33,643 nucleotides of DNA from an uncultured Algibacter sp. (GCA_963976905.1 CAXBNH010000001.1:1-33643); one strand, 5' to 3'. Positions 1-33,643 are shown, numbered from the stretch's first letter. The notes: generated from the letters alone by a model not told the origin. Numbers and translations are program-made.

Positions 1-24
1 AATTATCCAACAACTGCAATAAAA

Positions 25-96
25 AACAGTAAGAATAGTAAGAAATCTTACTGTTGTCTTACCCTTGTTTTACACTCTTACTAAAATCGGCTTACT
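25..96. repeat. Cluster of AGTAAG/CTTACT motifs including a perfect 10-bp inverted repeat, upstream of the element's HTH operon
   Basis: AACAGTAAGA (25-34) and TCTTACTGTT (46-55) are perfect reverse complements. AGTAAG at 28 and 37, CTTACT at 47, 77 and 91, CTTACC at 58. Confidence 0.6.
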
Positions 97-180
97 AATT
101 TCAAACCTTTGTCCTGTTCTTGAAATCCAAGAATGACATTTGGCCAGATGTCCATTACTATTTTTTAAATTTTATTAGTC

Positions 181-480
181 ATGGACGAAATATTAGAACG
201 TCTCAAAATTATTGAGAAACATGTTTTAGACAGAAACATTATTGTAAAAAATGTATTGAGCTTTAAGGAAGCATGTAAGTTTTTGGAATTATCGCAATCC
301 CATTTATATAAGCTTACAAGTACAGGAGCCATTCCTCATTATAAACCGAATGGTAAGAAAATTTATTTTAATCGTGTTGAGTTAGAAGACTGGTTATTAA
401 GTAACCGTGTTGATTCACAAGATGAAATCGAACAGCAAGCTGCCGATTACTTAATTAAGAAAGGAGCGGTAAGGTTATGA
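181..480 (+). CDS. Excisionase-like helix-turn-helix DNA-binding protein (HTH_17 / MerR-like)
   Basis: 99 aa with VLSFKEACKFLELSQSHLYKLTSTGAIPHYKPNGKKIYFNRVELEDWL, the typical Xis-like winged HTH pattern. Confidence 0.9.
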   Translation: MDEILERLKIIEKHVLDRNIIVKNVLSFKEACKFLELSQSHLYKLTSTGAIPHYKPNGKKIYFNRVELEDWLLSNRVDSQDEIEQQAADYLIKKGAVRL

Positions 481-773
481 CTGAAATAATCGATCTACTC
501 TTGGTACTCTCACAAGAAATTAAGGACATTAAAACACGTATCGAATTGTTAAGGCAATCGAGAGTTGAACGCCTAAAAGATTCGTGGTTAGACAATCAAG
601 ATGTTTTGCAAATGCTTCATATTAGCAAGCGAACACTGCATACATTACGAGCGAACGGAACATTGCCATTCAGTAGAATAAAAGGCAAGTTTTATTACAA
701 GGTTTCCGATATAGAGCAATTGCTTCATGATAACTACTACAACCATAATTTCAACTGTCATGGAAATAAGTAG
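477..773 (+). CDS. Second excisionase-like HTH_17 protein
   Basis: 98 aa with WLDNQDVLQMLHISKRTLHTLRANGTLPFSRIKGKFYYKVSDI. ATGA overlap with the upstream gene. Confidence 0.88.
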   Translation: MTEIIDLLLVLSQEIKDIKTRIELLRQSRVERLKDSWLDNQDVLQMLHISKRTLHTLRANGTLPFSRIKGKFYYKVSDIEQLLHDNYYNHNFNCHGNK

Positions 774-1668
774 AGAAGCAATATTAGACAAAACACATTA
801 TGACTTAAAGATTTATGCCTATGTGTTAAGACAGTATTATCCTGAAACAACAGTCCTTTCCTTAAAGGGAAGGGACTGCGGGATAACCCGAAATCCTTTT
901 AATGGTGGCAAAGAAACCTTACGTATTCATTTAGATGGAGTAATTGCAAGCCATAGAGATACAGAATTAGAAACTTTCAAAGGTGATGTTTTCGATTTTG
1001 CGCAATACCATTTTAAGCTTATCAATGAAGATGATCTCTTGCTGAAAATTAACCAAGAGTTGCATCTGAATTTAGAAGTAAAAGAAAAAGATGATTTAGA
1101 ATGGCTTAATGGTCCAGATGATACCTGGTATGCAAACTGTAGCTTCTTCAAAGCGCCAGTTCGCAATGTGTTTCCTTCGGAAACTTTGCGATTACATCAA
1201 ATATTTGAATTAATCACAAGTGATAAATACAAAGGGATTACAGAGAAATTAAGAGCGATTACCAATGTTAAGCAAGCACGTAAACTCAAAGCGAATCGCT
1301 TTGATTACGTCACGTTTTCAGGGGTTTTTGAAAAACGCAACGACAGTAGTTTATTACAGCACTCTAATTTATTGACCATTGATTTTGATCATTTGGAAAA
1401 TCTACAAGAGTTAAAAACGCAACTGTTAAACGATGAATACTTTGAAACCGAGATGCTGTTTACGTCACCATCTGGCGATGGCTTGAAATGGATTATCAGA
1501 ATTGACATTGAAGAAGTATCGCATTCAGAATATTTCATAGCTGTAGCAAATTACATAAAACACACCTATAATATAGAGGTTGACCAGTCAGGTAAAGACG
1601 TGTCCAGAGTGTGTTTTCTACCATACGATCCAACAGCCTTTTTACATAAAAGACACCAAGCATTATGA
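760..1668 (+). CDS. BT4734/BF3469-like protein (VirE N-terminal-like domain), element replication module
   Basis: ORF track gives 727; ATG 760 (MEISREAIL) is the more likely start. Motifs YVTFSGVF, LTIDFDH, LFTSPSGDGLKW and DQSGKDVSRVCFLPYDP are typical of the family. Confidence 0.82.
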   Translation: MEISREAILDKTHYDLKIYAYVLRQYYPETTVLSLKGRDCGITRNPFNGGKETLRIHLDGVIASHRDTELETFKGDVFDFAQYHFKLINEDDLLLKINQELHLNLEVKEKDDLEWLNGPDDTWYANCSFFKAPVRNVFPSETLRLHQIFELITSDKYKGITEKLRAITNVKQARKLKANRFDYVTFSGVFEKRNDSSLLQHSNLLTIDFDHLENLQELKTQLLNDEYFETEMLFTSPSGDGLKWIIRIDIEEVSHSEYFIAVANYIKHTYNIEVDQSGKDVSRVCFLPYDPTAFLHKRHQAL

Positions 1669-3404
1669 GTAAAATATTCAACCCAAAAGATTGGTTAGAA
1701 GTTCCAAAAGAGCAACTTAAACCAACAAGCAACACGGCAACAACAAAGGTTGTTGCTGTTGCTGATAACGACATAGAATCTTATATAAAAGCTATTGAAC
1801 AAGCTGGAACAGATATTACAGGAAATTATGCTACTTGGCGAGATTTAGGTTTTGCTTTAGCTGAAGAATATGGAGAAATAGGCAGAGACTATTTTCACAG
1901 AATTAGTAAAGCCTATGTAGGTTATGAATCCAAAGAGTGTGATGAACAATTCAGCAAATGTTTAAAAGCTAAAGGTCACGGAATAGGCATTGCAACTTTT
2001 TATCACCATGCACATCAAGCAGGAATAAGGCTATTAAAAAACGATATTCAAATACGGCAACAAAAAGAGGAAAAGGAACAAGTACAAGAAACAATGCCAA
2101 CTATTCCCGAAAAGGTATATAATTCACTCCCACAGTTTTTACAACAAGTTGTAAACCCTGCGAGTAGCCCAGAAGAAAAAGATGTTTTATTGTTAGGGGC
2201 TTTAACAGCTTTTAGTGCCTGCTTCCCTAAATTATTCGGAGTATACGACCAACGAAAAGTATATAGCAACTTATACCTATTTGTAACGGCAGCTGCATCT
2301 GCAGGTAAAGGCAGGCTCAACCAAATTAAAAATTTGGTAGATCCTGTGCATAAATTAAAACGAGAGCAAGCCAAAGTATTAAAGCAACAATTTAACACGG
2401 AAAAAGTGACTTATAATATGAATAAAGGCAAAGATGAAAACCTCGAAAAACCAGGAAAACCACCTGAACGTATGTTGTTTATTCCTGCCAATAATAGTGT
2501 AACAGGTGTGTATCAATTAATATCAGATAATGATGGTAGAGGATTAATTTTTGAAACCGAAGGCGATACCTTGGCACAAGCCTTTAAAAGCGATTACGGC
2601 AATTATAGCGATGGGTTTCGTAAAGCCTTTCATCATGAAACCATAAGCTATTACCGACGGACAGATCGCGAATATGTAGATATTGAAAAACCTTGTTTGT
2701 CAACTGTATTGTCAGGTACACCTAAACAAGTGGCAACTTTAATTCCAAATGCCGAAAATGGTTTGTTCAGTCGCTTTATGTTCTACTATATGAATATCAA
2801 ACCGACTTGGAAGAATGTATTCCAAAATTGCAACAGTGTAGGTTTAGATGATTATTATTCACAGTTAGGCAATGAGTTTTTAGAGCTGTATAAAACACTC
2901 AAGAATAATCCAGAAATAGAAATACGATTAACTGTATCACAGCAAGAGCAATTCAACACCTTTTTTGAATCATTACAAACCAAATATATCAATCTACAGC
3001 CCGAAGAGTATATCGCAACTATTAGACGTTTAGGTCTTATTGCCTTTAGGTTAATGATGCTATTCACAGCATTTCGCATTATGGAAGATGGTGATGTTAA
3101 TCAAGTAAAAGAATGTGAGGGTGTCGATTTTCAAAATGCGCTAACTGTTATTTCCATTTTAGTAAAGCATAGTAGTAAGGTGTTTAATGATTTACCTTTT
3201 GAACAAAAAGCGGTAAAGCGCCTAAATCGTAAAGAGAGCTTTTTAGAAAGCCTACCCGAACAATTCAATAGGCAGGAGTATTTAGATATAGCAACCAAAC
3301 AAAATATACCACATAAAACGGCAGAAGGCTACATCACCAAATTTGTAGAAGCAGGATTATTGCATAGAGAAGCGCACAATAGCTATTCAAATCCTGCAAA
3401 ATAA
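1665..3404 (+). CDS. PriCT-2 domain + DUF3987 (YfjI-like P-loop) primase/helicase-associated protein
   Basis: N-terminal YATWRDLGFALA...GRDYFHRIS...GIGIATFYHHA (PriCT-2). Walker-A-like AAASAGKG, plus FETEGD, LSGTP and NGLFSRF (DUF3987). ATGA overlap with the upstream gene. Confidence 0.85.
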   Translation: MSKIFNPKDWLEVPKEQLKPTSNTATTKVVAVADNDIESYIKAIEQAGTDITGNYATWRDLGFALAEEYGEIGRDYFHRISKAYVGYESKECDEQFSKCLKAKGHGIGIATFYHHAHQAGIRLLKNDIQIRQQKEEKEQVQETMPTIPEKVYNSLPQFLQQVVNPASSPEEKDVLLLGALTAFSACFPKLFGVYDQRKVYSNLYLFVTAAASAGKGRLNQIKNLVDPVHKLKREQAKVLKQQFNTEKVTYNMNKGKDENLEKPGKPPERMLFIPANNSVTGVYQLISDNDGRGLIFETEGDTLAQAFKSDYGNYSDGFRKAFHHETISYYRRTDREYVDIEKPCLSTVLSGTPKQVATLIPNAENGLFSRFMFYYMNIKPTWKNVFQNCNSVGLDDYYSQLGNEFLELYKTLKNNPEIEIRLTVSQQEQFNTFFESLQTKYINLQPEEYIATIRRLGLIAFRLMMLFTAFRIMEDGDVNQVKECEGVDFQNALTVISILVKHSSKVFNDLPFEQKAVKRLNRKESFLESLPEQFNRQEYLDIATKQNIPHKTAEGYITKFVEAGLLHREAHNSYSNPAK

Positions 3405-3446
3405 CAATAAAGGAAATGAAGGATTTAAGGATGTCTTTGTTTTTTC

Positions 3447-3563
3447 GTCAGGCTAAAACCTGACAAAAAATAGAATAAAGTCAGGCTATAACCTTACGTT
3501 TTATTTGTTTTTGTCAGGTTATAGCCTTACATTTGTAGATAATTAGTCAGGCTATAACCTCAC
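3447..3563. promoter_or_regulatory. Four 18-bp imperfect palindromic boxes at exact 33-bp period; probable operator array
   Basis: GTCAGGCTAAAACCTGAC (3447), GTCAGGCTATAACCTTAC (3480), GTCAGGTTATAGCCTTAC (3513), GTCAGGCTATAACCTCAC (3546). The last ends 3 nt before ATG 3567. Confidence 0.8.
3504..3535 (+). promoter_or_regulatory. Bacteroidota sigma-A-type promoter (-33 TTTG / -7 TAnnTTTG) for the mobile mystery A/B operon
   Basis: TTTG at 3504-3507, 20-nt spacer, TACATTTG at 3528-3535. Overlaps box 3. Confidence 0.65.
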
Positions 3564-3566
3564 ATT

Positions 3567-4025
3567 ATGAATAAAAAGAAATTACAATTAGAACAATTAG
3601 GCAGCAAATTAAACGGGTTTAAAGATGCGGTCAAAGTCACGCCACCACCAACAGGTTGGCTCAAAGCGGTAAGGGTGTCATTAGGAATGTCTTTACAGCA
3701 ATTGGCAGATAAATTATCTATTACCAAACAGAGTGTACAAGAAATAGAACAAAGGGAAAAAGAAGGTACTATTACCCTGAATAATCTAAAGGAAACGGCC
3801 AATGCTTTAGATATGCAATTGGTGTACGGTCTCGTACCCAAAGATGGTACGTTAGATGATTTAATAGAGCGAAAAGCCAAAGAATTGGCAATACGCATTG
3901 TGTCAAGAACGTCTAACACAATGAAACTTGAAGATCAAGAAAACTCGAAACAGCGCATTAAAAAAGCGATTGAGGAACGCACGACCATTATTAAAAATGA
4001 AATGCCAAAGATGCTATGGGATTAA
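3567..4025 (+). CDS. Mobile mystery protein A (XRE-family HTH, TIGR02612-like)
   Basis: 152 aa with PPPTGWLKAVRVSLGMSLQQLADKL...EQREKEGTITL...ALDMQLVYGLVP...TMKLEDQ and C-terminal LWD. Confidence 0.92.
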   Translation: MNKKKLQLEQLGSKLNGFKDAVKVTPPPTGWLKAVRVSLGMSLQQLADKLSITKQSVQEIEQREKEGTITLNNLKETANALDMQLVYGLVPKDGTLDDLIERKAKELAIRIVSRTSNTMKLEDQENSKQRIKKAIEERTTIIKNEMPKMLWD

Positions 4026-4612
4026 ATTTGGAGTACATCGATGGGCAAACACCTATCGATGAAGAAGAAAAAGAAGGCTTGCTCATAGAAACCATATCCA
4101 CTAAAGGCGAATTGGACGAATTCGAGCAACTCAATATCGAGGAAGCTTTGCAGTGGGTGTTTGCTAAAAAATTCAAACCCAAACAGGTGTTCATAGAGAA
4201 ATTTATTTGTGACTTACATAAGCGTATGTATGGCAATGTGTGGGCGTGGGCTGGGACATTCAGAAAAACAGAAAAAAACATAGGGGTTAAGAGTTATCTA
4301 ATCCCAATGCAGTTAAAAGCGCTTTGTGATGATACACTGTTTTGGATAGAAAACGAAACCTATCCACCAGAAGAAATCGCTATTTACTTTAAACACCGTT
4401 TAGTAAGCATCCACTGTTTCCCTAATGGAAATGGACGCCATAGTAGGCTAATGGCAGATATTATTATCGAAAAACTATTTGGCAAAGAACCCTTTTCTTG
4501 GGGTGCAGCAAATCTCTCTAAAGATAGCGATACACGTAAAGCGTATCTTAAAGCAGTAAAACAAGCCGATGGAAATGAATACCAACCCTTATTGGACTTT
4601 GCAGTTTCTTAA
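4016..4612 (+). CDS. Mobile mystery protein B (Fic-domain protein, TIGR02613-like)
   Basis: 198 aa with N-terminal GQTPIDEEEKEGL and Fic motif HCFPNGNGRHSR. Overlaps mystery protein A by 10 nt. Confidence 0.92.
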   Translation: MGLNLEYIDGQTPIDEEEKEGLLIETISTKGELDEFEQLNIEEALQWVFAKKFKPKQVFIEKFICDLHKRMYGNVWAWAGTFRKTEKNIGVKSYLIPMQLKALCDDTLFWIENETYPPEEIAIYFKHRLVSIHCFPNGNGRHSRLMADIIIEKLFGKEPFSWGAANLSKDSDTRKAYLKAVKQADGNEYQPLLDFAVS

Positions 4613-4726
4613 TTCCTCAATATCCTCAACTTCCTCACAGACCTGTTTAACATGACCTCGGGCATAGCTTAATTCTACTGCCTTTTGTTTAAACGATGTG
4701 CCGTAATTCCTGTGTTGTTTCTTCAT
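4589..4726 (-). pseudogene. IS3 OrfA transposase fragment reading into element sequence (45 aa chimera)
   Basis: Manual translation MKKQHRNYGTSFKQKAVELSYARGHVKQVCEEVEDIEELRNCKVQ*. Not in the ORF track. Confidence 0.7.
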
Positions 4727-4793
4727 GGTTCAAAGTTAATTTATGTAACTCTAAATCTCGCAATCTAATGTCCAGTCTAATGTAGTAATTCCA
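4632..4793 (-). mobile_element. Truncated IS3-family insertion sequence (left end plus first ~32 codons of OrfA)
   Basis: Minus strand begins TGGAATTACTACATTAGACTGGACA (IS3-type 5'-TG end) at 4793. ATG at 4726 gives MKKQHRNYGTSFKQKAVELSYARGHVKQVCEE, an IS3 OrfA HTH-like start. No OrfB or right end is present. Confidence 0.75.
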
Positions 4794-4860
4794 GTGGTAA
4801 CTTAAGCGAATTGTTTGCTCTTTAAATTCAATACTGTAAATACGTTTTTTTAATATTTCT

Positions 4861-4889
4861 AAGATATTTGTTTTATAACAAACTGTCTT
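4861..4889 (-). terminator. Possible terminator hairpin downstream of the E1 gene
   Basis: Imperfect inverted repeat AAGATATTTGTT-TTAT-AACAAACTGTCTT about 120 nt past the E1 stop. AT-rich and weak. Confidence 0.3.
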
Positions 4890-5006
4890 AAATTTTATGT
4901 ACGAGTAAAGGTAGCAACTCCAAAAAAAGCTATATGTTAACCTAGGTAAGAATTTCGTAAGATACTTTACTGAAAACCAGAAAAAATATGACTCGAAATG
5001 AAATAT

Positions 5007-7058
5007 CTAATACTTTAGCAAAATATTGAGTCTTGTTTTCACCTTTTCAGTAGAAGGAATCATAGTTTGCTCTAAAGTACTATTTAATGGGATAGCAGGC
5101 ATATTTTCACTGCCTATTGTCATAACAGGAGCATCTAAATACTGAAAACATTCTTCCTGAATTTTTCCAGATAAGGCTCTTGCAAAGCTATTGTCTGAAG
5201 GCTCTTCTGTTACAACCAGGCATTTACCGGTCTTTTTGACTGATTTAAAAATGGTATCTTCGTCTAAAGGAAAAAGAGTTCTTAAATCAATTATTTCAAT
5301 TTGTTTTTTTCCATCTAATTCACTTGAAGCATTGCATGCCCAATGTACTCCCATCCCATAAGTTACAATAGTACAAGTTCTACACTCTTCTTCAACACAA
5401 ATCTCTTGTATTAAACATGCTTTACCCAAAGGCAGAATGTAATCTTCTGCTGGCTCGATAGAAATGGCAGATTTCGTTCCCGTTACTTTGTTCCAGTATA
5501 ATCCTTTGTGTTCCAAAATTACAACAGGATTAGGATCATAATACGCTGCTTTCATCAAACCTTTTAAATCAGCTCCATTACTAGGATAAACAATTTTGAT
5601 TCCTCTAATATTAGTAAGCACACTCTCAATTGATGAAGAATGATAGGGGCCACCGCTTCCATAGGCTCCAATTGGAACACGGAGAATCATGCTTACTGGC
5701 CATTTTCCGTTGGACAGGTAACAACTTCTACTTACTTCTGTAAATAATTGGTTTAGTCCTGGCCAGACATAATCGGCAAACTGAACTTCAACTATTGGTT
5801 TTAATCCAACCGCACTCATTCCAACTGTAGAGCCAATAATAAAGGCTTCTTGTATTGGTGTATTAAATACGCGATCATCTCCAAATTTTTTTGCCAAAGT
5901 TGCTGCTTCTCTGAATACTCCACCAAGTCTACCTCCAACATCTTGGCCGTATAGTAAACACTCTTTATGTTTTTTCATTAATTCTTCTATGGCAAATAGG
6001 GCACAATCTACCATTAACGATTTATTATTACCTTTTGGTGAGCGCTCACCAGCTTCTTCAACTATAGGTGTGGGTGCAAAATCATGCGTAAATAAATCTT
6101 CAGGTCTAGGATTATCGGCTTGTAATGCTTTTTCAAAGTCTAATTGGACCTTCTCTTTCGCAGAACTTTCTATATTGTCAACTTCTTCAGAAGAAATATG
6201 ATTATCAAGAAGTTGTTTTTTTAAAATAGGAAAGGGATCTTGAGATTTTGCCTCTTCCAAATCATCACGATACCATTCCATTCTAACACCAGAAGTATGA
6301 TGATTTAATAATGGTACCTTTGCATGTACTAAAAAAGGTCTTCGTTCTACCCGAATGGTTTTAATTACTTTTTCAATTGCATTATAACTTTCAATAAAAT
6401 TAGCTCCATCAATAGAAATAGCTTCTAAACCTTTAAATCCTTGAGCATATTCATAAGCATTTTGAGCTCTAGTTTCTGCCGCATTTGCTGATATATTCCA
6501 ACCATTATCTTGTACTAAATACAAAATTGGCATTTGTTTTAAAGCCGCTATTTGAAAAGCTTCTGCAATTTCTCCTTCAGTTACAGAGGCATCACCAAGA
6601 GAACAAACAACAAGAGGCAAGCCTTTAACACTTTTATCATCTAACCCTTTTAATTCTTTATATTGGATACCCATAGCTACCCCAGTCGCTGGAATAGCTT
6701 GCATACCAGTAGCAGATGATTGATGTGGAATTTTAGGTTTATTGTCATCTTTTAAACTAGGGTGACAATAATACGTCCTACCACCAGAAAAAGGGTCGTC
6801 TTTTTTTGCCAATAATTGCAACATTAAATCATGTGGTTCTAAACCAAAGGATAATAGCATTGCATCATCTCTATAATAGGGAAATACATAATCTTGAGAT
6901 AATAATTGCATTCCTACTGCTAATTGTATAGCTTCATGACCTCTAGATGTTGCATGTACATATTTTGAAACTTGTTTAAAATTAGTTTCATATAATTCGG
7001 TCATGGCTTTCGCTTTACATAAATAAGAAAAGCTTTTTTTAAGTATTTCTTTTTTCAT
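5007..7058 (-). CDS. Fused 2-oxoacid dehydrogenase E1 alpha/beta (probably branched-chain, 2-oxoisovalerate dehydrogenase)
   Basis: 683 aa with TPP-binding GDASVTEGE...QDNGW and beta-subunit motifs YGQDVGG, FNTPIQE, VEVQFADY, GGPYHS and IIDLRTL. Adjacent to ilvE. Confidence 0.9.
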   Translation of the reverse strand: MKKEILKKSFSYLCKAKAMTELYETNFKQVSKYVHATSRGHEAIQLAVGMQLLSQDYVFPYYRDDAMLLSFGLEPHDLMLQLLAKKDDPFSGGRTYYCHPSLKDDNKPKIPHQSSATGMQAIPATGVAMGIQYKELKGLDDKSVKGLPLVVCSLGDASVTEGEIAEAFQIAALKQMPILYLVQDNGWNISANAAETRAQNAYEYAQGFKGLEAISIDGANFIESYNAIEKVIKTIRVERRPFLVHAKVPLLNHHTSGVRMEWYRDDLEEAKSQDPFPILKKQLLDNHISSEEVDNIESSAKEKVQLDFEKALQADNPRPEDLFTHDFAPTPIVEEAGERSPKGNNKSLMVDCALFAIEELMKKHKECLLYGQDVGGRLGGVFREAATLAKKFGDDRVFNTPIQEAFIIGSTVGMSAVGLKPIVEVQFADYVWPGLNQLFTEVSRSCYLSNGKWPVSMILRVPIGAYGSGGPYHSSSIESVLTNIRGIKIVYPSNGADLKGLMKAAYYDPNPVVILEHKGLYWNKVTGTKSAISIEPAEDYILPLGKACLIQEICVEEECRTCTIVTYGMGVHWACNASSELDGKKQIEIIDLRTLFPLDEDTIFKSVKKTGKCLVVTEEPSDNSFARALSGKIQEECFQYLDAPVMTIGSENMPAIPLNSTLEQTMIPSTEKVKTRLNILLKY

Positions 7059-7060
7059 CT

Positions 7061-8140
7061 TTATTGAACTAATTCCTTTTCAACTTTAACCATCCATTTG
7101 AAAACATCTTCAATCTTACCAGTTTTTATACTATTTAAAGTATTATCAATATCTTCTCCTACAGGACTTTCATTTGAAACATGAATTTTCTCGTAATTAA
7201 GATTTATTTCTTGAATAAAAGCAATTCCCACAGCTGTTCCTGTTCCAAAAGCTTCTTCCAATGTTCCATTATTTGATGCTTCTTTAATCTCAGTGATGGT
7301 AATTAGTCTTTCAGATACCTTAAATCCTTTATATTTCAACAATTCAATTACACTTTTTCTTGTGATTCCATTTAAAACGCAACCATCAAGTTTTGGCGTA
7401 ATAAAATCTCCATTAATTTTAAAGAAAATATTCATTGTTCCAACTTCTTGAATATAGTTGTGCTCTATGGCATCTAACCATAATACTTCATCGTAGCCTT
7501 TGGATTTTGCTAATTCTGTTGGCCTAATTGCTGCAGCATAATTACCAGCCGCTTTAACTTCACCAGTACCACCTTGAGCTGCACGGATAAATTTCTTTTC
7601 TGCCCAAAGTTTTATACGCTTGCTAAAAAATGATTCTGCAGGTGAACACATAATGATGAACTTATAATGTGTTGCAGCTCGCATTCCTAAAAAGGCTTCG
7701 TCTGCGTACATAAATGGTCTTAAATATAATGCACTTCTGTCTTGAGATGGTATCCAGTGATGTTCTAAACTAATTAGCAGCTTTAAACTTTTGATGAATA
7801 ATTCTTTTGGAAAGTGAGGCATTCCCATTCGTTCTGCGCTAGAGTTCAGTCGTATAGCATTTTCCTTAGGTCTAAATAACATAGGGTTTCCATTAGCATC
7901 CATAGTTACTTTCATCCCTTCAAAAATGGATTGACCATAATGTAAACCCATAGCCGCTGGATGTGTTGGGATTAGTTTTAAAGGTTCTATTCTTGGATTG
8001 ATCCATTGTCCATTTTCATAGTCACAAATAAACATATGGTCAGTAAAAGTGGAGCCTAATGGAATGTTGTCAAAGTTTAAGAGCTCAACTCTTGATTTTT
8101 TTATTTTATTAATTTGTATAGTCTGTGACATAGTAATCAT
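7061..8140 (-). CDS. ilvE: Branched-chain amino acid aminotransferase (class IV PLP)
   Basis: Motifs FTDHMF, LHYGQSIFEGMK, LYLRPF, KAAGNY (PLP lysine), EVGTMN, LNGITR and GTGTA. The start may be ATG 8131. Confidence 0.93.
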   Translation of the reverse strand: MITMSQTIQINKIKKSRVELLNFDNIPLGSTFTDHMFICDYENGQWINPRIEPLKLIPTHPAAMGLHYGQSIFEGMKVTMDANGNPMLFRPKENAIRLNSSAERMGMPHFPKELFIKSLKLLISLEHHWIPSQDRSALYLRPFMYADEAFLGMRAATHYKFIIMCSPAESFFSKRIKLWAEKKFIRAAQGGTGEVKAAGNYAAAIRPTELAKSKGYDEVLWLDAIEHNYIQEVGTMNIFFKINGDFITPKLDGCVLNGITRKSVIELLKYKGFKVSERLITITEIKEASNNGTLEEAFGTGTAVGIAFIQEINLNYEKIHVSNESPVGEDIDNTLNSIKTGKIEDVFKWMVKVEKELVQ

Positions 8141-8169
8141 GTTGTGCGTTTTGTATCAAAACTCTTTAA

Positions 8170-8316
8170 TTATTCGAAAATGTACCTAAGGGGATTTAAT
8201 CTTAAATATACGTCAACTAATGGTGGTTGAATTGTAATGATAAGTAAATCATAATCTCGTTTAATTTGTATTGCTTCCATTTTTAGTTTTTTATATTGAT
8301 TTTTAATAGTTTTCAT
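8170..8316 (-). CDS. Putative small protein or leader peptide (48 aa, or 36 aa from ATG 8280)
   Basis: Manual translation MKTIKNQYKKLKMEAIQIKRDYDLLIITIQPPLVDVYLRLNPLRYIFE*. ATG 8280 has an A-rich Bacteroidota-style initiation context (AAAAAACTAAAA-ATG). The stop lies 29 nt before ilvE. Confidence 0.35.
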   Translation of the reverse strand: MKTIKNQYKKLKMEAIQIKRDYDLLIITIQPPLVDVYLRLNPLRYIFE

Positions 8317-8830
8317 TACTGGAACAGTTGCTACCAGTTGATTTGTTATTGGAAGCCATTAATTAGCTTGGTTGTTATCTTTATAATTAATGGGTAAAAA
8401 TAAGTTTATATTAAGTTTTTTTTTAAAGAAATTTTATTGGCATTTTTCCGGTTGATAAATTATGACAAATCTTTTTCTATATAAGCTGTTATATATTGTG
8501 ATGTATGTTTTTGAGTGCACTATACAATTATAGTCATTTAGCAGATTGAATTTATACTTTATCAACTTCCATTTTTATCATCAGTTTTAATTATAACAAT
8601 AGTATTTCCTTTTTTTATGATATCACATGGTGAATTTTTATAAAAAAAGAAATCCTAAAGCAGTTCGCAATATAAGTATTAGTGAAGAGACCTTCTAAAA
8701 TAAAATAGGTAGAAGAGGCTTTCTAGTTAAAAAACTTGTGACGAATTAATTTTTAACAGTGTATAATTCTTTGGAAGACACCTCTCCCAACGAATTATAC
8801 TAAAAAGGATGAAAATAACTTAGATTTTTC

Positions 8831-8838
8831 TATTTTTG
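8831..8838 (+). promoter_or_regulatory. Candidate -7 promoter element for the carbamoyltransferase operon
   Basis: TATTTTTG matches TAnnTTTG about 100 nt upstream of GTG 8941. The AT-rich context makes a chance match possible. Confidence 0.35.
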
Positions 8839-8940
8839 GCTAGGTCGAAAATTGAAAGGAAACCAATTGTTAAATACTTTAAATTAACAATGCTTCTATT
8901 TTTAATTTATTGATTTTTTAACTTATCTAAAATTATATTA

Positions 8941-10698
8941 GTGAATACATATATATTAGGGATTTCTGCATTTTATCATGATTCAGCCGCATGTTTAATA
9001 AAAAATGGTAAATTACTTTCTGCAGCACAAGAAGAACGATTTTCTAGAATTAAACACGATAAGTCTTTTCCTAATAAAACAATTGAATTTTGTTTAAAGT
9101 CCAATAATCTTTTAATTTCAGATATTGATTTAATTGTTTTTTATGAAAAGCCATTTATTAAGTTTGATCGTATTATCAATACACTAATAAATCAAGCCCC
9201 ATTTACATTCGATTTGTTTAGAAAAACATTAATGTCTTGGTTAAAGAATAAGTTATGGGTCTCAAGTATTATTAAAGACGAGTTAAATTATACTGGAGAG
9301 ATTGTTTATAGCGAACATCATGAAGCACATGCAGCTGGTAGTTTTTTTACATCTCCTTTTTCAGAAGCTGTAATTGTTACTATTGATGGTGTAGGAGAAA
9401 AAGCGTGTACATCAATTTCAATAGGAAAAGATAATAAAGTAGAAATTATTAAAGAACAACATTATCCCCACTCAATAGGGTTGTTGTATTCTGCATTTAC
9501 CCAATATTGTGGTTTTAAAGTTAATTCTGGCGAGTATAAATTAATGGGCTTAGCACCTTACGGAAAGCCTATATATAAGCAACTCATATTAGATAATATT
9601 GTTAGTTATGATAACTCAGGTTTAGTTAATTTAAATTTGACTTATTTTTCTTTTGAAAAAGGAAAATCTACAATAAACTCAAAGTTTTGTGAAATTTTTG
9701 GAAAGAAACAAAGAAAGTTAGATGACAAAATGGAGGACTTTTATTGTGACATTGCTTGTTCTATTCAGGCTGTAATTGAAGATATTATCTACCAAATATT
9801 AATTCATGCTAAAGAATTAACAGGCTTAAACAATCTATGTCTTTCTGGCGGTGTTGCTTTAAATTGTAAGGCAAATGGAGAACTTTTAGAGAAAAACATA
9901 TTCAATAACATATGGGTTCAGCCAGCATCTGGAGATTCTGGGTGTTCTCTCGGTGCGGCATATATTGGATGGAATCATCATTTAAAAAATGATAGAATAT
10001 ATTTAAAAGATTCTTTAAATGACCAAGCCTATTTAGGATCTTCATATAATAATGAGGCCATAGAAAAGTTTTTAAAAGTCTATAATCTAGCTTATGAGAA
10101 ATTAGATAATGTTTCGCTTTGTGATATGGTTTCTTCAGCTTTACAGCAAAGACAAATTGTTGGCTGGTTTCAAGATGAAATGGAATTTGGCCCAAGAGCT
10201 TTAGGACATAGAAGTATATTGGCAAGCCCTTTATTTGAAGACATGAAGAAACATGTTAATTTAAATATTAAATTTAGGGAAGGTTTTAGGCCATTTGCCC
10301 CCATAGTACTTGAAGAAGACTGTAACGACTGGTTTGATATGAAACAGATTCTTTCAAAATACATGTTGTTTACAGTTAAGAGTGATAAGAAAAACACAAT
10401 TCCATCATGTATTCATGAAGATAATACTGCAAGAGTTCAAACTCTAAACAAGCAAGAAAATCCTTTGTTACATGAATTAATTACTAACTTTAAATCAAAA
10501 ACAAATTGTCCTGTTTTAATTAATACGTCCTTTAATGTAAGGGGAGAACCTATTGTTGAATTACCATTAGATGCTTTAAGATGTTTCTTTCAAACAAAAA
10601 TGAATCTATTGGTTTTAGGGAATTTTGTTTTAACAAAATCAGATAATTTGAAAGTAGATGAACGTTTAACCGTAAATCAGAATTATGAATTGGATTAA
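8941..10698 (+). CDS. O-carbamoyltransferase, CmcH/NodU family (SxtI-like)
   Basis: 585 aa with ILGISAFYHDSAA, AAQEERFSR, EHHEAHAA, TIDGVGE, SGEYKLMGLAPYG, GGVALNC, EFGPRALGHRS, KFREGFRPFAP and INTSFNVRGEPIV. Confidence 0.96.
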   Translation: MNTYILGISAFYHDSAACLIKNGKLLSAAQEERFSRIKHDKSFPNKTIEFCLKSNNLLISDIDLIVFYEKPFIKFDRIINTLINQAPFTFDLFRKTLMSWLKNKLWVSSIIKDELNYTGEIVYSEHHEAHAAGSFFTSPFSEAVIVTIDGVGEKACTSISIGKDNKVEIIKEQHYPHSIGLLYSAFTQYCGFKVNSGEYKLMGLAPYGKPIYKQLILDNIVSYDNSGLVNLNLTYFSFEKGKSTINSKFCEIFGKKQRKLDDKMEDFYCDIACSIQAVIEDIIYQILIHAKELTGLNNLCLSGGVALNCKANGELLEKNIFNNIWVQPASGDSGCSLGAAYIGWNHHLKNDRIYLKDSLNDQAYLGSSYNNEAIEKFLKVYNLAYEKLDNVSLCDMVSSALQQRQIVGWFQDEMEFGPRALGHRSILASPLFEDMKKHVNLNIKFREGFRPFAPIVLEEDCNDWFDMKQILSKYMLFTVKSDKKNTIPSCIHEDNTARVQTLNKQENPLLHELITNFKSKTNCPVLINTSFNVRGEPIVELPLDALRCFFQTKMNLLVLGNFVLTKSDNLKVDERLTVNQNYELD

Positions 10699-11095
10699 AA
10701 CAATTTTGGAAAAGGTTTTGGAAACTAGTAGATTGCCAAAAAAGCAAAAAGAGTTTGGATATTTATTGTCAATCGTATTTTTTATTACTTTAGGTTTATC
10801 AATTTATAAAAATGGATTCTTATTAAATCCAGTCCAAATTTTTATTATTGTAGGTTTAATATTAATTTTACTTATTACTTTTACAGTAGAATCCATTTTA
10901 TTGCCTTTTTTGATTTTATGGCTTTTAATAGGTGAATTTCTAGGGTTTATCACAAGCTTTTTAATAATGGCAGTTGTTTATTTCATGCTTTTTTCACCTA
11001 TATCTCTTATTTTGAAATTGTTCAGAAAAGAAAAAACATACAAGGCTGAATGGAAAATGGTTACTAGAAAAATAGATTATAAAAAACTAAGTTAA
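10685..11095 (+). CDS. SxtJ-like small membrane protein
   Basis: 136 aa with KEFG followed by 3-4 hydrophobic segments and a W..IGE.LG...S..I..VVYF..FSP pattern. Lies directly after the carbamoyltransferase. Confidence 0.8.
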   Translation: MNWIKTILEKVLETSRLPKKQKEFGYLLSIVFFITLGLSIYKNGFLLNPVQIFIIVGLILILLITFTVESILLPFLILWLLIGEFLGFITSFLIMAVVYFMLFSPISLILKLFRKEKTYKAEWKMVTRKIDYKKLS

Positions 11096-11101
11096 TAAAT
11101 T

Positions 11102-11260
11102 ATGAGTAAGTACGAAACGCTAAAGCAGTTAGGTTCTTTTTTACTAGAACAAAAAAAATTTTGGTTAATACCAATTATAATTGTTTTAGTCCTTTTAATG
11201 TTTTTAGTTCTTTTTGCAGAGAATTCAGTTATAGCACCATTTGTTTACACACTATTTTAA
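11102..11260 (+). CDS. DUF5989 / SxtK-like 52-aa single-pass membrane peptide (missed by the ORF track)
   Basis: Manual translation MSKYETLKQLGSFLLEQKKFWLIPIIIVLVLLMFLVLFAENSVIAPFVYTLF*, with the KKxWLxP...APFxYTLF family signature. It fills the gap between the SxtJ-like and SGNH genes. Confidence 0.9.
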   Translation: MSKYETLKQLGSFLLEQKKFWLIPIIIVLVLLMFLVLFAENSVIAPFVYTLF

Positions 11261-11269
11261 TTAAATTAA

Positions 11270-12271
11270 ATGCTGTTTTTAAACAAAATTTGCAAATTAA
11301 CAATCAAGACGATAATTATAGTTTTTTTGACGTTATGTCTATTTGAAATGTGTTACAGATATAATGTAATAGATTTTTATAGAGCCCAGAGTCAAGGTTT
11401 AAATACAAAAAAAGACCTTGAAGATAGAAATGTAGATTTAATGGTATTTGGTGATTCATTTTCTGCGACATCCAAAGAGATTAATTATGTGGATATGCTG
11501 CGTAAGAACGAAACAGATTTTTCAATTTTAAACTTTAGTGTGCCAGGGTTTGGCATTAGACAAATAAATACATTTGCAAAAAAAAAAATAAAAAAACATA
11601 AACCTAAGGCAATATTATATCAAGTATATGTTGGAAATGATTTGATAGATGTCAATCACTTGTGGAATTTAAAAGAATTTTCCTTTGCCAGAAACTTATA
11701 TTGGGAAGCTTCAGATTATTTTTTAAGTTTAGGCTATTTGAATCAACGATTATCCGTTCTTAATGTAAAGAAAGAAATTAGGCTTCCAGGAATGTTAAAG
11801 AAAGAATTTGATGGCGATTTGTATGATACTCGTACCAAACGTTTTTTAAAAAACGATACTTATTATTTAGACAATACATTACTATTAAACGGAGATTTTA
11901 AAAAGCGTTATCTGTCTTGGTTAATTCATATGGAATCTTTTTTAGATATTGTCCCTAAAGATGTACCAGTATACATACTATGGATTCCTCATCAAGCACA
12001 AGTCAACGATTATTATTATGCAAACATCAAAAAACTAGGTGCCATGTTTCAAAATAAGGCTGCCATTCAACAACAAGATTATCCTCTTTTTAGTAAAGCA
12101 AAAAAAGATTTAAGTACTTATAAAAATGTTAAACATTTAAATCCTTTAACCTTTTTTCGAGATAAAGATACTTTAAATTCAAGATTGTATTTTGTAAATG
12201 ACCCACATATTAATTTGACTGGAAACATAATTTTAAGTACATATTTACAAAATGTAATATCATTCAATTAA
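11270..12271 (+). CDS. Membrane-anchored SGNH/GDSL-family protein (AlgJ/AlgX-like)
   Basis: N-terminal TM segment. Blocks FGDSFS, NFSVPGFG, YVGNDL and DPH. Confidence 0.85.
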   Translation: MLFLNKICKLTIKTIIIVFLTLCLFEMCYRYNVIDFYRAQSQGLNTKKDLEDRNVDLMVFGDSFSATSKEINYVDMLRKNETDFSILNFSVPGFGIRQINTFAKKKIKKHKPKAILYQVYVGNDLIDVNHLWNLKEFSFARNLYWEASDYFLSLGYLNQRLSVLNVKKEIRLPGMLKKEFDGDLYDTRTKRFLKNDTYYLDNTLLLNGDFKKRYLSWLIHMESFLDIVPKDVPVYILWIPHQAQVNDYYYANIKKLGAMFQNKAAIQQQDYPLFSKAKKDLSTYKNVKHLNPLTFFRDKDTLNSRLYFVNDPHINLTGNIILSTYLQNVISFN

Positions 12272-13440
12272 TTTTCTTTTAATTCTTCTGTAGTTTCTAT
12301 TGTTTTTGTCCTTAAAACAGATTTCAAATAGGTAAACATTTTTTTAGCAACTAATTGATTTCCCGGTTCGCCAGTATGGCAGAAATCTACATAAATAGTT
12401 TTTTCTTCAGCGTCAAACACATCACTAATATCAATAAAGGTACTGTCACGAATCATTAATGAATCTTTCCTAACAGATGAGTAAGATAAGCTGTATAGAT
12501 TTTTATAGTACTCATAGTCTTTATAATATCCTTTTTCAGTTTCTGTCAAATTCTTTTTCGAATAAATATTTGGTTGCATAAAATTAAAGACTTTAAACCC
12601 ATATTCATTCTCTAGACTTTTTGAAATTTTCACGAAGCCAATATAATTTTCTGCAATAGACATTGCTAATTTATCCGATCGTTTACCTAATTGTTTGTAC
12701 GGTGAATTTGTAAAAATTTTTAGTGCTACGGAAGTAGCAAATCGATACAAATTACTTGACTCTACTACTAGTTTAATACGTTTTTTATAATCATGCGCTA
12801 TTTTAAATTCATTTTTTCTATTATAAGCATTGGTTGGTGTTCCAGCTTCATTGTTTTGATGTGCAGATATGACTTCGTTTACCCCATCGTAAAAAACCAC
12901 AATGTCTGGAATGTTATTTTTAATTAACTCTCGCTGAAACTGAATATTCTCTGTAGCACGCGTATAGCCATGACAACCAAAATTGGTAATTTCTACATTT
13001 TGATTAGGAAATGAGGACTCAATCAATTTGGATAATTCTGAAGGAATAGTATATTCGTCCCGTGCACCTGAACTATACATAGTAGAACCTCCAAAACAAA
13101 ATATTTTCAAGGCAGTTGTAGAATCTTTTAAACTAAGATTTAATGTTTTTCGGGTTCCGTTTCCGTAAATCGTATTATGTTTGCCATTCATCGGTTTGAA
13201 GCGATAATGTAAATATGGCTCCCATAACATGTCTTGTTGACGAAGTTCTCTATAAATTTCTTTGACTGTTGTGTCATCCAAATTACCAAATGCTCCAGAG
13301 GAAATTAGGCGTTCAGTATTTGTGTCAATACCACTTTCGTCATTATAATTATAAAAAACACCCAAACAAATTTCTAGCAAAAGAAAAAGGATTAAAATAT
13401 TTCTAAATAAAATGGAAACGAATTTAAGTTTGCTTTTCAC
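12268..13440 (-). CDS. Membrane-anchored SGNH-family protein (GGST block-I variant)
   Basis: N-terminal TM segment. Blocks FGGSTM, NFGCHGY, DGVNE and DFCH. Confidence 0.85.
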   Translation of the reverse strand: MKSKLKFVSILFRNILILFLLLEICLGVFYNYNDESGIDTNTERLISSGAFGNLDDTTVKEIYRELRQQDMLWEPYLHYRFKPMNGKHNTIYGNGTRKTLNLSLKDSTTALKIFCFGGSTMYSSGARDEYTIPSELSKLIESSFPNQNVEITNFGCHGYTRATENIQFQRELIKNNIPDIVVFYDGVNEVISAHQNNEAGTPTNAYNRKNEFKIAHDYKKRIKLVVESSNLYRFATSVALKIFTNSPYKQLGKRSDKLAMSIAENYIGFVKISKSLENEYGFKVFNFMQPNIYSKKNLTETEKGYYKDYEYYKNLYSLSYSSVRKDSLMIRDSTFIDISDVFDAEEKTIYVDFCHTGEPGNQLVAKKMFTYLKSVLRTKTIETTEELKEN

Positions 13441-13452
13441 GAATAAAACAGT

Positions 13453-14418
13453 TTATAAAATGTATTTTAACTTGGTGTTTAGCTTAATTAAAAGATAACT
13501 TGCTGCCAAGGATAGTATAATCGTTACAAAAGTTAACATTGTTATTGACAAAGCAACTACATTGAAAATTAAAAATATAATTAGCGGATGCACTAAATAA
13601 ATAGCGATTGAATATTTCGATAACAATTCACTATTTAGGTTTGATGTAATTTTGAATTTAAATGCGCTAATCAGCAATACGGGACCTAACAACAAAAATG
13701 AAAGATTCATGTTGAGAATGACATTGCCTGTTAAACAATAAAAGCTAATCAAACTGTCTAAAACTAATAATAAAAGACTTGAAATCAATAAGATGAAAAC
13801 CCTTCGTTTGCTTAGTTTTGTGTGAAAGTTAGTGCGTTTTATTATATAGCCTATACTTACAAATGGTAAGGCGTACAACAAAAAATTTCGGTGCAACGGC
13901 GGATAATTCAACAACTTATCTAACATTGGTTGTTGGAGAAAAACATGAAGTTTTCCTAAATATTGAAATGTAATTCCAATGAAATAAAATACAATTGCAC
14001 TTATCAGTAAGACTTTGTTAGAAATATTTCTCAGTTGATGCAAGATCAACCCGGCAAATAAAAGCGCAATTAAATACCATAAATGATTGAATCCAAATAG
14101 CAATATTGGAATCGTTTTTATAGGATTGAAATTATTCAAATACACCCAAAAATAACTGTAAATCAACATCCAAACGAAATAAAGAATAAATACGCGTTTT
14201 GCCCAAACTTTAATTTGATTTCGTTGAAAAACATTATATAAGAAGAAACCGTTTACACAGAAAAAAAGAGGAATAGCAGCTTTAAAAATTCCGTTTCCAA
14301 AAATTTGATATACAATCTCTTTCTGATCAGACAAAAAACGACAATGTAGTGCTATGACAAATATCGCAACAATTATTTTTAAAATGTCTAACAGTATATT
14401 TCGCGAATTTTTTTGCAA
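13453..14418 (-). CDS. Acyltransferase-3 (AT3) family integral membrane O-acyltransferase
   Basis: 321 aa polytopic protein with RN..LDILK....VIALH, AIPLFF...GFF, HLWYL and SIAIYLVHP. TTG start. Confidence 0.9.
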   Translation of the reverse strand: MQKNSRNILLDILKIIVAIFVIALHCRFLSDQKEIVYQIFGNGIFKAAIPLFFCVNGFFLYNVFQRNQIKVWAKRVFILYFVWMLIYSYFWVYLNNFNPIKTIPILLFGFNHLWYLIALLFAGLILHQLRNISNKVLLISAIVFYFIGITFQYLGKLHVFLQQPMLDKLLNYPPLHRNFLLYALPFVSIGYIIKRTNFHTKLSKRRVFILLISSLLLLVLDSLISFYCLTGNVILNMNLSFLLLGPVLLISAFKFKITSNLNSELLSKYSIAIYLVHPLIIFLIFNVVALSITMLTFVTIILSLAASYLLIKLNTKLKYIL

Positions 14419-14423
14419 TTCGG

Positions 14424-15080
14424 TTATGATTTTTGAATGGTAAAGATATAATTTTTCTCCTTTACAACGCTTTTTTGGAGTATCAATTCAAAGAAAAGTC
14501 CATTTTCTGAAGCAAGTTGCTTAATGCGTTCTATTTCGCAATCTTCTGATAAAATCATCCAAGTATTTGGTGCAATATGTTGTGGAAGTTGTGCAAATAA
14601 TTTTTCAAAATACTCAAAATTTTCTCCACAAAACCAAGCACGTTCTTTATCATTTTGCGGCGTCTTTGGATAATATGGCGGATTTATAATAATATATTCA
14701 AAAGTTTCATCGGATAAGTTTTCAAACAAATCAGAATAGATAACAGTTACATCAATTTCATTTTTAAAGGAAGCTTCTTTCAACCCATCAATCGCAACTT
14801 TATTTATATCAGAAGCTGTCACTTTTGCTCCTTTAGAAGCCGCAAACAGTGAAATAATTCCAGAACCGCAACCAAGCTCCAAAAATGTTTTAGCTTTGAG
14901 ATTAAGCGGTTCTATATATTCTAATATAATTTTTGTGCTAATGGTAAAATGGGGAGGAAATACTTCAGAGTTTATCGGAACTTCTATGCCTTCATATGTA
15001 TAATTTCGTTGTTTTAAATGATACGTGTCAAAGACCAATTTTGCAATTGGAAATATATTTTTTTTAATTTTCTTAAACAT
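14424..15080 (-). CDS. Class I SAM methyltransferase with NPPY motif (HemK/MTS-like)
   Basis: Motif I LELGCGSG, ASDIN, SDLF and motif IV INPPY. Confidence 0.88.
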   Translation of the reverse strand: MFKKIKKNIFPIAKLVFDTYHLKQRNYTYEGIEVPINSEVFPPHFTISTKIILEYIEPLNLKAKTFLELGCGSGIISLFAASKGAKVTASDINKVAIDGLKEASFKNEIDVTVIYSDLFENLSDETFEYIIINPPYYPKTPQNDKERAWFCGENFEYFEKLFAQLPQHIAPNTWMILSEDCEIERIKQLASENGLFFELILQKSVVKEKNYIFTIQKS

Positions 15081-15088
15081 GTTTCTAA

Positions 15089-15367
15089 AAATTATTCAAA
15101 TATACCCAAAAATAACAGTAAATCAGCACCAAAACGAGATACAGGCAGAACCAATACGCGTTTTACCCAAACTTTAATTTCGTTGAAAAACATTACATTA
15201 AAATAAACCGTTGGCACAGAAAAAAGAGGAACTGCAACTTTAAAAATTTCGTTCCCAAAAATATGATACACAATCTCATTTTAATCGGGCAAAAAACGAC
15301 AATGCAAAGCTATGACGAATATCGCCACAATTATTTAAAAAATATCTAACAGAATATTCCGTTGCAT
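15089..15367 (-). pseudogene. Decayed 5' copy (~90 codons) of the AT3 acyltransferase gene
   Basis: Colinear with 14129-~14405 (e.g. AATTATTCAAATAyACCCAAAAATAAC, AATACGCGTTTT, CCCAAACTTTAATTT, CAAAAAACGACAATG). Begins ATG CAA CGG AAT ATT CTG TTA GAT ATT TTT TAA (MQRNILLDIF*) and contains indels. Confidence 0.88.
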
Positions 15368-15372
15368 ACACG

Positions 15373-16143
15373 TTATTTTTTTCTCAGTAGAAAACCACAA
15401 ACAATCTTTTTTCCAACAATAGCATCATACTGTTGCTGCAAATTCATTTTTGTCAACAATGGGAAGCACAAAGAATCAATTTCTTTTTCTGAAAACGAGA
15501 TGACTTCCCAAGATAACGTTGCAAATCTCTTTTTAAGATATACAACGTTGTGTTCATAATGTTCAATAATATGTAGGTTTTCATGCGCATCTTTAAAACT
15601 TCGAGCTTCTTTTAAATGACTTAACGAAGGATGAAATAATGTAAGCAGAACAGTTCCATTAAAGGCTAAAACACGATTCCATTCTTGCAAAAAGGCATCG
15701 ATATGTTGTACATGACCAATAGTTAAGGAAGAAAAAAGTACGTCAACACTTTTATCATTAGCAAAGTTAAGCGTGTTTTCAGTAATTAAATGTGTTTCTG
15801 CTTCTGGGAATTTTGCGTTGAATTTTTGTAGCATTCCATCGGAAACATCACATGCGATATATTTTTTAGGTTGTAGCACTTTCAAAGCAGGATAATGTCT
15901 TCCAGTTCCAGCGCCAATATCAAGCACAATTTTGTCTTTTAAGGCAGTATTCTGTAGCATTTCAGCAATTAAAATATCATTATAAAATACCGTCAAGTTT
16001 CCGTTATTTTTTTCATCATCGTATGTGTGAGCCCAAGTATCATATGCAGTAGCAGCATTTTCTCTCTTTGTGTTGGAAAGCTTTATCGCTCTCTTGACGG
16101 TAGCTAAAAGTTGTTTTGCTAACATTTTAAAATTTTGGTTCAA
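15373..16143 (-). CDS. Class I SAM-dependent methyltransferase (Methyltransf_11 / BioC-like)
   Basis: Motifs YDTWAHTYD, VLDIGAGTG, CDVSDGML and EWNRVL...G. The start may be ATG 16125 rather than TTG 16143. Confidence 0.88.
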   Translation of the reverse strand: MNQNFKMLAKQLLATVKRAIKLSNTKRENAATAYDTWAHTYDDEKNNGNLTVFYNDILIAEMLQNTALKDKIVLDIGAGTGRHYPALKVLQPKKYIACDVSDGMLQKFNAKFPEAETHLITENTLNFANDKSVDVLFSSLTIGHVQHIDAFLQEWNRVLAFNGTVLLTLFHPSLSHLKEARSFKDAHENLHIIEHYEHNVVYLKKRFATLSWEVISFSEKEIDSLCFPLLTKMNLQQQYDAIVGKKIVCGFLLRKK

Positions 16144-16192
16144 ATAAAACTAAAAATAGAGTTATAATTTCAATAAAAGCTTATTTTTAAGG

Positions 16193-17350
16193 ATGATTTT
16201 GAATAATATTTATATCCTTGATGTAAATCAAGATTTTAGAAAACAAAATATACAAATTGCTGGAAAAAAAATAAAAGCAATCACGGATTATAATACCACA
16301 AAAGTAGAAAATTCTATCTCTTTTTTAGAAGATGTGATAGCGTTTCCAGGCTTGATCAATTCGCATGAGCATTTAGCGGTCAATTTACATTCCATTCATA
16401 AACGTAGAATTTATGAAGACTATATTGATTGGGCTTCTGACGATTTTCAGGAAACTGTGGACGAAATCAAAAGCATTCCATTCAATTTGCGCTATCAATG
16501 GGGAATTTTAAAAAATGTGCTGCATGGTTTTACCACGGTTGTACAACACGATAATTTTTTGAGCGAAGGCGAAGAAGCACTCATCGATGTTTTTAAAAAC
16601 TTCAAACTTATTCATTCCATTCATTATGATAAAAAGTGGAAAGCAAAAGCGATGTTGCCTTCTTCTCAAAAGAAAATCATTCACCTTAGCGAAGGCACAA
16701 GCACAAAAATGCGAAAAGAAGCTAAAAATCTATTAAAGTGGAGTTTACAACCTAAAAACATTATTATTGTACACGCTATAAATGTCACTGCTGAAGAAGC
16801 AAAACACTTTGGTGGTTTGGTTTGGTGTCCAAATTCAAACCTTCATTTATACAACAAAACAGCGAACGTTTTAGAACTTAAAAAAGTAATCCCGATTGTT
16901 TTTGGAACGGATTCTATCATCAGTTCGGACTGGAATATTTGGAAACATGTACGAGAAGCCAGAGCTTTACAATACTTAACAGACGTTGAATTGTATGAAA
17001 GTTTGACCACAACACCTGCAAGAATATTCAATTTGGAAAACAAAGGTAAAATTGGCAAAGGTGCGCTTGCAGACATCGTAATTGCTAAAAAGAGCCAACA
17101 AACGAAATATGATTCTTTGTACGATTTAAATTCTGAAGATATACTTTTGATTGTAAAATCAGGGAAAATTATCTTTTTTGATGATACCTTGAAAAATCAG
17201 CTTCCGCATGAATTAGAAAGTACTGAATTTGAAAAAATCAAGATCAAAAACACCGTAAAACACATACGTTTTGGCATTAAAAAACTCGTGAGAGACTTGC
17301 AAAAAAGCCTTCCAAATTTTTCACACGAACACATCTTTACGATTGTATAA
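16193..17350 (+). CDS. Metal-dependent amidohydrolase (deaminase-like TIM barrel)
   Basis: PGLINSHEHL (HxH), HLSEG (HxxE), IVHA, WCPNSN, FGTDS and GKIGKGALADIV. Confidence 0.88.
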   Translation: MILNNIYILDVNQDFRKQNIQIAGKKIKAITDYNTTKVENSISFLEDVIAFPGLINSHEHLAVNLHSIHKRRIYEDYIDWASDDFQETVDEIKSIPFNLRYQWGILKNVLHGFTTVVQHDNFLSEGEEALIDVFKNFKLIHSIHYDKKWKAKAMLPSSQKKIIHLSEGTSTKMRKEAKNLLKWSLQPKNIIIVHAINVTAEEAKHFGGLVWCPNSNLHLYNKTANVLELKKVIPIVFGTDSIISSDWNIWKHVREARALQYLTDVELYESLTTTPARIFNLENKGKIGKGALADIVIAKKSQQTKYDSLYDLNSEDILLIVKSGKIIFFDDTLKNQLPHELESTEFEKIKIKNTVKHIRFGIKKLVRDLQKSLPNFSHEHIFTIV

Positions 17351-17354
17351 AAAA

Positions 17355-18875
17355 TTATTCTGAATAAAAACCTTCAATTTCGGGTTGACGGTATTTCCAA
17401 ATTTTGTGCAACACTTTAATTTCATAAGGAAATTTATACCACCCATATTTAAAACGATAGCCCGAAAATAATTTCAAAATCCACTTTTTATACCCTTTAA
17501 TTCTAAAATCGGAAGCCGTTGGGTAATAGCCATTTAGAACGGTTTCAAAATTTCGAATCGTATCTACCATATACGGTTTTAACCAAGGTGTCAATGGGTT
17601 TTTTCGTAGATCAAACTTTTCCCAACTTGGTTGAATCCATTCTTCCAATTTCTCTGGAAAGGCAAAACCTGCTTCTGTAATTTGCTTATACAACTCAGAA
17701 CCTTCAGTTGGTACTGGACTGTACAAGTAAATGATAATTTCTGCATCTGGATTGATTGTTTTGATTTCACGAATAAAATTAATATCCCACAAAATCTGTT
17801 CGTAGACTTTCTTTTCTTCAGGCCCAGGCATACCTAATACAAACGATAATTCAGGAACAATATCTACCGCTTTCATGCGCTTTACAAAATCCTTAATCAT
17901 CTGCCCCGATTGTGTGCCGCCTTTATTCATCTGCTTTAATACTTCATCGTTTCCAGTTTCTGCGCCCAAAAATATCATGCGGCAACCCGCTTTACGCATA
18001 TAGTGCAAATCTTCATCCGAATATTTATTAATCGTATCAATTCTGCCCTCTCCCCACCATTCAATATTATCATCTATCACAAGTTTTGAAAATTCTAAGA
18101 CGCGTTTTTTAGAAGTGAAAAAGTTATTATCATGAAATTCAACGGCATCAATTTGATATTTTTCTTTAAAAAATTCAATGTCTTTATAAATGGTTGTAGC
18201 TGCTTTGGCTTTCCATTTAGCATTATAAATAGGCACTACAGCGCAAAAAGAACAAGTAAACGGACATCCCATACTAGAATGATAGGCAAACGTTTGTTGT
18301 CCCATAAAGGTTTTTGCTAAATAATTTTCTAGCGGATAAAATGTATTAAAATATTCGTACGGATACGATGGCAATGTATCTTGATCGAGCAAGGCTTCTT
18401 TCATAGTTTGTACAATCTTGCCCTCTGCATCTTTAAAAATTAAGTTGCGAATCAGTGTTAACTTCTCATCACTTTTTCCTTCTAATACATCTAATAATAA
18501 TGGAAATGTTTTGTCGCCAGGACCATTGATAATATAATCGATATATCCGGAATTCATACATGCTTTATACTGGTTCGACGCAAAATAACCGCCCCAAATA
18601 TTGATAGCATCAGGATATAATTCTTTGATTTTTTTGGCATAAGGAATGGCTTGTTTCAATTGTGGGCCAGGCATCACTGTCAAACAAAAATATTTGTATT
18701 CGCCTGTGGCAAAATATCCTGAAATCTTTTCCCAAGGATCGGTTTCCATATTGCCGTCTACAAAAACATAATCATACTTTCTATGAATTGCCGCACCAAT
18801 TTGAATAATCGTATTTGGTAAACGGTGTTTTGCATTGGCACTTCTTGGATTGAATATGATGATTTTATTTCCCAT
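17355..18875 (-). CDS. Cobalamin-binding-domain radical SAM protein (class B type)
   Basis: N-terminal B12-binding-like domain (IWGGYFAS, YIINGPGD), CxxxCxxC as GCPFTCSFC, FHDNNF, GAETG and FVLGMP. Confidence 0.92.
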   Translation of the reverse strand: MGNKIIIFNPRSANAKHRLPNTIIQIGAAIHRKYDYVFVDGNMETDPWEKISGYFATGEYKYFCLTVMPGPQLKQAIPYAKKIKELYPDAINIWGGYFASNQYKACMNSGYIDYIINGPGDKTFPLLLDVLEGKSDEKLTLIRNLIFKDAEGKIVQTMKEALLDQDTLPSYPYEYFNTFYPLENYLAKTFMGQQTFAYHSSMGCPFTCSFCAVVPIYNAKWKAKAATTIYKDIEFFKEKYQIDAVEFHDNNFFTSKKRVLEFSKLVIDDNIEWWGEGRIDTINKYSDEDLHYMRKAGCRMIFLGAETGNDEVLKQMNKGGTQSGQMIKDFVKRMKAVDIVPELSFVLGMPGPEEKKVYEQILWDINFIREIKTINPDAEIIIYLYSPVPTEGSELYKQITEAGFAFPEKLEEWIQPSWEKFDLRKNPLTPWLKPYMVDTIRNFETVLNGYYPTASDFRIKGYKKWILKLFSGYRFKYGWYKFPYEIKVLHKIWKYRQPEIEGFYSE

Positions 18876-19849
18876 TACTTATTAAATATAATATATCGAT
18901 TGGCTAAAATATAACTTGAAAGCTTCTCAGCAAAGATTTGATTCGCTTTTCCGTTTGGATGCGGATCTAATTCGTTTACAATGTATGTAAAAAGGTTCTT
19001 ATCTTGAAAAAACTTAGAAACATCTACAAAGCCTAAATTATTTTTTTTAGCTAAAGTTTGAATTTGTGCAACGCGAACCGAATCGTAAACGAGATCCATA
19101 TAAAAAACGAGTCCTTTGCTATTATTTTTGGTTAAAATATCTTGAAAGTCTTGAAACTGTTCGTCTATATGCTGTATGTGTTTCGTTTCGTAAACAACAG
19201 GCGTTGGTTCTTTGGCTTTGAGTTTGATACTGAGTAATTTTCTCAAATAGGAATCCCAAAATACATTTTTCTTTGGTTTGATGGTGAAATTGTCTAGTGA
19301 AAAATCTTTTCCAGGTTCATAATGGTCGTTAGAAGCGCAAAATCCAATCACCACTAAATCTGGATGATAACTTAATACATTTCGTTCTAAAATCGTTTTG
19401 TAATTTGTTAATGCGAAGCCAGAAACGCCAAAATTAAAGACTTCATAGCTTATATTTGAATCTTGTGTATTCAACATTTTTTCTGTTTGTGTCACGTACA
19501 TTTCGTCTTCAGAAACGCCAGTTCCCATTGTAAAAGAATCGCCTAAAACGGCTATTTTAGGAGCATTAGAATTCACTTCATGATTGCGATCTCGAAACCC
19601 TTCTGCATTTGTGTGAAAATCGACAAGTTTGTATTTCGTGTCTAAATTAGGCAATAATTCGTATGTCAATTTATCAGAATCAGAATATTTTATCAAACCT
19701 GAATTATCTAAGATGCTAAATGAATTTGTTCTTGTATACGAAAACGCTGCACCACCAAAAAAGTAAATTCTAGCCATCATTTCACCCAGAAAAGTACTGA
19801 GTAAAAGCCCAATTCCAATTGAAATAATTTTAAACTTTAGTTGTTTCAT
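18875..19849 (-). CDS. Membrane-anchored SGNH/GDSL-family protein
   Basis: N-terminal TM segment. NAEGFRD, LGDSFTMG, NFGVSGF, ASND and DPHPN. Its TAA overlaps the radical SAM ATG (TAATG). Confidence 0.87.
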   Translation of the reverse strand: MKQLKFKIISIGIGLLLSTFLGEMMARIYFFGGAAFSYTRTNSFSILDNSGLIKYSDSDKLTYELLPNLDTKYKLVDFHTNAEGFRDRNHEVNSNAPKIAVLGDSFTMGTGVSEDEMYVTQTEKMLNTQDSNISYEVFNFGVSGFALTNYKTILERNVLSYHPDLVVIGFCASNDHYEPGKDFSLDNFTIKPKKNVFWDSYLRKLLSIKLKAKEPTPVVYETKHIQHIDEQFQDFQDILTKNNSKGLVFYMDLVYDSVRVAQIQTLAKKNNLGFVDVSKFFQDKNLFTYIVNELDPHPNGKANQIFAEKLSSYILANRYIIFNK

Positions 19850-19938
19850 GTAGGTTTAAATTCGCCATAAAGATACAGAAGTATCAAAGGAATTCTAATT
19901 TTTTTCAATGCGAATAAAGAATCTTATCGTAGACATAG

Positions 19939-19946
19939 TATATTTG
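19939..19946 (+). promoter_or_regulatory. Candidate -7 promoter element for the SGNH/GT-C pair
   Basis: TATATTTG matches TAnnTTTG 30 nt upstream of the 19977 start, in a divergent intergenic gap. Confidence 0.5.
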
Positions 19947-19976
19947 TTTCCAACAGATGTCAACTAAAAAACTATT

Positions 19977-21098
19977 TTGTTTAAAAAATATATTTTAAAA
20001 CCGATAAAAAATCTCATCATCATTTTTGGGATCACATTTGTGTTGCTCGAAATTGTATTGGCAATTTACATTCGCGTTGCAGAAATTAAGATAGAATTAC
20101 CGACGTATACTTTTCAAAATACACAGAATTTTTGGTATGATTTAGATGAAAATTTTGGCACATTACATTTGCCAAATGATATGTATCGACAAAAAAAGTA
20201 TTGTTTTGATGTAGTATATACATCTAATTCTAAAGGACTTCGTGATATAGAACGTGAAGTAAACGCAGAAACTAAACGTGTGGTTGCTTTAGGCGATTCG
20301 TTCACAGAAGGAATAGGCGTTAATGTTGAAAATCGATTGACTAATTTGCTTGAACAAGAAACCAACATTCCACATTTGAATTTTGGTTTGGCAGGAAATT
20401 TTGGGTCTACACAATATTTGATGATGTACGAAACCTTAGCGAAAGCATATACACACGAAGCCGTTTTGGTCAGTATTCTGCCTTCTAATGATTTTATTGA
20501 CGATGATTACGAAATCAATTTACGAGTTGGCGGCAATCGCTATCAACCATTTTTAGATGGAATTTATCCCAATTATAAAGTGGTTTATTATGCAGATAGC
20601 ATTCAAAAATCGAAAGCAACCCCACAAAGACAACATTTTGTGTACAAGACTTTGAAGAATTTCACCTATTCCTATAATATGTGTCGCTACCTGCGTGCGA
20701 TGCAAAAAGTGCAAACGATCCCGCAGAATAAATTGTTGGCAGCATCCAAAGTGCCAAGTTATTTTAATTATTCTGAGAAGCAATTCAATCGGATTCGCTA
20801 TTCGATAGAGAGCATTAAAAAAAAAGCAGGTAATCGTTCCGTAATGGTGTATAGTATTCCAATTGAAAAAGAAATCAAAGCCTATCGAGAACACGGTAAA
20901 AATCCGCTTGGAACGAGATTAAAAGCAGTTTGTGACAGTATCAATGTAGAATATTTAGACTTATTACCACAAACCGAAAGCTTTAGTACAGAACAATACG
21001 AAGCCTTATTTTTGTCATGTGACGGACATTGGAGCGAAGTTGGAAACGCGTTCGCAAAAGCACAAATCGAATCGTATTTTACGTATTATAAAAAATGA
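19977..21098 (+). CDS. Membrane-anchored SGNH/GDSL-family protein
   Basis: N-terminal TM segment. NSKGLRD, LGDSFTEG, NFGLAG, PSNDF and DGHWS. Confidence 0.87.
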   Translation: MFKKYILKPIKNLIIIFGITFVLLEIVLAIYIRVAEIKIELPTYTFQNTQNFWYDLDENFGTLHLPNDMYRQKKYCFDVVYTSNSKGLRDIEREVNAETKRVVALGDSFTEGIGVNVENRLTNLLEQETNIPHLNFGLAGNFGSTQYLMMYETLAKAYTHEAVLVSILPSNDFIDDDYEINLRVGGNRYQPFLDGIYPNYKVVYYADSIQKSKATPQRQHFVYKTLKNFTYSYNMCRYLRAMQKVQTIPQNKLLAASKVPSYFNYSEKQFNRIRYSIESIKKKAGNRSVMVYSIPIEKEIKAYREHGKNPLGTRLKAVCDSINVEYLDLLPQTESFSTEQYEALFLSCDGHWSEVGNAFAKAQIESYFTYYKK

Positions 21099-22711
21099 TG
21101 AAATTCCTTCAAAAAAATCAAGATCAACTTGGATTGTTACTTTTGTGGATTGTAATTGTTCTGATTGTCAATCCTATAGGTGATTTTCCGTTGAATGATG
21201 ATTGGTGTTATGGTAAATCTGTTAAAACATTAATGGAAGATGGGTATCTTAAAATATATAATTGGGGAGAAATGACCTTGGTGGCACATGTGTATTTTGG
21301 ATATTTATTTACAGAACTCTTTGGATTCTCCTTTACAGTATTACGATGGTCTACTTTAGTGTTAGGGGCTGTGTCAATACTTGGTATTTATCAACTCTGT
21401 ATTTTGGTAAATGCTTCTCGGAGACTAGCTTTACTAAGTGCTTTATTATGTATGGTAAACCCTTTATTTCTTGGGTTATCATTCTCTTTTATGACAGATG
21501 TTCCTTTTTATTGTATTGTCATTTGGAGCTTCTATTTTTTTGTCAAAGCATTGCAAACCAATGAATGGAAACAATTGTTCATTGCCATTTTGTTATGTTG
21601 TTGGGCTTTCTTAATCCGTCAAATAGCATTAGTGCTTCCTGTGGCGTGGTTGCTGACGCTAATACTTACACAGAAACCAACACCAAAAACGCTTATAAGA
21701 GCAATCCTGCCATTATTTGTACTTACCATACTTTATTTTGGGTACAGTTACATGATGCAATATTTAGGAATATTACAAGGGCGCTATAACGATAAGTTAC
21801 ATTTACTTTTTGAAGAGATTAAAGGCCTTAACCTTCGCCAAATAGTCAGAATGATTCTATATTTTTTTGTTAGTCTAAGTTATATAGGTTTGTTGTTATC
21901 TCCAATACACTTAATATATATTATAAAAAATAAAATAAAACCATACATTGTTATAGGTTTCACTTTTTTAATAGCTGGTTATTTTATCTATATCGGAAAA
22001 GTTATTCCTACTTTAGATAATGTATGGATTGATTTTGGAATTGGGCCAACAACCTTGTACGATCATTATGGACATTTTAAAGAAGCTCCAGATTTAAAGG
22101 CGCCAATGTTATTACGATGGATAATAACGACGTTAGGAGTTCTTTCCAGTCTAGGGCTGCTTTATAGTATAAAAAAAGTTTTAACAGCTACCATTCAGAA
22201 AAAAAAATCGTCACCAGTTCTTGTCTTTTCTATATTAGGTATTATTATTTACCTAATCCCTTTCCTTATTATATCCGTTTATGACAGATATTTACTTGCA
22301 TTGCTTCCAATGGCTATTGTTGCTTTAGTATACCATAATCAGGAGGTAATTACCAAACGTATGTACACTAGTTCTTTGTTATTTATATTACTAGTAGGTG
22401 TATTTTCGGTTGGGGCTACTCATGATTATTTGTCATGGAATAGAGTGCGTTGGAACATTATAAATGAGCTAAAGGACTCTGGTGTAGAACTGCATAAAAT
22501 TCAAGGAGGTGCAGAATTTACTACATGGTATTTTTTTTCTGAAACTCAGCAAAAATGGTGGGAAAATGTCATTGCAATATATGCCATAGTTTTTAAAGCG
22601 AAACAGGACGATACAATTATTAAAAAATATAATTATAGCAGATGGCTGCCAGGAAATCAAGATATTTATTTAATTTATGATGCAACCTTGGATTTGGATA
22701 AAACGAAGTGA
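21095..22711 (+). CDS. GT-C fold membrane glycosyltransferase (ArnT/PMT-like, GT39/GT83 type)
   Basis: 538 aa polytopic protein with first-loop acidic motif DFPLNDDWCY, SFMTDVP, LIRQ and YDRYLL. ATGA overlap with the SGNH gene. Confidence 0.82.
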   Translation: MMKFLQKNQDQLGLLLLWIVIVLIVNPIGDFPLNDDWCYGKSVKTLMEDGYLKIYNWGEMTLVAHVYFGYLFTELFGFSFTVLRWSTLVLGAVSILGIYQLCILVNASRRLALLSALLCMVNPLFLGLSFSFMTDVPFYCIVIWSFYFFVKALQTNEWKQLFIAILLCCWAFLIRQIALVLPVAWLLTLILTQKPTPKTLIRAILPLFVLTILYFGYSYMMQYLGILQGRYNDKLHLLFEEIKGLNLRQIVRMILYFFVSLSYIGLLLSPIHLIYIIKNKIKPYIVIGFTFLIAGYFIYIGKVIPTLDNVWIDFGIGPTTLYDHYGHFKEAPDLKAPMLLRWIITTLGVLSSLGLLYSIKKVLTATIQKKKSSPVLVFSILGIIIYLIPFLIISVYDRYLLALLPMAIVALVYHNQEVITKRMYTSSLLFILLVGVFSVGATHDYLSWNRVRWNIINELKDSGVELHKIQGGAEFTTWYFFSETQQKWWENVIAIYAIVFKAKQDDTIIKKYNYSRWLPGNQDIYLIYDATLDLDKTK

Positions 22712-22729
22712 TTATAGCATTCTTAAAGT

Positions 22730-23785
22730 CTATTTTTTAATATTTATAGTGTCAAATAAATATTGACCAATAATAGAGTGGCCTTTTTCATTAATATGTA
22801 AATCTTGTTCCCAAAACACTTTTTCTGTAGCTTGTTGTAATGGCGCTTTTAAATTGAAGTTAGTAATGTTTTCAGAATTCAACCATTTAATAAACTCATT
22901 TGTTAGCTTTTCATTAGCATGAATTTCATCAGGGCTTAATTTAAATAATGACTGTATTTTAGATTTAAACTCGGCATTAGTTTCTATTTTTGATGGCAAT
23001 AATGTAATTATAAGCTCAATGTTTTCTTTTTCACACAAGTCCTTAATTGCTATCATATATTTTTTAGCAATAGATAAAGCTTTTTCTTTTTCGTTTGGAA
23101 AAAATTTAAAATATAAGGATTGATCAATACCTTGTGACATGGCAATTGGTGCCTTCCTAAAAGTCAATATTCTTTTATAAAGTCGAATACTTGTGTTTTT
23201 ACTCACATTAAAAATACTAGTTCTATCATCTTCAAAAAGAAATGTCTCTCTAAAATCATTTCCTATAAATATATTAATAAGATATATGTCTGGCTTTAAA
23301 TAGCTGTATTTTTTAAGGAATCCTAAATAGTTTCTAAACGTGTAATATGCTGTTCCTCCATTGATACAGTTATAATTAACAATAGTATCGGATGCATTTA
23401 GCTTGTCTTCCCAAACATTTATAAACGATTGTGGATTATGTTTCAAAACACCATCTGTATGTGAATCGCCTGTAACTAAAATACGATATTCGTTTTGTTT
23501 TTTTTCAACAATATCATCATCTTCTCTAAACCCTAAATTGTTTGTTTTTCGCTCAGTAGTAAGTTTTTGTTGAGGTGTTCCCCAATTATCATAAATTTGA
23601 ATGTTGGGAATATGTACAAACATGGCTATAGAATCTTTTTGGAGATAGGCAACTTGATTTGGTTCTGACATTTCAAAAAATGAATTGATTCTATTTACAG
23701 ACACAAAATGGTTTATCACTCCTACAATAAAGAATAAACCTATAATTATACAAAAATTAATAACAATCAACCGCAAATATTTCAT
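22730..23785 (-). CDS. Membrane-anchored SGNH/GDSL-family protein
   Basis: N-terminal TM segment. NNLGFRE, TGDSHTDG, IGNDF and DLHINEKGH. Confidence 0.85.
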   Translation of the reverse strand: MKYLRLIVINFCIIIGLFFIVGVINHFVSVNRINSFFEMSEPNQVAYLQKDSIAMFVHIPNIQIYDNWGTPQQKLTTERKTNNLGFREDDDIVEKKQNEYRILVTGDSHTDGVLKHNPQSFINVWEDKLNASDTIVNYNCINGGTAYYTFRNYLGFLKKYSYLKPDIYLINIFIGNDFRETFLFEDDRTSIFNVSKNTSIRLYKRILTFRKAPIAMSQGIDQSLYFKFFPNEKEKALSIAKKYMIAIKDLCEKENIELIITLLPSKIETNAEFKSKIQSLFKLSPDEIHANEKLTNEFIKWLNSENITNFNLKAPLQQATEKVFWEQDLHINEKGHSIIGQYLFDTINIKK

Positions 23786-23905
23786 CTCTAAAGTTTTAAC
23801 AAAGAAACTAAATACAAAGGATTTGACATTATATTATCTGATAAATGATATTACAATTAACAATATTTCAATACATTTATAAACCAAAAAAAGCCTTAAT
23901 CTTAT

Positions 23906-24739
23906 ATGATTTTTGATTATCAAAAATGGAAAGCATCATTAGCCCAAGACCAAATTAGTTATCAAAATGCTAAACCCTATCCTCATATTATCTGTGATGA
24001 TTTTTTAGAGGAAACTGCCGCAGAAAATGCGTTAGCTGTGTTTCCAAAAATACAAGATGAAGGTTGGATTCATTATGTTCATGTGAATGAAAAAAAACAT
24101 GGGCTCAATAAATTGGCCTTGATTCCCGAGTTTATTTGCGATGGTATTATTAAAGAGTTGAATTCACCACAGTTTATACAATATCTTGAAAACTTAACGG
24201 GAATTACTAATTTATTGCCAGATAGTAGGATTGAAGGTGGCGGCATCCATCAAAGTGAACATGGTGGTTATTTGAATATTCATGCTGATTTTACTGTACA
24301 TCCTCATAAAAAAACATGGAGACGGCGTGTAAATGTATTGCTATATTTAAACAAAGATTGGAAAGGTTCTTATGGAGGGTCGCTAGAACTTTGGGAAAAA
24401 GATATGTCAAAATGTGCAGTAAAAATTGAGCCAATTTTTAACAGAATTGTAATTTTTAATACTGAAGAAGATTCGTATCATGGATTTCCAGACCCCATAC
24501 AATGCCCTGATAATATTACTCGAAAATCAATAGCCTTGTATTATTTTACAGAGGAAAAGGTTGGTTCATTTAAACGCCGATCTACCAATTACCAAGCACG
24601 ACCAAATGATGGCATTAAGGCTATTTTTATTTGGTTCGACAAAAAAATGATTGCTATCTATACATCTCTTAAAGGAGCTTTAGGTATTAATGATGATTTT
24701 ATAAGTAAAGTGCTAAATTTGTTTCGAAAGAAGAAATAA
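23906..24739 (+). CDS. 2OG-Fe(II) oxygenase (prolyl-hydroxylase-like family)
   Basis: PYPH..DDFL, GGGIH, HADF (HxD), LLYLN..W...YGG.LELW, PIFNR, SYHGFP (distal His) and RKSIALYY. Confidence 0.9.
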   Translation: MIFDYQKWKASLAQDQISYQNAKPYPHIICDDFLEETAAENALAVFPKIQDEGWIHYVHVNEKKHGLNKLALIPEFICDGIIKELNSPQFIQYLENLTGITNLLPDSRIEGGGIHQSEHGGYLNIHADFTVHPHKKTWRRRVNVLLYLNKDWKGSYGGSLELWEKDMSKCAVKIEPIFNRIVIFNTEEDSYHGFPDPIQCPDNITRKSIALYYFTEEKVGSFKRRSTNYQARPNDGIKAIFIWFDKKMIAIYTSLKGALGINDDFISKVLNLFRKKK

Positions 24740-24863
24740 ATTTTCTTTTAACTTATAACTAAATAAAAATGATAATTGAAATACACTGTTGTTATTCTTA
24801 GTCCGGAAAGAACCTATATTTTAGATGGATTAGCGATTATTATACTAGAAATTGAATCATTTT

Positions 24864-26003
24864 TTATGTAAACTTCCTGTGAATTTTATAAACAATTAAT
24901 ACTACCCATTGCGTAATACAAACGCTGCTTAATACACCTAATATTTCGTAGGTTTCTATTAAGAAGAAAATAAAGCTGATATTTACAAAAAAGCCAAAGG
25001 TACTAATGCAAATAATAATGCGTTCTTTATGGGTTTTTATTAATTCCATAATGTTTATTGTATAAAAATAACAAGGTAGAGCAATGAGTCCTCCAAGCAC
25101 ATAATATTCGTAAGAAAATTTAAGTTTGATAAATTCCTCCATCACAATCCAAATGGCAAAACCACCAACAATTGTTAATGGAAAAGCAGCGAGGTAGAGT
25201 TTATATTTCATTTTTTGTACTACTTCATCAGATACACGGTAGATATGTTTTGTAAATGGAATGATAATATAAGCTGATAAAGCTTGTAACATTAAAAAAG
25301 CCGTAATAAATAATTGATATTCGGCTAATTGTGATTTTTCTAAATAGAAATCTACGAGATAAATGTCCACCTTAGAAATTAACCAACCACTTAATCCGAG
25401 AATAAAAAAAGGTAAGCCTGCTTTGAATTCTTGTATGGAAATTGTTGCAGAAAAGCGTTCTTTCCAAAAGTTTATCCGGATGCTTAACAATATTAATTTT
25501 GTAGCAATTGCAGTGGTGTATATTTTTAAAAATGTTTCTAAGTCAAAGGTTTCAAAGTAAAAAATGCTCACAAAAATAATCGTAAATGCCACAATTTCGG
25601 CGAATAATTGCTCACTAAATTTCTGATAATATACAACCAATGTGCTTAATGAAGAGTAGGTAAATGTTAGCACAACGAGTATGATTGCCCAAAAGGCAAT
25701 ATGTACGGGGAAAAATAAAAATAACAACAGCACAAAAGGTAATAACAAGCTTCTTGATAAAATGTTGCTGAAAAAGGCATGATACATTTTCCCAGGTTCT
25801 TCACTATATTTTCGTAATAAATAATCACGATTTCCCCAACCGAACAAAAATGTTACAAAAAAAACCCATAACATCACATTAATTAAACTTCCCCAATTTG
25901 TTTTTCCAAAGGTTTTGACACCAAAAACTATGATTAAAAAATTGAATGCAGGATTGGCAAACCCTTGAATTGTATTAATTCCTATGGTTCGTAATCTACG
26001 CAT
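24864..26003 (-). CDS. Wzx-like / MATE-superfamily oligosaccharide flippase-like membrane protein
   Basis: 379 aa with ~11-12 hydrophobic segments and a KVDIYLV...LAEYQ pattern. Terminal gene of a glycan operon. Shorter than typical Wzx. Confidence 0.68.
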   Translation of the reverse strand: MRRLRTIGINTIQGFANPAFNFLIIVFGVKTFGKTNWGSLINVMLWVFFVTFLFGWGNRDYLLRKYSEEPGKMYHAFFSNILSRSLLLPFVLLLFLFFPVHIAFWAIILVVLTFTYSSLSTLVVYYQKFSEQLFAEIVAFTIIFVSIFYFETFDLETFLKIYTTAIATKLILLSIRINFWKERFSATISIQEFKAGLPFFILGLSGWLISKVDIYLVDFYLEKSQLAEYQLFITAFLMLQALSAYIIIPFTKHIYRVSDEVVQKMKYKLYLAAFPLTIVGGFAIWIVMEEFIKLKFSYEYYVLGGLIALPCYFYTINIMELIKTHKERIIICISTFGFFVNISFIFFLIETYEILGVLSSVCITQWVVLIVYKIHRKFT

Positions 26004-27045
26004 TGTACAAACCTATGTATGCGCTTAATGACTCTTGTTCGGAACTTAATTCAATACGTTTTTTAGTTTCTTTTGGCTCCAAAAGTAAGTTTTTAGTTGT
26101 TTCAATAAGTTGAGCTTTATTATTGCCAACACTCCAGTATTGTGATGCTTTTGCGAGTCCAACATTATAAGATACAATGCGCATCCCTGAATACAATGCT
26201 TCTAAAAACACAAAGCCAAAAGATTCGTAATGGCTTGTGTGTACTAGAATATTTGATTGCGCCATTTTCTCCAAAACTTTTATTCTTGGTAACTTTCCAA
26301 GGATTGTAATTGTATTTTCCAAACCTAAATTTTTAATTTTCAGCTGTAATTCATTTCGCAAAGTACCATCGCCAATAATAGCAGCGTTTAGATTTTTGTG
26401 TGTTTTCACTATGGATGAAATGATTTCAATGAAAACTGAATAGTTTTTGATTGTATTTAATGAACCAACTCCTAAAATATCAATTTTACTTTCTTGCAAT
26501 TTTGGAAATTCATTAATATCCAAATGCCATGGAATTATAGTAGATTCCAAATTGTAGGTTTTCAACAATTCAGCGTTATGATTTTTAGAAAGAGTGACTA
26601 TTTTCGCATTGGAATTAATCAAACTCTTTGCGTGAAAATTCACGATAGTGGCATCTTGTCCCATGACAGTTACAACATGATTAATGGCATGTTTTTTTGA
26701 AAATCGTTCACCAATTCTAGAACATTCACCAATCCAAAAACTATGAATCGTATCAATTTTTTGAACTTTATAGAGTTTTTGAAGTGTTTTTAGTGCTTTT
26801 TTCCACGTCCATAATTTCTTTAATTTTTTACTTTGCCCATTAAGTGGAATTACTTCAATTCCATGCCAATTATAGCTTATATTCGTATACGGATATTGAA
26901 ATGTTAGTAATGTTAATTTGATGTTAGGCAATGCTTTCCGTATACTTTTTAGAAATACTTGCAATGCAGGAATTGTGGTAGAATCGTCCTCAGATTTTGC
27001 AAAACCTGGTGTTAAAAAAACGATATGTGAATGTGTCCTATTCAT
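25996..27045 (-). CDS. Glycosyltransferase family 4 (GT-B)
   Basis: VGSL..IKN, IIGDG.LR, and TSHYESFGFVFLEAL (E-x7-E motif). Confidence 0.92.
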   Translation of the reverse strand: MNRTHSHIVFLTPGFAKSEDDSTTIPALQVFLKSIRKALPNIKLTLLTFQYPYTNISYNWHGIEVIPLNGQSKKLKKLWTWKKALKTLQKLYKVQKIDTIHSFWIGECSRIGERFSKKHAINHVVTVMGQDATIVNFHAKSLINSNAKIVTLSKNHNAELLKTYNLESTIIPWHLDINEFPKLQESKIDILGVGSLNTIKNYSVFIEIISSIVKTHKNLNAAIIGDGTLRNELQLKIKNLGLENTITILGKLPRIKVLEKMAQSNILVHTSHYESFGFVFLEALYSGMRIVSYNVGLAKASQYWSVGNNKAQLIETTKNLLLEPKETKKRIELSSEQESLSAYIGLYNA

Positions 27046-27048
27046 TTT

Positions 27049-27091
27049 ATTTCCGCCTTTTGATTCCCTTTAAGATAAATTAGGCGGAAAT
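27049..27091. repeat. GC-rich intergenic inverted repeat (10-bp perfect stem, 23-nt loop)
   Basis: ATTTCCGCCT (27049-27058) and AGGCGGAAAT (27082-27091), between the FkbM stop and the GT4 start. Confidence 0.7.
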
Positions 27092-27103
27092 CTATTAAGT
27101 TTA

Positions 27104-27937
27104 TTATCTCCACTCCTTATTCGTAAACACCAAATCTGTATCCTTTATCAATTTAGGTTTTCGCTGTAAATCATCAAACGAAATTTTCGTTCCGTCTATT
27201 TTGTAAATGTATCTATATGCTTTGACATCGTTATATAAATTTGAAAATTCTTTTTGGATGCGACGTTTAAAAAATGAAAAACCAAACGTGTTTTCGAGGC
27301 GAATGAAGACTTTATTTAAAAAGCCAGACCTGATATGCTTGTGATATAAATTTTCAATTAAATAGGTGTAATGAAAAGACACATATAGCGTTGGATAGTT
27401 TACTTTCTTAAGGGCTTTTCCAATGGTTGGTAAAATTTTGAATTCCGCTCCTTCTACGTCCATTTTAATAAAATCTACATTGTGAATTTGTTCTTTTTCA
27501 AAAAAATCAAACAATGAAACCGCTTCTAGTTTTAATGAGGTTTCGGTGTCGCGCTTTCGTTCTAAAATACTACTCGACGATTTTCCATACGCTTCACGTG
27601 CAGATAGACGTAAGGTTTCTTTTTTGTCTGAAATAGCTGTCTTATATGTTTTTATTCTTTTAGCTATAGTAGGGTTTAAAAAAATATTCGTTTCCAATTC
27701 TTGAAAGCAAACAGGGTCAGGATCGAGTGCATGCACTTCTTTGGCTGTTTTTGCAGCATATAATGTCAAAACACCACTCCAAGAGCCAACGTCCAATACC
27801 ACTGATTTTTCATTAATAAAATAGTCAAAAATAGCGAATGTATGTGGTTCCCAATTACTGGAATTTATGTGTTTCCAATGCAGTTCGTTTTGTCCTGGAT
27901 CAATCTGGAATGTATGATTTTTTAGCCGAATTTGCAT
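27104..27937 (-). CDS. FkbM-family methyltransferase
   Basis: WEP.T, VLDVGSWSG, ALDPDP and FIKMDVEGAE. Confidence 0.92.
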   Translation of the reverse strand: MQIRLKNHTFQIDPGQNELHWKHINSSNWEPHTFAIFDYFINEKSVVLDVGSWSGVLTLYAAKTAKEVHALDPDPVCFQELETNIFLNPTIAKRIKTYKTAISDKKETLRLSAREAYGKSSSSILERKRDTETSLKLEAVSLFDFFEKEQIHNVDFIKMDVEGAEFKILPTIGKALKKVNYPTLYVSFHYTYLIENLYHKHIRSGFLNKVFIRLENTFGFSFFKRRIQKEFSNLYNDVKAYRYIYKIDGTKISFDDLQRKPKLIKDTDLVFTNKEWR

Positions 27938-27939
27938 GT

Positions 27940-28866
27940 TTAAAAAGTGTCTAAGTCTGAGTAATTAAATTTAAAGTCTTTTAAATCGATATTCTTTTCA
28001 AAAGGTAAATATCCAACATGCCAAGATTTTTTGGGCACAGCAATTGTTTTTAATTGTTTGGCTAAGTTTGTTTTTGGACCTACTTGAAACAGTATTTCTG
28101 AAATTCCGAAGAAAAAGGCTTTGTGCCTTAATTTTTTTATTCCTTTTTGTAACGCAACTCCAGATGGTGCAAAAAACAATCCAACATGCATGATTGCTTC
28201 AATTTTTACCCAAAACACACAATTTTCTACTTCAATACAATAATGATTTTTATAGCGATTTTTATATGCAAAAAAATTAGGGGTACAAATTTGTTGAAAT
28301 TTATCTTTGTGGTCACTTGTTAATTTAGTAATTGCTTCTTGTGATACATTTTTATTTAAAAACAAAAAGTATAAATTATTTATATGTAGTTTGTTAAGTA
28401 CTTTTGCTAATGGAAATGTATTCACTTTTATATGAAATCGTAGCATGTTAAAATGCGAATGCCAATCTAATTTTTTGGTGCTATAAAATGAATTTTCATT
28501 TAAAAATGCATACACGCAAGTTATACCTTGCTTTTGCATGATTTCATAAGAAAGTTTAGCCAATTCAAAATGCAATCCTTTTCCTTGATGAGCTTTCAAA
28601 GTAGAAGAATCGCAGGCTTGTGCTATGATGATTTTTTGATTATGTTTTTTAAATTTTTGTAAAATCGCACCATAAAATGCGACAGGGATTTCATTTTCGT
28701 AGGCAATTGTACTAACATATTCTAACCCAAGATGTGAAACATCATATTTATGTTTCAATGATAAAATGGAACTCTTTTTTTGAAACACTTTCCAAAGCAA
28801 TTCTTGTAACGCAGGAAAGTCAATCTCTTCCAGTTGTTTTAAGCGATATGTGTTTTTGTAGAACAT
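27940..28866 (-). CDS. GNAT-family N-acyltransferase
   Basis: AQACDSSTLKAHQGKGL (acyl-CoA binding motif A) and VYAFLNENS. Confidence 0.8.
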   Translation of the reverse strand: MFYKNTYRLKQLEEIDFPALQELLWKVFQKKSSILSLKHKYDVSHLGLEYVSTIAYENEIPVAFYGAILQKFKKHNQKIIIAQACDSSTLKAHQGKGLHFELAKLSYEIMQKQGITCVYAFLNENSFYSTKKLDWHSHFNMLRFHIKVNTFPLAKVLNKLHINNLYFLFLNKNVSQEAITKLTSDHKDKFQQICTPNFFAYKNRYKNHYCIEVENCVFWVKIEAIMHVGLFFAPSGVALQKGIKKLRHKAFFFGISEILFQVGPKTNLAKQLKTIAVPKKSWHVGYLPFEKNIDLKDFKFNYSDLDTF

Positions 28867-28869
28867 ACG

Positions 28870-29862
28870 CTAAAAGTAAGAACCTTTTAATAAATACGCC
28901 AATTGTTGTTCCAATGAAATGTATGGATTTATCACAAAACGATTTTTCCATGCTTCATTTTTGGCGTCTGCTTTTGTATTGTAATCAACTAATAATAAGC
29001 GTTCAAAACCAATCTCTTGACAATAATTAGCAATTTCTTTGTTGTAATATCCAAATGGAAAAGCAAATTCAGTAATTGTTTGTTCACAGATACTTTCAAG
29101 TTCATGCTTGCTGTTTAAAATTTCACGTTTAGCTTCTTCCAAAGGAATATCAATCAAACTTGCGTGTGTTTCGCTATGTGAACCAATGGTAAATAAAGGA
29201 TTTTTAGCAATTTCTTTAATTTGCGTTGTGTCCATGAGTTTCCAATAATCCTCATATTCTTCTGTTGGCAAGTCATTCCAATCGTCTTTAAAAACGTCAT
29301 AGATTAATTTTAATGCATCGTATGGTAATGTTTTAGCAACATTTTTCATGGAAATCCCATTCAAAATAAATTCTCTTTTAATATTTTTTTGATACAAATC
29401 CCGTTCAAAAACAATTTCCTGTTTTTCGGTGTGATACGAAACTAAATCTAAAAAATCAGCCCATAAATACGGTGCTTTTTTATGGATTGTTGTAATATAA
29501 AAACACGCAGGAACATTGTATTTTTCCAAAACAGGAACTGCATATGTGTAATTATTCATATAACCATCATCAAAGGTAATTGCAATGTTTAAGGTGTTTT
29601 TTTTGAATTTTTTCTGATAGAAATCATCTAAAGAAAGGACATTGTAATGTGTAGTAATATACTTGATGAATTCTTCAAAGAATACTTTAGAAATGAAACG
29701 ACTATTGAATCGTGTTTCGCCTATGCGATCAATTCCGTGAAATAATAAAATACGCTCGCCATAGCGATCTTTCAACAGTAATTTTCCAAAACCAAGTTTG
29801 AATAAGATACTTTTTAATAATAATCCCAAACGATATTTAATGCGCATCCAAAGTATACTCAT
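28870..29862 (-). CDS. Polysaccharide deacetylase (CE4 / NodB homology)
   Basis: LLFHGI, ITFDDGY, GSHSETH and FAFPFG. The start is probably ATG 29862 (ATGA overlap with the upstream stop); the track gives 29883. Confidence 0.9.
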   Translation of the reverse strand: MSILWMRIKYRLGLLLKSILFKLGFGKLLLKDRYGERILLFHGIDRIGETRFNSRFISKVFFEEFIKYITTHYNVLSLDDFYQKKFKKNTLNIAITFDDGYMNNYTYAVPVLEKYNVPACFYITTIHKKAPYLWADFLDLVSYHTEKQEIVFERDLYQKNIKREFILNGISMKNVAKTLPYDALKLIYDVFKDDWNDLPTEEYEDYWKLMDTTQIKEIAKNPLFTIGSHSETHASLIDIPLEEAKREILNSKHELESICEQTITEFAFPFGYYNKEIANYCQEIGFERLLLVDYNTKADAKNEAWKNRFVINPYISLEQQLAYLLKGSYF

Positions 29863-31283
29863 TGAATTTGATATAATTTCCACCCTTTAGGATGCGTTTC
29901 TACTACTTTTAATTCGTAATGTTGCTCGATATATTCCCAGTTTAACATTGGGTTTTTATCCTCCCATTGTACTTTGTATTGTGGTGGATTAAACAAAATT
30001 AAATCATTTTTATAAAAGTTTTGATAGCGTTCCATGTACATGTTTTTATAATTAAAATCTAATCCACGACCTTGCATTGCTAAATCAACATCAAAACTAT
30101 ACAAGGTTGTTCCTTGATAGGGTTCAATCATGGTTGCAATTTCCTTTTCAATCAACGTGCGTGAAAATATGTGATGAAACGTCATGGCAAAAAATACAAC
30201 TTGTAGTCCGATACTTAGTATTCCAATAGGAATTATAAAATGTTTGATAAATTTTAAATTAATAAGCTTTTCGAAAGCGGGAAAGAGAAGTATCAATACT
30301 AATGGAAAGGCCAAACCGAGAATTCGTGGGTTTTGAAATGGAATTCCCGCCAAGAAAAAAATATACAGCGCAGTACAGATTATGAGTATTTTTTGATGAA
30401 AAGTAAAAAGCGATTTATAATCTTTTAAAGCTATAACACTTAATACACTTCCAATAAAGATAAAACCTGGGTGAAAAAACAGGTACAAGGTATAGATTAA
30501 ATTTGGAAACGGGTAAGACTGTGCCCCATCTTTAGTTGTATAACTTGATTTAAAATAATTTTCTGCCGACCAAACTTTTAAAAAGTAGTTGGAAGTCGCT
30601 TCAAATAAAGCGTTCCATTGAAAAATGATAAATGGAATGGAGACCACTAAACTTAATAGGATTGCGATAATAAACTGTTGTAATTCTTTTCGCTTAAAAA
30701 CCAAATACAGGGCATATATTATAATAGGAAACGTTATAATTAGCGAAGCATATCTTGTCATTAACGCACAAGTGGCAAAGATAAAAATAGGAGCTAAGTT
30801 TGTTTTTTGATAGTATGATTTAAAAAAGAAATAAAAGGATAACACTACAAAAACTAAGGTTAGCGAATCAGACATTACTATCAGACTCATTTTTAATAGA
30901 AATGGACAAAAAACGGCAAAAATTAATATGAATAAAAATGCAAATTTTGTATTTGGATAGAGTAATCTAATTGTTTTTAAAATATATATACAGGCTATGG
31001 AAAAACTTGTGCAACTAATCAATTGCAACGCCAACGCACTTCCGAAAACGAAACCGAGCAAACTTCCTAATACAGGATATAACACAGGCCAAAAATAATT
31101 CCCTGGATGTGAACCTGCTGATATGTATTCCTGTACAGCCTTTGTGTAGCGCAAATATTCATAGGAATCTTGACCGTACAAACCATCAAAACCTGAGAAC
31201 CTTAAGATAAATAAAAAAACGAATGGAATGCTAAAAAGCGTTAAATTCTCGTAAAAATAAATGGTAAGTTTTTGTAATTTCAA
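29859..31283 (-). CDS. GT-C fold membrane glycosyltransferase-like protein (ArnT/PMT-like)
   Basis: 474 aa polytopic protein with first-loop DGLYGQDSYEY, VMSD, TRYAS, QNPR and a soluble C-terminal domain. Confidence 0.75.
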   Translation of the reverse strand: MKLQKLTIYFYENLTLFSIPFVFLFILRFSGFDGLYGQDSYEYLRYTKAVQEYISAGSHPGNYFWPVLYPVLGSLLGFVFGSALALQLISCTSFSIACIYILKTIRLLYPNTKFAFLFILIFAVFCPFLLKMSLIVMSDSLTLVFVVLSFYFFFKSYYQKTNLAPIFIFATCALMTRYASLIITFPIIIYALYLVFKRKELQQFIIAILLSLVVSIPFIIFQWNALFEATSNYFLKVWSAENYFKSSYTTKDGAQSYPFPNLIYTLYLFFHPGFIFIGSVLSVIALKDYKSLFTFHQKILIICTALYIFFLAGIPFQNPRILGLAFPLVLILLFPAFEKLINLKFIKHFIIPIGILSIGLQVVFFAMTFHHIFSRTLIEKEIATMIEPYQGTTLYSFDVDLAMQGRGLDFNYKNMYMERYQNFYKNDLILFNPPQYKVQWEDKNPMLNWEYIEQHYELKVVETHPKGWKLYQIQ

Positions 31284-31381
31284 TGATGGTTTTATTTTGC
31301 GTAGATAAATATAGTTGTTAAATTGTCAAACGAAAAAAAATACTATTTTTTTTTACGTTTATGGATAATTAAGCCAAAACC

Positions 31382-32122
31382 ATGATTAATACTAAAAAAA
31401 TAATTGTAGTACTTCCTGCATACAATGCCTCAGAAACACTACAAAAAACCTATAATGAAATTCCTTTTGATATAGTGGATGAAGTGGTTTTGGTAGATGA
31501 TAATAGTACTGACAAAACGTTTAGCGTAGCCAAAGCTTTGGGAATTAAGCATATTTTAAAGCACGACGAAAATAAAGGTTATGGTGCAAATCAAAAAAGT
31601 TGTTATAAAAAGGCTTTGTCACTAGAAGCAGACATAGTTATTATGTTACATCCGGACTATCAATACACACCAAAATTGATTCATTCTATGGCGTATTTGA
31701 TTGCAAATGATGTGTATTCTGTTGTCATGGGATCACGAGTTTTAGGAAAGGGTGCTTTGCGTGGTGGCATGCCTATCTATAAATACATTGCAAATCGTTT
31801 TTTAACGTTATTTCAAAATATTCTTATAGGTCAAAAACTTTCCGAATATCACTCAGGTTTCAGGGCTTTTTCGAAAGAAGTTTTAAACGTATTGAGTTTG
31901 GAGCACAATTCAAACGATTTTATTTTTGATAATCAGATGTTGTGTCAAATCTTTAATAAAGGTTTTGAAATTGCTGAAATTACATGTCCGACAACTTATT
32001 CTAGCGAAAGTTCTTCCATCAATTTTAGACGAAGCATAACTTATGGTGTGGGTGTGCTTATGGTATCCATTCAATATTTTTTACATAAAAATAAATTATT
32101 GTCGTTTCAAATATTCAAATAG
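31382..32122 (+). CDS. Glycosyltransferase family 2 (polyprenol-phosphate sugar synthase / DPM1-like)
   Basis: VVLPAYN, LVDDNSTD, NKGYG, MLHPDYQY, GSR, SEYHSGFRA and FIFDNQ. Confidence 0.92.
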   Translation: MINTKKIIVVLPAYNASETLQKTYNEIPFDIVDEVVLVDDNSTDKTFSVAKALGIKHILKHDENKGYGANQKSCYKKALSLEADIVIMLHPDYQYTPKLIHSMAYLIANDVYSVVMGSRVLGKGALRGGMPIYKYIANRFLTLFQNILIGQKLSEYHSGFRAFSKEVLNVLSLEHNSNDFIFDNQMLCQIFNKGFEIAEITCPTTYSSESSSINFRRSITYGVGVLMVSIQYFLHKNKLLSFQIFK

Positions 32123-32160
32123 TCAGTACCTTTAACAAATAACAAAAATAATTACATATC

Positions 32161-33579
32161 TTGAAAAAGCATAAAATCCTTCTATATAATCCAATAGCCG
32201 TATTTTTTGACATGCCATTAGCCTTGTTGGCGATTGGCTCTGTTCTCGATCCAGAAAAATATGAAGTCATTATTGTTGATGGTCGTATAGATGAAAACCC
32301 TATGGAAACCATTAATAAGCATATTGGTGATGCCTTGTGCTTTGGAACTTCAGTTTTAACAGGAATGCCAATAAAAGATGCATTAAAAGTAACACAAGCA
32401 GTAAAAAAAAAGCGTAAAGATCTTCCTGTTGTTTGGGGTGGTTGGCATACTTCTTTGTTTCCAAAACAAACGTTGGTTGATGAAATTTGTATAGATGTTA
32501 CTGCACAAGGACAAGGCGAAGATACATTTAAGGAACTGGTAGAGGTGTATGCGACAACTGGCGATGTTTCTGAAGTAAAAGGAATTTGTTATAGAAATGA
32601 TAAAGGAGAAATTCTACAAAATCCACCACGTGTTATTGTAGCTATGGACACGTTTGCAGATATCAATTACGAATTGATTGAAGTTGAAAAATATTTTGAA
32701 AAAAAGGGAAGAAGACAATTGGATTATATTTCATCCACAGGATGCTATTTTAGATGTACGTTTTGTGCAGATCCATTCGTCTATAACAGAAAGTGGACAG
32801 CGATTTCTCCAGAAGTTATGGTTAATAAATTAGCCGCATTGCATGAGAAATATAAATTTACAGACGTAAATCTTCAAGACGAAACCTATTTTACGTATAG
32901 GGATCGTGTTATTGAAATTTCAGAACGGATTATAGAAAAAGGACTCAATTTTACCTGGGCAGCAACTATGCGTGCTGATCAAGGTTCGCGAATGACAGTG
33001 GAAGATTTCAAAATCTGTGCAAACTCTGGATTGCGAAGGTTGTTGATTGGTGTAGAATCTGGTTCGCAAGAAATGATGAATTGGCTCAAAAAAGACATTA
33101 AAATTGAACAGGTATTCTTGTGTGCTGAACGTTGTAAAGAATTAGGTATTACAGTACAATTTCCTTTTATAGTTGGTTTTCCTGAAGAAACAGATAAAAG
33201 TATTGAAGAAACTGTAAAAGTTGCGCTCGAATTAAATAGTATGCACCCCAACTTTCATACACCAATTTTTTACTTTAAACCATATCCAGGTACTACGATT
33301 ACTGACAATGTGATAAAAGGCGGGTATAAACTACCAGAAACGGTTCATGAATGGTCGGATTTTGATTTTGTAGGTTCGTCAGGCCCATGGGTAAGCGCAG
33401 AGAAATATGATTTTTTTGAGAAGTTTAAGTTTTATTTAAAGTTTGCATATTCCAATCAAAAAATAATTTACAAACCATTGCAATTATTGGCAAGATGGCG
33501 TTGTAAACACAAAAATTTCAGCATTCCTGTTGAGAAGAAGCTTGTAGACACGTTCTTCAAAAAACAACGGTTGGCATAA
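32161..33579 (+). CDS. Second cobalamin-binding-domain radical SAM protein
   Basis: MPLALL.IG, VVWGGWHTS, GQGE, CxxxCxxC as GCYFRCTFC, QDETYF, GVESGS and FIVGFPEE. Confidence 0.92.
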   Translation: MKKHKILLYNPIAVFFDMPLALLAIGSVLDPEKYEVIIVDGRIDENPMETINKHIGDALCFGTSVLTGMPIKDALKVTQAVKKKRKDLPVVWGGWHTSLFPKQTLVDEICIDVTAQGQGEDTFKELVEVYATTGDVSEVKGICYRNDKGEILQNPPRVIVAMDTFADINYELIEVEKYFEKKGRRQLDYISSTGCYFRCTFCADPFVYNRKWTAISPEVMVNKLAALHEKYKFTDVNLQDETYFTYRDRVIEISERIIEKGLNFTWAATMRADQGSRMTVEDFKICANSGLRRLLIGVESGSQEMMNWLKKDIKIEQVFLCAERCKELGITVQFPFIVGFPEETDKSIEETVKVALELNSMHPNFHTPIFYFKPYPGTTITDNVIKGGYKLPETVHEWSDFDFVGSSGPWVSAEKYDFFEKFKFYLKFAYSNQKIIYKPLQLLARWRCKHKNFSIPVEKKLVDTFFKKQRLA

Positions 33580-33643
33580 ATTAATATCCTTGATTGGTTT
33601 TATTGGTCTCAAAATTAGTTAAAACTATGTACTTTAGTGCATT

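What the first reader, a model, noticed from the sequence alone, without database searches (positions are those of the whole stretch)
8941..12271. Candidate tyrosine-peptide carbamoyl relay: carbamoyltransferase - SxtJ-like - FVYTLF micropeptide - SGNH
Seen: a tightly packed operon containing a 52-aa peptide missed by the ORF track, with a basic KK before a single TM segment and C-terminus PFVYTLF, followed by a membrane-anchored SGNH protein. Established: in the DltB/DltX/DltD and related PatA/PatC/PatB and AlgI/AlgJ pathways, a C-terminal F-x-Y-x-x-F motif carries the acyl group on its Tyr from an MBOAT to an extracytoplasmic SGNH-like enzyme. The same gene order is known as sxtI-J-K-L, where J and K have no defined function. 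Inference: the peptide is a DltX analogue, and the cytoplasmic carbamoyltransferase plus SxtJ-like protein replace the MBOAT to export carbamoyl groups for envelope polymer modification. How a cytoplasmic enzyme would load a predicted outward-facing Tyr is unresolved.
Basis: partly seen in the sequence, partly recalled or inferred. Interest (0 to 1): 0.85.

Follow-up and report, generated by a model that had tools for sequence, protein, structure and literature searches.

The report
Tyrosine microprotein carbamoyl export relay
A tiny, very widespread membrane protein of unknown function ends in the same tyrosine tail that other bacteria use to pass chemical groups across the membrane, and it likely carries carbamoyl groups from an enzyme inside the cell to esterase-like enzymes predicted to face outward, which would be an undescribed way of decorating cell-surface sugars.

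Summary
Confirmed: a tightly packed operon encodes a CmcH/NodU carbamoyltransferase, SxtJ, a 52-aa DUF5989 (SxtK-type) peptide ending PFVYTLF, and a membrane-anchored SGNH protein.

Findings:
- The Tyr is kept in 50 of 50 peptides found without using the motif.
- In 301 genomes, 114 of 115 with the peptide have the transferase. 113 of 115 have this SGNH family, against 18 of 186 without the peptide.
- J/K-linked transferases form one clade with a conserved hydrophobic patch.
- Nested in that clade are soluble SGNH–transferase fusions (28 proteins) that lost both the membrane anchor and the patch. The one complete genome checked lacks J and K.
- A complex model gave weak support only (0.58 against 0.00 for the best control, no contacts given).

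Best reading (about 0.6): an MBOAT-free, DltX-like relay that exports carbamoyl groups.

Against: how a cytoplasmic enzyme reaches an outward tail is unexplained; the SGNHs keep the hydrolase-type block II Gly; SGNH lies within 5 kb in only 29 of 64 loci.

The gene order (sxtIJKL) is known. I found no paper with this mechanism. This scan proposed the same idea twice before on other DNA.

The parts
8941..10698 (+). CmcH/NodU/TobZ-family O-carbamoyltransferase (SxtI-type), 585 aa, soluble; likely member of the J/K-linked clade
   Evidence: Pfam PF02543 and PF16861. Profile hits NovN, GdmN and TobZ structures. H126, H130, D149, D332 and K444 are invariant in 54 of 54 J/K-linked homologues. It falls in the 44-row clade at SH-aLRT 91, on a long branch.
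9148..9252 (+). Residues 70-104 of the transferase: conserved hydrophobic helical patch, inferred docking site for J/K or the membrane
   Evidence: In J/K-linked enzymes: K74 52/54, F75 54/54, P87 52/54, W100 53/54. In soluble SGNH fusions: T74 28/28 and W100 0/28 (S in 27). Poorly aligned or absent in K-less enzymes.
10685..11095 (+). SxtJ-family membrane protein, 136 aa; likely scaffold
   Evidence: PF19588. Four hydrophobic stretches. All-helical model, pLDDT 91. Invariant Trp plus conserved F-G, P, R and D, but no His among residues conserved at 70%.
11102..11260 (+). DUF5989 / SxtK-type microprotein, 52 aa: basic KK, one TM (20-38), C-terminal F-V-Y-T-L-F; Tyr49 (11246-11248) is the predicted carbamoyl carrier
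   Evidence: PF19451. Tyr 167/167 among HMM hits, 190/190 in loci (partly selected by the motif), and 50/50 in the motif-blind test.
11270..12271 (+). TM-anchored SGNH protein, 333 aa, with Ser63, Asn124, Asp311 and His313; predicted outward-facing acceptor/transferase
   Evidence: Motifs read from the sequence. Model and fold search. Scores E 4.4e-34 with the family profile, which includes it.
12268..13440 (-). Second TM-anchored SGNH of the same family (GGS type), convergent with the operon; possible further acceptor
   Evidence: Weak Lipase_GDSL_2 hit; TM 10-28; family profile.
18875..19849 (-). Third TM-anchored SGNH paralogue
   Evidence: Lipase_GDSL_2 E 5.9e-11; TM 8-26.
19977..21098 (+). 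Fourth TM-anchored SGNH paralogue, directly before a GT-C (PMT_2) membrane glycosyltransferase gene
22730..23785 (-). Fifth TM-anchored SGNH paralogue
   Evidence: Lipase_GDSL E 2.6e-6; TM 6-24.

Best explanation
The operon encodes a carbamoyltransferase, SxtJ, a Tyr-tailed 52-residue membrane peptide and a membrane-anchored SGNH protein, and these likely form an MBOAT-free relay that would move a carbamoyl group across the inner membrane onto a probable cell-envelope glycan.

Steps:
1. The transferase makes carbamoyl-AMP from carbamoyl phosphate and ATP (established for the TobZ/NodU family; recalled; active-site residues are conserved here).
2. It docks on SxtJ and the peptide through its conserved hydrophobic patch, residues 70-104 (inferred).
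3. It carbamoylates Tyr49 in its N-terminal Kae1-like domain (inferred). The donor has no carrier arm, so the hydrophobic 12-residue tail must dip to the cytoplasmic side and return, probably along SxtJ. This is the least supported step.
4. The aryl carbamate on Tyr49 carbamoylates the SGNH serine (inferred from DltX/DltD and PatA/PatB).
5. The SGNH passes the group to a hydroxyl outside the cytoplasm (inferred).

One I-J-K exporter per genome would feed several SGNH paralogues with different targets; this window has five.
For: (a) Motif. F-x-Y-x-x-F at the extreme C-terminus is the shown acyl-shuttle motif of DltX and PatA (PMC12148441).

(b) Tyr invariance. Sixty loci were fetched through SxtJ and the peptide was sought with a model of residues 1-40 only. 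It was found in 52 of 60, two of them cut by the locus end. Tyr 50 of 50, first Phe 49 of 50, last Phe 47 of 50 (3 Tyr). Also 167 of 167 in the HMM set from a family with 5,852 representatives.

(c) Genome co-occurrence in the same 301 genomes. Peptide in 115. Transferase in 114 of these. SGNH family (E<=1e-12) in 113 of 115, against 18 of 186 peptide-less genomes, or 5 of 186 at a post hoc cut of 1e-18. Of the two misses, G086 has an SGNH between the transferase and the peptide at E 2.9e-11, and G128 has a broken peptide gene and no J, transferase or SGNH hit.

(d) Loci. Within 5 kb on both sides (n=64): J 62, transferase 60, SGNH 29, MBOAT 1. SGNH genes are sometimes inserted between the core genes. 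In 3 of 14 loci where the peptide lies away from the transferase, it still sits beside an SGNH. For 8 loci with no SGNH within 9 kb, 7 genomes hold strong family members elsewhere.

(e) Tree. J/K-linked transferases form one clade, and 23 of 25 K-less ones lie outside it (quick tree).

(f) Fusions. 28 soluble SGNH-transferase fusion proteins have no TM and keep Ser and His 28/28. The six placed in the tree nest inside the J/K clade. They lost the hydrophobic patch (W100 0/28 against 53/54). Genome G274 (100% complete) has the fusion and no J or peptide. This is what a bridge across a membrane predicts.

(g) SGNH sidedness. Ser 103/103 and His 102/103. 82 of 109 have a TM before the nucleophile, and the charge bias is N-in in 60 of 82, the reverse in 12.

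(h) Complex model (transferase 1-352 + J + SGNH + peptide as partner): score 0.58, best of 3 controls 0.00, including the control with the transferase replaced. Verdict 'weak support'. The mark was reached by 116 of 157 solved complexes and 2 of 215 mismatches, but at <=0.60 by only 18 of the 157 and by both mismatches. Runs agree in >=37% of contacts; partner pLDDT >=57; no contacts given.

(i) Papers. In L. wollei sxtL is absent, sxtI is truncated and carbamoylated products are lacking (PMC3037375 passages). CgnD gave the longest single-stretch PDB match to the SGNH profile (positions 52-343 of 352). It occurs in the crocagin cluster that has a carbamoyltransferase, and no CgnD-type entry is listed for the four clusters without one (PMC10070186 section 9 and Suppl. 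Table 5).

(j) Chemistry. Aryl carbamates are classic carbamoylating agents of serine hydrolases (own knowledge).
Against: (a) Topology. KK before the TM predicts the tail outside, while the transferase has no TM. SxtJ has no conserved His like the MBOAT base. No loading path is shown.

(b) Tyr49 is not uniquely invariant: W21, P24 and F47 are as conserved, so a structural role is possible.

(c) Block II Gly is kept in 40 of 61 SGNHs and in this one. PMC12148441 links its replacement to transferase activity in PatB and OatA. Block V Asp is present in only 38 of 61.

(d) The only studied relative, CgnD, is soluble and was shown to cleave a peptide, though slowly and without measurable binding. 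SxtL is annotated as a decarbamoylase.

(e) In the saxitoxin pathway a PAPS-dependent enzyme is postulated to sulfate the carbamoyl group, which suggests a cytoplasmic carbamoylated product there.

(f) G287 (98% complete) has a clade transferase, J and an SGNH but no peptide.

(g) SGNH is absent within 5 kb in 35 of 64 loci.

(h) The genomes are related, and the SGNH profile was built from peptide loci, so the co-occurrence counts overstate independence. J/K loss in fusion genomes rests on one genome: 1 of 401 family genomes had the fusion.
Confidence: 0.6

Rival explanations
1. J and the peptide only anchor or activate the transferase on the cytoplasmic face, where it carbamoylates a lipid-linked sugar or small molecule directly. 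The Tyr tail is structural, and the outward SGNH later removes or edits the group, as proposed for SxtL.
For: The docking patch and the weak complex score fit an anchor equally well. Block II Gly is hydrolase-like. CgnD hydrolyses a peptide. The literature treats SxtI/J/K as one complex and SxtL as a decarbamoylase. No topology problem arises.
Against: It does not explain an exact terminal F-x-Y-x-x-F whose Tyr is never Phe. A soluble transferase fused to an intact decarbamoylase would be a futile cycle, yet 28 such fusions keep both active sites. An optional editing enzyme is not expected in 114 of 115 genomes.
Confidence: 0.22
2. The Tyr relay is real but stays on the cytoplasmic side: the peptide is a re-entrant hairpin, the SGNH domains face inward, and the acceptor is a membrane-bound intermediate or a cytoplasmic metabolite.
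For: It removes the loading problem. Soluble SGNH partners exist (fusions, CgnD). The tail is hydrophobic. 12 of 82 anchored SGNHs show the reverse charge bias. Postulated cytoplasmic sulfation in the saxitoxin pathway fits.
Against: 60 of 82 SGNH anchors have an N-in bias, and this window's SGNH has three Lys within its first 13 residues. If all parts share one compartment, a membrane shuttle is hard to justify, and the soluble fusion manages without it.
Confidence: 0.12
3. The peptide is an end substrate or a pseudo-substrate regulator of the transferase, not a carrier.
For: Strong conservation of the tail. The peptide gene is kept alone in 11 of 14 loci picked for lying away from the transferase. 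HypF-type enzymes carbamoylate a protein C-terminus (recalled; weak HypF hit).
Against: It gives no reason for the link to the SGNH family or for the fusions.
Confidence: 0.06

Closest known systems
DltB-DltX-DltD (teichoic acid D-alanylation)
   Same: Single-TM microprotein with a terminal F-x-Y-x-x-F, paired with an anchored SGNH-type enzyme (PMC12148441; Schultz 2023 known only through that citation).
   Different: No MBOAT, no DltA/DltC carrier. The partner is a soluble carbamoyltransferase plus SxtJ. No DltX Pfam match is shown for the 101 peptides. Found across Gram-negative phyla.
PatA/PatB and other MBOAT-SGNH pairs (AlgI/J, WssH/I)
   Same: Tyr-carried group handed to an SGNH serine. 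This genome's own MBOAT on contig C305 ends in the same motif.
   Different: There the motif is the MBOAT's own tail and a His in the membrane funnel loads it. Here the tail is a separate peptide, SxtJ has no conserved His, and most of the SGNHs keep block II Gly.
sxtI-sxtJ-sxtK-sxtL of saxitoxin clusters (sxtJ/K/L-like genes also in suomilide clusters)
   Same: Same Pfam families and gene order (PMC2679770, PMC2684587, PMC10157211 passages).
   Different: J and K are listed as 'unknown' and L as a decarbamoylase. No other saxitoxin-pathway family was seen among the window's 31 scanned proteins; the context is glycan tailoring. I did not compare Sxt sequences directly.
TobZ / NovN / GdmN / NodU O-carbamoyltransferases
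   Same: Two-domain fold and active-site residues.
   Different: These act directly on soluble acceptors (recalled). The J/K-linked clade has its own conserved hydrophobic patch. NodU equivalog score is 152 against a cut-off of 1000.
CgnD with CgnI (crocagin, PDB 8A2N)
   Same: SGNH of this family in a cluster with a carbamoyltransferase.
   Different: Soluble; assigned as a slow leader protease. No J/K is evident in the paper's gene table, but I could not examine that genome.

Membership tests
DUF5989 / SxtK (PF19451) | Score above the Pfam gathering cut-off | tested here: met
   67.4 bits against 27
SxtJ (PF19588) | Score above the Pfam gathering cut-off | tested here: met
   25.9 against 24.4 bits, marginal; family Trp, F-G and Pro are conserved in the alignment
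CmcH/NodU/TobZ carbamoyltransferase | Both Carbam_trans domains with conserved metal and adenylation residues | tested here: met
   the residues' roles in TobZ are recalled
SGNH hydrolase superfamily | Fold plus block I Ser, block III Asn and block V His | tested here: met
   Model and Foldseek; S63, N124 and H313
SGNH O-acyltransferases (PatB/OatA type) | Block II Gly replaced by Ser or Asn | tested here: not met
   G93 kept here and in 40 of 61 family members; feature taken from PMC12148441
SGNH O-acyltransferases (PatB/OatA type) | Transfer favoured over hydrolysis | not testable with these tools
   Needs an assay
DltX family | Sequence match to the DltX Pfam model | tested here: inconclusive
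   No DltX model among the 25 of 30 families shown for 101 members at E<=1; none for the window's own peptide
DltX family | Encoded with an MBOAT (DltB) and carrier protein | tested here: not met
   MBOAT within 5 kb in 1 of 64 loci; none in the window
Tyr acyl-shuttle systems (works-like) | C-terminal F-x-Y-x-x-F with invariant Tyr after a TM helix | tested here: met
Tyr acyl-shuttle systems (works-like) | Partner SGNH with an intact nucleophile on the outer face | tested here: inconclusive
   Partner and nucleophile met; sidedness rests only on charge bias, 60 of 82
Tyr acyl-shuttle systems (works-like) | Covalent acyl- or carbamoyl-Tyr intermediate | not testable with these tools
   Needs mass spectrometry or labelling

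The most novel reading that the evidence does not exclude
SxtI-J-K is a third class of trans-membrane acylation machine beside MBOAT-SGNH and AT3-SGNH. A soluble enzyme loads a microprotein's tyrosine on the cytoplasmic side, the tail then carries an aryl carbamate across the membrane with the help of SxtJ, and a family of SGNH carbamoyltransferases (including SxtL and possibly CgnD, now called hydrolases) installs it. Carbamoylation of envelope glycans would then be common across many bacterial phyla.
Probability: 0.45. Interest if true: 0.92.

Novelty: new variant of a known kind. Interest (0 to 1): 0.78.

Why it matters
The module is common: 115 of 301 sampled genomes of this phylum carry the peptide, and SxtJ was found in 47 of 121 and 46 of 201 genomes of two other phyla. 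Yet J and K have had no function since the sxt cluster was described.

If the relay is right:
- It extends the Tyr-shuttle principle from acyl to carbamoyl groups, without an MBOAT.
- It gives a one-residue test (Tyr49Phe, +43 Da).
- It reassigns a large SGNH family from esterase to carbamoyltransferase.
- It predicts an overlooked envelope modification.

The soluble SGNH-transferase fusions give a simple system for testing the chemistry without membranes.

Tried and rejected
Fusions of the peptide:
- The long ORFs ending in the peptide (L045, L075, L166, L067, L062) are open shadow frames, not fusions.
- C-terminal extensions in 24 of 167 hits are unrelated to each other and are taken as stop-loss errors.
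- J-K and transferase-K 'fusions' among the best 120 of 316 longer hits are single-contig records. They were looked at and not relied on.

Structure and sequence searches:
- Fold search of SxtJ gave only generic helical matches, Z<=7.3: uninformative.
- No PDB relative of the peptide (best E 0.56) and no usable ESM Atlas hit.
- The complex job gave no contacts, so 'is the Tyr near the SGNH Ser?' could not be answered.

Tree: only the quick tree finished, and the window's enzyme is on a long branch. It used 35 of 65 full-length transferases from L032-L111 and 6 of the 28 fusions.

Other checks:
- A search for more fusion genomes found only G274 among 401.
- MBOAT as the normal partner is rejected.
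- A saxitoxin cluster in this window is rejected on gene content.

Literature searches (CC-licensed PMC and bioRxiv only):
- 'DUF5989': 0 papers.
- 'acyl shuttle' + 'carbamoyl': 0.
- 'DltX' + 'carbamoyltransferase': 6 papers, 3 listed, unrelated by title.
- Five-term carbamoyl/periplasm/SGNH search: 2 unrelated.
- 'sxtJ' + 'sxtK': 11 papers; passages of 5 read, none gives a mechanism.
- Schultz 2023 is not held, so I cannot exclude that it or its supplement mentions this family.
- Supplement file 2 of PMC10070186 was unreadable, and bioRxiv supplements are closed.
Full report
OBSERVATION. The four ORFs are as described: carbamoyltransferase 8941-10698, SxtJ 10685-11095, a 52-aa DUF5989 peptide 11102-11260 and a 333-aa protein 11270-12271, with a 14-nt overlap and gaps of 6 and 9 nt. 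The peptide has K18-K19, one TM (20-38) and ends PFVYTLF. The last protein has no family hit, but it has a TM (7-25), the G-D-S, N-D and D-x-H motifs and an SGNH fold. Only 8 of 19,408 six-frame ORFs in the genome end in F-x-Y-x-x-F, and one of them is an MBOAT. The closest named relatives are from Lacinutrix. The module is AT-rich and was not found in two complete same-genus genomes.

THE TYROSINE. The family is large: 5,852 representatives at E<=0.001. Tyr49 is kept in 167 of 167 HMM hits and in 190 of 190 peptides from 191 loci, but these sets are biased towards the motif. For an unbiased test I fetched 60 loci through SxtJ in two other phyla and sought the peptide with a model of residues 1-40 only. 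It was found in 52 of 60; two were cut by the locus end. All 50 complete ones have Tyr four residues from the stop; the first Phe varies once and the last three times. Two of the 60 were the centre genomes already seen. W21, P24 and F47 are equally conserved, so invariance alone does not prove chemistry.

WHAT TRAVELS WITH IT. In loci with 5 kb on both sides (64 of the 159 in which the peptide was called), J was present in 62, the transferase in 60, an SGNH in 29 and an MBOAT in 1. The order varies, and SGNH is sometimes inserted in the core. In one sample of 301 genomes, the peptide was in 115, the transferase C-domain in 141 and the SGNH family profile in 131. The overlap was 114 of 115 for the transferase and 113 of 115 for SGNH, against 18 of 186 peptide-less genomes (5 at a post hoc 1e-18). 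G086 has an SGNH just under the cut, and G128 has a broken peptide and none of the partners. Seven of 8 genomes whose locus lacked an SGNH carry strong members elsewhere. The genomes are related and the profile came from peptide loci, so no statistic is claimed. Recurrent neighbours include GT4 (22 loci), bacterial sugar transferase (10), GT2, GT-C, polysaccharide deacetylases and sugar aminotransferases. I did not compare these with a genomic background, so 'envelope glycan' is a likely, not a shown, target.

THE TRANSFERASE CLADE AND THE FUSIONS. I fetched 24 transferase loci from 23 of the 27 peptide-less genomes and added this genome's second copy. None of the 25 had the peptide, one had J and five had an MBOAT. 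In a quick tree of 68 rows, 23 of these 25 fall outside a 44-row clade (SH-aLRT 91; inner node 98) that holds 37 of 38 J/K-linked enzymes. The exception is a second transferase in locus L040. The window's enzyme is on a long branch at the clade's base. One K-less member inside the clade (G287) has J but no peptide, which counts against strict dependence. The other (G274) is an SGNH-transferase fusion without TM. A search found 28 such fusions, all with GDS Ser and His and none with a TM in the first 380 residues. G274 has neither J nor peptide, and it was the only fusion genome among 401. J/K-linked enzymes share a hydrophobic patch at residues 70-104 (W100 53/54, F75 54/54, K74 52/54) that the fusions have replaced (W100 0/28) while keeping the catalytic residues. 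The simplest reading is that transferase and SGNH are consecutive steps, and that J, the peptide, the anchor and the patch are needed only when a membrane separates them.

THE SGNH PARTNER. Ser and His are nearly invariant (103/103, 102/103). 82 of 109 hits had a TM before the nucleophile (17 failed my pattern, 10 showed none), with an N-in charge bias in 60, neutral in 10 and the reverse in 12. Against a transferase role, block II Gly is kept in 40 of 61, whereas PatB and OatA replace it (PMC12148441 Discussion). A carbamoyl-serine hydrolyses far more slowly than an acetyl-serine (own knowledge), so that feature may not be needed, but this is an argument and not a test. The longest single-stretch PDB match is CgnD. 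It was assigned as a slow protease, with no measurable binding and no PMSF labelling (PMC10070186 passages). It occurs in the crocagin cluster that has a carbamoyltransferase, and no CgnD-type entry is listed for the four clusters that lack one.

MODEL. A four-chain prediction with the peptide as partner scored 0.58 against 0.00 for the best of three controls, one of which replaced the transferase domain. The tool calls this weak support: 116 of 157 solved complexes and 2 of 215 mismatches reached the mark, but at <=0.60 only 18 of the 157 and both mismatches did; runs agree in >=37% of contacts, partner pLDDT >=57, and no contacts were given. It fits docking of the peptide with the transferase's N-terminal domain and says nothing on where Tyr49 lies. 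SxtJ is a confident helical model with no informative fold match and no conserved His.

MECHANISM. Shown: gene anatomy, Tyr invariance, co-occurrence, the clade, the fusions and patch loss. Established elsewhere: the F-x-Y-x-x-F shuttle and carbamoyl-AMP chemistry of the TobZ family (recalled). Inferred: docking, carbamoyl-Tyr49, movement of the tail across the membrane, carbamoyl-Ser63, outward sidedness and a glycan target. I put this at 0.6. The main rival, at 0.22, is a membrane anchor with cytoplasmic carbamoylation and an outward decarbamoylase; this is the standing view for sxtIJK/L and fits the postulated PAPS-dependent sulfation of the carbamoyl group. A relay confined to the cytoplasmic face gets 0.12.

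WHAT IS KNOWN. The gene set is known from saxitoxin clusters, with J and K 'unknown', and J/K/L-like genes from suomilide clusters. The joint loss of sxtI and sxtL in L. wollei fits either reading. My searches found no paper linking DUF5989/SxtK to the Tyr shuttle; subscription papers, including Schultz 2023, were not searchable. What I saw of each paper: PMC12148441, abstract, passages and Discussion; PMC10070186, passages, section 9, supplement file 1 parts 6-7 and CgnD passages; PMC2684587, PMC2679770, PMC3037375, PMC10157211, PMC8609519, PMC12300590, PMC13122637 and bioRxiv 10.64898/2026.06.11.731795, passages only. Two earlier notes of this scan reached the same idea on other genomes, and four others describe related Tyr-peptide or CgnD-like systems. 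These are not independent evidence. The fusion, clade and patch results were obtained here.

VERDICT. The feature is real. It is not a member of the DltX/MBOAT systems, but it likely works like them with a different loader. New variant of a known kind; interest 0.78.

Noticed in passing
L205:6016-8868 (-), genome G274; proteins P0168-P0195: Recurrent soluble SGNH-carbamoyltransferase fusion (about 900-970 aa) with Cys in place of the block V Asp (C-x-H, 28/28) and conserved Tyr residues in the SGNH N-terminal extension (Y11 27/28, Y29 27/28, Y34 28/28), possible in-cis carriers.
   Followed up: partly
own genome contig C305:1164-4050; L196, L199, L208, L215: 5 of 25 K-less carbamoyltransferase loci have an MBOAT ending in F-I-Y-F-x-F nearby. 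This may be an alternative pairing, or just neighbouring acetylation genes.
   Followed up: partly
window 12268-33579: Glycan/envelope tailoring region: four more SGNH paralogues, an AT3 acyltransferase, three methyltransferases, two B12 radical-SAM enzymes, GT-C, GT2, GT4, polysaccharide deacetylase, 2OG-Fe oxygenase, amidohydrolase, and two multi-TM proteins without a clear family.
   Followed up: partly
window 8941-12271: GC 28% against 35.6% for the genome. Two complete same-genus genomes lack transferase, J and peptide hits: a patchy, probably acquired module.
   Followed up: yes
window 181-4612: Mobile-element-like block: two HTH_17 proteins, BT4734-like, PriCT-2/DUF3987, HTH_3 and a Fic protein.
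   Followed up: no
L234 (G128:C68): Peptide gene interrupted by a stop and with an altered end, in a genome with no J, transferase or SGNH-family hit: apparent joint loss.
   Followed up: yes
L066:2248-5013; L197:3657-6554: Carbamoyltransferases fused to an NAD-dependent epimerase and, by sequence appearance, to a glycosyltransferase-like domain: links to sugar chemistry.
   Followed up: no
window 18875-21098: Weak hits to NCBIfam LA_2486 and LA_2490 SGNH families of Leptospira; one paper listing mentions LA2489, not read.
   Followed up: no
L037, L038, L050, L070, L077, L218: In Balneolaceae-type and some other loci the SGNH partner is 630-680 aa; the two scanned (L070, L218) carry TPR repeats.
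   Followed up: no
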